A stretch of DNA of 64,000 bases from Oscillospiraceae bacterium (GTDB lineage: Bacteria > Bacillota > Clostridia > Oscillospirales > SIG627). The notes below the pieces were generated by a model that did no database searches, was not told the origin of the DNA, and saw only the letters and a program-made list of their open reading frames with translations. Made by a program: the position numbers and the translations under genes. The stretch spans positions 4,360 through 68,359 of the forward strand of contig JAYFRN010000043.1 in assembly GCA_034925865.1 (NCBI GenBank), given 5' to 3'. Shown piece by piece: positions 1 through 64,000 of this stretch. How positions within the stretch are numbered: the first letter of the stretch is position 1; every line of letters begins with the position of its first letter.

Positions 1-274
1 ATAACACGATGAAAATGTTTTTAAGTTTTTGGGAAACACCAAACAAAGACGAAATTGATGTTTGGATTATAAACGATTGGTGTTGAAGTGAGTATTGATA
101 GTCATGCGAAAAGCATTTAAATGAGGATTCTGCAAAGAAATAAATTATTTTCTTGAATGCACTACCTGCAACATGCGGCACAAAATCCACTTGATGGGAA
201 TTGAAAGCTTTTTCTCCGACAAACTATTATAAAGGATATACTGACAGCCCGTAGCGTGAAAATTATACACGATC

Positions 275-874
275 ATGAATAAAAAAGAAGTGATGAATGT
301 GAAAAAACAGAAATATTACCTCTACCACTATTACGAGCGTAATTTTGGACCGTTTATGCCGCTAACCGCATTGCCGATGAATGAAGCAAAAGAAATTTTG
401 CTAATACAAGAAGCCGCTGGGAAATTCCACAATCCCGACATCGACGGATTTTTACAGAAACGATATGATCGTGACAAGCTTCTTCGTGAGATGTTTATAA
501 AACATGGTGGCAAGCCTGAACGTACTGCCCCGGTGTATATGATGCTCGGAGAACACAAACAGTGGGAATCGGCATATGAAAACCCTGCGGTTATCAAAAT
601 CCCGCTTAAAGAATTTGATCCCCTCACCGTCTCATTTACATACGGCGATTCATTTTCAGTTTTAAATTCGTCACTTTTTGGCGATGAGGAATATTGGAAC
701 AAGGTATATTTTGCGGACGAAATGTTGCAAATCATTGACAGACTTGGTTTCCCTCCTTATGTGGAATACGATTTCAAACGCGGGATATATCCGATAGACA
801 AAAATATAAATCATCACTTGAAGTATGTTGAAGCTCATATTTGGAGCGACGAGACGATTATGAAATATATATGA
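275..874 (+). CDS. hypothetical protein (199 aa)
   Basis: Long uninterrupted ORF. The antisense ORF 331-735 looks like its shadow. No catalytic or family motif recognised by eye. Confidence 0.5.
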   Translation: MNKKEVMNVKKQKYYLYHYYERNFGPFMPLTALPMNEAKEILLIQEAAGKFHNPDIDGFLQKRYDRDKLLREMFIKHGGKPERTAPVYMMLGEHKQWESAYENPAVIKIPLKEFDPLTVSFTYGDSFSVLNSSLFGDEEYWNKVYFADEMLQIIDRLGFPPYVEYDFKRGIYPIDKNINHHLKYVEAHIWSDETIMKYI

Positions 875-887
875 GGGGAATTGAAAG

Positions 888-1229
888 ATGAAATTTGCCT
901 CTGTTTGTATCCATACCGATAACGCTCCGCGCCTTGCTGAGTTTTACGAAAAAGTATTACAGGAAAAACCGGAGGTTGACGGGACTCATTATGGTTTCTC
1001 TAAAATTGCTGTGTATGATGATGGAAATGTCACGATGTCCGAACATAAAAATATGTCGATAATGTTATCCACCGAGGATTTACAAGTCGAATATAACCGT
1101 CTGCTAAAAGAGTTCCCCGATTTAGTTGTGACATCACCGCCACAGCGTCGTCCGTGGGGCGCGTTTTCATTTTGGTTTCTAGACCTCGATGGTAATACGG
1201 TAAGTGTATTTGAATATAAGGAGGACTAA
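888..1229 (+). CDS. VOC (glyoxalase/bleomycin-resistance fold) family protein, 113 aa
   Basis: GAGGGG RBS just upstream of the ATG. C-terminal WGAFSFWFLDLDGNTVSVFE is the typical terminal beta-strand pair of VOC-fold proteins. Confidence 0.7.
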   Translation: MKFASVCIHTDNAPRLAEFYEKVLQEKPEVDGTHYGFSKIAVYDDGNVTMSEHKNMSIMLSTEDLQVEYNRLLKEFPDLVVTSPPQRRPWGAFSFWFLDLDGNTVSVFEYKED

Positions 1230-1233
1230 ACTT

Positions 1234-2001
1234 ATGCTTTGCCCTAGATGTAAAAAAGACGACCCACAAAACAGAGAGATGTGTCCTGACTGCGGCGCGC
1301 CGATAAGACCTATTCCCGTACCTGCGGGAGGTAAAATTAAGTTCGGCAAATATGACTGGTTTGTCTTGGATAAACAAGATGATAAAATGCTTATTCTAAC
1401 CGAAAATGTTATAGAAAAGCATCCGTATCACCATGGAGAAACTGAAATCACGTGGGAAACCTGCGATATGCGAACATATCTGAACAGCGAGTTTTATGAT
1501 TCGTTTGAAGAAAATGACAGAAACCGCATTATTGAAGTCACAAACGAAAATCGGGACAATCCGTGGTATGGCACAAGTGGTGGTAATCCCACTACCGACA
1601 AGGTGTTTTTACTAAGTATCGACGAGGTTCTGAAATATTTCGGTGACAGCGGTCAGATAAAAACGCGGTATATGTATCCTTCTCCATGGGGCGACTGGTG
1701 CAAGGACGAATTTCTGCCGTGGATTGACGACCAATACAACATAGCACGCCGTGTTGTAGATGACACGGGCATTGTTCGGTTCTGGAGATTGCGGTCGCCC
1801 GGCGCGAATAGGTACCGTATCGCTTTCGTATCAGGCTTTTGCGGAGACGGATTTGACCAGGGCGTTATAGACATATCAGGTTGTTCCGGGTTAATAGATG
1901 GACATTTTGAGTTTGATAGTTTCGGTTCTCTGTCGAATGGTCTGGAGGACGAGCATTGTATAAACGGCATTCGTCCGGCATTATGGCTAAAAACATGTTG
2001 A
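1234..2001 (+). CDS. zinc-ribbon plus DUF6273-like protein
   Basis: AAGGAGG at 1218-1224 then ATG 1234; the track ORF starts earlier at 1204. N-terminal CPRC...CPDC ribbon. FGKYDWFVLD...ITWETCDMRTYLNSEF...TTDKVFLLSIDEV matches my memory of the Firmicute DUF6273 pattern (family name from memory). Confidence 0.6.
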   Translation: MLCPRCKKDDPQNREMCPDCGAPIRPIPVPAGGKIKFGKYDWFVLDKQDDKMLILTENVIEKHPYHHGETEITWETCDMRTYLNSEFYDSFEENDRNRIIEVTNENRDNPWYGTSGGNPTTDKVFLLSIDEVLKYFGDSGQIKTRYMYPSPWGDWCKDEFLPWIDDQYNIARRVVDDTGIVRFWRLRSPGANRYRIAFVSGFCGDGFDQGVIDISGCSGLIDGHFEFDSFGSLSNGLEDEHCINGIRPALWLKTC

Positions 2002-2106
2002 TAGAAAAGGAACGATAAAATATAATTTCATGTATTTAATAATACTTCCTTGACTCTGCCGTAACGTCAAGTGATATACTGTCCGCAAAGGAGATAATAG
2101 AGCGCT

Positions 2107-4785
2107 ATGAATTTAATTAAAATAACCGAACTCAGCACTGAGATAGGCCTTTCATCACGGACATTGCGGTATTACGAGGAAGCGGGGCTTATCACGAGCG
2201 TTCGACCACAATTTGAAAAGTATCGCTTTTATGATGAGCAGAATGTGCAGCGGCTGCGGCAGATAATGGTACTTCGGAAAATGCAGATACCCATAAAGGA
2301 TATCGTGCGGATTTACGAAAGCCACGAAATGTCGGCAATCACGCAGGTTTTCGTGGACAAAATCAATGAAATCGACGGCGAGGTCACCGCCTTATCCGAG
2401 CTTAAACGCATCATAAACGAATTCTTACAGAAGATGATTGAAAAAGGCATAAAGCAGATTTCAGCTTTGCCGCTTTTATACGAGGAAATGGACAAGCAGC
2501 TCACCTCACGGGAAAATATCAACATGGAACAAAAAAACTTCGCGTTAAGCGAAGCTTTGAATGAGGTATCGGAAAAGCTCGCAAAGCCACTCGACATATC
2601 GATTATCAGGTTACCGAAAATGCGAGTTCTGTCTTCATACTTAAAAGATGATGCGGAAACATCCGACACCACAGCTTTCATGCGTTATCTGCAAATGAAC
2701 GGAATGAAAGCCGACAATTACGGCAGCTTTGAGTATCAGGAAAACGACTGCGACGTTATGATTACAAAAATTGCAGATGGTTTTACAAACGACAGCAATT
2801 TTACCGATTTCATTTTTGACGGCGGTTATTTTGCCGCGGCGAACGTGTATCTCGACGACGACTTAGCACAATCGTTTTATTCGCTTGTAAAAAGCTTTGA
2901 TGATAATAAATTTTATCAGATTGACTACACAGCCGACGGCAATCTGCGTCACGCCGCCATGCTTGAAAATCTCATTTCTCCCGACGAGCGGCGGCAGCTT
3001 GTGGCGTTATATGTCCCCGTAAAAAAGAGGATTCCGGACGTGTCGCTTTATCCGAAGCCAACCGAAATCACCAATATTACGGTCGGTGTACTAAAAAAGC
3101 AAAATCCTATACTGTGGGAAAAAGAAGTCGAGCTTGATAAGCTCACACCGATAAACAATCCGCATTACAGAGTTATGGAAAACGGCGAAGTGGAGTATAC
3201 CGGTTGGATTTCCACACGGACTCTGAGTACAAATGTATCGGTCAAGCTCCCGTTTCGAGTAGATATCGAGTTTCGTGTGCCGATGGATGACGAGCAGTTC
3301 GGCTATGGTGATAATGAGGGCAGCATTATCTTTTATCATGGCGATGATAACGGCTATAACATCGGGGTGAATCTCGGAATTATGGGCTTCGGCATCAACA
3401 TGAATAATCACTCAAACCGTCCGGAGGAATCCATAAGTTTTCATCAGCCGGTTTTCCATGACTATTACAATTTTCCACATAAGGGCAGGATCAAGCCGAA
3501 CGAGTATAACCACGTCACATGGATAATCGGTCAAAAATACCTAGCGGTCATAATAAACGGCGAAATCCGGTATTGCGGCGCCAATTTTCCGTATATGTAT
3601 CTTGATTTGAACAGCGAGAAAGCGTATCCCGTTGTAATCGGTTCAAACGGGCAGGGAAAGAAATATTTTAGAGCGATTAAAATTTCTCAGCTTGCGTATT
3701 CCCCGAAAACCAAAATAAAGAACGGAGAGCTGACCATGATCACAAAACAAAGCAACAGCATTATTTCGATTATCCATCGTCTTATCACCGACGAATATGG
3801 AGAAAACTACTGGTTCAACGGTTCGGCGAAATATGTTATGGAATGTCTCGGGGAGAAAGAATATGATTATTGGTTTTTCGCCGGAATTACGGGTGATGTA
3901 TTTACACAGCATTACAAACAACCGTTTATGGGCGATAGCATTGACGCGCATTATCAAGTAAATGGCGATTTCGGATTCTTCGAGCGTATTTTTGAGAAAT
4001 GCGGATATGCGTCAACCTTTGTCACATTGAAGGATATATCCAAAAACAAAGAAATGTATCTCAATGCGCTCATTGGATATATCGATAAAGGAATCCCCGT
4101 CATAGCGCTGGTAAACGGAATTAATAAGGAATACAGCAGCGGTTTTTTAGACGGCGTTTTTGTTGGATACGAGGAGCACGGAAAAACGCTGCTTTATATA
4201 ACAGGCAATAATAACGAGCCGCAGCGTATTCCATTTGATAAAGCAATCGATAGTGACAAACAAGAGCTAAACGGCTGGGTTTTCGTCGGTGAGAAAAAAA
4301 AGCAAAAGGATCTTGCAACACTCTATCGTGAAGCAATTTATGCACTACCTGAGCTTCTGACTACCAATAACGATAAATACTGCTTCGGTTCGGCAGCTTT
4401 CCGTGTGTGGGCAGATGATGTGGAAAACGGACATTTCGACGGCATGAAACCGGAAGAATTTGACGGCTGGTCGATGTATACCAACTTCGTCTGCGTGCTT
4501 GCGACCAACGGCAGCTGCTGTCATGGCTTTTTACAGCGTGCAAAGGAGCTGAATCCAGATATGACATATCTGGATGAGATAAGTAAGCTGTATAAGCGAA
4601 CGGGGGAAATCTGGAACAACGACAACGGGAACGACCTGGAAGCCCTCGGGGGCGGCTTCAATGTCACGCTGGAAGCATTGCAAACACCTGAAAAGCGGTC
4701 AAAGATCGCCGCGAGAATCCGCGAGTGCGGGGATATTATGGACAAGGTTGTTAATATACTTAAAGAAAACATAAGGGATGAATAA
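2107..4785 (+). CDS. MerR-family transcriptional regulator with very large multidomain C-terminal extension (892 aa)
   Basis: N-terminal MerR HTH (ITELSTEIGLSSRTLRYYEEAGLI...YRFYDEQNVQRLRQI). A GyrI-like effector-type segment follows (IIRLPKMRVLSSY...FDGGYFAAANV). Next is a jelly-roll-like segment ending GQGKKYFRAIKISQL. The last ~349 aa (from internal Met at 3736) are paralogous to the 5076-6095 product. Confidence 0.8.
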   Translation: MNLIKITELSTEIGLSSRTLRYYEEAGLITSVRPQFEKYRFYDEQNVQRLRQIMVLRKMQIPIKDIVRIYESHEMSAITQVFVDKINEIDGEVTALSELKRIINEFLQKMIEKGIKQISALPLLYEEMDKQLTSRENINMEQKNFALSEALNEVSEKLAKPLDISIIRLPKMRVLSSYLKDDAETSDTTAFMRYLQMNGMKADNYGSFEYQENDCDVMITKIADGFTNDSNFTDFIFDGGYFAAANVYLDDDLAQSFYSLVKSFDDNKFYQIDYTADGNLRHAAMLENLISPDERRQLVALYVPVKKRIPDVSLYPKPTEITNITVGVLKKQNPILWEKEVELDKLTPINNPHYRVMENGEVEYTGWISTRTLSTNVSVKLPFRVDIEFRVPMDDEQFGYGDNEGSIIFYHGDDNGYNIGVNLGIMGFGINMNNHSNRPEESISFHQPVFHDYYNFPHKGRIKPNEYNHVTWIIGQKYLAVIINGEIRYCGANFPYMYLDLNSEKAYPVVIGSNGQGKKYFRAIKISQLAYSPKTKIKNGELTMITKQSNSIISIIHRLITDEYGENYWFNGSAKYVMECLGEKEYDYWFFAGITGDVFTQHYKQPFMGDSIDAHYQVNGDFGFFERIFEKCGYASTFVTLKDISKNKEMYLNALIGYIDKGIPVIALVNGINKEYSSGFLDGVFVGYEEHGKTLLYITGNNNEPQRIPFDKAIDSDKQELNGWVFVGEKKKQKDLATLYREAIYALPELLTTNNDKYCFGSAAFRVWADDVENGHFDGMKPEEFDGWSMYTNFVCVLATNGSCCHGFLQRAKELNPDMTYLDEISKLYKRTGEIWNNDNGNDLEALGGGFNVTLEALQTPEKRSKIAARIRECGDIMDKVVNILKENIRDE

Positions 4786-4822
4786 GAAAATAAACATGCA
4801 GAAAGCGAGATTCACAACACTA

Positions 4823-5075
4823 TGAAAAAGCTTGATTTTTCAATCCCGTTTTCGGGATTCTGCTCCACATCATTTATCAATTGCTTCGCTTCCGTTTATA
4901 TGTATCTTGAGGGATTCGACGCGTAGACAACGGCGTGACCTTCTGTAACGAGTGGGTTAACGGGTCAGTGCAGCTGCTGCAGAAACTGCGCTACCAAGCC
5001 GCAGGCTTTGCAGGAACGCTTCTTTTTCCTTTTGAAACGCAGATAAAAATTCAAATAAAGAATGGAGAACTAACC
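4823..5075 (+). pseudogene. decayed ORF remnant
   Basis: 34-codon ORF MKKLDFSIPFSGFCSTSFINCFASVYMYLEGFDA ends at a TAG. An open frame then continues shifted by one nucleotide. Confidence 0.3.
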
Positions 5076-6095
5076 ATGATAACAAAACAAAGCAATAATC
5101 AGATTTCAAACATTCAAACATATTGCGTCGGTGAACGCGGTGAGAATTTTGCTTTTGACGGCGCTTGTGAGCGGCTCATGGATTGCCTCGGAGAAAAGGA
5201 TCTCGGCTATTGGCTGATTGCGGGTATTACAGGAGATTGTTTCGCACAGGTATATCCCAAAAATCATACCTTTTACAGCGACCGTTATTGCGTATCCGAT
5301 TATAATATACTGTATCATGATGACTGCACGAGTTATATAGAGGGTATATTTGATAAAATGGGGTATGCTTGCACCTATATCCCGAAAGAAAGACTTTTAT
5401 CAAATAAGGAAATGTATCGGCAAACACTTATAGCTTACATTGACAAAGGCTTACCAATCATGCAATTCAAGGGAAATTACAGCCTAATTTGCGGTTATGA
5501 AGAACATGGTAATATTCTTTTGCAACGATACCCATGTAACGATAATTTTGAAAAGTTTTCACTGGATGAAACCTATTTTGCTGACAATGAATTGAAGGGT
5601 TGGATTTTTATCGGAGAAAAAAAGGAACAGAAAATACTTGCCGATATTTACCGGGAAGCTGTTTTAAAAATGCCCGAAATTTTAACAACAGAAACTGATA
5701 AGTATTACTTCGGAGCCAGAGCATTCTATGCGTGGGCTAAGGATATAGAAAATGGTTTTTATGACGGTAAAACGCAAGATGAAGTAGATTTATGGGGAAC
5801 ACATACAAGCTTTGTCTGCGATTTTGAAACAATTGCAGCAACATCGGGACGGTTTTTATCAAAAGCGTTAGAATTTAATCATGACTTGAGCTTTATTTCG
5901 GAAATCATTTCTATTCTCGGCAGGCAAGGCACATATGCAAACGGCGGGCTTGAAGATTTAGGAGGCGGATTTAATGTTACGCTTGAGGCGTTGCAGAACA
6001 TAGAGAAGCGGACAAAAATTGCCGCAAAAATCCGAAAATTTGGGGACTGTATTGATCAGGTTGTTAAGATATTGAATGAAAATATTAAAGGATGA
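5076..6095 (+). CDS. stand-alone paralogue of the C-terminal domain of the 892-aa MerR protein (339 aa), function unknown
   Basis: GGAGA RBS at 5064-5068 then ATG 5076; the track ORF begins at an upstream GTG at 4935. By eye roughly half the residues match MerR protein aa 544-892 (MITKQSN, AGITGD, NKEMY, YIDKG, GYEEHG, GEKK.QK, LGGGFNVTLEALQ, KIAA.IR). Confidence 0.65.
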   Translation: MITKQSNNQISNIQTYCVGERGENFAFDGACERLMDCLGEKDLGYWLIAGITGDCFAQVYPKNHTFYSDRYCVSDYNILYHDDCTSYIEGIFDKMGYACTYIPKERLLSNKEMYRQTLIAYIDKGLPIMQFKGNYSLICGYEEHGNILLQRYPCNDNFEKFSLDETYFADNELKGWIFIGEKKEQKILADIYREAVLKMPEILTTETDKYYFGARAFYAWAKDIENGFYDGKTQDEVDLWGTHTSFVCDFETIAATSGRFLSKALEFNHDLSFISEIISILGRQGTYANGGLEDLGGGFNVTLEALQNIEKRTKIAAKIRKFGDCIDQVVKILNENIKG

Positions 6096-6099
6096 ATAA

Positions 6100-6414
6100 G
6101 AAAATAAACATACAGAAAGCGAGAGAAAGTCTGAGCATGTCTACGACAGCATCGGAAATGTAAAAACGCTCGGAAAACCTGAATTCGGCGATATACTCAA
6201 TACAATAAGCTGGCGTTATGGCTACACCCACGATCTTGCGTGGTCGATAATCGGGCTTGACGAGTGCATAAACTGGGATGACTGGAAGTCGCATTATTAC
6301 GGCGATATGCTAGAAGTCATTCTCTTGAAATTCAAAGAAAATGATGAAGCTGTGCTTGAATGCATTAAAAAACTGATAACCGCTCTCGGCGAAAATCATG
6401 AACGAAAGATATAA
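6100..6414 (+). pseudogene. start-less 104-codon open frame, likely 3' gene remnant
   Basis: Frame is open from the TAA at 6097-6099 to the TAA at 6412-6414 (...KTLGKPEFGDILNTISWRYGYTHDLAWSIIGLDECINWDDWKSHYYGDMLEV...). There is no ATG/GTG/TTG until very late. Its first codons are homologous to the spacer after the 892-aa gene. Confidence 0.3.
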
Positions 6415-6441
6415 TCACCTCTATATAAGGAGAATAAGAAA

Positions 6442-6951
6442 ATGAGCGATAAGATAAAATATTCAAAATTTGAGTACATTGAAATACCCGCACTGCGTTT
6501 CATAGGCATAGACGCATGGCGAACAAAAGAGGACTGGGGCGATATGTGGCGGCGTAAGGATGAATTTCTGCCACAGCTTGAATCCATGAAGGAAAGTCTC
6601 GATTTGACAATACCGCATGTATGCGCTTTTTGCCACCACGACGACGGTGAAGTTGACGTTGTTAACCGTTATTTGATTGGAAGATTTTTCAAAGCTGATA
6701 CCACTGTACCAGACGGATATGATTACCACGATTTGAAACCGCAAATAGTTGCATATGCCGTATTTGATAATGGCGTGGAGAATGAATTTTTTTTAAGATA
6801 TGAAATTACACGGGATAAAATATTGGGCGACGGTATCGGGATTCCTTATCCAGTAGGATATTGGCACGGAGAAGTATACATCGATAAAACTCCGGTTGAT
6901 CCGACGTTTTGTTGCGGTGTCCTGTTTGCCTGTAACAAAGGGAAAGTATGA
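6442..6951 (+). CDS. putative GyrI-like / AraC-effector-binding-fold small-molecule-binding protein (169 aa)
   Basis: AAGGAGA RBS. N-terminal FEYIEIPALRFIGID strand motif is typical of GyrI-like domains. Assignment is by pattern only. Confidence 0.45.
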   Translation: MSDKIKYSKFEYIEIPALRFIGIDAWRTKEDWGDMWRRKDEFLPQLESMKESLDLTIPHVCAFCHHDDGEVDVVNRYLIGRFFKADTTVPDGYDYHDLKPQIVAYAVFDNGVENEFFLRYEITRDKILGDGIGIPYPVGYWHGEVYIDKTPVDPTFCCGVLFACNKGKV

Positions 6952-6987
6952 TTATTCTAAAAATATAGTATTGAAAGGAAAGATAAA

Positions 6988-7524
6988 ATGAAACAGAAAC
7001 CCCTTGAAAACGAGCATGTTATTGTACACAGCTTTACTTCCGGGGATTGGCGGGATTTACGTGATATTGCATTATCGAACGCTGCTTCTGATTTTGCATA
7101 TTGCGATGAACAATGGCCTACTGACGAAGAATCTATAAAAGGAATGGCTGATTACTTGGCAACAAACGATAGCATGTCAGCAATTTACGCTAAAGACATA
7201 GATAAGGTTGTATGCTTTGTTAATTTCAACAGAATAACTGATGAAAAATATCTTGATATCGGTCATGTTATGAATCTTGAATTTGCCGGTCGAGGGTATG
7301 AGTACGAAGGCCTTCGCCTGTTATATAAATTTGCATTTGAGACAATGGAGATTGATGGAATTCGTTCATATTGGGCGTTTGATGATAAGGTAAAGTTAGA
7401 ACCGCTCATGAAGCTTGGAATGAAAGTCACGAGGAAATTTCAAAACAATTACTTCGGTGGCAAAAAGGGAACCTTCACGGGTTGCGAACTTAAGGTGTCG
7501 AGAGAAGAATTTTATAAAGGGTGA
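6988..7524 (+). CDS. GNAT-family N-acetyltransferase (178 aa)
   Basis: GAAAGGAAAG RBS. The core LDIGHVMNLEFAGRGYEYEGLRLLYKFAFE resembles the GNAT acetyl-CoA-binding motif A region. Confidence 0.6.
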   Translation: MKQKPLENEHVIVHSFTSGDWRDLRDIALSNAASDFAYCDEQWPTDEESIKGMADYLATNDSMSAIYAKDIDKVVCFVNFNRITDEKYLDIGHVMNLEFAGRGYEYEGLRLLYKFAFETMEIDGIRSYWAFDDKVKLEPLMKLGMKVTRKFQNNYFGGKKGTFTGCELKVSREEFYKG

Positions 7525-7531
7525 TGATATA

Positions 7532-7681
7532 ATGGACGAAAAAATCACACCAACAAAATTTGAGTACATAGAAATACCTGCCCTGCGTTTTATCGGCATA
7601 GATGCGTGGGACTGGGGCGATATGTGGCAACTTTTACTTTATCTTCCGCCGCTGAAATTTCATCATATCTTGCTTTATTAA
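7532..7681 (+). pseudogene. truncated duplicate of the 5' end of the 6442-6951 gene
   Basis: MDEKITPTKFEYIEIPALRFIGIDAW-DWGDMWQ matches MSDKIKYSKFEYIEIPALRFIGIDAWRTKEDWGDMWR with a 5-codon deletion. Similarity is lost after ~33 codons and the frame stops at 7681, next to repeat copy A. Confidence 0.55.
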
Positions 7682-7686
7682 CTAGT

Positions 7687-7790
7687 CATTTAAATAATTA
7701 CCGCTTAAAGAGAGAAAAGCCTTTGGTATATGGGCTTTTCTCTCTTATAAGGTAGGACATATTTAATTGCCGAGTTAATAATTGAACCAC
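7687..7790. repeat. palindromic intergenic repeat, copy A (inverted relative to copies B, F and G)
   Basis: Perfect 14-bp inner stem AAGAGAGAAAAGCC (7708-7721) / GGCTTTTCTCTCTT (7733-7746). Outer arm TTTAATTGCCGAGTTAATAA. Confidence 0.7.
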
Positions 7791-7894
7791 CGTGTACCGA
7801 ATGGTATGCATGGTGGTGTAAGAGGTCGGTCAATCAATTAATAGATGACCTCCAACTCGATTATATATTTATGATTCTGATTCAATAAATCCAC

Positions 7895-7923
7895 TTTACA
7901 AATGATTATTAGAGTTATATAAT
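7895..7923 (+). promoter_or_regulatory. candidate sigma-A promoter for the giant lipoprotein gene
   Basis: TTTACA (7895-7900), 17-nt spacer, TATAAT (7918-7923), ~60 nt upstream of ATG 7984. Confidence 0.45.
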
Positions 7924-7983
7924 ATAGTATATAACCTGGCACTAATAAAAGATCTTGCCATAAATTTAATGTTTTGTTGTTAA

Positions 7984-18099: not shown

Positions 18100-19179
18100 T
18101 CAGAACAGAGTTTTGTCTGTAAGCACGGCGAAAACCACGAAACGATAATCATGCATGTTGACCATACATGTGCTGAGCGTTATTATCTTGTCTGTCGGCT
18201 TAAGAACGATATCGGTCTTAAATTTGCTTTGGGATTGTATTTCTTCTGCGAATTTTAAAAACTGATCATCGGATTCGAAATCCGTTCTGTAATAGTTATA
18301 TGTTGCCTGAAGCTCCGCGGCGCAGAACACACGATAATGGAAAATACCCTCGTTTGTCGTTATTTCAACAGTGCCGCTATCAAATATATTTTCATATTTG
18401 AATTGATGAAGATTGCCGAACATCGATCCGTCATCCATACGGTGAGCGTAAATGACCGTATTGCGGTTTTTGGTTAATTTTCTTGAATTTCTGTAGTCCA
18501 CAAATACCGCGCCGCAGGGTTGGTCGTCACCGTAGAAATTTTTCTCGAGATAGTCGCTGTTGTTATTTGTCTGAACAAGAGGATATGAAATTTTAGCAAC
18601 CGGAATGTATATATACCCGTACGTGTCGGGGTTGATCTGTTTTAATTGATTAATTTTAAACAGCGTCAGCTCCGTGGATATATCGGCTTGCTGGTTTGAA
18701 TCGTTCGGGGTGGGAGGTTCGGCTCCGCCCAAAGCATCATGAGCAGGCAGAGAAACAATATTCTCCGGTGATTTTACGAGATAGTGATTCGTAAACCTTC
18801 CGTTCCCGTTGAACATATCGGAAATATTATTATAAATACGCCGCCCGTCTATATAAGAAAATATACGGCTTACCAGATTGTATGAAGAATACAAGAAAAC
18901 GCCTGCGCATATGGCGAGAATGAGGTATCTGGCAATATCGAACGAACTGCCGGATTTTTTATTTGCATCCTTCGGAACGGCTGAGGTTATAACAAGCTCA
19001 TTAAATGAATCGTCAAAATTTTTCTTAATCAGTTCCGGCGATGCCGCTGTTTCTCTTTTGCCTTTATTAATTCTGCCATGACAAAAATCCGAGGCGGAAG
19101 GCTGGCACGCTTCGGATTTCCGGTTATCACAGAAGGAATTCAGGCTGGAGATGCTTCTTTTCGGAATTTTTTTATTCAT
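18100..19179 (-). CDS. class B sortase-like transpeptidase with long N-terminal region
   Basis: IYIPVAKISYPLVQ, VIYAHRMDDGSMFGNL (catalytic His region), ITLSTC (catalytic Cys). ATG 19179 is preferred over the track TTG 19233. Confidence 0.7.
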   Translation of the reverse strand: MNKKIPKRSISSLNSFCDNRKSEACQPSASDFCHGRINKGKRETAASPELIKKNFDDSFNELVITSAVPKDANKKSGSSFDIARYLILAICAGVFLYSSYNLVSRIFSYIDGRRIYNNISDMFNGNGRFTNHYLVKSPENIVSLPAHDALGGAEPPTPNDSNQQADISTELTLFKINQLKQINPDTYGYIYIPVAKISYPLVQTNNNSDYLEKNFYGDDQPCGAVFVDYRNSRKLTKNRNTVIYAHRMDDGSMFGNLHQFKYENIFDSGTVEITTNEGIFHYRVFCAAELQATYNYYRTDFESDDQFLKFAEEIQSQSKFKTDIVLKPTDKIITLSTCMVNMHDYRFVVFAVLTDKTLF

Positions 19180-19445
19180 GGCAATAACTTCTTTGCAAGA
19201 AAATAAATTCTGAAAGTGCTGTTTTAAGGTCAAATCTGTTAAAACGCTTATTTATATGGTATTGTCATTGAAATGAAATATCGCGCTTTCTTAAATTATA
19301 TATCCCCTATAAACAAAATTCAACAGTACAGGATGATAGTTTCTAAAAAATTTCGATACAGTTCATATTACTGCCCGATTAAATATATACAGATTCTATA
19401 CAAATGAAAATGTAACCGTACAAATACAATGATGAAGGATTATTG

Positions 19446-19553
19446 TTATTGAAATGGCAATTAAATAAGCCTTATTTTATAGAGAGAAAAGCCCATATGC
19501 CAGAGTCTTTTCTCTTTAAGCGGCAGTTATTTAATTGCCGCGTTAATAATAAA
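19446..19553. repeat. palindromic intergenic repeat, copy B (full length)
   Basis: Perfect 13-nt inverted arms GGCAATTAAATAA (19456-19468) / TTATTTAATTGCC (19528-19540). Inner hairpin AGAGAGAAAAG...CTTTTCTCT. Flank GCGTTAATAA. Confidence 0.75.
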
Positions 19554-19623
19554 CCAATTGGGAAAGCTATTTCGCAGGTTTCGGATTGTTTTACGGCTTA
19601 TACGTGTTTTATAACATTGTTTT

Positions 19624-20436
19624 TTATGACATTGCGATTGTGCAAATATCCCTTACTCCGTTGCAGACATATGTCGGCGTGTAAGGGTATGATGATAGAT
19701 CCTCCGCGGCGGTGACGCCCGAAAGCACGAGTATTGTATCAAGCTCTGTTTGCACACCTGCTATTATATCGGTATCCATGCGGTCGCCGATGATCACCGA
19801 TTCCTCTCTGTGGCATCCAAGCTTGCGCATGGCGTGGCGCATTATAAGCGGATTCGGTTTTCCAATAAAATATGCTGCTTTTCCCGTCGCCAGCTCTATC
19901 GGAGATATAAGCGCACGGCAGGCGGGTATTATTCCTTCGTTTGACGGCCCTGTGAGGTCGGTATTCGTACCGATCAGCTTTGCTCCGTTTCTGACGAGCT
20001 TGACAGCGTGTGCAATTTTTTCGTAATTATACGTATGTGATTCTCCGACAATGACATAGTCGGGGTTATAATCGTTCATACTTATTCCCGCTTCGTAAAG
20101 AGCGTAAACGAGTCCGGGCTCTCCGATTACATACGCGCTGCCTCCCGGGCATTGCGAAGAGAGAAACGATGCGGTCGCAAGCGCCGACGTATAAAAATGT
20201 ATGGGTTCAATATCAAGACCCAGGCGCTGCATTTTACGCGAAAGTTCAACCGGTGCCCGTTCGCTGCTGTTAGTCAAAAATAAAAAAGATTTATTTTCCC
20301 GTCTTAACCATGAGACAAATTCCGTAACTCCGTCGAGAAGTCTGTCGCCGTGATATATTACACCGTCCATGTCGCATATAAAGCCGATTTTTTTATCAAT
20401 CAGCTCCTTAAACTGTTCTCTTGTTATATTATTCAT
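19624..20436 (-). CDS. HAD-IIA family phosphatase (NagD-like)
   Basis: FICDMDGVIYHG (DxDG nucleophile motif), FLFLTNSS, GKP, IGDRMDTDI. ATG 20436 with GAAAGG RBS is preferred over the track GTG 20460. Confidence 0.75.
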   Translation of the reverse strand: MNNITREQFKELIDKKIGFICDMDGVIYHGDRLLDGVTEFVSWLRRENKSFLFLTNSSERAPVELSRKMQRLGLDIEPIHFYTSALATASFLSSQCPGGSAYVIGEPGLVYALYEAGISMNDYNPDYVIVGESHTYNYEKIAHAVKLVRNGAKLIGTNTDLTGPSNEGIIPACRALISPIELATGKAAYFIGKPNPLIMRHAMRKLGCHREESVIIGDRMDTDIIAGVQTELDTILVLSGVTAAEDLSSYPYTPTYVCNGVRDICTIAMS

Positions 20437-20563
20437 ACAAAAATATTGCCTTTCAGACACAACATGTGTTTTTCATACATTCTGTTTTATAATTTTAACA
20501 TATAAAGCTATGGAATTCAATAAAAATATTTAAGGGTTGTCTATTTAAAAAAAGCCGGTCTTA

Positions 20564-20625
20564 TGCTATAATAACTCATGGAGCGTGTGCGGCTCCCAAA
20601 CTGAGGCGCTATCGCGCCTTTTTTG
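20564..20625 (+). promoter_or_regulatory. extended -10 promoter plus leader hairpins/terminator upstream of pyrB
   Basis: TGCTATAAT at 20564-20572. Hairpin GGAGC...GCTCC (20580-20596). Then AGGCGC-TATC-GCGCCT followed by TTTTTT (20604-20625). No plus-strand gene ends upstream. Confidence 0.35.
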
Positions 20626-20705
20626 AAGCCGGAATTTTGTTTTCGCTGTCCGTCCGGAGAGCGAGCTCGCCTTATCAATACTGCGGAGGAAAAATAAACG
20701 CAATT

Positions 20706-21797
20706 ATGATTAAAGATAGCGATCGCATAAAAGTGGAATTTTCGCATCTTACGGATTTCAGAGACATAACGGCCGAAGAATGGAATATGCTTTACGCTCT
20801 TGCTTCGGATATATATGAGCATCCTGCTGATTATGCCGGCGTTTGCTCCGGAAAGCTTCTGGGCACGCTGTTTTACGAGCCGAGCACCAGGACACAGCTT
20901 TCGTTTCAAGCGGCGATGATTCGCCTTGGCGGAAATGTCATTGGCTTTTCCGATCCCGCGCGTTCATCGGTTTCGAAGGGCGAATCCTTAGTTGATACGA
21001 TCAGGATAATTTCTGGATATTGCGATTTACTGGCAATGCGTACGGCGGTCGAAGGCAGCGCGCTTGCCGCTTCGTATTATTCATCTGTTCCGGTTATCAA
21101 TGCCGGAGACGGCGGACATCTTCACCCCACCCAGACATTGACGGATTTGTTCACCATCACCAGATTGAAAGGTACTCTTACAGGACTTTGCATAGGTATC
21201 TGCGGTGATTTGCTCAACGGGCGTACGGTCCATTCACTTGCCGGTGCTCTTTCGAGATATCATGGCAATACGATCTATTTAATTTCAACCGGTGAGCTTA
21301 AAATACCGATGTGGTGTCAAAAGCTGTTGATTTCCAGCGGCAACCGCATAATCGAAACGCAGAGCCTTGAGGAATGCATTCCGCGGCTTGATGTTTTATA
21401 TATGACTCGTATCCAAAAAGAGAGATTCAATTCTGAATCCGAATATATCGCTCAGTCAAAGGTATACCGGCTTGACGAGGACAAGCTTTATTTTGCCAAG
21501 AAGGATCTATTAATTATGCATCCGCTTCCCAAGGTGGATGAAATTGTCCCCGCCGTTGACGACGATCCCCGAGCCGGTTATTTCGATCAGGCGCGATTCG
21601 GCATGTACGTCAGGATGGCTCTTATCATCTCACTGTGTGAAAAGCCCTTTGTTAAAAAGCCAAGCCCTCGCGCTTTCACCGGAACCCGAAAATGCACGAA
21701 TCCTAAATGCGTCACCGCGTTTGAACATTATCTGCAGCCTTTTATGCGCCGTGACGGAGATGAAATCAGATGTGTATACTGCGATAAAAAAATATGA
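20706..21797 (+). CDS. pyrB: aspartate carbamoyltransferase catalytic chain fused to a PyrI-type zinc-binding tail
   Basis: FYEPSTRTQLSF, HPTQTLTDL, MHPLPKVDEI. The last ~45 aa, KCTNPKCVTAFEHYLQPF...IRCVYCDKKI, carry the 4-Cys PyrI zinc-domain pattern. GGAGGA RBS before ATG 20706. Confidence 0.85.
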   Translation: MIKDSDRIKVEFSHLTDFRDITAEEWNMLYALASDIYEHPADYAGVCSGKLLGTLFYEPSTRTQLSFQAAMIRLGGNVIGFSDPARSSVSKGESLVDTIRIISGYCDLLAMRTAVEGSALAASYYSSVPVINAGDGGHLHPTQTLTDLFTITRLKGTLTGLCIGICGDLLNGRTVHSLAGALSRYHGNTIYLISTGELKIPMWCQKLLISSGNRIIETQSLEECIPRLDVLYMTRIQKERFNSESEYIAQSKVYRLDEDKLYFAKKDLLIMHPLPKVDEIVPAVDDDPRAGYFDQARFGMYVRMALIISLCEKPFVKKPSPRAFTGTRKCTNPKCVTAFEHYLQPFMRRDGDEIRCVYCDKKI

Positions 21798-21822
21798 TGT
21801 ATTAAAAAGGAGAGCTTATGTT

Positions 21823-22881
21823 ATGAAACATATAATCGCTGCCGCCGTGTCTATGCTGCTTTTATTCGCTTTTTTTGTTGATACAGCGATCGCCGGGCAA
21901 AACGTCAGCTCTCTGTTTGTGGCAGGGGATTCTATTTCGACCGGCTATAATCTTGAAAATTATTTTTCAAAAGGCAGAGAGTTTACCTATAATTATGCAA
22001 ACAGGCTGAAGACTGAATATTCCTGTCCGCTTGTCAACCGCGCGATAGACGGTCAGAAGGCTTCTCAGCTTTCGGATGATTTTCTTAACGGCGAATACGA
22101 TAATGATATATCCGGTTGCGGTGTGTTTATCATGTCAATCGGCGCCAACGATTATCTCGGTGCTCTTCAGGTATTCCTTTCGGCATCCGGTTCCTCAATT
22201 GATTTTTCACGCCTTGCAGACCGTGAATATCTGAATTCACTTGCTGAAGTTTTTGCGTCACCATTGCTTGCGGCGGCTTTTTCCGGGCTGGATGAATCGG
22301 TATATGACAACATTATAAATATCATATCGCGTATAAAAAATATCAATCCCGACGCTCTTGTGATTGTACACACGATATATAATCCCTTTGACGGAATTGA
22401 TGGCATGGACTTACTTGCGCAGCTTATGAACGGATATCTTGATCTTGTGAATGGTCGTATCCGTGACGGAGCGCAGGAAAACGGATATACATATATTGAT
22501 GTCTGCGCGGCTTTTGCGGGAAAAGCGTCGCAGTATATAATACGCGGTGATATTCACCCGACATTATCCGGTCATGAGCTCATCGCCTCATTATGTAAAG
22601 AAAAAATTGATGATTATTGCTCTGAATCAGTTGATTCTTCCAATGATGCCGGAAATATTCCACCTGCCCAGACTCAGACCACAGACATTGAAACGGAAGA
22701 AAACACCGCCGATGATTATGTGACTCAAACCGATATGGGCGATATTAACGACCCGGGAGCGGATCAGGATGAAATAAAGGATAATAAAATAACAAAAATA
22801 TTTATTTCAATATGCGCGGTCATAGCTCTTGCTGCGGTTGCATCAGCTGTTATATTGCATAAAAAAGGCAAAAAACGATGA
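21823..22881 (+). CDS. SGNH/GDSL hydrolase, secreted with C-terminal membrane anchor
   Basis: AAAGGAGAG RBS. Signal peptide, FVAGDSISTGYN (block I Ser), GANDY (block III), DIHPT (block V). Acidic linker and C-terminal TM plus KKGKKR. Confidence 0.7.
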   Translation: MKHIIAAAVSMLLLFAFFVDTAIAGQNVSSLFVAGDSISTGYNLENYFSKGREFTYNYANRLKTEYSCPLVNRAIDGQKASQLSDDFLNGEYDNDISGCGVFIMSIGANDYLGALQVFLSASGSSIDFSRLADREYLNSLAEVFASPLLAAAFSGLDESVYDNIINIISRIKNINPDALVIVHTIYNPFDGIDGMDLLAQLMNGYLDLVNGRIRDGAQENGYTYIDVCAAFAGKASQYIIRGDIHPTLSGHELIASLCKEKIDDYCSESVDSSNDAGNIPPAQTQTTDIETEENTADDYVTQTDMGDINDPGADQDEIKDNKITKIFISICAVIALAAVASAVILHKKGKKR

Positions 22882-23882
22882 AATTTAAATTGAAAATAGG
22901 TCCAAGCTCTGAAAGCGATATAATTCTGCCGCGTAAAATCGCGGAGCTTCTTCCGGGTACGGATATTGTCGAATCTAAGCTTATAATATATTTATACGCC
23001 GCTTGTTCAGACGGTCTATCGCAGTTTGATGCTGCTTCTTTATCCGGAAAGCTTCCGGAGGAATTTGAAAAAGATGAAATTGCGCGCGCTCTCAGCTTTT
23101 GGCGCGGCGCCGGAGTTATAGAGATCGCTGGGAAAAAAGCGCCAAAAATTGCTGATATGCTTCCCGTGGAAACGGATAAAACCAAGATAACAGTTACTTC
23201 CGGCTTGCAGACGCGCGCTCCGCTTTTTGATCCCGAGAAAAAACCTTGTTATACCTCAGAGGAACTGTCAGCGGCGATCGATAATAAAAAAGAATTTAAA
23301 CAGCTGCTGGCATTTACAGAAACTCGTGTTAAAAAGCCGCTTAATACCACCGAGCTTTCCATACTGTATTCGTTTTACGATTATCTGGCTCTTCCCACGG
23401 ATGTTATAATGCTTGCCACCGAGCATTGTGTTGCTGAAGGAAAGAAATCGCTCAGATATATCGAAAAGCTGCTTATTGCGTTTTGTGAAAACGGAATCAA
23501 TACATACGACGCCGCTGAAGCTTATATACAGCGGTATGTTAAATACAAGAGCTTTGAAGGAAAGCTGCGTGCTATGTGCGGTATCGGCGAACGTGAGCTT
23601 ACCAAAAATGAAAAGACCGCCGTCGGCGAATGGTCACAGGATAAATTCTATACTGACGAGCTTATTAAATGCGCTTATGAAATAACGGTCAACGCTATAA
23701 ACAAACCTTCCATATCATATATGAAAAAGGTCATGGATCGCTGGCGCGCCGACGGAATCGACACGCCGGAAAAGGTTGCCGAAGAATATTCTAAATCGAA
23801 ATCAGCTGCTTCGTCATGTGATCGTAGCTTTGATACAGGCGATTTCTTTCAGGCGGCTGTTGAAAAGGCCAGACGTGCCTGA
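22878..23882 (+). CDS. DnaD-domain replication/primosome protein
   Basis: ELSILYSFYDYLALPTDVIMLATEHCVAEGKKSLRYIEKLL is typical of the DnaD/DnaB_2 C-terminal domain. The start overlaps the upstream stop (ATGA). Confidence 0.7.
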   Translation: MKFKLKIGPSSESDIILPRKIAELLPGTDIVESKLIIYLYAACSDGLSQFDAASLSGKLPEEFEKDEIARALSFWRGAGVIEIAGKKAPKIADMLPVETDKTKITVTSGLQTRAPLFDPEKKPCYTSEELSAAIDNKKEFKQLLAFTETRVKKPLNTTELSILYSFYDYLALPTDVIMLATEHCVAEGKKSLRYIEKLLIAFCENGINTYDAAEAYIQRYVKYKSFEGKLRAMCGIGERELTKNEKTAVGEWSQDKFYTDELIKCAYEITVNAINKPSISYMKKVMDRWRADGIDTPEKVAEEYSKSKSAASSCDRSFDTGDFFQAAVEKARRA

Positions 23883-24046
23883 TTATAAGAAACGCAGCTT
23901 CTTCGAAAAGCCTATGTCAAGAAACTCAATTAAATATAAGCGAATTAAATACAGCGAGACCCATTATTGAAGTTTTTGCAGAGCTTTTTAAAAAGCAACC
24001 GTATCTCCGCCTCCTCTCTTAGAAATAATGTAAAGGTGTAAAAGCC

Positions 24047-25021
24047 ATGAGCTACAGCAGAGAAACAATCATCCGCGTTACCGATATGTTTAAAACAAAG
24101 CCGGCAAACGCGCGCGCCATGGCGCAGAAGCGTCGGGAAGAAGTAAGCAGTCTTTTCCCCGAGATTAAAAATATTGATATGAAGCTTGAAAAGACGGGAT
24201 CGAAAATATTCGCGGCCATTTCGGCCGGCGGTTCGGATATGAACGCAAAGCTTGAGGAACTTAAGAAAGAAAACCTGATGCTGCAGGCTGAGAAGGGCGA
24301 TATTCTTGCTTCTCACGGCTTTCCGAGGGATTATACTCATGTAAAATACGAATGCAATTTATGTTCTGACACGGGATATGTCGGCATAGATATGTGTTCG
24401 TGTATGAAAAAAGCTTTAAACGAGGACAGCTTTTTATCGAGTGGTCTCGGCAGACTGGCTCAGACGCAGGATTTTACTAATTTTGCGTTTTCCCGCTTCA
24501 CAAAAACGCCTAAAGCAGGCAAACAAGCCTCCGAATATGACATAATGCTGACTAATTACAATTCATGTCTCGCATATGCCGATTCCTTTGGAAATGAAAG
24601 CGGCTCTCTATTATTTATCGGAGGAACAGGGCTGGGAAAAACTCATCTGTCCGGCGCAATAGGGAAAGCTGTGATAAAAAAAGGCTATCACACCGTTTAC
24701 GAAAGCGCACCGAACATACTTCTTGCTTTCGAACGAGAAAGGTTCGGTAAAAGTCAGGATATTGACACAGGCAAATATTTTACCTGTGATCTGCTGATAA
24801 TAGACGACCTCGGAACAGAATTTGCTAACCGCGTGGCTTTATCTGATATATACAATATTATCAATTCCCGTCTGGTTGACGGCCGTCCGATGATAATAAG
24901 CACTAATTTAAATTATGTGCAGCTTGAAAAGCAGTATGAACCACGTATGATTTCCAGATTGTTCGGAGAATTCAAGGTGCTTTTATTTGAAGGAGTGGAT
25001 TACCGCCGGGCAAAGGTCTGA
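24047..25021 (+). CDS. DnaC/DnaI-like helicase-loader AAA+ ATPase
   Basis: Zinc-like CNLCSDTGY...CSC, Walker A GGTGLGKTHL, Walker B LLIIDDLGTE. Confidence 0.75.
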   Translation: MSYSRETIIRVTDMFKTKPANARAMAQKRREEVSSLFPEIKNIDMKLEKTGSKIFAAISAGGSDMNAKLEELKKENLMLQAEKGDILASHGFPRDYTHVKYECNLCSDTGYVGIDMCSCMKKALNEDSFLSSGLGRLAQTQDFTNFAFSRFTKTPKAGKQASEYDIMLTNYNSCLAYADSFGNESGSLLFIGGTGLGKTHLSGAIGKAVIKKGYHTVYESAPNILLAFERERFGKSQDIDTGKYFTCDLLIIDDLGTEFANRVALSDIYNIINSRLVDGRPMIISTNLNYVQLEKQYEPRMISRLFGEFKVLLFEGVDYRRAKV

Positions 25022-25098
25022 CAGTTTTATAAAAGAAAAAGCCCGCGGCTTTATGGGCTGGGGCTTTTTCTTATGCCATGTCTTTGAGCTTTGTTTGC

Positions 25099-25857
25099 TT
25101 AACCGAAGTAAGGTTCCGGGTCGACTTCGACTCCGTTTAGCAGTACTGAAAAGTGGAGATGGGGCAATTCCGCGCATTCAATAAGAGCGCTTTCGCCGAC
25201 TCCGGCGATTATTTGTCCTGTGCTCACACGCACTCCCTCTCCTATTTCCTGCGGGAAAACGTCGGATAGATTCTGATAAACCGATTTCAGTCCGTTTTCA
25301 TGATTAATTGTGATTGTATATCCCATCAGGGGATCTTCGGTAATGCTTTCTACAAATCCGTCTGAAAAGCATTTAACGCCGTCACCGACGGAGCAGGGGA
25401 TGTCCACACCGTTGTGAACTCTGTAATCATTCATTGTGGTGGAAAATACGAGCGTATCGCCTGAAAAAGCTTTGGAAACCGTACCGTTTATCGGTTTTGC
25501 GTAGGTTCTTACATAGGGCGGGTCAACCGATACCGGCTTGTCCTGGGTATTGTTATTTTCTCCGGCCGGATTTGTTTCAACAGGATTATCTACCGGGTTT
25601 TCGTTGTTATTGCCTGTCTGGGCCGCCGGAGCATCGTTTGTCTGAGGATTGTCTACCGGAGATTGGGTTTGCGGAGGGTTTACGGCTGAAATCGGGGGAG
25701 TGTTACCGGGATTGGAAATATCGAACATGTTTTTTATCGCCGAATAAGTGGCGATACATATGACGGCGAGAATACACAGCGCAAGGGCTATGTATAAGCC
25801 CCCGCCCTGAGCCACGCCGCGTTTCTTAGACGGCTTTTTGTTTTTATTGTCCTGCAT
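25099..25857 (-). CDS. M23 family metallopeptidase, membrane anchored
   Basis: HNGVDI and HLHFSVLLNGVEVDP motifs. GAGGAG RBS before ATG 25857; the track start is 25887. Confidence 0.8.
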   Translation of the reverse strand: MQDNKNKKPSKKRGVAQGGGLYIALALCILAVICIATYSAIKNMFDISNPGNTPPISAVNPPQTQSPVDNPQTNDAPAAQTGNNNENPVDNPVETNPAGENNNTQDKPVSVDPPYVRTYAKPINGTVSKAFSGDTLVFSTTMNDYRVHNGVDIPCSVGDGVKCFSDGFVESITEDPLMGYTITINHENGLKSVYQNLSDVFPQEIGEGVRVSTGQIIAGVGESALIECAELPHLHFSVLLNGVEVDPEPYFG

Positions 25858-25913
25858 CGGAAAATCTCCTCTTCTTTTTTTCGTCATGCTTAGTTTATCC
25901 CATGTAATGCGTT

Positions 25914-27074
25914 TTATTCAAAAAGATTGCGAATTTCATTGACGAGATATTGTGCTTCTTTAATCGTGTTGGAAATGCCGACACTTATTCTGACTGCACC
26001 GTTCGAAGACGTCTTTATGGCCGTATGCGCTTTCGGCGCGCAGTGCATGCCGCCCCTGACACAGATTCCTCTGCTGTTCAACATATCACAGGCAATTTCG
26101 CATGACATTTTTGTATTGAACAAAATTATGCTTCCGCCGCAATCCGGCGAATACAATCGAATGGATTTCATTTCACTCAGCTGATCATAGATAAAATGTG
26201 TCAGATCTGCTTCATGCTTTCTTATGCTGTCGGTTCCTGTACGATTTATTAATTCAATACCTTTACCGAGAGCTATTATTGCAGGAACCCCGGGAGTGCC
26301 CGCTTCAAACCGCTCCGGCGGTTCCTGAGGCATCGTATGGAGCTGCGGATTGACTCCGCTTCCGCCGAACATGGTTGAATCAGGCATTATACGCGATGTG
26401 TCAGACAAGATCATCGCTCCGCACCCCATGATTCCCAGCAGTCCTTTATGTCCCGGAACGCAGAGTATGTCTGCTCCCGAATCAGGCAGAGAAAATGGAA
26501 AATGCCCGGCTGCCTGCGAACCGTCTAATATAAAGGGTATATCAAGCCGTTTTGCAATTTCGCCGATCTCGCAATAAGGCGATGTTTCACCGGTTGTGTT
26601 TGTGCATGCGGAAAGGCATATCATTCCGGTCTGTTTATCGGCAAGCGACATAAGCTGAGAAATTACGGCATCTCTGTTTGAAAATGGAGCGCTTATGAAT
26701 TTGATATCAATATTATATCCATCTTTTAACGCGTAAAGCGGTCTTAAGATAGAATTATGCTCCCAAACAGAGGTTATTACGTTAAATCCCCATCCTTTGA
26801 CCGCGGCGATTGCCGAAGCGGAGCCAAGTATGGCTTCATTAAGCGCGCTGGTTGCATTATACGTGAATGCTGCATTTTCCGGCGAATTAACTCCAAAAAA
26901 CAAACAAAGATCTTTGCGTATATTATATATTGCTTCGGATGTATTTATCGCGGGATCATGGCCGCTGCGCCCCGGGTTTCCAAACGGTCCACGCAGAAAT
27001 AATTCCACTGCTTTCGTCACTTCCGCGGAGACCGGGTATGAGGTCGCAGCATTATCAAAATATATGGGTTTCAT
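25914..27074 (-). CDS. class V aminotransferase-fold cysteine desulfurase
   Basis: NAATSYP, EHNS, CVPGHKGLLG (PLP Lys), and C-terminal GMHCAP with the active-site Cys. Confidence 0.8.
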   Translation of the reverse strand: MKPIYFDNAATSYPVSAEVTKAVELFLRGPFGNPGRSGHDPAINTSEAIYNIRKDLCLFFGVNSPENAAFTYNATSALNEAILGSASAIAAVKGWGFNVITSVWEHNSILRPLYALKDGYNIDIKFISAPFSNRDAVISQLMSLADKQTGMICLSACTNTTGETSPYCEIGEIAKRLDIPFILDGSQAAGHFPFSLPDSGADILCVPGHKGLLGIMGCGAMILSDTSRIMPDSTMFGGSGVNPQLHTMPQEPPERFEAGTPGVPAIIALGKGIELINRTGTDSIRKHEADLTHFIYDQLSEMKSIRLYSPDCGGSIILFNTKMSCEIACDMLNSRGICVRGGMHCAPKAHTAIKTSSNGAVRISVGISNTIKEAQYLVNEIRNLFE

Positions 27075-27289
27075 TATTTCACCCCTGAAAGCTTGACGCC
27101 GCCCTCGCTTAATATCCGTATTATTTCGTCACGGGACGATGCTGTTACATAAATTCCATAACCGCACGAATGCTCCGGCGAGCGAACGACGCGGCATTTA
27201 ATGCCTTTTAAATTGAGTAAGGTATTGGCTTTGTGCGCATATGTCACAGAGTTCATTCCTATATAGAAAGTATCCAAATTATAATTCAT
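27074..27289 (-). CDS. DUF3343-like putative S/Se carrier protein (71 aa)
   Basis: Small ORF abutting the desulfurase start. The ~70-aa size and HSCGYGI motif fit the DUF3343 family commonly paired with desulfurases (from memory). Confidence 0.55.
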   Translation of the reverse strand: MNYNLDTFYIGMNSVTYAHKANTLLNLKGIKCRVVRSPEHSCGYGIYVTASSRDEIIRILSEGGVKLSGVK

Positions 27290-27460
27290 TCCTTTCAGCG
27301 CTGTATATCGGAATAATACGCGTAATATTATTTTATTGCCTTTCAGTTATTGAAAACTTCGTAATGTTCGCACATGCTTCCGAAGACGTTTTGCGCGTTT
27401 TACTATAATATATGATATGCCCGTTGAACTGAAACTGATTATTCTCAAGGAGACAGAATT

Positions 27461-28177
27461 TTGACAGAACAAAAGCGACCATCGAATAGGAATATAGGAT
27501 TTATTTTGCTTGTCGCGGTGACATGCGTTGCGCTTATGGCGGCGTTTGAGATTATCTGGAAGCCGTCTTATATAATTAAAGCTGGTGTTAAGATCGTGTT
27601 GCTTTTGATTATACCTCTGGTTGTGACATTTTCTTTCCGCTGCTGTTCCGGCGTTAATAAAGTTGCCATCGGCTTTATGAGAGCATTGAAACCGGGAATT
27701 AAAACTGGTATAATAGCAGTAACAATAGGAGCCGCGGTTTATGCTTTTATCATAATAGCTTATCTGCTCCTTAGAAACATAATTGATCTCTCCCGCGTGA
27801 CCGACGCGCTGGCAAACGGTGTCGGAGTTGGCAAAGATAATTTCCTGTATGTATCGCTGTATATTGCCTTTGTGAATTCATTGATCGAAGAGGTTTTTTT
27901 TAGGGCATTTTGCTTTTTTGGCTTAAAGACATTGATTCCGAGGAGAAAAGCATATCTTTTTTCATCTGTATTATTTTCCGTATATCATGTATCGATGCTG
28001 ATCGGATGGTTTTCTATTCCTATTTTTGCGGCGGTGCTCATTGCGTTGGTGGCGGCCGGAGTTATTTTTATCGGAATCGACGAAGCATTCAACAGTGTGT
28101 TTGCCTCTTGGGCGACGCATTGCTTTTCCAATTTAGCTGTTAATACTATCGGATTGGTGCTTCTTAAAATAATATAA
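27461..28177 (+). CDS. CPBP (CAAX/Abi) family intramembrane glutamic endopeptidase
   Basis: EEVFFRAF, FSVYH and H..SN motifs in a multi-TM protein. TTG start preceded by AAGGAGA. Confidence 0.75.
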   Translation: MTEQKRPSNRNIGFILLVAVTCVALMAAFEIIWKPSYIIKAGVKIVLLLIIPLVVTFSFRCCSGVNKVAIGFMRALKPGIKTGIIAVTIGAAVYAFIIIAYLLLRNIIDLSRVTDALANGVGVGKDNFLYVSLYIAFVNSLIEEVFFRAFCFFGLKTLIPRRKAYLFSSVLFSVYHVSMLIGWFSIPIFAAVLIALVAAGVIFIGIDEAFNSVFASWATHCFSNLAVNTIGLVLLKII

Positions 28178-28200
28178 ATTCAAAAGGAGTCGTATGCCAT

Positions 28201-28827
28201 ATGACAAATGAAAAAAATTTATATATCGTATTTTCGCACACATCCACAAGAATCGGCGGAATAATCAGATTAATGACAGGAAATTTTTATAACCATGCAT
28301 CGCTTGCTCTTGATCCGTCGCTGGAAAAGCTTTATTCATGCGCGAGATACCGTAAAAACGTGCCTCTTGCCGGCGGCTTTGTAGTTGAAACGCCAAAAAG
28401 ATATATGTGCGACCACGCTTACATTCCGATAAAAATATGCTGTCTGTCCGTTTCTAACGAGAGATATGAAAAAATTAAATCCGAGATTTCCGTGGCAGCG
28501 GAAAATCCCGGATATATAATATACAACACTTATGACGCGCTTGCCTGTATCTGCGGATTCAGATACAGGATAAATCACGCCTATACCTGTATCAGTTTTG
28601 TCGCCGCCATGCTCGACCTTGAAGAAATAGCTATGATACCACAGCTTGAAGAGTTACTTTCCAATTATGTTATATACGAAGGGATGCTCGGGGATTACAC
28701 AGATATCAGGCAAGGCATTAAAGATGACAGGTTTTTCATTCCAACCGGCTTTGCGTCTGCGTGCAGCGAGACGTTTTCGCATTTTAAAAATCTTGAGCGT
28801 CGCCGCCACGGCTTTACTGACGCATAA
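28201..28827 (+). CDS. hypothetical protein (208 aa)
   Basis: Clean ORF. Its 3' end overlaps the convergent terminase gene by 14 nt. No family recognised. Confidence 0.45.
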   Translation: MTNEKNLYIVFSHTSTRIGGIIRLMTGNFYNHASLALDPSLEKLYSCARYRKNVPLAGGFVVETPKRYMCDHAYIPIKICCLSVSNERYEKIKSEISVAAENPGYIIYNTYDALACICGFRYRINHAYTCISFVAAMLDLEEIAMIPQLEELLSNYVIYEGMLGDYTDIRQGIKDDRFFIPTGFASACSETFSHFKNLERRRHGFTDA

Positions 28828-30217
28828 AGACTGAATAATCGCCTCTTTCTTCACCGAAAAATTCCTCTTTGAGGGATTTTTCTTTTTTATTGTTGATCTG
28901 AAAGCGCGATTTACCCGGCAGGAAGCTTAAAGACATTACTCCGTATCTGAGAGCGTCCGGAGCATGAGTAAATTCGTGCGGAGTTCTCGACGCGTCTTCG
29001 GCTTCGTACTTGTCGAAGGTGAGCTTCGGTAGCGTCCTAATCAGATTTGTACAGCAGGAAAAGATCGCAAAACGCGTTTTAATATTATCATTGCTGATAT
29101 TGCCGTCATTGCTATACTCAATTTCGGTGTGCAGAAATTCGCGCAGCCTTCGCCATCCGGCGATTCTTGCATTATCTGCCGCAGTCAGCTTTGATAGCCC
29201 TGACGCGCGCATTACGTCAAAGCCGCTCATTCCGCTTTCCTGCCTCCTTCCGGCAAGATCAGGGCTCGCGCATATGTATCGCACTATATCGTTTTTCTGC
29301 GCTTCCGCGATCCGTTTTGCCGCTTCCGAAAGAATCAGATCCGGCTCGTATAGCTCACGGTATACATAAAGTTTACCGAGATCAGGCGGATAACACAGCC
29401 AAAGGCAGGCCGTCATATCAAGTCCGTAATCCAGGCATGCGAATCTAAGCCAGTCAGAGGGGATAACGAATGGTTCGCAAACATGTAAATCGCGTGTGAA
29501 TTCCGGAAAATATTGCCCCTCGAATGCGTCCCAGTCACCGTCGAGCATGGCTCTTCTGCGGATAGGAGGGAGACTTTTCAAGTTCCGGATATAATCAGGA
29601 TTATGCTTCATTATAAATTCATTATCGTAAACAGTGGATCTTATAAAAACATAATCCTCCGCGGATTCGCCTTCGTGAAAATCCTTGTCGATAAACAGAC
29701 GCTTGAACCATGCGTGACCTACTCCGCCCGGATTGCAGGTAAAGTACATACGCGGACAGAATTCCGCCTTCATCATACCCGATACGCGGCAGCATTCCGT
29801 CATAGCCATATATTGTTCTTCGGTGAATTGTGTCGCTTCCTCCATGCCTATGCAGTCATATGACTGCCCCTGATATTGGAGCGCATCAAATTTATCCGCG
29901 AGATAACCTAATTTAATACGGCTTGTGTTTGGGAAGATGAATTCCTTTGTGCTGTCACGGTATTTAGCGATGCCGTACAGTATCTTTCTCATCGGGTTAA
30001 TATGATTTTCGCGCAGCTCCGGGAAGTTACGTCGTAAAAGCAGGATTTGTATACCGCTGAGATTCAAAGCAAGCAAAATAAGCTTTGTCCTCATCGCATA
30101 GCTTTTTCCTCCGCCTCTTGCACCTCCATAAGCTATCCTTCGCGCGTCAGCTGTGAAGAATTTTTCCTGAGGAGGGAAGGGACGGAGTGATTTTATATAT
30201 TTATCTGTTCTTTTCAA
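28814..30217 (-). CDS. phage terminase large subunit (467 aa)
   Basis: Walker A GGARGGGKS, CIGMEEATQF Walker B-like, CNPGGVGHAW, and a nuclease-half Asp motif LDYGLD. Full length. Confidence 0.8.
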   Translation of the reverse strand: MKRTDKYIKSLRPFPPQEKFFTADARRIAYGGARGGGKSYAMRTKLILLALNLSGIQILLLRRNFPELRENHINPMRKILYGIAKYRDSTKEFIFPNTSRIKLGYLADKFDALQYQGQSYDCIGMEEATQFTEEQYMAMTECCRVSGMMKAEFCPRMYFTCNPGGVGHAWFKRLFIDKDFHEGESAEDYVFIRSTVYDNEFIMKHNPDYIRNLKSLPPIRRRAMLDGDWDAFEGQYFPEFTRDLHVCEPFVIPSDWLRFACLDYGLDMTACLWLCYPPDLGKLYVYRELYEPDLILSEAAKRIAEAQKNDIVRYICASPDLAGRRQESGMSGFDVMRASGLSKLTAADNARIAGWRRLREFLHTEIEYSNDGNISNDNIKTRFAIFSCCTNLIRTLPKLTFDKYEAEDASRTPHEFTHAPDALRYGVMSLSFLPGKSRFQINNKKEKSLKEEFFGEERGDYSVFMRQ

Positions 30218-30417
30218 ATTATAATACCGTTCCTTTGTTGATTTACAGCATACTGATGTTTATATCTTCTAATATAAAATTAAAGCTAAATTTCATTTTA
30301 AGCGTTCTATTGGTTTTGCATAATCTGTATTTTTACGGCGGTTACTCCGCTTACAGCGGCTTAAATTTACGAAATATATAATATTTTATGATAATTTTGG
30401 ATAACCTAAGATCGCTC

Positions 30418-30446
30418 TTGACATATATGTAACGTTGATGTATAAT
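30418..30446 (+). promoter_or_regulatory. sigma-A promoter for the TPP riboswitch-thiT unit
   Basis: TTGACA (30418-30423), 17 nt, TATAAT (30441-30446). Confidence 0.5.
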
Positions 30447-30455
30447 AAAAGCATA

Positions 30456-30583
30456 AACAGGGGTGCGAAAGCTGAGATGGATATATTTTATATCCGAACC
30501 CTATAACCTGATATGGATAATGCCGGCGTAGGGAGTTTATTATGTGTTTGCTTCTTCATGCACGGGTTTCCGTGCTTTTTTTG
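30456..30583 (+). promoter_or_regulatory. TPP (THI-box) riboswitch with terminator expression platform
   Basis: GGGGTGC...GCTGAGA...ACCCTATAACCTGATATGGATAATGCCGGCGTAGGGA matches the THI-element core. GCACGG-GTTT-CCGTGC plus TTTTTTT lies at 30560-30582. Confidence 0.85.
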
Positions 30584-30666
30584 CGCGGATCCCGTATTTG
30601 AAAAGTCTTCCGGACCTATCGCAGAGCTGTCGCATATCACGCGCTTTGCGCAGAAAGGAAGAAAAA

Positions 30667-31296
30667 ATGCAGACCGCAAAATATTCAAAGACAAGAACGC
30701 TTGTCGAATGCTCAATTCTCATCGCCGCCGCGACCGTGCTGAGTTTTATTAAAATTTATGAAGCTCCGCTCGGAGGGTCCGTAACGCTTTTCTCTATGGT
30801 TCCGATCATCGTGATTTCATTCAGACACGGTGTCAAATGGGGGCTTGCGAGTGGCTTCGTATATTCCGTGATACAGGCTCTTCTCGGAATTTCCGTGCTC
30901 GCATATGTGCCTACCGCAGTCGGAATAGTTATATCGACACTGCTTGATTATACTATCGCTTTTACCGTAATCGGTCTCGCGGGCATATTTAAAAATATAA
31001 AATTAACAACCTCGGAATCGGCAAACAGCTATATAGGAGCAATGCTGGGCGCGTTTTCGGTATGTGTCCTGCGTTTTATAAGCTCATATTTATCCGGGGT
31101 GGTCGTATGGTATGAAATAACCAAAAACGGCGACTGGAACGAATATGTTCATACCGTAGGCGCATGGCTTTATTCATTTGTATATAATATCACCTATCTC
31201 GGACCGGAGACGGTGCTTGTTCTGATCGCAATGGCTGTTATTGTCCGTGCCGGATTTATTAAACAGCGCGAAAAAATTAAATCATACACTTTTTAA
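30667..31296 (+). CDS. thiT: ECF-transporter S component for thiamine (ThiT)
   Basis: Six-TM ~209-aa protein colinear with L. lactis ThiT as I remember it (ISFRHGVKWGLASGF, LDYTIAFTVIGLAGIF). Immediately downstream of the TPP riboswitch. RBS AAAGGAAG. Confidence 0.8.
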   Translation: MQTAKYSKTRTLVECSILIAAATVLSFIKIYEAPLGGSVTLFSMVPIIVISFRHGVKWGLASGFVYSVIQALLGISVLAYVPTAVGIVISTLLDYTIAFTVIGLAGIFKNIKLTTSESANSYIGAMLGAFSVCVLRFISSYLSGVVVWYEITKNGDWNEYVHTVGAWLYSFVYNITYLGPETVLVLIAMAVIVRAGFIKQREKIKSYTF

Positions 31297-31330
31297 AGCG
31301 CATATATTAAAAACGGTTTACTTTCACGGC

Positions 31331-31386
31331 ATTTATTAACATGGCAATTAAATAAATCTTGTTTTATAGCGGTAATTATTCAATTT
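31331..31386. repeat. palindromic repeat, copy C (centre deleted)
   Basis: TTATTAACATGGCAATTAAATAAATCTTGTTTTATAGCGGTAATTATT: left arm joined directly to the right-arm segment. Confidence 0.5.
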
Positions 31387-31577
31387 TCGAGAAAACAAAT
31401 AATTGCGTCAATATATGGTTAATCCTGAAATTACAATGCAATAAGCGGTGCTTTCGGTATATGACAATCCGATGCGCCGCTTATTTAATGCCCGCTGAAC
31501 AATCATAAAACACATACGACAGTAGGTGGCAATCAATGGATACTATACCGTTCGAAAATGGCATTATTGAGTAGATA

Positions 31578-31979
31578 TTATTTACCCCATTTTTCGAATA
31601 AACACAGTGATTCGTCGTCGCTTTCTTCGTCTGATGATGCGGCAGCTTTCGACCAGCGCGGAAAATTTATTTCAAGAAAGAGTTTTGCGCCGGAAAATGA
31701 ATCTTTATTAAAAAGCCTTTCTTCGGCATAAGATTCAATCAGGAGCAGAGATCTTTTTACAAGCTGCATACATTTCGGATTATTTATATTAGTTATTTCC
31801 TCCGTTCCGGAAAGCCCTATTGCACAACAATATCCTGTGACCGTATAAGGCAGCTTATCGGACATATCTTGTATAATTGCGCCGTTTTTATCACGAACCG
31901 GCACGATTCTGCTTTTGAAATATGCCTCAGAAAGCTTTTTCAGCTTTTTATAATTATTTTGCTCATTTCCATTGTCCAT
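31578..31979 (-). CDS. phage terminase small subunit, gp3-like DNA-packaging protein (133 aa)
   Basis: LPYTVTGYCCAIGLS, IESYAEERLF and GAKLFLEINFPRW match the remembered PYTvtGLalaLG / AE..L / NfGW pattern of gp3-type small terminases. Confidence 0.65.
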   Translation of the reverse strand: MDNGNEQNNYKKLKKLSEAYFKSRIVPVRDKNGAIIQDMSDKLPYTVTGYCCAIGLSGTEEITNINNPKCMQLVKRSLLLIESYAEERLFNKDSFSGAKLFLEINFPRWSKAAASSDEESDDESLCLFEKWGK

Positions 31980-32054
31980 TAATATTGAAAATCCTTTGTC
32001 ATTAATTCTTTCATCAGAAATTTAATCTGAAAATTTAACAATCATTATTAAAAT

Positions 32055-32110
32055 CGAAAAGCCCATATACCGGAGACTTTTCTCATAAAAAAACATTAAT
32101 TATTAAATAC
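32055..32110. repeat. palindromic repeat, copy D (centre plus degenerate arm)
   Basis: CGAAAAGCCCATATACCGGAGACTTTTCTCATAAAAAAACATTAATTATTAAAT. Confidence 0.45.
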
Positions 32111-32292
32111 TACATACGACAAATGACATACAATGACGATTACGGGTTTGTTAGCTGAGTTTAATGATAAATTAAATTATAACTCTTTTCATATAATTTC
32201 ATGTTGAAAATATTATAATAATCGGTATAATAAAGTGTATAGACAATTTCAATTCAAAAATTATTGCGAAAATTTTATTCAAAGGACAACAA

Positions 32293-32898
32293 ATGGGATT
32301 CACGGAGCTTTTTCTGATTGCCGTCGGGTTATCAATGGACGCCTTTGCGGTATGTATCTGCAAGGGACTAAATATGAAAGAAGTAAATTATCGCAGCGCT
32401 CTTTTAATGGCTGTTTTTTTTGGCGGATTTCAGGCGCTCATGCCGCTGATAGGATGGCTGACAGGCTCGAGGTTTCAGCGCTATATAACCGATTATGATC
32501 ACTGGATAGCTTTTTTGCTTTTGGGCATTATCGGAGGTAAAATGATTTTGGATGCCCTGAAGCCTGACAGCGGTAAAGATAACATAAATAAATCCGATTG
32601 TAAAACCGAAATGGAAAATAGCAATGGTATAATAACAATAAAAGAGCTTTTTGCTCTCGCTGTGGCAACAAGCATTGACGCTCTTGCAGTCGGTATTACC
32701 TTCGCGCTGCTTCCCGATATAAATATATGGGTTTCAATAACAACAATAGGAGTGACAACATTTGTTCTTTCCGCACTCGGAGTTGTGGCGGGAAACAGGA
32801 TCGGTAATAAATATGAAAAGAAAGCAGAGCTTGCGGGAGGCATAATTCTTGTATTGATCGGGTTGAAAATTCTTTTAGAGCATCTTATCTTTTATTAA
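32293..32898 (+). CDS. mntP: manganese efflux pump MntP
   Basis: FLIAVGLSMDAFAVCICKG, and the duplicated half VATSIDALAVGITFAL. Size 201 aa. Confidence 0.85.
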   Translation: MGFTELFLIAVGLSMDAFAVCICKGLNMKEVNYRSALLMAVFFGGFQALMPLIGWLTGSRFQRYITDYDHWIAFLLLGIIGGKMILDALKPDSGKDNINKSDCKTEMENSNGIITIKELFALAVATSIDALAVGITFALLPDINIWVSITTIGVTTFVLSALGVVAGNRIGNKYEKKAELAGGIILVLIGLKILLEHLIFY

Positions 32899-33041
32899 AA
32901 ATTCATATTCCAGAGACTATTCACATAAAAAGCGTGAGTATTTGATTGCGCGTCACTGTTTAACGAAATCGCGGTATTGAATTTACTTTGCATTTGTGAT
33001 AAAATAATACTTAATAGTTTTTTGAAAGGCACGGATTAACA

Positions 33042-35684
33042 ATGTCGCAACAGCTTGATAAAATTTACGATCCCAAAAGCTTTGAAGAGCGCCTTTATAA
33101 TACATGGGAGAAAAAAGGTTATTTCACACCCGATGACGACCATTCAAAGACGCCCTTTTGTATAGTAATACCGCCGCCAAACGTCACTGGCCAGCTTCAT
33201 ATGGGGCATGCTCTTGACAATACTCTTCAGGATATTATCATCCGTACAAAGAGGATGCAGGGATATAATGCACTATGGATTCCCGGCACGGATCACGCCG
33301 GCATAGCTACTCAAATAAAGGTTGAGGAAAGCCTTCGCAAAAACGAAGGTATTTCCAGATATGATCTTGGCAGAGCAGAGTTTGTTAAACGCGTTTGGAA
33401 ATGGAAGGAGCTTTATGGAAACAGGATAATTGAGCAACTTAAAAAGCTTGGATCTTCCTGCGACTGGACAAGGCTCAGATTCACGATGGACGATAATCTT
33501 TCAGAGGCTGTCAAAAAAACTTTCGTTTCACTGTATGAACGCGGACTGATATACAGAGGCTACAGGATAATCAACTGGTGTCCGAAATGCGCGACCGCGC
33601 TTTCCGACACTGAGGTTGATTATAAGGAGCTTCCCGGGCATTTCTGGCATATCAGGTATCCTTTTGAGGATGGAAGCGGTTATGTGGTCATTGCCACGAC
33701 ACGTCCCGAGACAATGCTCGGAGATACTGCCGTCGCGGTTCATCCGGATGACGAAAGATATAAATCAATAGTAGGGAAGAACCTTATTTTACCGCTTGTC
33801 GGGCGCAAAATACCTGTTATCGCCGATGAATATGTCGATAAGGACTTCGGAACCGGCTGTGTCAAGATCACGCCGTGTCATGATCCCAACGATTTTGAGG
33901 TTGGTATACGTCATAATCTCGAAATGATCGTCATGCTGGACGGAAACGCAAGGATTAATAATAATGGCGGTAAATATGAGGGAATGGACAGATACGAAGC
34001 AAGAAAAGCGATTGTTCAGGATCTCGAAGCGGCCGGACTTCTTGTCAAGGTCGAAGAGCATTCACACAATGTCGCTCATTGCTATCGCTGCGGAACCGTT
34101 GTGGAGCCGATATCAAGCCGCCAATGGTTTGTAAAAATGAAGCCGCTTGCCGAGCCGGCAATACAGGTCGTCAAAGATAACAAGCTTGAATTCATTCCGG
34201 ATCGCTTTTCAAAGATTTACCTTAACTGGATGGAAAACATTCACGACTGGTGCATTTCGCGCCAGCTCTGGTGGGGTCACCGCATTCCGGCGTTTTACTG
34301 TGACGACTGCGGCGAAATGAGCGTCTCCCGCGATGATCTCAAGATCTGTCCGAAATGCGGAAGCAAAAACATTCATCAGGACGAGGATGTGCTTGACACC
34401 TGGTTTTCCTCTGCGTTGTGGCCGTTTTCCACGCTCGGTTGGCCGAACAAAACCAAAGATCTCGAATATTTCTATCCGACGAGCGTTCTTGTAACCGGCT
34501 ATGATATAATAACCTTCTGGGTAAGCAAGATGATCTTCTCCGGACTGGACGCGATGAACGAAATACCGTTCAGATATGTCTGCGTCCATGGTTTGGTTAG
34601 AGATTCACAGGGCAGAAAGATGTCAAAGTCACTCGGCAACGGTATCGATCCGCTTGAAGTTATCGACAAATATGGCGCAGATGCGCTGCGTTTTACGCTT
34701 GCTACCGGTAATTCACCCGGAAACGATATGCGATTCAACCCCGAAAGAGTTGAGGCGGCACGTAATTTTGCAAACAAGATATGGAACGCCGCGAGATTCA
34801 TTCTTATGAACCTTGATATTGAAGAAGTCGTTTCGCCGCTTTCTGCTTCATTAGAGATAGGGCTTGCACAGGAGGATAAATGGCTTCTTCATAAATTCAA
34901 CGCGCTTATTGCCGATGTCACAGAAAATATCGATAAATACGAGCTTGGAATTGCGCTTTCAAAGCTGTATGATTTTTTCTGGGATGTGTTCTGCGACTGG
35001 TATATAGAGCTTGTGAAGCCCAGGCTTTCAGATAAAGATTGTCCGAGCAACAAAGCCGCTCAGAATACGATTACCTATGTATTCACCGAAGCTCTCAAGC
35101 TGCTGCATCCGTTTATGCCGTTCATCACCGAAGAAATTTATCTCACGCTTCCGCATGGCAGCGAAAGCATAATGATTTCACAGTGGCCGAAGGTAGATCC
35201 GGATTATGACTTTGCCGTGGACGCGGATAACACTCAAAAGGCGATTGAGCTTATCCGGCTGATACGCAACCGTCGCGCGGAAATGAATGTACCGCCATCC
35301 AAAAAGGCTCACATATTCATCAAAACCGACGAAAAGGCCGCTTTTTCAGGCAGCGAGCAATACTTTTCAAGGCTTGCCGGAGCGTCCGGAGTGACTTTTG
35401 TCGATGAATTCGACGCCGAAAACAGCGTGGCTGTTGTCTCCGACAGCGCGGTATGCTATATTCCGCTTTCCGAAATGATTGATTTCGACAAGGAGAGGGA
35501 ACGCATTGCAAAGGAAAACGAGCGGCTCAATTCAGAAATCGAAAGAATAAATAAAAAGCTGTCAAACGCCGAATTTGTTTCAAAGGCTCCTGAGCGAGTT
35601 ATAAACGCGGAGCGCGATAAGCTTGCCGGCTATATCAACGCGCTTGAAAACCTGCGTGAAGCCGCAAAGAAGATCGAAATATAA
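33042..35684 (+). CDS. valS: valine--tRNA ligase
   Basis: [14 protein letters not shown] (HIGH), KMSKSLGN (KMSKS), C-terminal coiled coil, 880 aa. Confidence 0.97.
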
Positions 35685-35721
35685 TTTTTTAAGCAATTTT
35701 TCGCGGAATCATTATAACATT

Positions 35722-35768
35722 AAACCATGATTTTGATATTCAGTCGGATATTGAATCATGGTTTTATT
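35722..35768 (+). terminator. valS terminator
   Basis: AAACCATGATT ... AATCATGGTTT stem followed by a T-rich run. Confidence 0.7.
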
Positions 35769-35908
35769 GTAGTGTAACAATATCGGATATACTTATGTTC
35801 ACTGTATTTATTTGCATTTTTGTGAGACACTATTTATGCGCTAATATTTATAATCATTGAATGCAACAGAAAAGATTAGCTGTGATTTAGAAATCTCTCC
35901 CTATAGTA

Positions 35909-35937
35909 TTGACAATTATATATAAATATGATATAAA
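35909..35937 (+). promoter_or_regulatory. near-consensus sigma-A promoter for the rSAM operon
   Basis: TTGACA (35909-35914), 17 nt, TATAAA (35932-35937). Confidence 0.5.
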
Positions 35938-35965
35938 TATTATGTAATATTGTATTTTAATTAAT

Positions 35966-36253
35966 ATGTGGTTTAATGTTATTATGAAGATCAAAAGCGG
36001 GTATATTTTTAGAAATATTGCCGATCAGCCTATGGTGATCCCGGTATCTGACAGAATTGCCGATTTCAACGGAATAATATCCCTTAATGAAGCCGGCGCT
36101 TTTCTCTGGCGGCTTCTTGAGCCCGGAGCTGAACGCGACGAGCTTATTTCCGCTTTGCTCGGCGAGTATGATTTATCACGTACTGATGCCGAAAAAGACG
36201 TAGATGATTTTATAAAGATTCTTTCCGAAAGAAATGTGCTGGAAAATCAATGA
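35966..36253 (+). CDS. PqqD-family peptide-binding (RRE-type) protein
   Basis: ~90 aa with the typical PqqD-family shape (FRNIADQPMVIPV...ISLNEAGAFLWRLLE...ELISALLGEYDL...DVDDFIKILSERNVL). The start could be ATG 35966 or 35984; neither has a good SD. The stop overlaps the rSAM start. Confidence 0.75.
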   Translation: MWFNVIMKIKSGYIFRNIADQPMVIPVSDRIADFNGIISLNEAGAFLWRLLEPGAERDELISALLGEYDLSRTDAEKDVDDFIKILSERNVLENQ

Positions 36254-37359
36254 CGCATATCACGAGGCGCCCGGTCAATGCGACTCTTGAACTGACAGTC
36301 AGATGCAATCTAAGCTGTAAAATGTGCCTGGTCCGACGCTCCGCGGAAGATATTTCATCAAGCGGAACAAACGAGCTTAACGCGGATCAATGGCTTTCGC
36401 TTGCGCGTGAAATGTTGAATGCGGGGACTCTTTCGTTGTTGATCACAGGCGGTGAGCCGATGCTCCGCTCCGACTTTTCAAAAATATATTCGGGAATCGC
36501 ATCAATGGGCTTTATCACGTCGCTGTATACAAACGCCACTCTTCTCACGCCTGAGATATGCTCTGTCTTAGAAAAGCATCCGCCGCATAAAATCGGAGTT
36601 ACCGTATATGGCGCTTCTCCGGAAACATACGGACGAGTATGCGGAAATTCCGGAGCATATGAAAAGATGAAAAATGGAGTCGGTTTTTTAAAACGTCTTC
36701 CGTCCGTCATGTCTCTGAGAACAACTATAATAAAAGATAATTTATGCGATCTGGAACGCATACGGGAATTTGCTGTTGAAACAGCGATATCTGCAGGCAA
36801 AAAGATTCCCTTCAATATCAGCCGCTTTGTCACAAAGCCGGTGCGCGGCGCGAAAGCGGATGTCGATTCCGTAAGGCTTTCGCCTGAGGAAAATATAAAA
36901 ATGCTTTTTGGTTCTGCGAAAGAGCTTATACAAAAACTATATATGGACAATTCCGAAGCCGCTGAAAAATTCATTCAAAGAGAGAAATGTATTTCCGAAG
37001 AAGATCAGGAAAAATTAAATTCTTCCGAAACCTGTATGTACGGGTGCTCGGCGGGAATAAATTCGTTTACAGTTTCCTGGGATGGAAAGCTTTACGGTTG
37101 TCAACTTCTTTCGGATGTATATACATTGCCGCTTGAAAGCGGATTCATAAAGGCATGGGAAGAGCTTCCCGAAAAAGTCGTGTGTTCTTCCGTTCCTGAA
37201 AGATGCAAAAAATGCGAGCTTTCACAAAACTGTGTCGCTTGTCCTGCCACAAGACTTGCCGAAACCGGTATGCTCGACGGTTGCCCGGAATATACTCGGC
37301 AAGAAGCCGTGTATATGAAAAAACTTATCACAGACACTCTACAAAAAACAAAATTATGA
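36250..37359 (+). CDS. radical SAM enzyme with C-terminal SPASM-type auxiliary Fe-S domain
   Basis: CNLSCKMC (CxxxCxxC), GGEPML, and C-terminal CMYGCSAGINSFTVSWDGKLYGCQ...CKKCELSQNCVACPA. Confidence 0.85.
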   Translation: MTHITRRPVNATLELTVRCNLSCKMCLVRRSAEDISSSGTNELNADQWLSLAREMLNAGTLSLLITGGEPMLRSDFSKIYSGIASMGFITSLYTNATLLTPEICSVLEKHPPHKIGVTVYGASPETYGRVCGNSGAYEKMKNGVGFLKRLPSVMSLRTTIIKDNLCDLERIREFAVETAISAGKKIPFNISRFVTKPVRGAKADVDSVRLSPEENIKMLFGSAKELIQKLYMDNSEAAEKFIQREKCISEEDQEKLNSSETCMYGCSAGINSFTVSWDGKLYGCQLLSDVYTLPLESGFIKAWEELPEKVVCSSVPERCKKCELSQNCVACPATRLAETGMLDGCPEYTRQEAVYMKKLITDTLQKTKL

Positions 37360-37378
37360 CAGGGGGATTGAAATTAAA

Positions 37379-37669
37379 ATGAAAATGAAAAAATACTTAC
37401 CGCCAACAATAAAGTTCGAAGAGCTTGAGCTTTTCGAAAGAATAGCCGAGGTATGCTGGGGCTATAACAGGGCGACATGGGTAGGTACAAACAGAGACGG
37501 AGAGACAGTAACCGTTTCCGCTACATGGACTAACGGCTGCAAGGGCGGCATACCTGCCGAATTTATCGCCGCGCTTGAAGCCGCAAATGTTGATTCAACA
37601 CAATTCAGCAACAGTATAGCAAATACAAAAGACAGCAGTATTGATTTTCCCGACAGCGTTATCGCATAG
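37379..37669 (+). CDS. small protein (96 aa): candidate substrate/precursor or accessory protein
   Basis: AGGGGGA RBS ~11 nt upstream. Sits between the rSAM and kinase-like genes. Two Cys (C26, C54), three Trp between them, Ser/Thr/Asp-rich tail. Confidence 0.6.
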   Translation: MKMKKYLPPTIKFEELELFERIAEVCWGYNRATWVGTNRDGETVTVSATWTNGCKGGIPAEFIAALEAANVDSTQFSNSIANTKDSSIDFPDSVIA

Positions 37670-37675
37670 ACTCTG

Positions 37676-38578
37676 ATGGATATCTGTCAAATAACAACTG
37701 AAGGTATGTGCTTTACGATAGGCGGTTTTTGCGTTCGCGCGCAGGATCGTTCTGAAAAAGCAAAAGCATTCAGACTTCCTTCGCGCTTTAACGCATTCGC
37801 GGGAAAGCGCGAAGCTGTTTTTACCGACTGGTGCCGTCAGGTTGATCAGACGCTAAAAGTTCCTGTTGAATCGCCGCTTCACATATCGGAATGCGGTCTT
37901 GATTCAATGCGGGTTTATAATTCTGAAAAAGGATATATTTTCAGATATCAGCAGCATGGCTGTGAAGAGCTGATACTCGATGTTACGAGCGATTATAAAG
38001 CTGTCGATATAATCAAAGACATTACATCGCCGGATTCTCATTTCGATCTCGCGGGAGAACTCGGCAGAATGTTTTCTTATGCCGTTCTGACAGATGCGAT
38101 TGTTTTTCACGGTGCGGCAATAGAATATAAAGGCACCGGTATTTTGATATGCGCCGCTTCCGGAGTAGGGAAGTCGACGCATGCGGCTTTATGGCGTGAT
38201 TATGAAAATGCGATAATATTAAACGGAGACAGAGGGCTTTGCCGTGAAACCGATGGCGGAATATATCTGTATGGTTCTCCGTGGTATGGATCGTCCGGAG
38301 AATGTATTAACCGCCGGGTGCCGTTGTCGGCTATTGTGCTGCTGGAACGCGGAGACGAGAATCATGCGGAAATTATGCCATCTCCGTCCGCTTTCAAGGC
38401 TCTTGCTTGCCGTGCGGCGGCGCCGCTTTGGGATTATAAATATAAATCGCTTGCTGTTGACAAAATATTAAATCTATGCGAAAATATACCGTGTGTAAGG
38501 CTTTGCTGCAAACCCGATCCCGACGCTGTCACAACGCTGAAAAACTGCCTTATAAAAACAAACAGTATAGAAGTGTAA
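37676..38578 (+). CDS. HPr-kinase C-terminal-domain-like P-loop protein
   Basis: FHGAAIEYKGTGILICAASGVGKSTHAALW...ILNGD follows the HprK_C-type pattern HG..v...G.GvLi.G.SG.GKS. Starts 6 nt after the previous stop. Confidence 0.65.
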   Translation: MDICQITTEGMCFTIGGFCVRAQDRSEKAKAFRLPSRFNAFAGKREAVFTDWCRQVDQTLKVPVESPLHISECGLDSMRVYNSEKGYIFRYQQHGCEELILDVTSDYKAVDIIKDITSPDSHFDLAGELGRMFSYAVLTDAIVFHGAAIEYKGTGILICAASGVGKSTHAALWRDYENAIILNGDRGLCRETDGGIYLYGSPWYGSSGECINRRVPLSAIVLLERGDENHAEIMPSPSAFKALACRAAAPLWDYKYKSLAVDKILNLCENIPCVRLCCKPDPDAVTTLKNCLIKTNSIEV

Positions 38579-38582
38579 TTTA

Positions 38583-39056
38583 ATGACAGAAAAAAAGGAA
38601 AAAAGAATAGTTGCCTCGCATTTGTTTTTTCCACTTGTAAAATCACTTCTCGGCGAAGGCTATGATGTTAAATTCACTGTAAGCGGAATAAGCATGAGTC
38701 CGCTTATCAGGGACAATACGGATGCGGTTATTATTACCGCAATTAACCGTTCTTTGAAAAAGGGCGATATAGTCTTATTCGAATCGCCGTATGAAAAGGA
38801 CAGATACATACTTCACCGTATAACCAGGATATTCCGCGGCGGAAAGTCGCTTCAGACAACGGGCGATGGCTGCCTTGGACGCGATATGCCGATTAAAACT
38901 GATTGCGTTATTGCTATAGTAAATACTATTATCCGCGGAAACATGATTATTGATTGTTCTGCGATCAAATGGAAATTTGTATTCTTTTTGTGGCGCACCG
39001 CTTTTCCGATACGTGCGCTTTTAATAGGAGCGATTAACCGCAGAAGCAGAAGCTGA
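38583..39056 (+). CDS. S24/S26-family serine peptidase (signal-peptidase-I-like)
   Basis: VSGISMSPLI (Ser nucleophile motif), KKGDIVLF, ILHRI, TTGDG. Starts 4 nt after the previous stop. Confidence 0.65.
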   Translation: MTEKKEKRIVASHLFFPLVKSLLGEGYDVKFTVSGISMSPLIRDNTDAVIITAINRSLKKGDIVLFESPYEKDRYILHRITRIFRGGKSLQTTGDGCLGRDMPIKTDCVIAIVNTIIRGNMIIDCSAIKWKFVFFLWRTAFPIRALLIGAINRRSRS

Positions 39057-39152
39057 AGAATTACCTATTAAGAAAACAATTGATTGCACAGGCGGTAATC
39101 AATGGATGCTGAGGGTAATGCTGTTTTATATTTGCTGTTTAATAACATCTTT

Positions 39153-40775
39153 TTAATTGAATAAATCCTCCAGATTAATAGTTTTCGTCGCCCATGAAAT
39201 ATCGGCATTGATGTCGTGCGTCGTCATAAGAACGGTGCCAGGAAACTCGCTAAGCGAATGCATCAGCACTTCTTTCGAATAAACATCCAGGTGATTCGTC
39301 GGCTCGTCGAGGAGGATGAGATTCACCGGCTTCATCATCGCAAGACACATACGAAGCTTCGTCATTTCTCCGCCGGACAGTGTCCGCACCTGATTAAAAA
39401 AATGCGTCTCGTTCAGACCGCAGGAAAACAGCGCCGCCTGCAGCTCTTTCTGTGGTATTTCGGGGTAGTATTCTTTGGCAAATTCAATTACAGTGATCGC
39501 GTGCTGTTTGCCTTTTTTTATGCCGAGTCGTTTGCGTTCGAATTTATCAAAATGCGAAAAATTGTTTTCGTAATCCTCCTCCTGCCGCAGGAAAACGGAT
39601 TCGATATTTTCGCCGAATTCCATATTGCCGCCGACTGCTGGCAAATCGTCGTTAATCGTCTTCAAAATCGTAGTTTTCCCGATTCCGTTAAAGCCCTTGA
39701 ACACAATCTTTTCACCGCGCGTAACAACAAGCGATAATGGAGGCAGCACGGCGCAGCCATTATATCCAACTTCAAGCGCAGCAAGTGTCATAATTAACCT
39801 GGTCGCGCCGTTTGCGTACTTGAATTTGAACTGCGGTTTGACAATCTCGTCCGGCTTTTCAATCCGTTCGAGGTTTTCAAGCATTTTTTTAAGCCATGTC
39901 GCCTTTGACTTGCCCTGACCGCCGGGATTGTTATATAAAAATGTTTGAACATATGCTTCCGAACGAGCTATGAATTTGCCCTGTGCGATGCTTTGTTCGT
40001 TCTGTATTTCCTCACGATGAGCTTTTTCTTTAACATAAAACTCGTAGTAACCCTCATATACCTTGAATTTTCGATTGGCAATTTCAACAATCTTGTTTGA
40101 CACGCGATTTAGAAACGCGCGGTCGTGCGATATGATAATATAAGCGCATTTCAAACGGCAGAGATAATCTCCAAGCCAGTTTATATAACTGATGTCTAGA
40201 AAGTTTGTAGGCTCGTCCAGAACGAGTAAATCGTTTTCAGTCAAGAGAAGCTTTGCAAGGATCAGCTTCATTTTCATGCCGCCGGATAATTGCGAAACAG
40301 TCTTTTCTCTGTCAGAATCAGAAAAGCCGAGACCGAGAAGAACATTGTCAAGCTTTTTTGGTATACGGTCAAATTCGTGCGCATCGAGATACTCCGACAT
40401 ACTCTGCGCGCGGCTGACAGCTTTCATCTGTTCCGCTTCATCAAGCTCCGCAAGGCTCGCATAAATTCTTTCAACTGCGTCATTCATTTTATATAGCTCT
40501 GTAAAAACACTGTCGAGATAATCATAGACCGTGATATCCTTGCCGATATCGGCATACTGGTCAAGATACCCGATACGCAGTTTTCCGTTCGATTCAAAGC
40601 GCCATTCATCCGGGATAACCTCTCCGGTGAGCATTTTGAGCAATGTCGATTTGCCGCAGCCATTCGGACCGACAAGACCGATACGGTCACTGTCAGTTAC
40701 CATAAGTTCGGTTTTATTAAAGATACTTTTACCCACAAACGCGTGGGAGAGTTCATATATTTTAAAAATTCGCAT
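39153..40775 (-). CDS. ABC-F family ATPase (two NBDs, no TMD)
   Basis: GPNGCGKST and GFNGIGKTT Walker A motifs, LSGGMKMKL and LSGGEMTKL signatures, interdomain linker, no membrane spans. AAGGAGA RBS before ATG 40775. Confidence 0.85.
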   Translation of the reverse strand: MRIFKIYELSHAFVGKSIFNKTELMVTDSDRIGLVGPNGCGKSTLLKMLTGEVIPDEWRFESNGKLRIGYLDQYADIGKDITVYDYLDSVFTELYKMNDAVERIYASLAELDEAEQMKAVSRAQSMSEYLDAHEFDRIPKKLDNVLLGLGFSDSDREKTVSQLSGGMKMKLILAKLLLTENDLLVLDEPTNFLDISYINWLGDYLCRLKCAYIIISHDRAFLNRVSNKIVEIANRKFKVYEGYYEFYVKEKAHREEIQNEQSIAQGKFIARSEAYVQTFLYNNPGGQGKSKATWLKKMLENLERIEKPDEIVKPQFKFKYANGATRLIMTLAALEVGYNGCAVLPPLSLVVTRGEKIVFKGFNGIGKTTILKTINDDLPAVGGNMEFGENIESVFLRQEEDYENNFSHFDKFERKRLGIKKGKQHAITVIEFAKEYYPEIPQKELQAALFSCGLNETHFFNQVRTLSGGEMTKLRMCLAMMKPVNLILLDEPTNHLDVYSKEVLMHSLSEFPGTVLMTTHDINADISWATKTINLEDLFN

Positions 40776-40801
40776 AATAATGTCTCCTTTAAAATAAACA
40801 T

Positions 40802-40858
40802 GGAAAAACACCGGCAGAATTCTTGCCCCGAATTACAGGGTGAAGTTCTGCCGGTGTT
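40802..40858 (-). terminator. intrinsic terminator 25 nt upstream of the ABC-F start (attenuator candidate)
   Basis: On the minus strand, a 13-bp stem AACACCGGCAGAA / TTCTGCCGGTGTT followed by TTTTT. Confidence 0.6.
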
Positions 40859-40875
40859 CCGCATTTCAACTGTTC

Positions 40876-40907
40876 AACAAAAAGCGGACAGCCGAAGCTG
40901 TCCGCTT
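40876..40907 (-). terminator. intrinsic terminator after the 48-aa ORF
   Basis: On the minus strand, AAGCGGACAGC-TTCG-GCTGTCCGCTT followed by TTTTG. Confidence 0.65.
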
Positions 40908-40923
40908 AAATTCAGATAAAATA

Positions 40924-41070
40924 TTATCCGATATTTTCAGAGGCACAGCTATAACGGCAAAAATGGGCAGACTTCTCCCTTATAGCTGTAACAGTGAATC
41001 CGCATATCAATGATTTAACGGACAAAATGCCCATTGAAATATTGATACCCTGAAGTTTATCCTTTGCCAT
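40924..41070 (-). CDS. 48-aa Cys-containing small ORF (MAKDKLQGINISMGILSVKSLICGFTVTAIREKSAHFCRYSCASENIG)
   Basis: GAGGTGAG RBS before ATG 41070; the track ORF starts upstream at 41130. Last gene of the ABC exporter unit. It also contains a 10-bp internal stem, so it may be RNA structure rather than coding. Confidence 0.35.
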   Translation of the reverse strand: MAKDKLQGINISMGILSVKSLICGFTVTAIREKSAHFCRYSCASENIG

Positions 41071-41190
41071 ATAGCTCACCTCGCTTTCATCAATTTTGTA
41101 TATTATAACATAAAAGATCTGTGATGTCAATTATAATATATATGAAATTTTAATTTCCAAATTGAAATATGGTGCATGCCCTATATAATG

Positions 41191-42297
41191 TCATTTTACA
41201 AACATTTTAAAGCAGGTGTTTATCAAAAACGCTCCGAAAAATAAATAAACAAAGAAACGCAAAAACACGCTTCGTAATTCATATATCAGCATTTTCTTTA
41301 TATCTGTATCAGGCATACCGATTGAAAGATAAATATTTGCTGACTTTTTGCGGTTCATATATTGCATACGAGCAATAAAAACTGTTTGAGCAATCCCCGC
41401 AAGTGTCAATACCAGGAAGCATCCTATCAAAAATAACAGCAAATGATGGACAACAGCCAATACATCTGCGGTTGTGTTAATTTGATCATAGGGATTGGTG
41501 TCCAGAACAACATTGGAATTTCCTATATTCCATAACAATAAGAATGCCAATACCGGATACAGTGCAGATGTAGCGAAGGTGAGGGCAATTCCATTATAGG
41601 CTTTTTTATAATACTCCATGCTTTTATTTGCCAACAGCTTTAATATTGGTTGGTTTTTAAAGGTTTGGGATTGATGATAGCTGTGCTTTTCCTTCGAAGC
41701 TTTGATATTCTGCTTTCTTATCGAGTGAATCACAGAGTGCCTTTTCAGACTTATGGTTTGCAAGAAATAACTGATGATAATTAAAAGCATTCCCCCGGCA
41801 ATCAATATAATAGAAAGCAATAGGAATAATCCATAATCCAAAGCATTTTCTTGCGATACTTCTTGAAAACGTCTGCCTAAAGCAATTCCGGGAATGCTTC
41901 CGCAAATAACACCGATGATATTAGGCAGGAGATACAAGGCACATATTTCAATCAGAATGAGTATTCTTTTTTGCTTTCCGGTGGCTCCTACACTGGTTAG
42001 AACAGCGAGTGTTTGATTGATTTCTTCGCTTTGCATGCGACAATAAATTCTTACTGTTATAAATGTAATAACAACCAAAAATGCAACGGTCAAATTCATA
42101 CATAATTGAACTTTTTCCGTAAAATTTCTTGAAGGTAAATCCATATAAGTTTGATTCGTAATTGCATTCGTTTGAAGCCCAAAGAAAGAGAAAAACGAAA
42201 TTAACAGCATAGAAAACAAGAATGCAATAGAAAAAAATATGTTTTTATGATAATTCTGCTTGATCCTTCTAAACGCAATTCTTTTTACAGGTGACAT
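41191..42297 (-). CDS. FtsX-like ABC transporter permease
   Basis: Multi-TM protein. AGGAGG RBS, with the ATG 1 nt after the ATPase stop. Partner of a MacB/FtsE-type ATPase. Confidence 0.7.
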   Translation of the reverse strand: MSPVKRIAFRRIKQNYHKNIFFSIAFLFSMLLISFFSFFGLQTNAITNQTYMDLPSRNFTEKVQLCMNLTVAFLVVITFITVRIYCRMQSEEINQTLAVLTSVGATGKQKRILILIEICALYLLPNIIGVICGSIPGIALGRRFQEVSQENALDYGLFLLLSIILIAGGMLLIIISYFLQTISLKRHSVIHSIRKQNIKASKEKHSYHQSQTFKNQPILKLLANKSMEYYKKAYNGIALTFATSALYPVLAFLLLWNIGNSNVVLDTNPYDQINTTADVLAVVHHLLLFLIGCFLVLTLAGIAQTVFIARMQYMNRKKSANIYLSIGMPDTDIKKMLIYELRSVFLRFFVYLFFGAFLINTCFKMFVK

Positions 42298-42298
42298 A

Positions 42299-42988
42299 TC
42301 ACTGCCTCCTGTCACTAATAATTTTACCGTCAGAAATTGTGATTACACGTCCGGCGGAATTTGCGATTTCAGTGCTGTGAGTCACAACAAGAACAGTAAT
42401 CCTATATTCCTGATTCATCGCGGTCAACAAGTCGAGAACTTCTCGTAAACTTTCCCGGTCAAGATTTCCGGTTGGTTCGTCCGCAAGGAGAATGGACGGC
42501 TTACTAAACAAAGCTCTTGCGATGGCAATACGTTGCTGTTGACCGCCGGAGAGCATTGAAGGGTATGCTTGTTCACGACCTGATAGACCGATTTTCGCAA
42601 TAATGGAAGCAAGCTCCGCTTTATCAATAACTCTGCCGTCAAGCTCCGTAGGAAGTGTAATATTTTCAATTACATTTAATTCCGGTATCAAATTGAAAAA
42701 CTGATAAATTACGCCTACCTTTTGTCGCCGTATCTTCGCTGATTCTCTGCCCGATAACCGGTTGATCTCTATATCGTCCAAATAAATGCGTCCGCTGTCC
42801 GGCCGATCAAGACCTGCGATCATATTAAGCAGAGTCGTTTTGCCGGAACCGGATTTACCTACAACGGCGACAAATTCGCCTTCATTTACGGTAAGCGACA
42901 TATGGTCTATGGCAATTACCCGTCCGTTTAAGGTTGCATATTCTTTACACAAATCACTAATGATCAGCTTTTTCTGAGAGCAATCCAT
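42299..42988 (-). CDS. ABC transporter ATP-binding protein (MacB/LolD/FtsE type)
   Basis: GKSGSGKTTLLN, LSGGQQQRIAIARAL, ILLADEPTGNLD. Confidence 0.9.
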   Translation of the reverse strand: MDCSQKKLIISDLCKEYATLNGRVIAIDHMSLTVNEGEFVAVVGKSGSGKTTLLNMIAGLDRPDSGRIYLDDIEINRLSGRESAKIRRQKVGVIYQFFNLIPELNVIENITLPTELDGRVIDKAELASIIAKIGLSGREQAYPSMLSGGQQQRIAIARALFSKPSILLADEPTGNLDRESLREVLDLLTAMNQEYRITVLVVTHSTEIANSAGRVITISDGKIISDRRQ

Positions 42989-43149
42989 CCTGGCACCGCC
43001 TTTATTAATTTTTCATTTGATGCTTTTATTTTGTTATAAAGGTTAATACTATAATAATTATAACATAATTTACAGCCGATGGCTATATTTACCAAACATT
43101 TTCCGAATAAATAATAACACGGCGACCCAACTCCGTATAAGGCTTATAA

Positions 43150-44040
43150 TTACTTATTCACATTGCGTATTTTTGCATACGCACATGCGCCGATTGCTCC
43201 TGCATCGTTTTTCAGCTTTGTTATGATGACTTCTGATTTTATAGGAGTAAGTCTTCCGACCGTTTCTGATATGACACCGATAAAACCGCCGAGCGATTCG
43301 GAAACGCCTCCTCCAATCACTACTTTTTCCGGGTTAAGCAGGCTTGAACAATTTGCAATAAGCACAGAAAGGCGGAGAACATATGTATCGACAATTTCTC
43401 TCGCTTTATTGTTTTTCATGTATTGTGAAAATAGCCCTCGTGAATCCGTGCCGATTTTCACGGCAAAGTCATTTAGCGCAGTGCCTGAGAGTTTATTTTC
43501 ACATGCGCCGAAGGTGGATGATGAAAACCTCAGCGATTCCCGCGCTTCCGCTTCTTCAATGAAATAACCGATTTCTCCGGCGCTTCCGTTATGTCCGGAT
43601 ATGACGGCCCCATCTGATAATATCGCGCTTCCCAGTCCCGTGCCGGCAGATATGAACAGGGCATCCTGACAGCCCTTAAGGCTTCCGGAACTTATTTCAG
43701 CATAAAGCGACGCGCTGACATCGTTCAGCGCATAACATGGAAACTTGAATTTTGAAAAGAACGCATCGTAAAGAGATATGTTTTCCCAACCGAGCGCCGG
43801 AGCAACGGAAACGGTCACGCCGTCTTTGGCTACGCAGCCCGGAACGCCGCAGCCGCAGCCGGCAATATCGGACTCGTTTATGCCGTTTTCATGTAAAAAT
43901 GAAAGAGTGTCATCATATATTGAATTGAAATCAGATGAAGAAGCGATACGCTTCTGTTTGAAAAAACTGCTGTCGGAGCTTTCAACACGCATATTGATTT
44001 TCGTTCCGCCAATATCGTAACCTAAAAACAATTTATTCAT
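43150..44040 (-). CDS. ROK family sugar kinase/regulator-like protein
   Basis: GYDIGGTKI, ALNDVSASLYAE, GTGLGSAI, GSAGEIGY. Confidence 0.8.
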   Translation of the reverse strand: MNKLFLGYDIGGTKINMRVESSDSSFFKQKRIASSSDFNSIYDDTLSFLHENGINESDIAGCGCGVPGCVAKDGVTVSVAPALGWENISLYDAFFSKFKFPCYALNDVSASLYAEISSGSLKGCQDALFISAGTGLGSAILSDGAVISGHNGSAGEIGYFIEEAEARESLRFSSSTFGACENKLSGTALNDFAVKIGTDSRGLFSQYMKNNKAREIVDTYVLRLSVLIANCSSLLNPEKVVIGGGVSESLGGFIGVISETVGRLTPIKSEVIITKLKNDAGAIGACAYAKIRNVNK

Positions 44041-44112
44041 TTGATTTACTGCCTTTCAAAAAAATAGAATTTAAATATGCCATGACATTGAAACCCGCAT
44101 GAATGTGTACTA

Positions 44113-44200
44113 TAATAATTAAAATGGCAATTATGGCAACCTCTAAAAACTCGAATTTTAGAATAATCGATTGTGTTATTTAATTGCCGAGTTAATAAAT
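44113..44200. repeat. palindromic repeat, copy E (arms conserved, different centre)
   Basis: ATGGCAATTA... and the perfect right arm TTATTTAATTGCC (44176-44188) plus GAGTTAATAA. The centre has its own 7-bp hairpin TCTAAAA/TTTTAGA. Confidence 0.5.
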
Positions 44201-44232
44201 AAGTTATACACTAAGGATTTAAGGTTGTTGGT

Positions 44233-44712
44233 ATGTTTTATGTAAGACGGCTTTTTGATAATGAAATCGAAGAAGCTTCGCGATTGATATGGCTGACTTT
44301 TTATAAATTCGAATCAAAGGGATATTCAGAAGAAGGACTTGTCAATTTTAGAAATTTTATCGAACCTGTTTCTTTGAGAATGAACAGCTTCGATGGATAT
44401 GTTGTTTTGTTCGGCGCGTTCGATCAGGGAGACCGATCAAAAGACAGACTTGTCGGCGTTTCCGGAGTGCGCGAAAAGAGCCATATTTGTTTGAATTTTG
44501 TCGACGGAGAATATCACCGCCACGGAATCGGCAGAGAATTATTCAATGAAATGTATGAATTTGCGAAAACTGATGCGAATATAAACGAAATGACAGTAAA
44601 CTCGTCGGATTACGGCATGGCTTTTTATGAGGCGATGGGCTTTGAAAAAGCAGGAGAAAGGATGGTCCGCGACGGAATTGTCTACACTCCGTACAGGCTT
44701 GGATTAAAATAA
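44233..44712 (+). CDS. GNAT-family N-acetyltransferase (159 aa)
   Basis: VDGEYHRHGIGRELFNEM motif A; C-terminal FYEAMGF. Confidence 0.7.
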   Translation: MFYVRRLFDNEIEEASRLIWLTFYKFESKGYSEEGLVNFRNFIEPVSLRMNSFDGYVVLFGAFDQGDRSKDRLVGVSGVREKSHICLNFVDGEYHRHGIGRELFNEMYEFAKTDANINEMTVNSSDYGMAFYEAMGFEKAGERMVRDGIVYTPYRLGLK

Positions 44713-44884
44713 ACATATTTTCATGTTGTAAAAGATCAGTGAACGCAACCCGGTTTATTTATAAGGAAAGCGGCACGAAATATTCGCACCGCCTTGATAA
44801 TCACTGATGTTACAGCGAGATTGCTTGATTATTTATAAAGATCTTGCCATGCTTCTTTTCTAAGAAGCAGCGCATTTTGTAATT

Positions 44885-46150
44885 TCAGCCGATGCTTTTT
44901 GCGTGCGCAAGGAGATGTTTTTCTGCTTCCGCGCACCATAGACCGTTATTGGCCTTCACTATTTCGCCCAGCTTTGCATACAGCGGATCGTTTTCACCCA
45001 GCTTTTCCAAATCGTCAAGAGCGACAAGCGGCATGCTTATATTTGTGTATATAAGCTTCTTTCCGCCCTTTATATTCGGCAGGTTGAGAATGGTATCCTT
45101 CGCCGCGTCAAGCCCTCCGATGTGAGTGATCATTGCGGAAGGATTAATCTTTCCATGCTGCATAAGACAAAGAGATTCTTTCATGTCATCCGTGTTCCCG
45201 CCGCTGGTTCCGACAATATGCGTGGAAATATAATGGACATTGTAAAAATTAAACATGGCGGAGAATTCGGTGTTTGTCGGACCCGCGAAGAAGTTGAGGC
45301 ATCCGTCGCGTGCCAACAGTCTGTCGCCCATTTCAACAACGGGTTTAACAGGAGCAAATACAAACAGATCGTCGAATCCGTTGCCGCCGGTGAGGCTTCG
45401 CAGATAATCTTCTGCATTTTCGCATTTTGCTGTGTTGATGTAATAGAGCTTTACGCCTTCCGAGGCCGCTTTTTCAACCGAAAGTATCTCGGCCGCGCGT
45501 GCCAGTCTTGCGTCGTCGATATCGGTGACGACTATTATGGCGGGCTTTATTCCGCCGTGAATCGCATAATCAATGGCTCCGAGACCCATCGGTCCCGCTC
45601 CGGCGAGAATTGCGAGGCATCCGCCTTCCTTAATACCCATCTTATGAGTATACACGCCGTTTTGCGTATGATACATAGCGTGGAAAGAACCGATTATGCA
45701 GCTCATTGGCTCGGAAAGAGAGCCGTGGAAAAATGCCTCTCCATTGTAAGGGAGAAGAGAACCCGTTTCCATCACCTCGTGAGGAATTACGATATATGTG
45801 GCGTCACCGCCGATATATTTATATGAATAACCGGGAGAATTAAGACTGCCGTTGTAATTGAGCGCGGGTTGTATTGAAAATCTGTCTCCGGACTTGAATT
45901 GGCTTTGCCATTTTTGTCCGACTTTGATGATTTCACCGCAAAATTCGTGACCGATTATGATTGGGTTTACCGCTACGTCATCGGGAACTCTTTTATGTGC
46001 CGCTCCCTGTATGGTGGCTTTATAGCTTGACATACAAACGCTGTCTGAAATAATGTGGGCGAGTATTTCGTCATCCTTTATTTCCGGAAGCTCAAATGAC
46101 TCGAGTCTGAGGTCGTTCTGACCGTATAAACGAAGTGCTGTTGTTTTCAT
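44885..46150 (-). CDS. zinc-type medium-chain dehydrogenase/reductase (sugar or polyol(-phosphate) dehydrogenase-like)
   Basis: GHEFCGEI, GDRF, LAGAGPMGLGAI Rossmann motif. ATG 46150 is preferred over the track 46183. Confidence 0.75.
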   Translation of the reverse strand: MKTTALRLYGQNDLRLESFELPEIKDDEILAHIISDSVCMSSYKATIQGAAHKRVPDDVAVNPIIIGHEFCGEIIKVGQKWQSQFKSGDRFSIQPALNYNGSLNSPGYSYKYIGGDATYIVIPHEVMETGSLLPYNGEAFFHGSLSEPMSCIIGSFHAMYHTQNGVYTHKMGIKEGGCLAILAGAGPMGLGAIDYAIHGGIKPAIIVVTDIDDARLARAAEILSVEKAASEGVKLYYINTAKCENAEDYLRSLTGGNGFDDLFVFAPVKPVVEMGDRLLARDGCLNFFAGPTNTEFSAMFNFYNVHYISTHIVGTSGGNTDDMKESLCLMQHGKINPSAMITHIGGLDAAKDTILNLPNIKGGKKLIYTNISMPLVALDDLEKLGENDPLYAKLGEIVKANNGLWCAEAEKHLLAHAKSIG

Positions 46151-46196
46151 TTTATAATCCTTTATAATAATATATAATGACAATTTAATTTTCTGC

Positions 46197-46469
46197 TTAA
46201 TTATTCGCAGTGCTGCCGGTATTATTTATTGATTTACCTGTTGAGTTGCCGGTATTATCAGCTGCTTGATTTTCATCCGTAACGGGCGGTGCTGAGGTAT
46301 CTGAAACGGATGCGGCAGTGGTTTCCGGAGCCTTGCTATAATCGATAGCTGTGCCGGAATTGATTTTTATAAATATCAGGCATAACACAAATGTCAGAAG
46401 TATAATAATTGACGCGGATATAGAATTGCGAAGCTTGCGCTTATGATTTTTGTGTAGAGCTTTATTCAT
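46197..46469 (-). CDS. small membrane-anchored hypothetical protein (90 aa)
   Basis: N-terminal basic stretch plus one TM, then a low-complexity Thr/Ser/Ala/Asn tail. Confidence 0.4.
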   Translation of the reverse strand: MNKALHKNHKRKLRNSISASIIILLTFVLCLIFIKINSGTAIDYSKAPETTAASVSDTSAPPVTDENQAADNTGNSTGKSINNTGSTANN

Positions 46470-46477
46470 ATATATGT

Positions 46478-47032
46478 TTATCTACTCCCGAGGGAAGCCA
46501 ACAATCCGATAAATGATGCGGCAATCAACGTGTATAATAAAATTGAGATACCAATGGATATTAAGATTATGATCAGATGTGCCCGTGCGAAGTTCTTTTT
46601 ATTTATCTCTGTGGAGGAGTCAAATGCCCAGATAAGGTATATAATTAGCCCGGCGATCGGTATCATTCCCACGAGTATCATTAAAAGATATGAACTGACG
46701 GAAATCACCTGCGGTGGCTGGACATAGTATGGCTGCCCGTATTGGTTATATCCTGTGTTTGTATAATATCCCTGATTGTAATTGAATTGCTGTCCGGCGC
46801 CTTGGCCGCCGGATGAGCTATACGAACCGTAAACGGGAGCATATGAAGCTCCTTTATTTTGAGCTGTATTATAATCCTGATTATTGGGTTTTGACTGAGA
46901 ATCTGTATTTCCGGTTTCGGAGGACGACTTTGCTGTTTCACTTTCAGGCTTTTCCGCAGAAAGCTTATATCCGCATTCCGGACAATACTGATTCTCCGGA
47001 ACTTCCTTTTTGCATCCGGGACAAATCATCAT
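46478..47032 (-). CDS. zinc-ribbon membrane protein (184 aa)
   Basis: CPGC...CPEC ribbon, Q/N/Y/G-rich linker, two C-terminal TM segments. Confidence 0.55.
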   Translation of the reverse strand: MMICPGCKKEVPENQYCPECGYKLSAEKPESETAKSSSETGNTDSQSKPNNQDYNTAQNKGASYAPVYGSYSSSGGQGAGQQFNYNQGYYTNTGYNQYGQPYYVQPPQVISVSSYLLMILVGMIPIAGLIIYLIWAFDSSTEINKKNFARAHLIIILISIGISILLYTLIAASFIGLLASLGSR

Positions 47033-47116
47033 TTGACTATCTCCTTTAATTTTGTATTATACTAATTACTAACATTCTGACTGTTTTATACGGCTGTTCG
47101 ATTGTTATAAAATGGT

Positions 47117-47226
47117 AGTTATTAAAAATGCAATTTAATAATCCTTGTTTTATAAAAGAGAAAAGTCCATATACAAGAGCCTTTTCTCTCTTTTAGCGGT
47201 ATTTATTAAATTGCCGAGTTAATAAA
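47117..47226. repeat. palindromic repeat, copy F (full length)
   Basis: GCAATTTAATAA / TTATTAAATTGC arms, inner AAAAGAGAAAAG...CTTTTCTCTCTTTT hairpin, flank GAGTTAATAA. Confidence 0.75.
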
Positions 47227-47461
47227 AAATCATTGTTTTACAGTAGTATTTAAATGCCAGTTTGATAAATTAATGCTCAAAGGCAAAAATTTGCAGAGGG
47301 TAATTGAAGGATAAATGATATTATCCCTCTGTTATTGCTTTCAGTGTATATTATTATAACACATTTCGGCTTTTTTTCAATAGTAACGCTTGCTTTTTCC
47401 TTTAATTACTGATAGAATTATCATGAATTTCAGCGAAAAGCTAATAATAATGGAGTGTAAA

Positions 47462-48532
47462 ATGGGAAAATTAAGAATTGGTATAATTGGTTCCGGCGGG
47501 ATCAGCGCATGTCATACACATGGATACAGCCTCCTTCCGAATTGCCAGGTGGTTGCATGCTGCGACATAAATGAAGCAAAGGCTGCGGCTTATGCACAGA
47601 ATTATAATATACCGGCATATTATACCGATTATAACGAAATGCTTGCTAAAGAAAAACTTGACGCGGTAAGCGTCACAACATGGAACGCGGCTCACATGCC
47701 GGCGTCTGTTGCCGCGCTTAATGCCGGAGTAAACGTGCTTTGCGAAAAGCCGATGGCTATGAACTCCGCAGAGGCTCAGCTTATGGCGGATACCGCCAAA
47801 AAGAATAACAAGCTGCTGCAAATCGGATTTGTTATGCGGTATAACAATACAACCGAAGTTATGGAAAACCTAAAGCGCGATGGCGCTCTCGGCGACATTT
47901 ATTACGCAAAAGCTACATACCTTCGCCGGAACGGATGCCCGGGCGGCTGGTTTGGAGACAAATCATATGCCGGAGGCGGTCCGCTTATAGATCTCGGCGT
48001 TCACGTAATGGATATCGTCAGATATCTCGGGGGATTGCCAAAGCCGGTCAGCGCATATGGCGCGACCTTCAACAATCTCGGTCGCAACCGCGCGTGTAAT
48101 TCCATTCCGACTTTTGGTTATGAACGTGACAACAACGCTCCTTCCGACTGCAAATATTCCGTAGAGGATTTCGCAACCGCAATGATCAGATTCGACAACG
48201 GGCTTGTTCTCAGTGTAGAGGCGAGCTTCAATCTGAATATAAAAGAAGATGTTGCTTATTATGAGCTGTTCGGGACAAAGGCCGGATTGAAAGTGGGCGA
48301 CACCCTCGAAATGTACACTCAGATGAATGATTATTTTGTGGATGTAAAGCCGTATGCGCTTCCGAAAAATGATTTTACCGGAGCGTTCAACGCGGAGATA
48401 GCGCATTTCATTGATTGTGTTGCAAACGGCACAAAATGCAAAGCTCCCGCGGAAGACGGAGTAATCCTGATGAAAATGATCGATGCCATTTACGAATCCG
48501 CAAAGACAGGACACGAAGTCATTATAAAATAA
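47462..48532 (+). CDS. Gfo/Idh/MocA family NAD(P)-dependent oxidoreductase
   Basis: LRIGIIGSGGIS, VLCEKP, and the C-terminal alpha/beta domain. GGAG RBS before ATG 47462. Confidence 0.85.
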   Translation: MGKLRIGIIGSGGISACHTHGYSLLPNCQVVACCDINEAKAAAYAQNYNIPAYYTDYNEMLAKEKLDAVSVTTWNAAHMPASVAALNAGVNVLCEKPMAMNSAEAQLMADTAKKNNKLLQIGFVMRYNNTTEVMENLKRDGALGDIYYAKATYLRRNGCPGGWFGDKSYAGGGPLIDLGVHVMDIVRYLGGLPKPVSAYGATFNNLGRNRACNSIPTFGYERDNNAPSDCKYSVEDFATAMIRFDNGLVLSVEASFNLNIKEDVAYYELFGTKAGLKVGDTLEMYTQMNDYFVDVKPYALPKNDFTGAFNAEIAHFIDCVANGTKCKAPAEDGVILMKMIDAIYESAKTGHEVIIK

Positions 48533-48545
48533 TTTCAGGTAAAAA

Positions 48546-48582
48546 TCCGGCGGCGCGTGTAATACGCGCCGCCGGATTTTTT
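48546..48582 (+). terminator. strong intrinsic terminator
   Basis: 12-bp GC stem TCCGGCGGCGCG / CGCGCCGCCGGA followed by TTTTTT. Confidence 0.8.
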
Positions 48583-48586
48583 AAAA

Positions 48587-48637
48587 GGGAAGTACGCGGT
48601 TTCTTTGAAAAGAAGCCTGGTAAAGAAACTTATTATT
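48587..48637. repeat. second repeat family, copy 2
   Basis: ACGCGGTTTCTTTGAAAAGAAGCCTGGTAAAGAAACTTATTA is near-identical to 14402-14443. Confidence 0.6.
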
Positions 48638-48708
48638 AGAGATAAAAGCCCATATACAAGAGCTTTTCTCTCTTTTAGCGGTAATGATTTAATTTCCGAT
48701 TTAACAAT
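48638..48708. repeat. palindromic repeat, copy G (left arm missing)
   Basis: AGAGATAAAAGCCCATATACAAGAGCTTTTCTCTCTTTTAGCGGTAATGATTTAATTTCCGATTTAACAA. Confidence 0.6.
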
Positions 48709-48803
48709 CGCTATCTCAAATACGAGCCTAGGAGTCCGAGCCTTTTTGTGAAAAGTTCATCAATGAAGAAGTTACCCGGGAGTCTCCCGGGAAAAGCTCC
48801 AGA

Positions 48804-49658
48804 TTAAACTGACTCGGCATATTCCCTTATGCGGGAAATTTCCTCTCTGTATCCATCAATATCGTTCGGGGTTTCAAGATAAAATGGAAGCTCGCGCAGA
48901 GCGGGGTGAGTGACCAAACGCATCAGAGGTTCAAATCCGATATTACCTCCGCCGATGATCTCATGCCGGTCCTTTCTGCTTGAAAAAGCGCTTTTTGAAT
49001 CGTTAAGGTGTATTGCCTTGAGCTTTTTCAAACCAATTACTTTGTCAAACTCCGTCAATACTCCGTCGGGATTTCCCACAATGTCATAGCCGCCGTCAAA
49101 TACATGGCATGTATCAAGGCAGACTCCGATCTTTTCTGCGGTATGTCCGGGACAAACGGCTCTGTCGATAATTTCTCGTATTTCTTCAAATTTTCCGCCG
49201 ATTTCGGATCCCTTTCCCGACATTGTCTCTATTAAAACAGTTGTTGTCATGCCGTCGAACATGACCTCTCCGATCAGCTCTGCTGTAAGAGAAATACCTG
49301 TTTCAATTCCCTGACCGACATGGCTTCCGGGATGAAAGTTATATGTCTGTCCGGGTGTTGCTTCCATACGCTTTAAATCGTCTGCAAATGTTTCCCTTGC
49401 AAAATTACGCACTCTTTGGTCGGAGGCGCAGGGATTAAGCGTAAACGGAGCATGAGCGAGTATATGCCTTATACCGAATCGTTCGCAAAGCAGCGAAAAA
49501 CTTGAAATATCGGCAGGGTTTATCGGCTTTGCGGCGCCGCCGCGCGGATTGCGGGTAAAAAACTGGAAGGTATTAGCGCCTATCGAGCTGGCTTCCGAAG
49601 CCATAGCCGAATATCCTCCTGCTGACGAAAGATGACAACCTATAGTCAATCTGTTCAT
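48804..49658 (-). CDS. nfo: deoxyribonuclease IV (endonuclease IV)
   Basis: HAPFTLNPC, FHPGSH, LIETMSGKG, CLDTCH, IHLNDS. Confidence 0.9.
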   Translation of the reverse strand: MNRLTIGCHLSSAGGYSAMASEASSIGANTFQFFTRNPRGGAAKPINPADISSFSLLCERFGIRHILAHAPFTLNPCASDQRVRNFARETFADDLKRMEATPGQTYNFHPGSHVGQGIETGISLTAELIGEVMFDGMTTTVLIETMSGKGSEIGGKFEEIREIIDRAVCPGHTAEKIGVCLDTCHVFDGGYDIVGNPDGVLTEFDKVIGLKKLKAIHLNDSKSAFSSRKDRHEIIGGGNIGFEPLMRLVTHPALRELPFYLETPNDIDGYREEISRIREYAESV

Positions 49659-49669
49659 ATATTAAACAG

Positions 49670-49693
49670 CGGCGCGCCGAATCCGGCGCGCCG
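49670..49693. other. perfect GC-rich palindromic hairpin between ftsZ and nfo
   Basis: CGGCGCGCCG-AATC-CGGCGCGCCG. Only a weak T-tract follows on the minus strand. Confidence 0.4.
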
Positions 49694-49713
49694 ACGATCC
49701 TTTGCATGTATAA

Positions 49714-50853
49714 TCAATAATTGCGTTTGTTCTCGTCTTCTTTTCTCTTTTTTGACTTGTTGAGAATATCGAGGATCAGATCGTATTCATCGTCGTTGGC
49801 GGGTGTCTCCGCTTTTGCGGCGGAAGCGGTATCAGCGGCTTTAGGAGCGGCTGCCGCAGGAGATGCAGCACGTTTACCGAGAACCGCGCCCTTTTTTTCG
49901 GTGGTGAATCCGGTCGCGATGACGGTCACACGCATCTCGTCTTCGAGAGACGGATCAAACGCCGCACCCCAGATAATGTTGGCATCAGGATGAGCCTCTG
50001 TGGCTATCATATTTGAAGCTGTATCAACCTCTTCAAATCCGATGTCAGGAGAAGCGGTGATGTTGACTATGATGCCTCTTGCGCCTGAAATACTTGTTTC
50101 AAGCAACGGGCTGGATATAGCCATTTTTGCGGCTGCTTCGGCTTTATCCTTGCCTTTGCCGTTGCCGACGCCCATATGAGCAAGACCGGCATTGCTCATT
50201 ATCGAAGTAACATCGGCAAAGTCAAGGTTGACGAGACCGGTCGTGCTTATCAATTCCGAGATGCTCTGTACGCCGCGGCTCAACACTCCGTCGGCAATTT
50301 CGAAAGCATTCAGGAAGGTTATACGAGTTTCAGATACAAGGCGAAGTCTTTCATTCGGTATGACAATCAGAGAGTCCACATGTTCACTGAGATTTTTTAT
50401 GCCTTCTTCGGCCTGACCCATGCGCCTTTGACCTTCGAATGCAAAAGGTTTTGTGACGATGGCGATGGTAAGTATGCCCATGTCTTTGGCAAGCTTCGCT
50501 ATAATAGGAGTGGCGCCGGTTCCGGTGCCGCCTCCCATGCCGGAGGTGAGAAAAATCATATCTGCGCCTTTAATTGCGGAAGTGATTTCTTCAAGCGATT
50601 CTTCTGCGGCGCGCTGTCCGATTTCAGGTTTTGCGCCTGCACCGTGACCCTTTGTTATTTTTTCGCCGATCGGTATTTTTTTGTCGGCACGAGATTGGCT
50701 CAGTGTTGCTCTGTCTGTGTTTACGGCTATAAATTCGACACCTTTGGCACCGTTGTTGATCATACGGTTTATTGTGTTGTTACCGCCGCCGCCGATACCG
50801 ATTACTTTAATTACGACATTGTTCTCATAGCTTGTATCAAGTTCCATAGGCAT
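49714..50853 (-). CDS. ftsZ: cell division GTPase FtsZ
   Basis: GIGGGGNNTINRM, GGGTGTGATP, NLDFADV, and a C-terminal conserved peptide DDEYDLILDIL. Confidence 0.97.
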   Translation of the reverse strand: MPMELDTSYENNVVIKVIGIGGGGNNTINRMINNGAKGVEFIAVNTDRATLSQSRADKKIPIGEKITKGHGAGAKPEIGQRAAEESLEEITSAIKGADMIFLTSGMGGGTGTGATPIIAKLAKDMGILTIAIVTKPFAFEGQRRMGQAEEGIKNLSEHVDSLIVIPNERLRLVSETRITFLNAFEIADGVLSRGVQSISELISTTGLVNLDFADVTSIMSNAGLAHMGVGNGKGKDKAEAAAKMAISSPLLETSISGARGIIVNITASPDIGFEEVDTASNMIATEAHPDANIIWGAAFDPSLEDEMRVTVIATGFTTEKKGAVLGKRAASPAAAAPKAADTASAAKAETPANDDEYDLILDILNKSKKRKEDENKRNY

Positions 50854-51050
50854 ATTTATGTCCTCCTGATGTATTTACAGTTAAATATTCAATTATAAAA
50901 AGCCGATAAGAACTTTACAATGACCTATCGGCGCATATTATACAACACTATATATTCTATACGATAATAGGACAATTTGCAAGAGCTTTTGTTCTTTTTT
51001 TTCAAAAAAATTCATCATAAAGTATAAATCGACTGAGTATGATTAAAGCA

Positions 51051-51839
51051 TCAGATCTTGCTGTAAAGATTTACTATTGCTTCTCTCGTGTTTGACACGT
51101 CTATCTCTCCTGTGTCGTCCTCATAAAGCTCATCCACTACCTTTATAAACAGCGCGGTTTTATATATGGCATTATCCCAATCGCCGAAATATATTAAAAA
51201 TCTGTTTTTAAATTCAAGAGTTATATAAAACTTATTCGTTACATCGATATAAGATATGCAGTCAGAAATTTCCTTTGACTTTAAAACACAATAAAGCTTG
51301 TCAACGGCATCGAATAGGTTGACGTCATTATATTGTATATATTCACCGACAATACAGCGTTTCACCTTATTAATTTTAAGTTCGATTCTGTGTGGAGTTT
51401 CTGTCAGATTTTCTTTTATATCGGAAAGGCATCCTACTACCTTCTGATCTGCCGAGAGAATAAATGTATTATTGCCTATTTTGATGGTCATCGAACCCGG
51501 ATCTTCTGTTATCGTTATGATTATTTTATTGGGATACTGTTTTTTTATTTTTATATCAGATATAAAAGCCGCAGATTTGTAAATCCGCTTTTTTACGGAG
51601 GTTTCAGAAACTGAAAGCATTTCGTCTCCGTTTTTAATTCCTGAAAAAGCTATTATTTCATCTTGGGTATGTATGGAAGCTCCGAAAACTTCGATAACTG
51701 AAACAGTAAGGTAATATTTTTCGATAAAGTAAAATACACAAGCGATGAGCGAAGCAATTAAAAGGCAGAAAAAGATTTTCTGCCCCAATTTATTAATGCT
51801 TGCTTTTACTTCGGCTTTCTTAAGACCGCGCTCATCCAT
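51051..51839 (-). CDS. ftsQ: FtsQ/DivIB-type cell division protein (POTRA domain)
   Basis: Single N-terminal TM, then a POTRA-like segment: IEVFGASIHTQDEIIAFSGIKNGDEM...KKQYPNKIIITITE. Confidence 0.7.
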   Translation of the reverse strand: MDERGLKKAEVKASINKLGQKIFFCLLIASLIACVFYFIEKYYLTVSVIEVFGASIHTQDEIIAFSGIKNGDEMLSVSETSVKKRIYKSAAFISDIKIKKQYPNKIIITITEDPGSMTIKIGNNTFILSADQKVVGCLSDIKENLTETPHRIELKINKVKRCIVGEYIQYNDVNLFDAVDKLYCVLKSKEISDCISYIDVTNKFYITLEFKNRFLIYFGDWDNAIYKTALFIKVVDELYEDDTGEIDVSNTREAIVNLYSKI

Positions 51840-51845
51840 TTTGTA

Positions 51846-52943
51846 TTATCCTGTAATTTCTTTGATTATCCTGTAAATTCTTTTATCCGAGTCAGTTACG
51901 GCAAACGCACGCATGGCCGACTTCATTTTTTCAATTATTTTGGGATTTCTGAGAAGCGCGTCGACTTCCGAGGAAAGCCTTTCACCCGAAAGCTCCTTTT
52001 CTTCTATCAGTATCGCTGCTCCTGCGTCGGCAAACATTTTTGCGTTTTTATATTGGTGATTTCCGGTTACATAAGGAGAAGGAATAAGAATGGCAGGCTT
52101 GTTTAAAACAGCAAGCTCGCTTAAGGTAAGTGCACCCGCGCGTGATATCACGATATCCGCTGCCGCCATCAGCTCCGGCATATTATAAATATACTCTAAA
52201 AGCTTAATGTTGGCAAGCCCTGAAAGCCCATTTTCTTCTGCTTTTTTATACCAGCTTTGGTAGGCGGCGGTTCCGAACGCGTGAGTATGATAAATACCTC
52301 GCTTTGACGAATAGTCCTTCATCATGTCAAACACCGCTTCATTTACCGGTCGGGCGCCAAGGCTCCCTCCGTATGAAAGTACGAAAGGTCCGGTTATTCC
52401 CAGCGAATCTCTCGATGCGAGTTGGTTAGATCCGAGCATTCTCGGATCAACCGGATTTCCTACGACTCTTATTTTGTCCTGAGAATTAAATTCATTTTTG
52501 CTTTCTTCAAAAGCGACGAGAATTCTATCCACATATTTTGAAAGCATTTTTACGGTCATTCCTACGACGGCGTTTTGTTCATGCACAAACGTCGGTATTC
52601 TCATTTTTGCCGCGGCGCGCAGCACAGGCCAACAGACATAGCCGCCCGTGCCTACTACGGCATCCGGGCGGAATTCTCGGATTATTTTTTCAGCTTTATA
52701 TACAGATGTAATGGCAAGAAAAGCGGCTTTTATATTTTTAGGAGTGAGTTTTCGCTGATATCCCATGACATCTACGTGATATATCGGAAAATTCTCCTTG
52801 CTCACAAGCCTGTTTTCCATTCCTTTCGGCGTTCCGACAAAGGCAATTGTGCTGTCCGGCTCTTCGACAAGTATTCTTTTCGCGATGGAAAGAGCAGGAT
52901 TTATATGCCCTCCCGTACCGCCTCCGCTCAATAAAACTCTCAT
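51846..52943 (-). CDS. murG: UDP-N-acetylglucosamine--lipid I transferase MurG
   Basis: SGGGTGGHINPAL; ISRAGALTLSEL. Confidence 0.92.
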   Translation of the reverse strand: MRVLLSGGGTGGHINPALSIAKRILVEEPDSTIAFVGTPKGMENRLVSKENFPIYHVDVMGYQRKLTPKNIKAAFLAITSVYKAEKIIREFRPDAVVGTGGYVCWPVLRAAAKMRIPTFVHEQNAVVGMTVKMLSKYVDRILVAFEESKNEFNSQDKIRVVGNPVDPRMLGSNQLASRDSLGITGPFVLSYGGSLGARPVNEAVFDMMKDYSSKRGIYHTHAFGTAAYQSWYKKAEENGLSGLANIKLLEYIYNMPELMAAADIVISRAGALTLSELAVLNKPAILIPSPYVTGNHQYKNAKMFADAGAAILIEEKELSGERLSSEVDALLRNPKIIEKMKSAMRAFAVTDSDKRIYRIIKEITG

Positions 52944-53029
52944 ATATACGATTTATCCTTTCGACAGGAGTTGCTTTTTTAAAAATTCAACCTTATGAAG
53001 CTTACCGCAAGCGGTATTATTTGAAGACA

Positions 53030-54349
53030 TTAATTACGGTTGATATATGAATATCTCGAAATATTTAATACAACTCCCATTTCAGACATAAAAATCGTAA
53101 GTGACGTACCTCCGTAGCTGAAAAAGGGAAGAGAAACACCGGTTGCGGGCACTGCATTCGTAACAACCGCGATGTTGAGAAGAACCTGAACCGCTATCGC
53201 CGTCGTAAGTCCCGCAGCGAGCATCGCGGCGAAACGACGCGGAGCGTAACGAGCAATATAATATCCGCGCCAGATCAACAGGAAAAACAGCAATAAAACC
53301 GCCGCCGCGAAAACAAATCCCATTTCCTCACAAAGAATCGAAAAGATATAATCGTTTTGCGGCTCAGGAAGATAAAGGTGTTTTTGGCGGCTCTGTCCGA
53401 GACCAACTCCCCATAATCCTCCGCTTCCTATCGCATAAAGAGATTGAAGCGGCTGCCATCCTTCTGTTTGCACGAAATTTTCGGGATGCAGCCATACGGT
53501 TATTCGCTTTTTGCCGTGCTCGGTAAAAAGCATGAGTGCCAATAACCCCGCCGATCCGAATATACCCATTAAAATTATATACAGCTTTTTTGCTCCGCCG
53601 AGATACAGCATTATAAAAGTGATAAGCGTTATGATGACCATTGCGGAAAGGTGTGGTTGCTTATAAAGTAATACACAGACAACGCCGAGCAGCGCTAAAA
53701 TGAATACAATTCCTTTCCAGAATTTCTTGATATTTTTAGGATATGTTACGGCATACCACGCTATGAAAATGACGGCTGCTATTTTTACGAATTCTGATGG
53801 CTGAAGGCTTGCGAAACCCAGGTTGATCCATCTTTTGGCGCCCTTGACGGAATAACCGATGATCGGAACAAGAGCGAGGGCACCGACAGCGGCCGCCGAC
53901 AGCCATGGGGCGAATCTTTCATAAAAAGTATATGGTATTACCGACGTCAAGAAAAGGACGATCAAAGAAATGACGGCCCAGATGATCTGCCTTTTTGCGA
54001 AATAATAACTGTCTCCGTCAAAATATTGTTTTGCGTATACATAGCTTGCCGAAAACACCATTGTTGTCCCTATGCAGAGCAGAATTATGACAAGCAGCAA
54101 AAACGGACGGTCAACTCCGCTTTTAATCTGTATATCGGCGCCGCTTTCCGGTGTTTTACCTATGACGCGTTTTCTGCGTATTTTTCTTGCAATGCCGGTT
54201 TTTTCTATGCCGGAAGGAGAATGTGGAACTGCGGCACGGGATGCCGGAATATTTTCCGGCGCGGGACTCCGGCGCGCGCTTTTATACTTCCTTGAGCCAT
54301 TTTTTTGCAAACTGAGTACCTCTAAAACCCTAAGTATGATACGGCGCAT
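53030..54349 (-). CDS. ftsW: FtsW/SpoVE (SEDS) family protein with ~80-aa basic N-terminal extension
   Basis: DRPFLLLVIILLCIGTTMVFSAS, PSEFVKI, and the SEDS-type C-terminal half. No alternative start lies between M1 and TM1. Overlaps the mraY 3' end by 28 nt. Confidence 0.85.
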   Translation of the reverse strand: MRRIILRVLEVLSLQKNGSRKYKSARRSPAPENIPASRAAVPHSPSGIEKTGIARKIRRKRVIGKTPESGADIQIKSGVDRPFLLLVIILLCIGTTMVFSASYVYAKQYFDGDSYYFAKRQIIWAVISLIVLFLTSVIPYTFYERFAPWLSAAAVGALALVPIIGYSVKGAKRWINLGFASLQPSEFVKIAAVIFIAWYAVTYPKNIKKFWKGIVFILALLGVVCVLLYKQPHLSAMVIITLITFIMLYLGGAKKLYIILMGIFGSAGLLALMLFTEHGKKRITVWLHPENFVQTEGWQPLQSLYAIGSGGLWGVGLGQSRQKHLYLPEPQNDYIFSILCEEMGFVFAAAVLLLFFLLIWRGYYIARYAPRRFAAMLAAGLTTAIAVQVLLNIAVVTNAVPATGVSLPFFSYGGTSLTIFMSEMGVVLNISRYSYINRN

Positions 54350-55329
54350 AATACCGCCGTGACTGCGGCAAATATGCGTACTATCTTCTTTTCATGCCAG
54401 CCGCTCATTTCAAAATGATGATGAATCGGAGCCATTTTGAAAATACGCTTTCCGGTAATTTTAAAGCTTGCGACTTGTAAAACAACAGAAACTGATTCCA
54501 GCATGAATATAAAGCCGGCAACTATAATGATCAGCGGATTTCCGAACCAGTATGCCACACCCGCTACTGCACCACCGAGGAATAATGAACCGGTATCGCC
54601 CATAAAAATTTTTGCAGGATATATATTATAACACAAGAAACCGATGATGCCGCCGCATAACCCGCCGAGAATCGTCAGCTTTGTAAGGTTCGCATCAGAG
54701 TATTCAGATAAAGTCGTGAAAGCGACAGCCGTGAATAAGATCATATAAATGAGTGTTACGCTCCCGGCCAGTCCGTCGAGTCCGTCTGTGAGATTGACGC
54801 TGTTGACGACATAAACAATGAAAAGTATTGAAAAAAGCCAATAATACATGCCGAGATCATATGATACATCCGTAAAAGGTATGCGAATCGAGGTTGTGAT
54901 ATGCCCTCCGGAAGCCATGGCAAATAAAAATGACGCGGCAACCGCAAACTGAAGGATCAGCTTTTGAATGATATTGAGTCCTTTGTTTTGCTTTTTGACA
55001 AATTTTACATAGTCGTCAATAAAGCCGATTGCTCCGTTTAAAAACATAAAAATGAAAATATAAAGCACAGCAAAGCTTTGTTTGATTATAACAACCGGAA
55101 GTCCGAAGATAAGAAAAGCGGCGAGCGTTCCGGAAATTATGAAAAGCCCGCCCATGGTGGGCGTGCCTTCCTTAGATTTATGCCATCTCGGTCCGATATC
55201 CAATATCTTCTGACCCATTTTAATGCTTTTCAGAAAAGGTATGAATTTTCTTTCGAGAAAAAAAGCGGCGAGAAACGAAATCAAAGCCGCGCCGGCGAAA
55301 ACCATCGCCGCTGTGACAGTATCATTCAT
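54322..55329 (-). CDS. mraY: phospho-N-acetylmuramoyl-pentapeptide transferase
   Basis: KEGTPTMGG, NLTDGLDGLA, MGDTGSL, APIHHHFE. Confidence 0.95.
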   Translation of the reverse strand: MNDTVTAAMVFAGAALISFLAAFFLERKFIPFLKSIKMGQKILDIGPRWHKSKEGTPTMGGLFIISGTLAAFLIFGLPVVIIKQSFAVLYIFIFMFLNGAIGFIDDYVKFVKKQNKGLNIIQKLILQFAVAASFLFAMASGGHITTSIRIPFTDVSYDLGMYYWLFSILFIVYVVNSVNLTDGLDGLAGSVTLIYMILFTAVAFTTLSEYSDANLTKLTILGGLCGGIIGFLCYNIYPAKIFMGDTGSLFLGGAVAGVAYWFGNPLIIIVAGFIFMLESVSVVLQVASFKITGKRIFKMAPIHHHFEMSGWHEKKIVRIFAAVTAVLCAVSYLGF

Positions 55330-55350
55330 ATTAATATAAAATCCTTTATA

Positions 55351-56730
55351 TCAGATTTCCTCGGAAAGTCCGAGCGAGTCGATAACATCTTCGAGCTTCA
55401 TTCTTCTGCTTGCTTTGAACAGAATCGTGTCCCCGGGCTTAATAAACGAGCCAAGTGTGTCAGAAAGTGAGGTTTTATCTTCAAAGAAAAAGCATTTATC
55501 GCTGGCTAATCCCGCCTCGCATGCCCCTTTTACAATATCTGCGGCGGCTTTTCCGTATGCGAACATATAATCGATCCTGGCAGACGCCTCTTTTCCTACC
55601 GCTCGGTGCGCTGTCGTGCTCATCAGACCGAGCTCAAGCATATCTCCGAGCACGGCAATGCGACGTTTATCATAATTGCCTATAACCTTAAGAGCGGCGG
55701 TCATCGATTCTGGTCCTGCGTTATAACAGTCCGCAATTACGGTTATTCCGTTCTTTACGTATATTTTCTGCCTCAGTCCCTGCGGCTTGTATTCGGCAAG
55801 TCCTTTCTGGATTTCATCGGGAGATACCCCGCATACCTGGCCTGCCGCGAACGCGAAAAGTGCGTTCATGACGAAGTGATCTCCGACCGCGGGAAGAACG
55901 ATCCTGCGTTCGCATGATTCGGTTATTATGTCAAATGAAACCGTACGGTGATTGTTCAGGATATCGGACGGATATATGTCGTTATTCGGTCCGAAGCCCG
56001 CATATATCACCTTAAGCTTCCGGCTTTTACAGGTATTTATGGCGGCTTCATCGCGCAAAAGCGGCTCGTCGCCGTTTAAGATTATGACACTGCCCGGTTT
56101 CATATGACGCGTGATTTCCAGCTTTGCGTCTCTTATCGCTTCTCTTGAGCCGAGATTTTCTATATGGCTGATCCCTATATTGGTTATTATGGCAATATCG
56201 GGATGGCATAGCGAGGAAAGATAATCTATTTCGCCGGGAGCGCTCATCCCCATTTCACAGACAAGAGCTTCTGTCTGTTCGGTGAGTCCGGCAAGAGTAA
56301 GCGGAAGTCCGATGCGGTTGTTATAATTTCCGGGAGTTGAGTGAGTGTCAAAAGACCGTTTCAATATACAGGCAACGAATTCCTTTGTCGTTGTCTTCCC
56401 GACGCTGCCGGTGATTCCGACTGTATGCTTCAATGAAAGCTTATCCTTTATTGCCATACCGAGCTTGCCGAGCGCTTCGTATGTATCATTTACAAGAAGC
56501 ATTGGCGCACCGCTGCCTGTATCACGTTCCGCAACGGCGCATACGCCGCGCGGAAGCGAGGCAATAAAATCGTGTCCGTCGAATTTATCGCCGCGAAGAG
56601 CAAAGAATATTTCACCGGGTTTGACGCTGCGGGAATCCGTGGAAACACCGGTTATATCATAATCGGCGTCAATATTTATCATTTTCGCTTTTAATATTTG
56701 TGCTACTGATGAAACGGAAATCGCAATCAT
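55351..56730 (-). CDS. murF: UDP-MurNAc-tripeptide--D-Ala-D-Ala ligase
   Basis: GITGSVGKTTTKE, EMGMSAPGEI, DCYNAGPESM. Confidence 0.9.
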   Translation of the reverse strand: MIAISVSSVAQILKAKMINIDADYDITGVSTDSRSVKPGEIFFALRGDKFDGHDFIASLPRGVCAVAERDTGSGAPMLLVNDTYEALGKLGMAIKDKLSLKHTVGITGSVGKTTTKEFVACILKRSFDTHSTPGNYNNRIGLPLTLAGLTEQTEALVCEMGMSAPGEIDYLSSLCHPDIAIITNIGISHIENLGSREAIRDAKLEITRHMKPGSVIILNGDEPLLRDEAAINTCKSRKLKVIYAGFGPNNDIYPSDILNNHRTVSFDIITESCERRIVLPAVGDHFVMNALFAFAAGQVCGVSPDEIQKGLAEYKPQGLRQKIYVKNGITVIADCYNAGPESMTAALKVIGNYDKRRIAVLGDMLELGLMSTTAHRAVGKEASARIDYMFAYGKAAADIVKGACEAGLASDKCFFFEDKTSLSDTLGSFIKPGDTILFKASRRMKLEDVIDSLGLSEEI

Positions 56731-56737
56731 TTATTGT

Positions 56738-58204
56738 TTACCTCTTAAGCTTTAAATAATCCAGAACGACATTTCTTTCCGAAAAAGGGTGTTTTCCGGT
56801 GCTGTCGATTTCGTATTCTTCGTGACCCTTGCCGGCAAGCAGTATAACATCGCCGGCCTCCGCAATATCTATGGCGTAATGTATGGCTTCAATGCGGCTT
56901 GTTATTGTCTTATATGGCGTATTTGTATCCGTTATTCCCGCCAGTATGTCTGATATTATGGATTCCTTGCTCTCCGAACGGGAGTTGTCAGAGGTGATTA
57001 TCACATAGTCTGACATATCGCATGCGATCTTTCCCATAATCGGGCGCTTGGTTTTGTCGCGGTCACCGCCGCACCCGAACAACGTTATAATACGCTGTTC
57101 CGCAAAGCCGCGAATCGTTTTCAGGACATTTTCAAGAGCGTCGGGGGTGTGGGCAAAATCAATGAAAACAGAGAAATCCGTGTCCGTTTTTATCCTGTCA
57201 ATACGTCCGCATACGTTATCCATATTCTCCAGCGCATTCGAAATGATATCCGGTGAAATGCCGAGATTTAACGCGCAGGAAACAGCGGCGAGCGAATTGT
57301 ATACTGTGAAAAGACCCGGTATCGGCAGCTTCATACGAAAAATAAGACCCTTTGAAAGCAGCTCGTATTCCACGCCGTGCGCTCCCTTGAACCTTATGTT
57401 TTTGGCGGTGAAATCCGCTTCGTTGCCGTTTATGCCGTATGTTATGCATTCGCATGGCGCGGCTTTCATCATATCCGCCGCGGCGGGGTCATCGTTGTTG
57501 AACAATCCGTATTCGCACATGGTGAAAAGCTTTTCTTTTGCGTGGCGATAGTTCTCCATTGTCTTGTGAAAATCCAGATGATCGCGCGTCAGATTTGTAA
57601 AAATTCCCGTTGTAAAGCTCAATCCCGCGATCTTCTCCAGCTCCAGAGAATGAGATGATACCTCCATTATTAAAACATTAACGCCCTCGTCGCGCATGGT
57701 TGCGAGGATTTTAAATAAAAGCTCGGGATCAGGTGTCGTCAAAAAGCTGCCTGACTTATCGCACTCGAATTCCCGGTCGCCGATGAGATATTTCATTGTA
57801 CCTATGAGGCCGGTCTTGAAGCCGGCGGCCTCGAATATATGCTTGAGCATATATGAGGTCGATGTCTTGCCGTTGGTGCCCGTTATTCCCACAGAATACT
57901 TAAAGCTCTTTTCGGGCGCGCCGTAAAAAACCGACAGACATTTTGGCAGCGCGGCACGCGTGTCCGGCACAACCGCATATGGTATATCATTTGCAAGAGG
58001 CTTTTCGGAGATAATGACAGAGGCCCCGGCCCGGATTGCTTCCGAGGCGAAGTCGTGTCCGTCGAATACCGCTCCCTTAAGGCATACAAAGGCGTATCCG
58101 GGCATAACTTTTCGGTTATCTGATACAACCCCTGAAATTTCCGGATCTCCTTTTATATTCGATTGCTCAATACCAAGCGTTTTAATTATTTCAGAATAAT
58201 GCAT
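56738..58204 (-). CDS. murE: UDP-MurNAc-L-Ala-D-Glu--diamino acid ligase
   Basis: GITGTNGKTSTS, MEVSSH, GCGGDRDKTKRP, and TSDNSRSE in place of the DAP-type DNPR. AGGAAGG RBS before ATG 58204. Confidence 0.9.
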   Translation of the reverse strand: MHYSEIIKTLGIEQSNIKGDPEISGVVSDNRKVMPGYAFVCLKGAVFDGHDFASEAIRAGASVIISEKPLANDIPYAVVPDTRAALPKCLSVFYGAPEKSFKYSVGITGTNGKTSTSYMLKHIFEAAGFKTGLIGTMKYLIGDREFECDKSGSFLTTPDPELLFKILATMRDEGVNVLIMEVSSHSLELEKIAGLSFTTGIFTNLTRDHLDFHKTMENYRHAKEKLFTMCEYGLFNNDDPAAADMMKAAPCECITYGINGNEADFTAKNIRFKGAHGVEYELLSKGLIFRMKLPIPGLFTVYNSLAAVSCALNLGISPDIISNALENMDNVCGRIDRIKTDTDFSVFIDFAHTPDALENVLKTIRGFAEQRIITLFGCGGDRDKTKRPIMGKIACDMSDYVIITSDNSRSESKESIISDILAGITDTNTPYKTITSRIEAIHYAIDIAEAGDVILLAGKGHEEYEIDSTGKHPFSERNVVLDYLKLKR

Positions 58205-58296
58205 GGCTTTCCTTCCTCTGCGGATACGCCGCGTATGTACTTGCATGGATTATCAGACAGCAACATATGAGCTTGTATTATGTAACAATAAGCTTG

Positions 58297-60636
58297 TCAT
58301 TCTATTCCGTTGTAATGTCTGAATTCAACCGAAATTACCGTGCCTGGTGCCACAAGCTCTTTTTCGGGGATGCTTTGTTTAATCGCTATTGCACCGTCAA
58401 CCATATCCATGGTAGAGTCGACAAGATTAATGTTCAGTCCGGCGTTGATGATCGCCTTGTTGGCGTTTGCGGCGGTCATGCCGATAATATTCGGAACCTT
58501 TACGGTGTTTTCAGGAACGGCATCACCTGTATACAGCACAACTATTCCATTTTGCATTAAGCTTGTGCCATGCGCGGGAATTTGCTCCTTTACCGTGTCG
58601 CCATCGCCTATGATTTTGCAATTCAACTTTTTGGTTTTCAATTCATCTGAAGCATCATTGACGTTTCGTCCTCTGTAATCGTCTATCGGATTGGCGATTA
58701 AACTGAGCTCGCTGTCGGTATATTTGGGTTCAATTCCGAGATACGGCAATACCTCTGAAAGTACCTTTGAAACCACGGGAGCGGCAATAACGCCTCCGTA
58801 ATATGCTCCTATAGGTTCATCTATCATTATTATTATTGCGATTTTTGGATCATCGGCCGGAGCGAACGCCACACAGGACGAGGTATATTCTGTTTTTCCT
58901 TTGTTTTTTAGTTCTGTTTTAACAGATGTTCCTGTTTTTGCCGCGATTTTATATCCGACGACCGCCGCGTTTTTGCTTCCCCCGTCGATGACGCCTTGCT
59001 CAAGTATGGAACAGATTCTGTTTGCGGTGCTTTCGGAAATAACTTGGCGTGTTTTATCGACATCGTATGATTTAAGTATATTGCCGTTTTTATCAAGCGT
59101 TGCCTTCAGCACGTGAGGAGTTACCTTATAACCGCCGTTGGCCACGGTAGAGATAGCTGACAGATGTGATATCGGAGTGACCTTGAAGTTCTGACCGAAC
59201 GATGCGACCGCAAGGTCGACAGAGTTGAATGTGTTGAGATTGAAGAAATAATTGATTGCTTCGCCGGGAAGATCAATTCCGGTGCGTTCCGTATATCCGA
59301 ACGCTTTATAGTATTTATAAAACAGGTCGTTCCCGATTCTTTGGCTGAGCATGACAAACGCCGGATTGCATGACTGCTGGAGGGCTTGTTCAAAGTTGAT
59401 TGTGCCATGTCCTGTCGTACGCGCGCATCTGATGGGTTGACCAAAACCGGGGATTTTGATATATCCGGGGCAGTAGAACGTGTCTGTGTCTGATACAAGC
59501 TGTTCTTCAACACATATGGAGGCTGTTATTATTTTAAATGTAGAGCCCGGCTCATATATTTCCGTCAGAGATTTATTCTTCCAGAGGGAATATATGAGAT
59601 TCGTTTTATACGCTGCGCGTTCTTCGTCTGTTCCGGTAAAGCTGTCGAACAGCGCGAGCGAGGCGGGGTCAAGCTCAAACGGCGAATTGAGGTCAAAATC
59701 CGGCTTTGTCGAGTCGGCGAGAATTTCACCGTTTGTGACGTCCATTATTATGCCGGCGACACGGTTTTTAGCTTGAGTTTCGATAAGTGCTTCGTCGAGA
59801 TATTTTTCCAAAATGCTCTGTATGGTCCAGTCGACAGTAAGCATTATATCCGTGCCGTCTTGAGCGGATATGTATTTTTCGTATTTATAAGGCATTTCAC
59901 CGCCTAGCCCGTTCTTCGCGGTTACAACCTTGCCGGGAATTCCTTTGAGATAGCTTTCGTAATAAGCTTCTATTCCTGCAAGTCCCGTATTCTCAGATCC
60001 TGTGAAGCCAATGATATGCGACGCGAGATCTCCGAATGGATAATATCTTTTGGATTGTTCGGCAAAATGAATATATTTACCGAATTTTTTAGCTGAGACT
60101 ATTTCTCGGAGCTGATTCGCGGTTTCAACCTCGACCTTTTGTTTAATCGTTTCGTCGGCGCGTTTCAGCTTTGCCGCTTTTGTCAAAACCATGGCTTTGT
60201 CAATGCCAAGAATACGAGAAAGCTCATTTGCGATATCCTCGGAAACAGTTATGGTTTTATCTGTGAACAGCTGGTCGAACAGTTCGGCCTGAGCTTTGCG
60301 ATCTGCATCGTTGGAAATTGCGTCGAGTATGCTTTTTATATATTCAGCGACCGTCATTTGAGGAATCGTGTTAGGAGAAATGAAGATACGCTCCGCTGTC
60401 GCGCTTATCGCGAGCGGAGTCATGTTCCTGTCGTATATCGTTCCGCGTTTCGGGTCGATCTGAACCTCCTGCGTGAACTGATCCAGCGTTTTCAACTGGT
60501 AATTCTTATAATTAATAAGCTGGATGTCGACAAGCTTGTATATAAGGTATCCGCCTAGGGTAATTAAAAAAACGAACACCACCGCGCACTTTTTATTGAG
60601 CAGGGCGCGCTGCCAGCTTTGTGAGTATTTTTCCAT
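58297..60636 (-). CDS. class B penicillin-binding protein (FtsI/PBP2B/SpoVD-like) with two C-terminal PASTA-like domains
   Basis: STFK, SCN and KTGT motifs; N-terminal TM. ATG 60636 is preferred over the track TTG 60666. Confidence 0.9.
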   Translation of the reverse strand: MEKYSQSWQRALLNKKCAVVFVFLITLGGYLIYKLVDIQLINYKNYQLKTLDQFTQEVQIDPKRGTIYDRNMTPLAISATAERIFISPNTIPQMTVAEYIKSILDAISNDADRKAQAELFDQLFTDKTITVSEDIANELSRILGIDKAMVLTKAAKLKRADETIKQKVEVETANQLREIVSAKKFGKYIHFAEQSKRYYPFGDLASHIIGFTGSENTGLAGIEAYYESYLKGIPGKVVTAKNGLGGEMPYKYEKYISAQDGTDIMLTVDWTIQSILEKYLDEALIETQAKNRVAGIIMDVTNGEILADSTKPDFDLNSPFELDPASLALFDSFTGTDEERAAYKTNLIYSLWKNKSLTEIYEPGSTFKIITASICVEEQLVSDTDTFYCPGYIKIPGFGQPIRCARTTGHGTINFEQALQQSCNPAFVMLSQRIGNDLFYKYYKAFGYTERTGIDLPGEAINYFFNLNTFNSVDLAVASFGQNFKVTPISHLSAISTVANGGYKVTPHVLKATLDKNGNILKSYDVDKTRQVISESTANRICSILEQGVIDGGSKNAAVVGYKIAAKTGTSVKTELKNKGKTEYTSSCVAFAPADDPKIAIIIMIDEPIGAYYGGVIAAPVVSKVLSEVLPYLGIEPKYTDSELSLIANPIDDYRGRNVNDASDELKTKKLNCKIIGDGDTVKEQIPAHGTSLMQNGIVVLYTGDAVPENTVKVPNIIGMTAANANKAIINAGLNINLVDSTMDMVDGAIAIKQSIPEKELVAPGTVISVEFRHYNGIE

Positions 60637-60764
60637 TATTTCATCTTTATAGGCAAAAAGGAGCAAAGAGCCGTCTTCATCTTCTCTTTACTCCTTATTA
60701 TCTGTATTATTTTTCCGGCGCACGGCATTGCCGGTTAAAAAAGCATATGAGAAAAAGCCGGATA

Positions 60765-61439
60765 TTATTCCACTGATTCGCTTATAAGCTTTCCGAACGC
60801 CGAGAGGAGAACGCCGAAACCGCCTGATTTTTGAACCTCTACGACTTCAATTACATCGTCGCCCGTAAGTGTTACATATCTCTTGGGAAGCTGGTCTGCG
60901 CTTACCATGCCGTATTCTTCCTGTGCGATTTTACTCACCTCGGAAAGATTGAATTTAGAATCAAGCTGCAGTTGCAGTTGCTTTGCTTCTTCCTGTTTAT
61001 CGGTTATTGAGCTTTGTAGATCAGCTATTTTCTGATTGCAGTCGTCAATACTGACATACAAAGAAAGCATATACATAAATACGGCGGTAATCATCATTGA
61101 AAAAACAATCATTGCGATCGGAAATGGGCGCTTTGAAGGAATAACCTTTGTTTTTTGAATTCTTGTCTCTCCGACTGCTTTCGTGCGAGCATGAACAATT
61201 TCTATGCCTGTATCCCTGGCCTTTACTCTTTGCCGAGAGACTTTTGAAGGCGCCGTTATATATTTATCATTAAGCTTATCGATATTTCTTGCGGCATGTC
61301 CCGGGTTTGTACGTAGCCGTTCTGGCTTAACTGTACGGGATGACCGGACGGACGCATATTCAGATCGACGAGCTTGCTTCGGCGTCGCGAGAATATCAAA
61401 TCCGTCTTCGTTGTAATATGTTGATGATGCTTGGTTCAA
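60765..61439 (-). CDS. ftsL: FtsL-like cell division protein with long cytoplasmic N-terminus
   Basis: Single TM followed by a coiled coil (IADLQSSITDKQEEAKQLQLQL) and ...IAQEEYGMV. Position between rsmH and the PBP gene. Confidence 0.6.
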   Translation of the reverse strand: MNQASSTYYNEDGFDILATPKQARRSEYASVRSSRTVKPERLRTNPGHAARNIDKLNDKYITAPSKVSRQRVKARDTGIEIVHARTKAVGETRIQKTKVIPSKRPFPIAMIVFSMMITAVFMYMLSLYVSIDDCNQKIADLQSSITDKQEEAKQLQLQLDSKFNLSEVSKIAQEEYGMVSADQLPKRYVTLTGDDVIEVVEVQKSGGFGVLLSAFGKLISESVE

Positions 61440-61454
61440 ATCCGGCCGCTCCTT

Positions 61455-62390
61455 TCAAAGTTTTTTTGCCGCTCTCAGCTTCGCGCTTCGCGATCGCAGA
61501 TTTTCATCAAGCTCACAGCTGTCGGCGGTAATCGGCTTTTTGGTCAGGATTTCAATACTCGGTTTAAAACCGCATACACAAACGGGGAATTCACGCGGAC
61601 AAGTGCATCCGTTGGAAAACCGTTTGAATGTCTCTTTTACCGCTCTGTCTTCGAGCGAATGGAATGAAATAACTGCGACTACCCCGCCGCTGTTCAGCTT
61701 TTCAATTACCGAATTCAGCGTCTGAGGAATTATTTCAAGTTCGTTGTTTACTTCAATTCTTATTGCCTGAAATGTTCTGCGCGCGGGATGTTTTCCTTCA
61801 AAACGCGCTTTCGGAGGAAAGGCGGATTTAATTATCTCCGCCAGTTGCGTTGTCGTCTCTATCGGAGAAACACCGCGGGCATTTATTATCGCGCGGGTTA
61901 TCCTGTCTGCGGCGTTTTCTTCGCCGTATTCGTATATTATGTGCTTTAATTTATCGGCTGGATAATTATTGACCACATCTCTTGCCGTCAATGGATCGGT
62001 TTTGGACATCCGCATATCAAGCGGTGCCTCCGCATGATATGAGAAGCCTCTTGATGGCGTGTCGAGTTGAAACGAGCTTACGCCAAGATCGGCAATTACG
62101 CCGTCGACGCCTTTTATCCCGAGATAATCGAGAGTTGAGGCAAAGTTTATAAAATTATCGTTTATATATGTGATCTTATCCTCATATCCGGTGAGCCGCT
62201 TTTTTGAAGCGGCGATCGCATCGCTGTCGCGGTCAAAGGCGATTAAGCGGCCGGACCCGATATGCTTGAGTATTTCCAAAGAATGACCGCCTCCGCCGAG
62301 AGTAAGATCGACATAAACTCCGTCGGGCTTTATATTCAGCAGAGTAATAGATTCCTTAAGAAGGACAGAATAATGATAGAATTCGTTCAT
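61455..62390 (-). CDS. rsmH: 16S rRNA (cytosine1402-N4)-methyltransferase
   Basis: HYSVLLKESI, DLTLGGGGHS, SFHSLEDR. ATG 62390 forms an ATGA overlap with the mraZ stop; the track start is 62402. Confidence 0.92.
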   Translation of the reverse strand: MNEFYHYSVLLKESITLLNIKPDGVYVDLTLGGGGHSLEILKHIGSGRLIAFDRDSDAIAASKKRLTGYEDKITYINDNFINFASTLDYLGIKGVDGVIADLGVSSFQLDTPSRGFSYHAEAPLDMRMSKTDPLTARDVVNNYPADKLKHIIYEYGEENAADRITRAIINARGVSPIETTTQLAEIIKSAFPPKARFEGKHPARRTFQAIRIEVNNELEIIPQTLNSVIEKLNSGGVVAVISFHSLEDRAVKETFKRFSNGCTCPREFPVCVCGFKPSIEILTKKPITADSCELDENLRSRSAKLRAAKKL

Positions 62391-62809
62391 CAGAAGCCGC
62401 ATTCCGTAAGAATGCCAACAAGCTCGGCGTTATTATAGCCCGCGTTTAGCGCGTCATATTTAGCCGCGTCCCAAATTTCAAGTCTGTCATCTACGCCTAT
62501 AATAACTACGTCTTTAACAAGTCCCGCATATTCCCGCAGTCCTGCGGAAATCGCAGCTCTGCCCTGTGAATCGGCTTCGCATTCTTGCGCTGTTGAAAAA
62601 AGAAAGCGTTTGACTTCGCGAGCCTTAATTTCAGGAAGCTGCTTAATTTTGGAGCAGTATGATTCCCATTGCTGTCTGGAATAAACATTTATGCACTTAT
62701 CGACAGATTTTGACAAAATGAGCTCATTGCCCATTTCTTCTCTTAATTTTGCGGGTATGAACAGACGTCCCTTTACATCGACCGAATAACGGTATTCGCC
62801 TATGAGCAC
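62390..62809 (-). CDS. mraZ: transcriptional regulator MraZ
   Basis: Duplicated SpoVT/AbrB-like halves: DVKGRLFIPAKLRE and DSQGRAAISAGLRE. Confidence 0.92.
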   Translation of the reverse strand: MLIGEYRYSVDVKGRLFIPAKLREEMGNELILSKSVDKCINVYSRQQWESYCSKIKQLPEIKAREVKRFLFSTAQECEADSQGRAAISAGLREYAGLVKDVVIIGVDDRLEIWDAAKYDALNAGYNNAELVGILTECGF

Positions 62810-62871
62810 AGTCCGATCCTCCCCGAAAAGCTGCCGCCGATTTTTTTATGAGGAGAATTTGGTTCCGGCTT

Positions 62872-62935
62872 CACCACTTTCCACCACAATTCACCACCAC
62901 GATTTCATTATACAGACATTTTCGGAGAATTTCAA
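62872..62935 (-). promoter_or_regulatory. Pmra promoter with three 10-bp-phased GTGGTG boxes (candidate MraZ operator)
   Basis: On the minus strand: TTGAAA (62935-62930), 17 nt, TATAAT (62912-62907). GTGGTG boxes read on the plus strand as CACCAC at 62892-62897, 62882-62887 and 62872-62877. Confidence 0.55.
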
Positions 62936-62942
62936 TAGTATT

Positions 62943-63419
62943 TCAGGATTTTCTTAAAATATTTTTAAAAAATTCTATTGTGTTTACAGGGACATACGGT
63001 GAAAAATCCTTTCCGTATTTTATAATGTCACGAACAAAAGTTGAAGATATATAACTCAATTCCGGAGCGGCGGGATACAGAACGGTATCGACTCCGCAAA
63101 GCTTATTGTTTATCTGGTATAATTGATTTTCATAATCGAAATCAAGCGGATTCCGAACGCCCTTTATAATACATCCTATTTTATTCTTGATTATAAAATC
63201 GCAGAGCATTCCCTCGCTTGACGCTACGTTTATCCCTCGACAGCCTTCAAAGGCCGCTTTTGCCGCATTCACACGCGCTTCGAAAGGGAACATATATTTT
63301 TTTCCCGTGTTATTGACGACAAGCACCGTGACAGAGTCAAAATGCCTTGCGGCTCTTGTCGCAATATCATAATGACCGGCAGTGATCGGATCAAAGCTGC
63401 CGGGTAAGACCGCATTCAT
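62943..63419 (-). CDS. coaD: phosphopantetheine adenylyltransferase
   Basis: AVLPGSFDPITAGHYDI; ISSTFVRD. Confidence 0.92.
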   Translation of the reverse strand: MNAVLPGSFDPITAGHYDIATRAARHFDSVTVLVVNNTGKKYMFPFEARVNAAKAAFEGCRGINVASSEGMLCDFIIKNKIGCIIKGVRNPLDFDYENQLYQINNKLCGVDTVLYPAAPELSYISSTFVRDIIKYGKDFSPYVPVNTIEFFKNILRKS

Positions 63420-63461
63420 ATTTTTGCTCCTAAAATAAGAAATAAGCTACAGTAAACCGCT

Positions 63462-64000
63462 TTATTTTAATCTGAGAACATGAAAGTAGGTTTTGCCGTA
63501 TTTATATATTTTCGTCTCCTCGACAAAGGAGGCGGCTTCCTCGCCGAACGAAGCCGAATCGAATTCCGGTCTGTCGCTCTCGCAGAATATTTTACCGCCG
63601 TGCTTGACAAGACCGCTTTTTATGCATCTCTTTGCTGCTTCTTCGGCGATTCTGCTTTCGTATGGCGGGTCGATGAAAATAAAATCAAACTTGTCTCCCG
63701 CACGTGAAGCGGCTTTTATATATTCACCGTATTCCATTCTGAGTACGCGGCATTTCTGATAAAGCCCGGTTTTCTGCGCGTTTTTCTTTATGATTTCAAA
63801 CGCGTCGGCATCGGAGTCAGTCAGTACGGCTGATTTTGCCCCGCGGCTTAGCGCTTCGAGCCCTAATTGACCGCTCCCGGCAAAAAGATCCAGCACATCG
63901 GTATTCACCAGATCAAATTGTATTGAGCTGAAAATACCTTCCTTTGCCATTTCTGTTGTCGGACGAGTGGTTTCGCCTTCCGGTGAAAAAAGGCGGGCTC
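63462..64000 (-). CDS. rsmD: 16S rRNA (guanine966-N2)-methyltransferase RsmD, 5' end runs off the window
   Basis: DLFAGSGQLGLEALSRGA and IDPPY. The frame stays open upstream of the track Met (…GETTRPTTEMAKEGIFS), matching the conserved TRPT motif. Confidence 0.85.
   Translation of the reverse strand, partial: ARLFSPEGETTRPTTEMAKEGIFSSIQFDLVNTDVLDLFAGSGQLGLEALSRGAKSAVLTDSDADAFEIIKKNAQKTGLYQKCRVLRMEYGEYIKAASRAGDKFDFIFIDPPYESRIAEEAAKRCIKSGLVKHGGKIFCESDRPEFDSASFGEEAASFVEETKIYKYGKTYFHVLRLK

What the first reader, a model, noticed from the sequence alone, without database searches (positions are those of the whole stretch)
37379..37669. Atypically long (96 aa) candidate substrate protein inside the rSAM operon
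This is the only small ORF within the operon. It has a strong AGGGGGA RBS and sits between the rSAM and kinase-like genes.

Sequence layout:
- A charged, helix-like N-terminus (KYLPPTIKFEELELFERIAEV) that could serve as a leader for the PqqD-like RRE.
- A Trp/Thr/Gly-rich core bounded by the only two cysteines (C26-WGYNRATWVGTNRDGETVTVSATWTNG-C54).
- A Ser/Thr/Asp-rich tail (STQFSNSIANTKDSSIDFPDSVIA) that would suit a Ser/Thr kinase.

96 aa is long for a classical RiPP precursor, and it lies downstream rather than upstream of the maturase. It may therefore be a new precursor type or an accessory protein. I found no conventional short precursor ORF between the promoter (35909) and the first gene.
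Basis: inference. Interest (0 to 1): 0.6.

Follow-up and report, generated by a model that had tools for sequence, protein, structure and literature searches.

The report
Long precursor protein of radical-SAM/kinase cassette
The 96-codon gene is real and is most likely the substrate of the surrounding enzymes: a short recognition "leader" followed by a small folded, two-cysteine domain. It belongs to an unnamed protein family that always sits between a radical-SAM enzyme and a kinase-like protein, and the cassette is a variant, not described in the papers I could search, of a recently published phosphorylated-peptide system.

Summary
**Observation:** confirmed. The ORF 37379-37669 (+) encodes 96 aa with a GGGGGA ribosome-binding site.

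**Family:** it belongs to an unnamed family of about 59 clusters (86-143 aa), with no Pfam or NCBIfam model.

**Synteny:** in 12 of 12 other contexts the gene order was PqqD, radical SAM, this protein, then an HprK/ScmC-like protein. A SipW-type peptidase usually follows.

**Sequence features:**
- Residues 6-28 are the most conserved part and carry the YxxPx[L/I/F] motif that lasso and LPP leader peptides use to bind PqqD-type recognition proteins.
- C26, W27, G28, C54 and N82 are invariant or nearly so.
- 95% of members end in Ser; the window's copy ends in DSVIA.
- AlphaFold gives an unstructured residue 1-30 and a confident small fold for residues 31-90, with no PDB match.

**Closest known system:** linear polyphosphorylated peptides (LPP; Popov 2026, PMC13381572). 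LPP has a 35-200 aa precursor, an RRE, an HprK-like kinase and a SipW-like leader peptidase, so 96 aa is not atypical. Differences here: an added radical SAM/SPASM enzyme, cysteines in the core, and Asp/Glu where LPP has its phospho-acceptor Ser3.

**Other points:** no other conserved short ORF exists in the cassette. Earlier notes of this scan describe similar cassettes in other genomes. The chemistry is untested.

The parts
35966..36253 (+). Discrete PqqD-type RiPP recognition element (95 aa).
   Evidence: Pfam PqqD 4.7e-15. The best NCBIfam hits are lasso PqqD chaperones, below cut-off. The only PDB hits at E < 0.1 are four RRE-leader complexes: TbiB1 5v1u 2e-8, TfuB1 6jx3, PbaB1 9x90 and LppB 9x8z. 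D78 and F82 align with LppB D70 and F74, the Tyr-anchoring Asp and the pocket-dividing Phe.
36250..37359 (+). Radical SAM/SPASM enzyme (369 aa) with no RRE domain of its own.
   Evidence: Radical_SAM 1.3e-18. Motifs: CNLSCKMC at residues 19-26, CX12GX4C at 266-284, CX2CX5CX2C at 319-331, and C345. The best NCBIfam hits are all far below cut-off: ScmE 97.9 bits against 400, AhbD, WgkB, StsB and PapB. It is 41-50% identical to the radical SAM genes next to other members of the precursor family.
37362..37368 (+). Ribosome-binding site GGGGGA, 10 nt before the ATG.
   Evidence: Read directly from the sequence.
37379..37441 (+). Predicted leader, residues 1-21. It includes Y6-x-x-P9-x-I11 (37394-37411), the invariant F13 and E20, and the near-invariant L18.
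   Evidence: Invariant Y6, P9, F13 and E20. The register of LppA (Y at -16, P at -13, E at -2) puts the cleavage site after residue 21. This boundary is inferred, not shown. AlphaFold predicts coil with pLDDT 60-74.
37442..37669 (+). Predicted core, residues 22-96, plus the stop codon. Conserved positions: A23, C26 (37454-37456), W27, G28, C54 (37538-37540) and N82. The C-terminus is ...PDSVIA.
   Evidence: Conservation. AlphaFold predicts strands 31-37 and 43-49 and a helix 60-68, with pLDDT about 91-92 in residues 31-50 and 61-70. No fold match in the PDB. No Pfam or NCBIfam family.
37676..38578 (+). HprK-like / ScmC-like P-loop protein (300 aa), the presumed peptide kinase.
   Evidence: Weak hits only: Hpr_kinase_C 9e-4, ScmC 8.5e-5 and HprK_rel_A/B 4e-3. 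The P-loop region aligns to HPr kinase 2qmh. The orthologues in most of the syntenic loci fetched by protein look-up are scored as Pfam PF27840 ScmC. Invariant residues: H145, G165, K166, T168, N183-G184-D185.
38583..39056 (+). SipW/archaeal-type signal-peptidase-I-like protein (157 aa), the presumed leader peptidase.
   Evidence: Sub-threshold hits: sigpep_I_arch 1.7e-9, SipW 4e-5, and Peptidase_S24 and S26. S37 (in SGISMSP), H78 (in LHR) and D95 (in GDG) are invariant in 8 homologues. This is the same Ser/His/Asp set as LppS S29/H68/D93.

Best explanation
The 96-aa product is the ribosomally made substrate of the operon.

1. Residues about 1-21 are an unstructured leader. Its Y6-x-x-P9-x-I11 motif docks as an extra beta-strand on the discrete PqqD protein, as in lasso and LPP systems.
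2. The PqqD protein presents the substrate to three enzymes.
   - The radical SAM/SPASM enzyme most probably cross-links the core at the invariant C26/W27 and C54. My best guess is thioether bridges of the sacti-, ranthi- or QhpC type.
   - The HprK/ScmC-like P-loop protein probably phosphorylates a Ser. In most family members this would be the conserved C-terminal Ser.
   - The SipW-like Ser/His/Asp peptidase removes the leader, probably after residue 21.
3. The product would be a roughly 75-residue cross-linked mini-protein.

Shown here: the gene, the family, its strict synteny, the conservation gradient, the leader motif, the catalytic residues, and the co-variation of radical SAM clade with precursor subfamily.

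Inferred: binding to the RRE, the chemistry, the cleavage site, export and biological role.
For: **Family and synteny**
- The family is real and unnamed.
- In 12 of 12 other contexts, from Ruminococcaceae, Anaerocolumna, Sharpea, Eubacteriales and other Bacillota, the gene sits directly after the PqqD and radical SAM genes and directly before an HprK/ScmC-like gene (one appears split or truncated). A SipW-like gene usually follows.
- No other small ORF is conserved outside the big genes in 8 cassettes.

**Leader**
- Residues 6-28 are the most conserved part and carry the [Y/W]xxPx[L/V/I/F/A] RRE-binding motif (PMC10368454; PMC13381572).
- The PqqD protein's only PDB relatives at E < 0.1 are RREs crystallised with such leaders. 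It keeps the Asp and Phe that hold the Tyr.
- Unrelated Cys-rich small ORFs with the same leader register (Y to C at +20) sit next to HprK-like, radical SAM and PqqD genes in other genomes. That is a conserved leader with swapped cores.

**Enzyme-substrate pairing**
- Radical SAM clade A pairs with this family and clade B with the other Cys-rich peptides.
- The two leader-bearing peptides found in loci with no radical SAM hit (L037, L039) have no Cys.

**Structure and precedent**
- AlphaFold predicts a coil leader and a folded core.
- An experimentally characterised chassis of precursor, RRE, HprK-like kinase and SipW-like peptidase exists, with precursors of 35-200 aa.
Against: - There is no experimental or expression evidence.
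- The region after the leader is conserved well enough to align over its full length and is predicted to fold with pLDDT above 90. Classical RiPP cores are short and unstructured, so an ordinary accessory protein is not excluded.
- The LPP phospho-acceptor Ser3 is Asp or Glu here.
- The window's copy lacks the terminal Ser that 95% of relatives have.
- The HprK-like protein has N-G-D where lasso kinases have D-D, so kinase activity and target are uncertain.
- All family assignments of the three enzymes are below curated cut-offs.
- The window's operon lacks the exporter and the nucleotidyltransferase seen in several relatives.
Confidence: 0.7

Rival explanations
1. It is an LPP-type precursor that is only phosphorylated and leader-cleaved. 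The radical SAM enzyme acts on something else or only on a cofactor-like partner.
For: The RRE, HprK-like and SipW-like chassis works without any radical SAM enzyme in LPP clusters. Many relatives of this genome carry HprK-PqqD-S26 cassettes without a radical SAM gene nearby.
Against: The radical SAM gene is immediately upstream of this family in 12 of 12 contexts. Its clade co-varies with the precursor subfamily. The enzyme has no RRE of its own, so it needs the shared PqqD protein. The invariant Cys/Trp residues have no role in a purely phosphorylated peptide.
Confidence: 0.1
2. It is an accessory protein of the cassette, for example an immunity factor, a scaffold or a calcium-binding partner, and not a substrate. 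The true precursor is encoded elsewhere.
For: AlphaFold predicts a compact fold for residues 31-90. The alignment covers the full length. EF-hand-like DxDxDG loops occur in 12 of 47 members. At 96 aa it is longer than classical radical SAM RiPP precursors.
Against: Its N-terminus carries the RRE-binding motif in the same register as proven LPP and lasso leaders. No other conserved small ORF exists in or beside 8 cassettes. The own genome holds only one other leader-bearing ORF, and that one belongs to a second system. LPP precursors reach 200 aa.
Confidence: 0.12
3. It is a lasso-peptide precursor.
For: It has a YxxPxI leader motif, its PqqD protein scores best against lasso B1 proteins, and an HprK-like kinase is present as in paeninodin-type clusters.
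Against: No B2 transglutaminase-type protease (PF13471) was found anywhere in the 98.7%-complete genome. No cyclase gene lies in the operon or in the syntenic cassettes. There is no Thr or Ile at position -2, and no Gly1...Asp/Glu ring motif at the expected register.
Confidence: 0.02

Closest known systems
Linear polyphosphorylated peptide (LPP) clusters of Bacillota: LppA, K, B, S, D, N (Popov et al. 2026, Nat Commun, PMC13381572)
   Same: - A discrete PqqD-type RRE that keeps the Tyr-anchoring Asp and Phe.
- An HprK-like P-loop protein.
- A SipW/archaeal-type Ser/His/Asp peptidase.
- A precursor in the 35-200 aa range with a conserved N-terminus starting YxxPx(V/I/L/F) and an invariant Glu at the -2 register.
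- An MsbA-like exporter, NTP_transf_5 and capsule-locus neighbours in several syntenic relatives.
   Different: - A radical SAM/SPASM gene is always present directly upstream. The paper never mentions one.
- The second half of the leader is FxFEELxLxEK(V/I) rather than VLxHQxIxFET.
- The phospho-acceptor Ser3 is replaced by Asp or Glu.
- The core has invariant Cys/Trp and a predicted fold.
- The gene order is B, radical SAM, A, K, S rather than A, K, B, S, D, N.
- The window's own operon lacks D and N.
Kinase-tailored lasso peptides (paeninodin type; BsfA/K/B1, PMC10368454)
   Same: - The YxxPxL-type leader motif bound by a B1 RRE.
- An HprK-like kinase acts on the precursor before leader removal and is stimulated by the RRE.
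- In the paeninodin type the acceptor is the C-terminal Ser, and 95% of this family end in Ser.
   Different: - There is no B2 protease and no macrolactam cyclase.
- Leader removal is by a serine peptidase.
- A radical SAM enzyme is present.
- The substrate is two to three times longer.
SynChlorMet (SCM) cassette, defined only in silico (NCBIfam TIGR04248-04250 ScmD/ScmC/ScmE; Pfam PF27840 ScmC)
   Same: The trio of a PqqD homologue, a radical SAM/SPASM enzyme and a ScmC (HprK-like) protein. ScmE and ScmC are the best-scoring NCBIfam models for the two enzymes. Most of the syntenic orthologues looked up are scored as PF27840.
   Different: All scores are far below the equivalog cut-offs: 97.9 against 400, 22 against 125, and 15.7 against 100. 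There is only one radical SAM gene, where SCM has two. A SipW-like peptidase is added. From my own knowledge of the TIGRFAM description, no precursor was identified for SCM.
QhpC/QhpD/QhpE of quinohemoprotein amine dehydrogenase (analogy from my own knowledge, not tested here)
   Same: A small protein of about 80-110 aa, rather than a short peptide, carries a leader, is thioether-cross-linked at Cys by a radical SAM/SPASM enzyme, and then loses its leader to a dedicated serine peptidase.
   Different: No sequence relationship was found. No dehydrogenase partner subunits are present. The recognition module and the peptidase type differ.

Membership tests
LPP (linear polyphosphorylated peptide) system | Discrete PqqD-type RRE adapted to a YxxP leader | tested here: met
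   Pfam PqqD 4.7e-15. It aligns to LppB 9x8z with D78 and F82 at the positions of LppB D70 and F74.
LPP (linear polyphosphorylated peptide) system | SipW/archaeal-type signal peptidase I with a Ser/His/Asp catalytic set, acting as leader peptidase | tested here: met
   sigpep_I_arch 1.7e-9, below cut-off. S37, H78 and D95 are invariant in 8 homologues, compared with LppS S29/H68/D93. Activity was not tested.
LPP (linear polyphosphorylated peptide) system | HprK-like kinase | tested here: inconclusive
   Only weak HprK and ScmC hits. The His and the GxGK(S/T)T P-loop are invariant, but the protein has N-G-D instead of the D-D of lasso kinases.
LPP (linear polyphosphorylated peptide) system | Precursor leader consensus YxxPxVLxHQxIxFETxxS with Ser3 of the core as phospho-acceptor | tested here: not met
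   Only Y(-16), P(-13), a hydrophobic residue at -11 and E(-2) are shared. H, Q and T(-1) are absent, and core position 3 is Asp (75%) or Glu.
LPP (linear polyphosphorylated peptide) system | No other primary modification enzyme (a linear product) | tested here: not met
   A radical SAM/SPASM gene is fixed in the cassette in 12 of 12 contexts.
Lasso peptide | B2 transglutaminase-type leader protease and Asn-synthetase-like macrolactam cyclase | tested here: not met
   PF13471 was not found in the 98.7%-complete genome. No cyclase gene lies in the operon or in the syntenic cassettes.
Lasso peptide | YxxPxL leader motif bound by a B1 RRE | tested here: met
   Y6-L-P-P9-T-I11. Y and P are invariant in the family. 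The motif definition comes from PMC10368454 and PMC13381572.
SynChlorMet (SCM) cassette | ScmC, ScmD and ScmE equivalogs above the NCBIfam cut-offs, plus a second radical SAM enzyme, ScmF | tested here: not met
   Scores are 22 against 125, 15.7 against 100, and 97.9 against 400 bits. Only one radical SAM gene is in the operon.
Sactipeptide / ranthipeptide (radical SAM thioether RiPPs) | Radical SAM/SPASM maturase with a full SPASM cysteine set, RRE-dependent | tested here: met
   CX3CX2C plus CX12GX4C plus CX2CX5CX2C plus C345. A discrete PqqD gene overlaps the radical SAM start (ATGA overlap).
Sactipeptide / ranthipeptide (radical SAM thioether RiPPs) | Cys-to-carbon thioether bridges in the product | not testable with these tools
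   Only indirect support: C26 and C54 are invariant, and the leader-bearing peptides in loci without a radical SAM gene lack Cys.
Sactipeptide / ranthipeptide (radical SAM thioether RiPPs) | Membership of a named maturase family (StsB, PapB and others) | tested here: not met
   StsB 58 bits against 625, and PapB 56 bits against 340. The StsA leader model gives only E = 0.032, and on a related peptide, not on this one.

The most novel reading that the evidence does not exclude
The cassette does not make a peptide antibiotic. It matures a roughly 75-residue, autonomously folded mini-protein. In many relatives this protein binds calcium through an EF-hand-like loop. It is covalently stapled by a radical SAM enzyme at the invariant Cys26-Trp27 and Cys54, and it is then phosphorylated or further decorated. 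This would be a protein-sized ribosomal natural product built on the lasso/LPP leader-recognition chassis, possibly destined for the cell surface or capsule.
Probability: 0.3. Interest if true: 0.75.

Novelty: new variant of a known kind. Interest (0 to 1): 0.6.

Why it matters
**A candidate substrate for an orphan cassette type.** Cassettes of PqqD, radical SAM and ScmC have been annotated for years. From my own knowledge of the TIGRFAM description, no substrate was identified for them. This family supplies a concrete, testable substrate for a Bacillota branch of such cassettes.

**A link to a characterised system.** It connects these cassettes to the LPP system, characterised only in 2026. 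One leader/RRE/kinase/SipW-peptidase chassis appears to have been combined with different primary modification enzymes: a lasso cyclase, none at all, or a radical SAM enzyme.

**A possibly protein-sized product.** The predicted folded core with invariant Cys-Trp-Gly suggests radical SAM chemistry on a small protein rather than a peptide. Few examples of that are known.

**Practical value.** The five-gene operon is compact enough (3.1 kb) for direct heterologous expression.

Tried and rejected
- **Word-indexed protein search:** a search with the single protein found only itself. The full HMMER scan was needed.
- **False top hit:** the top HMMER hit, P0002 (5778 aa, E = 3.7e-16), is an artefact. 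About 19 weak matches of 5-8 bits to one repeat add up, and I rejected it as a homologue.
- **The search for related loci:** the search with the HprK-like protein found nothing. Alignment A1 was too diverse for pattern search, so the narrower A2 was used.
- **Foldseek:** the model gave no PDB match better than E = 0.7. The family profile against PDB sequences gave only a weak EF-hand hit at E = 0.1.
- **Pfam and NCBIfam on all 47 members:** only sub-threshold EF-hand loops in 12 of them, and none in the window's copy.
- **Literature:** searches for HPr kinase + radical SAM + PqqD, for SynChlorMet, and for HprK + SPASM found nothing relevant. The LPP paper came from a lead in an earlier scan note, and I then read it myself.
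- **Lasso reading:** rejected, because no B2 protease is in the genome.
- **Other candidate precursors in the window:** the neighbouring ABC-F gene and the MacB/FtsX operon with its 48-aa Cys ORF are not part of the cassette in any of the other loci, and that ORF has no YxxP leader.
- **Promoter:** I did not pursue it.
- **Unused or unavailable:** the second structure job was not used. An RRE-leader complex cannot be modelled with the single-chain tool.

Full report
**1. Observation**

- GGGGGA lies 10 nt upstream of the ATG.
- The ORF is the third of five tightly packed co-directional genes:
  - PqqD, 35966-36253.
  - Radical SAM/SPASM, 36250-37359.
  - This ORF.
  - An HprK-like protein, 37676-38578.
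  - An S24/S26-like peptidase, 38583-39056.
- C26 and C54 are its only cysteines.
- Between valS and the PqqD gene there are only 21-38 aa ORFs, none with a comparable leader.

**2. It is a real gene of an unnamed family**

- The word-indexed search found only the protein itself.
- A full HMMER scan of 1.84 billion representatives found 11 small proteins (86-112 aa) aligned over nearly their whole length at 31-47% identity.
- The top hit, a 5778-aa protein, is an artefact of about 19 weak repeat matches adding up.
- A profile search then gave 59 clusters of 72-122 aa. All are 'hypothetical protein' or unnamed and none has a Pfam domain. Two members read from the MAG loci L044 and L045 are longer, at 143 and 132 aa.
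- No Pfam or NCBIfam model matches the window's protein.
- The family is rare. Among 401 genomes sampled from the same order, only the window's genome and one other have a strong match, and the sampled same-genus genome has none.
- valS is conserved in relatives, but the cassette after it is not.

**3. Synteny**

In every other context I could read, the family gene lies directly after the PqqD and radical SAM genes and directly before an HprK/ScmC-like gene. A SipW-like gene of about 155-170 aa usually follows.
- The 12 contexts are L042 (Ruminococcaceae UBA3903), L043 (Anaerocolumna), L044 and L045 (Bacillota MAGs), L056/57, L058, L059 (Eubacteriales MAG), L060 (Sharpea azabuensis), L068, L069, L070 and L071.
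- The downstream gene is scored as Pfam PF27840 ScmC in seven of the eight loci whose precomputed Pfam hits I could see. In L071 it is a 199-aa product with no hit, possibly split.
- Several loci add an MsbA-type ABC exporter, an NTP_transf_5 nucleotidyltransferase, a metallophosphoesterase, a LuxR/MalT-type regulator or capsule genes. The window's operon has none of these.
- An all-against-all comparison of 448 small ORFs (18-80 aa) from 8 cassettes found conserved ones only inside the large genes, in other frames or on the opposite strand. So there is no second conserved precursor candidate.

**4. Anatomy of the family**

- In 40-47 aligned members, Y6, P9, F13, E20, A23, C26 and G28 are invariant. 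L18, W27, C54 and N82 are at least 90% conserved. 95% of members end in Ser.
- Mean column entropy by region:

| Residues | Entropy (bits) |
|---|---|
| 6-28 | 0.92 |
| 29-52 | 1.78 |
| 53-56 (the G-C motif) | 0.72 |
| 57-78 | 2.53 |

- The window's copy ends ...PDSVIA, with Ser at -4. Its closest relative (55-59% identical) ends ...PNPPS.
- 12 of 47 members carry a DxDxDGxID loop that scores weakly as an EF-hand. The window's copy has a degenerate version, TNRDGETVT.
- AlphaFold2 with the 40-sequence alignment gave mean pLDDT 77.8 and pTM 0.58.
  - Residues 1-30 have no secondary structure, with pLDDT 60-74.
  - The rest shows a beta-hairpin (31-37, 43-49) and a helix (60-68), with pLDDT about 91-92 in residues 31-50 and 61-70.
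- Foldseek found no PDB match (best E = 0.7).

**5. The N-terminus is a lasso/LPP-type leader**

- Y6-L-P-P9-T-I11 fits the [Y/W]xxPx[L/V/I/F/A] motif that discrete RREs of lasso peptides and LPPs bind (PMC10368454; PMC13381572).
- The window's PqqD protein has only four PDB sequence relatives at E < 0.1, and all are RREs solved with such leaders:
  - TbiB1 (5v1u/5v1v), E = 2e-8, over the full length.
  - TfuB1 (6jx3).
  - PbaB1 (9x90).
  - LppB (9x8z).
- In the alignment to LppB, the window's D78 and F82 fall on LppB D70 and F74. D70 hydrogen-bonds the leader Tyr and F74 divides the two pockets. PbaB1, which is specific for Trp, has Gln at the position aligned with D78.
- Other genomes have unrelated Cys-rich small ORFs with the same leader in the same register (Y, P at +3, a hydrophobic residue at +5, I-A at +16/+17, the first Cys at +20). 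These sit beside HprK-like, radical SAM and PqqD genes (L052, L054, L025). One lies in the window's own genome on contig C42, with only an HprK-like gene next to it. A conserved leader with swapped cores is how a precursor family behaves.

**6. Enzyme and substrate co-vary**

- The radical SAM proteins fall into two groups.
  - Those next to this family are 41-50% identical to each other.
  - Those next to the other Cys-rich peptides are 38-49% identical to each other.
  - Between the groups identity is about 27-32%.
- The own genome's second radical SAM and PqqD pair (contig C39) belongs to the second group. So does, by type, the C42 peptide. The genome therefore seems to carry two separate systems, one of them split between loci.
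- The two leader-bearing peptides found in loci with no radical SAM hit (L037, L039) contain no Cys.

**7. The enzymes**

- Radical SAM enzyme: CX3CX2C plus a full SPASM cysteine set. It has no N-terminal RRE domain, so it needs the discrete PqqD protein. All NCBIfam hits are far below cut-off; the best are ScmE, AhbD and WgkB.
- HprK-like protein: its P-loop region aligns to HPr kinase. H145, G165-K166-x-T168 and N183-G184-D185 are invariant in nine homologues. This covers most of the H...G...GxGKS...DD motif needed in lasso kinases, but only one of the two Asp residues is kept.
- Peptidase: it is SipW/archaeal-type by its best hits, with invariant S37, H78 and D95. These correspond in kind and order to the LppS catalytic residues S29, H68 and D93.

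**8. Comparison with what is known**

The closest characterised system is LPP (Popov et al. 2026, PMC13381572).
- In LPP, LppA precursors of 35-200 aa have a conserved N-terminus, YxxPxVLxHQxIxFETxxS, and variable C-termini.
- The RRE LppB binds these precursors.
- The HprK-like kinase LppK polyphosphorylates them on core Ser3.
- The SipW-like peptidase LppS cleaves them after T-1, and this cleavage needs LppB.
- So 96 aa is not atypical for this chassis.

Using the LppA register (Y at -16), the window's leader would end at R21 and the core would begin I22-A23-E24. The invariant E20 then sits at -2, as in LPP. T-1 is replaced by Lys or Arg, and Ser3 by Asp or Glu. This boundary is an inference.

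The paper never mentions radical SAM enzymes, and I found no paper on the combination.

It is not a lasso system. No B2 protease is in the genome and no cyclase is in any cassette.

It resembles the in-silico SynChlorMet cassette in its trio of components but fails the equivalog cut-offs.

By analogy only, from my own knowledge, it recalls QhpC/QhpD/QhpE. There a leader-bearing small protein is thioether-cross-linked by a radical SAM/SPASM enzyme and then trimmed by a serine peptidase.

**9. Mechanism proposed**

1. The leader (about residues 1-21) binds the PqqD protein through Y6, P9 and I11.
2. The radical SAM/SPASM enzyme cross-links the core at the invariant C26/W27 and C54.
3. The HprK-like protein phosphorylates a Ser. 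In most members this is probably the terminal one, as in paeninodin-type precursors. In this copy it may be S93, or none.
4. The SipW-like peptidase removes the leader.

Steps 1-4 are inferred from homology and conservation. None was observed.

**10. Verdict**

The corrections are listed in the first-reader section of this report.
- The system is a new variant of a known kind: the LPP/lasso recognition chassis with a radical SAM enzyme and a protein-sized core.
- Earlier notes of this scan describe similar PqqD, radical SAM and HprK-like cassettes in at least 19 other genomes. One of them gave me the lead to the LPP paper, which I then read and checked.

Noticed in passing
L022 (G000 contig C42) 6923-13484, minus strand; L066 (G000 contig C39) 5963-7417: The same genome seems to hold a second system of this kind, split over two loci. 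On C42, a 1733-aa VWA and tip-pilin-like surface protein is followed by an 81-86 aa Cys-rich ORF with the same YxxPxI leader and a terminal Ser, then a second HprK-like gene. That locus has no radical SAM or PqqD gene. A second radical SAM/SPASM and PqqD pair sits on C39 and groups with the radical SAM enzymes that accompany this peptide type elsewhere (L052, L054).
   Followed up: partly
L023, L024, L026, L027, L030 and others (relatives G028, G006, G024, G021, G034): 26 of 36 sampled genomes of the same bacterial family carry an HprK-like gene. In those I read it is usually followed by PqqD and often by an S26-like peptidase gene, with no radical SAM hit within about 7 kb. This K-B-S order is that of published LPP clusters. 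I found no leader-bearing small ORF beside them.
   Followed up: partly
L037 5695-5832 (+); L039 8874-9011 (-): Cys-free peptides of about 45 aa (MKEY(I/V)SPELE(I/V)IEF...) with the same leader motif lie between very large secreted proteins (862-1396 aa). An HprK-like gene is nearby, with no PqqD or radical SAM hit in the 14-kb locus.
   Followed up: no
L025 (G046) 5291-8274, minus strand: This is another arrangement. An S26-like gene is followed by a 392-aa HprK-like protein fused to a PqqD domain, then a radical SAM gene, then a 55-aa two-Cys peptide with the YxxPxL leader placed after the radical SAM gene. An NTP_transf_5-like gene may lie upstream, judged by eye and not scanned.
   Followed up: no
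L070 1067-9651: Two cassettes lie side by side on one metagenomic contig. The first runs ScmC, radical SAM, a 319-aa protein, PqqD and an ABC exporter. The second runs PqqD, radical SAM, a family member, ScmC and a 154-aa protein. An unexamined 89-aa ORF lies upstream of the first.
   Followed up: no
Family alignment A3, columns matching window residues 35-46: A large subclade has a canonical DxDxDGxID calcium-binding loop between the two invariant cysteines (weak EF-hand hits in 12 of 47 members). The window's copy has only a degenerate version.
   Followed up: partly
window 35685-39152: The cassette lies directly downstream of valS. valS is conserved in relatives but the cassette is not; it is missing after valS in the sampled same-genus genome. 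GC content of the operon (0.39-0.47) is not clearly different from the flanks. This points to an accessory, probably horizontally acquired, island.
   Followed up: partly
L058 176-14339; L044 and L045 flanks: In some genomes the radical-SAM-containing cassette is embedded in capsule or exopolysaccharide loci (Bac_transf, CpsB, Wzz, LytR_cpsA_psr). The LPP paper reports the same for LPP clusters.
   Followed up: no
L044 6995-7426; L045 6995-7393: Two family members carry long C-terminal extensions rich in Pro-Thr-Pro-Lys repeats and Gly-His or Gly-Trp-Pro repeats (132-143 aa in total).
   Followed up: no
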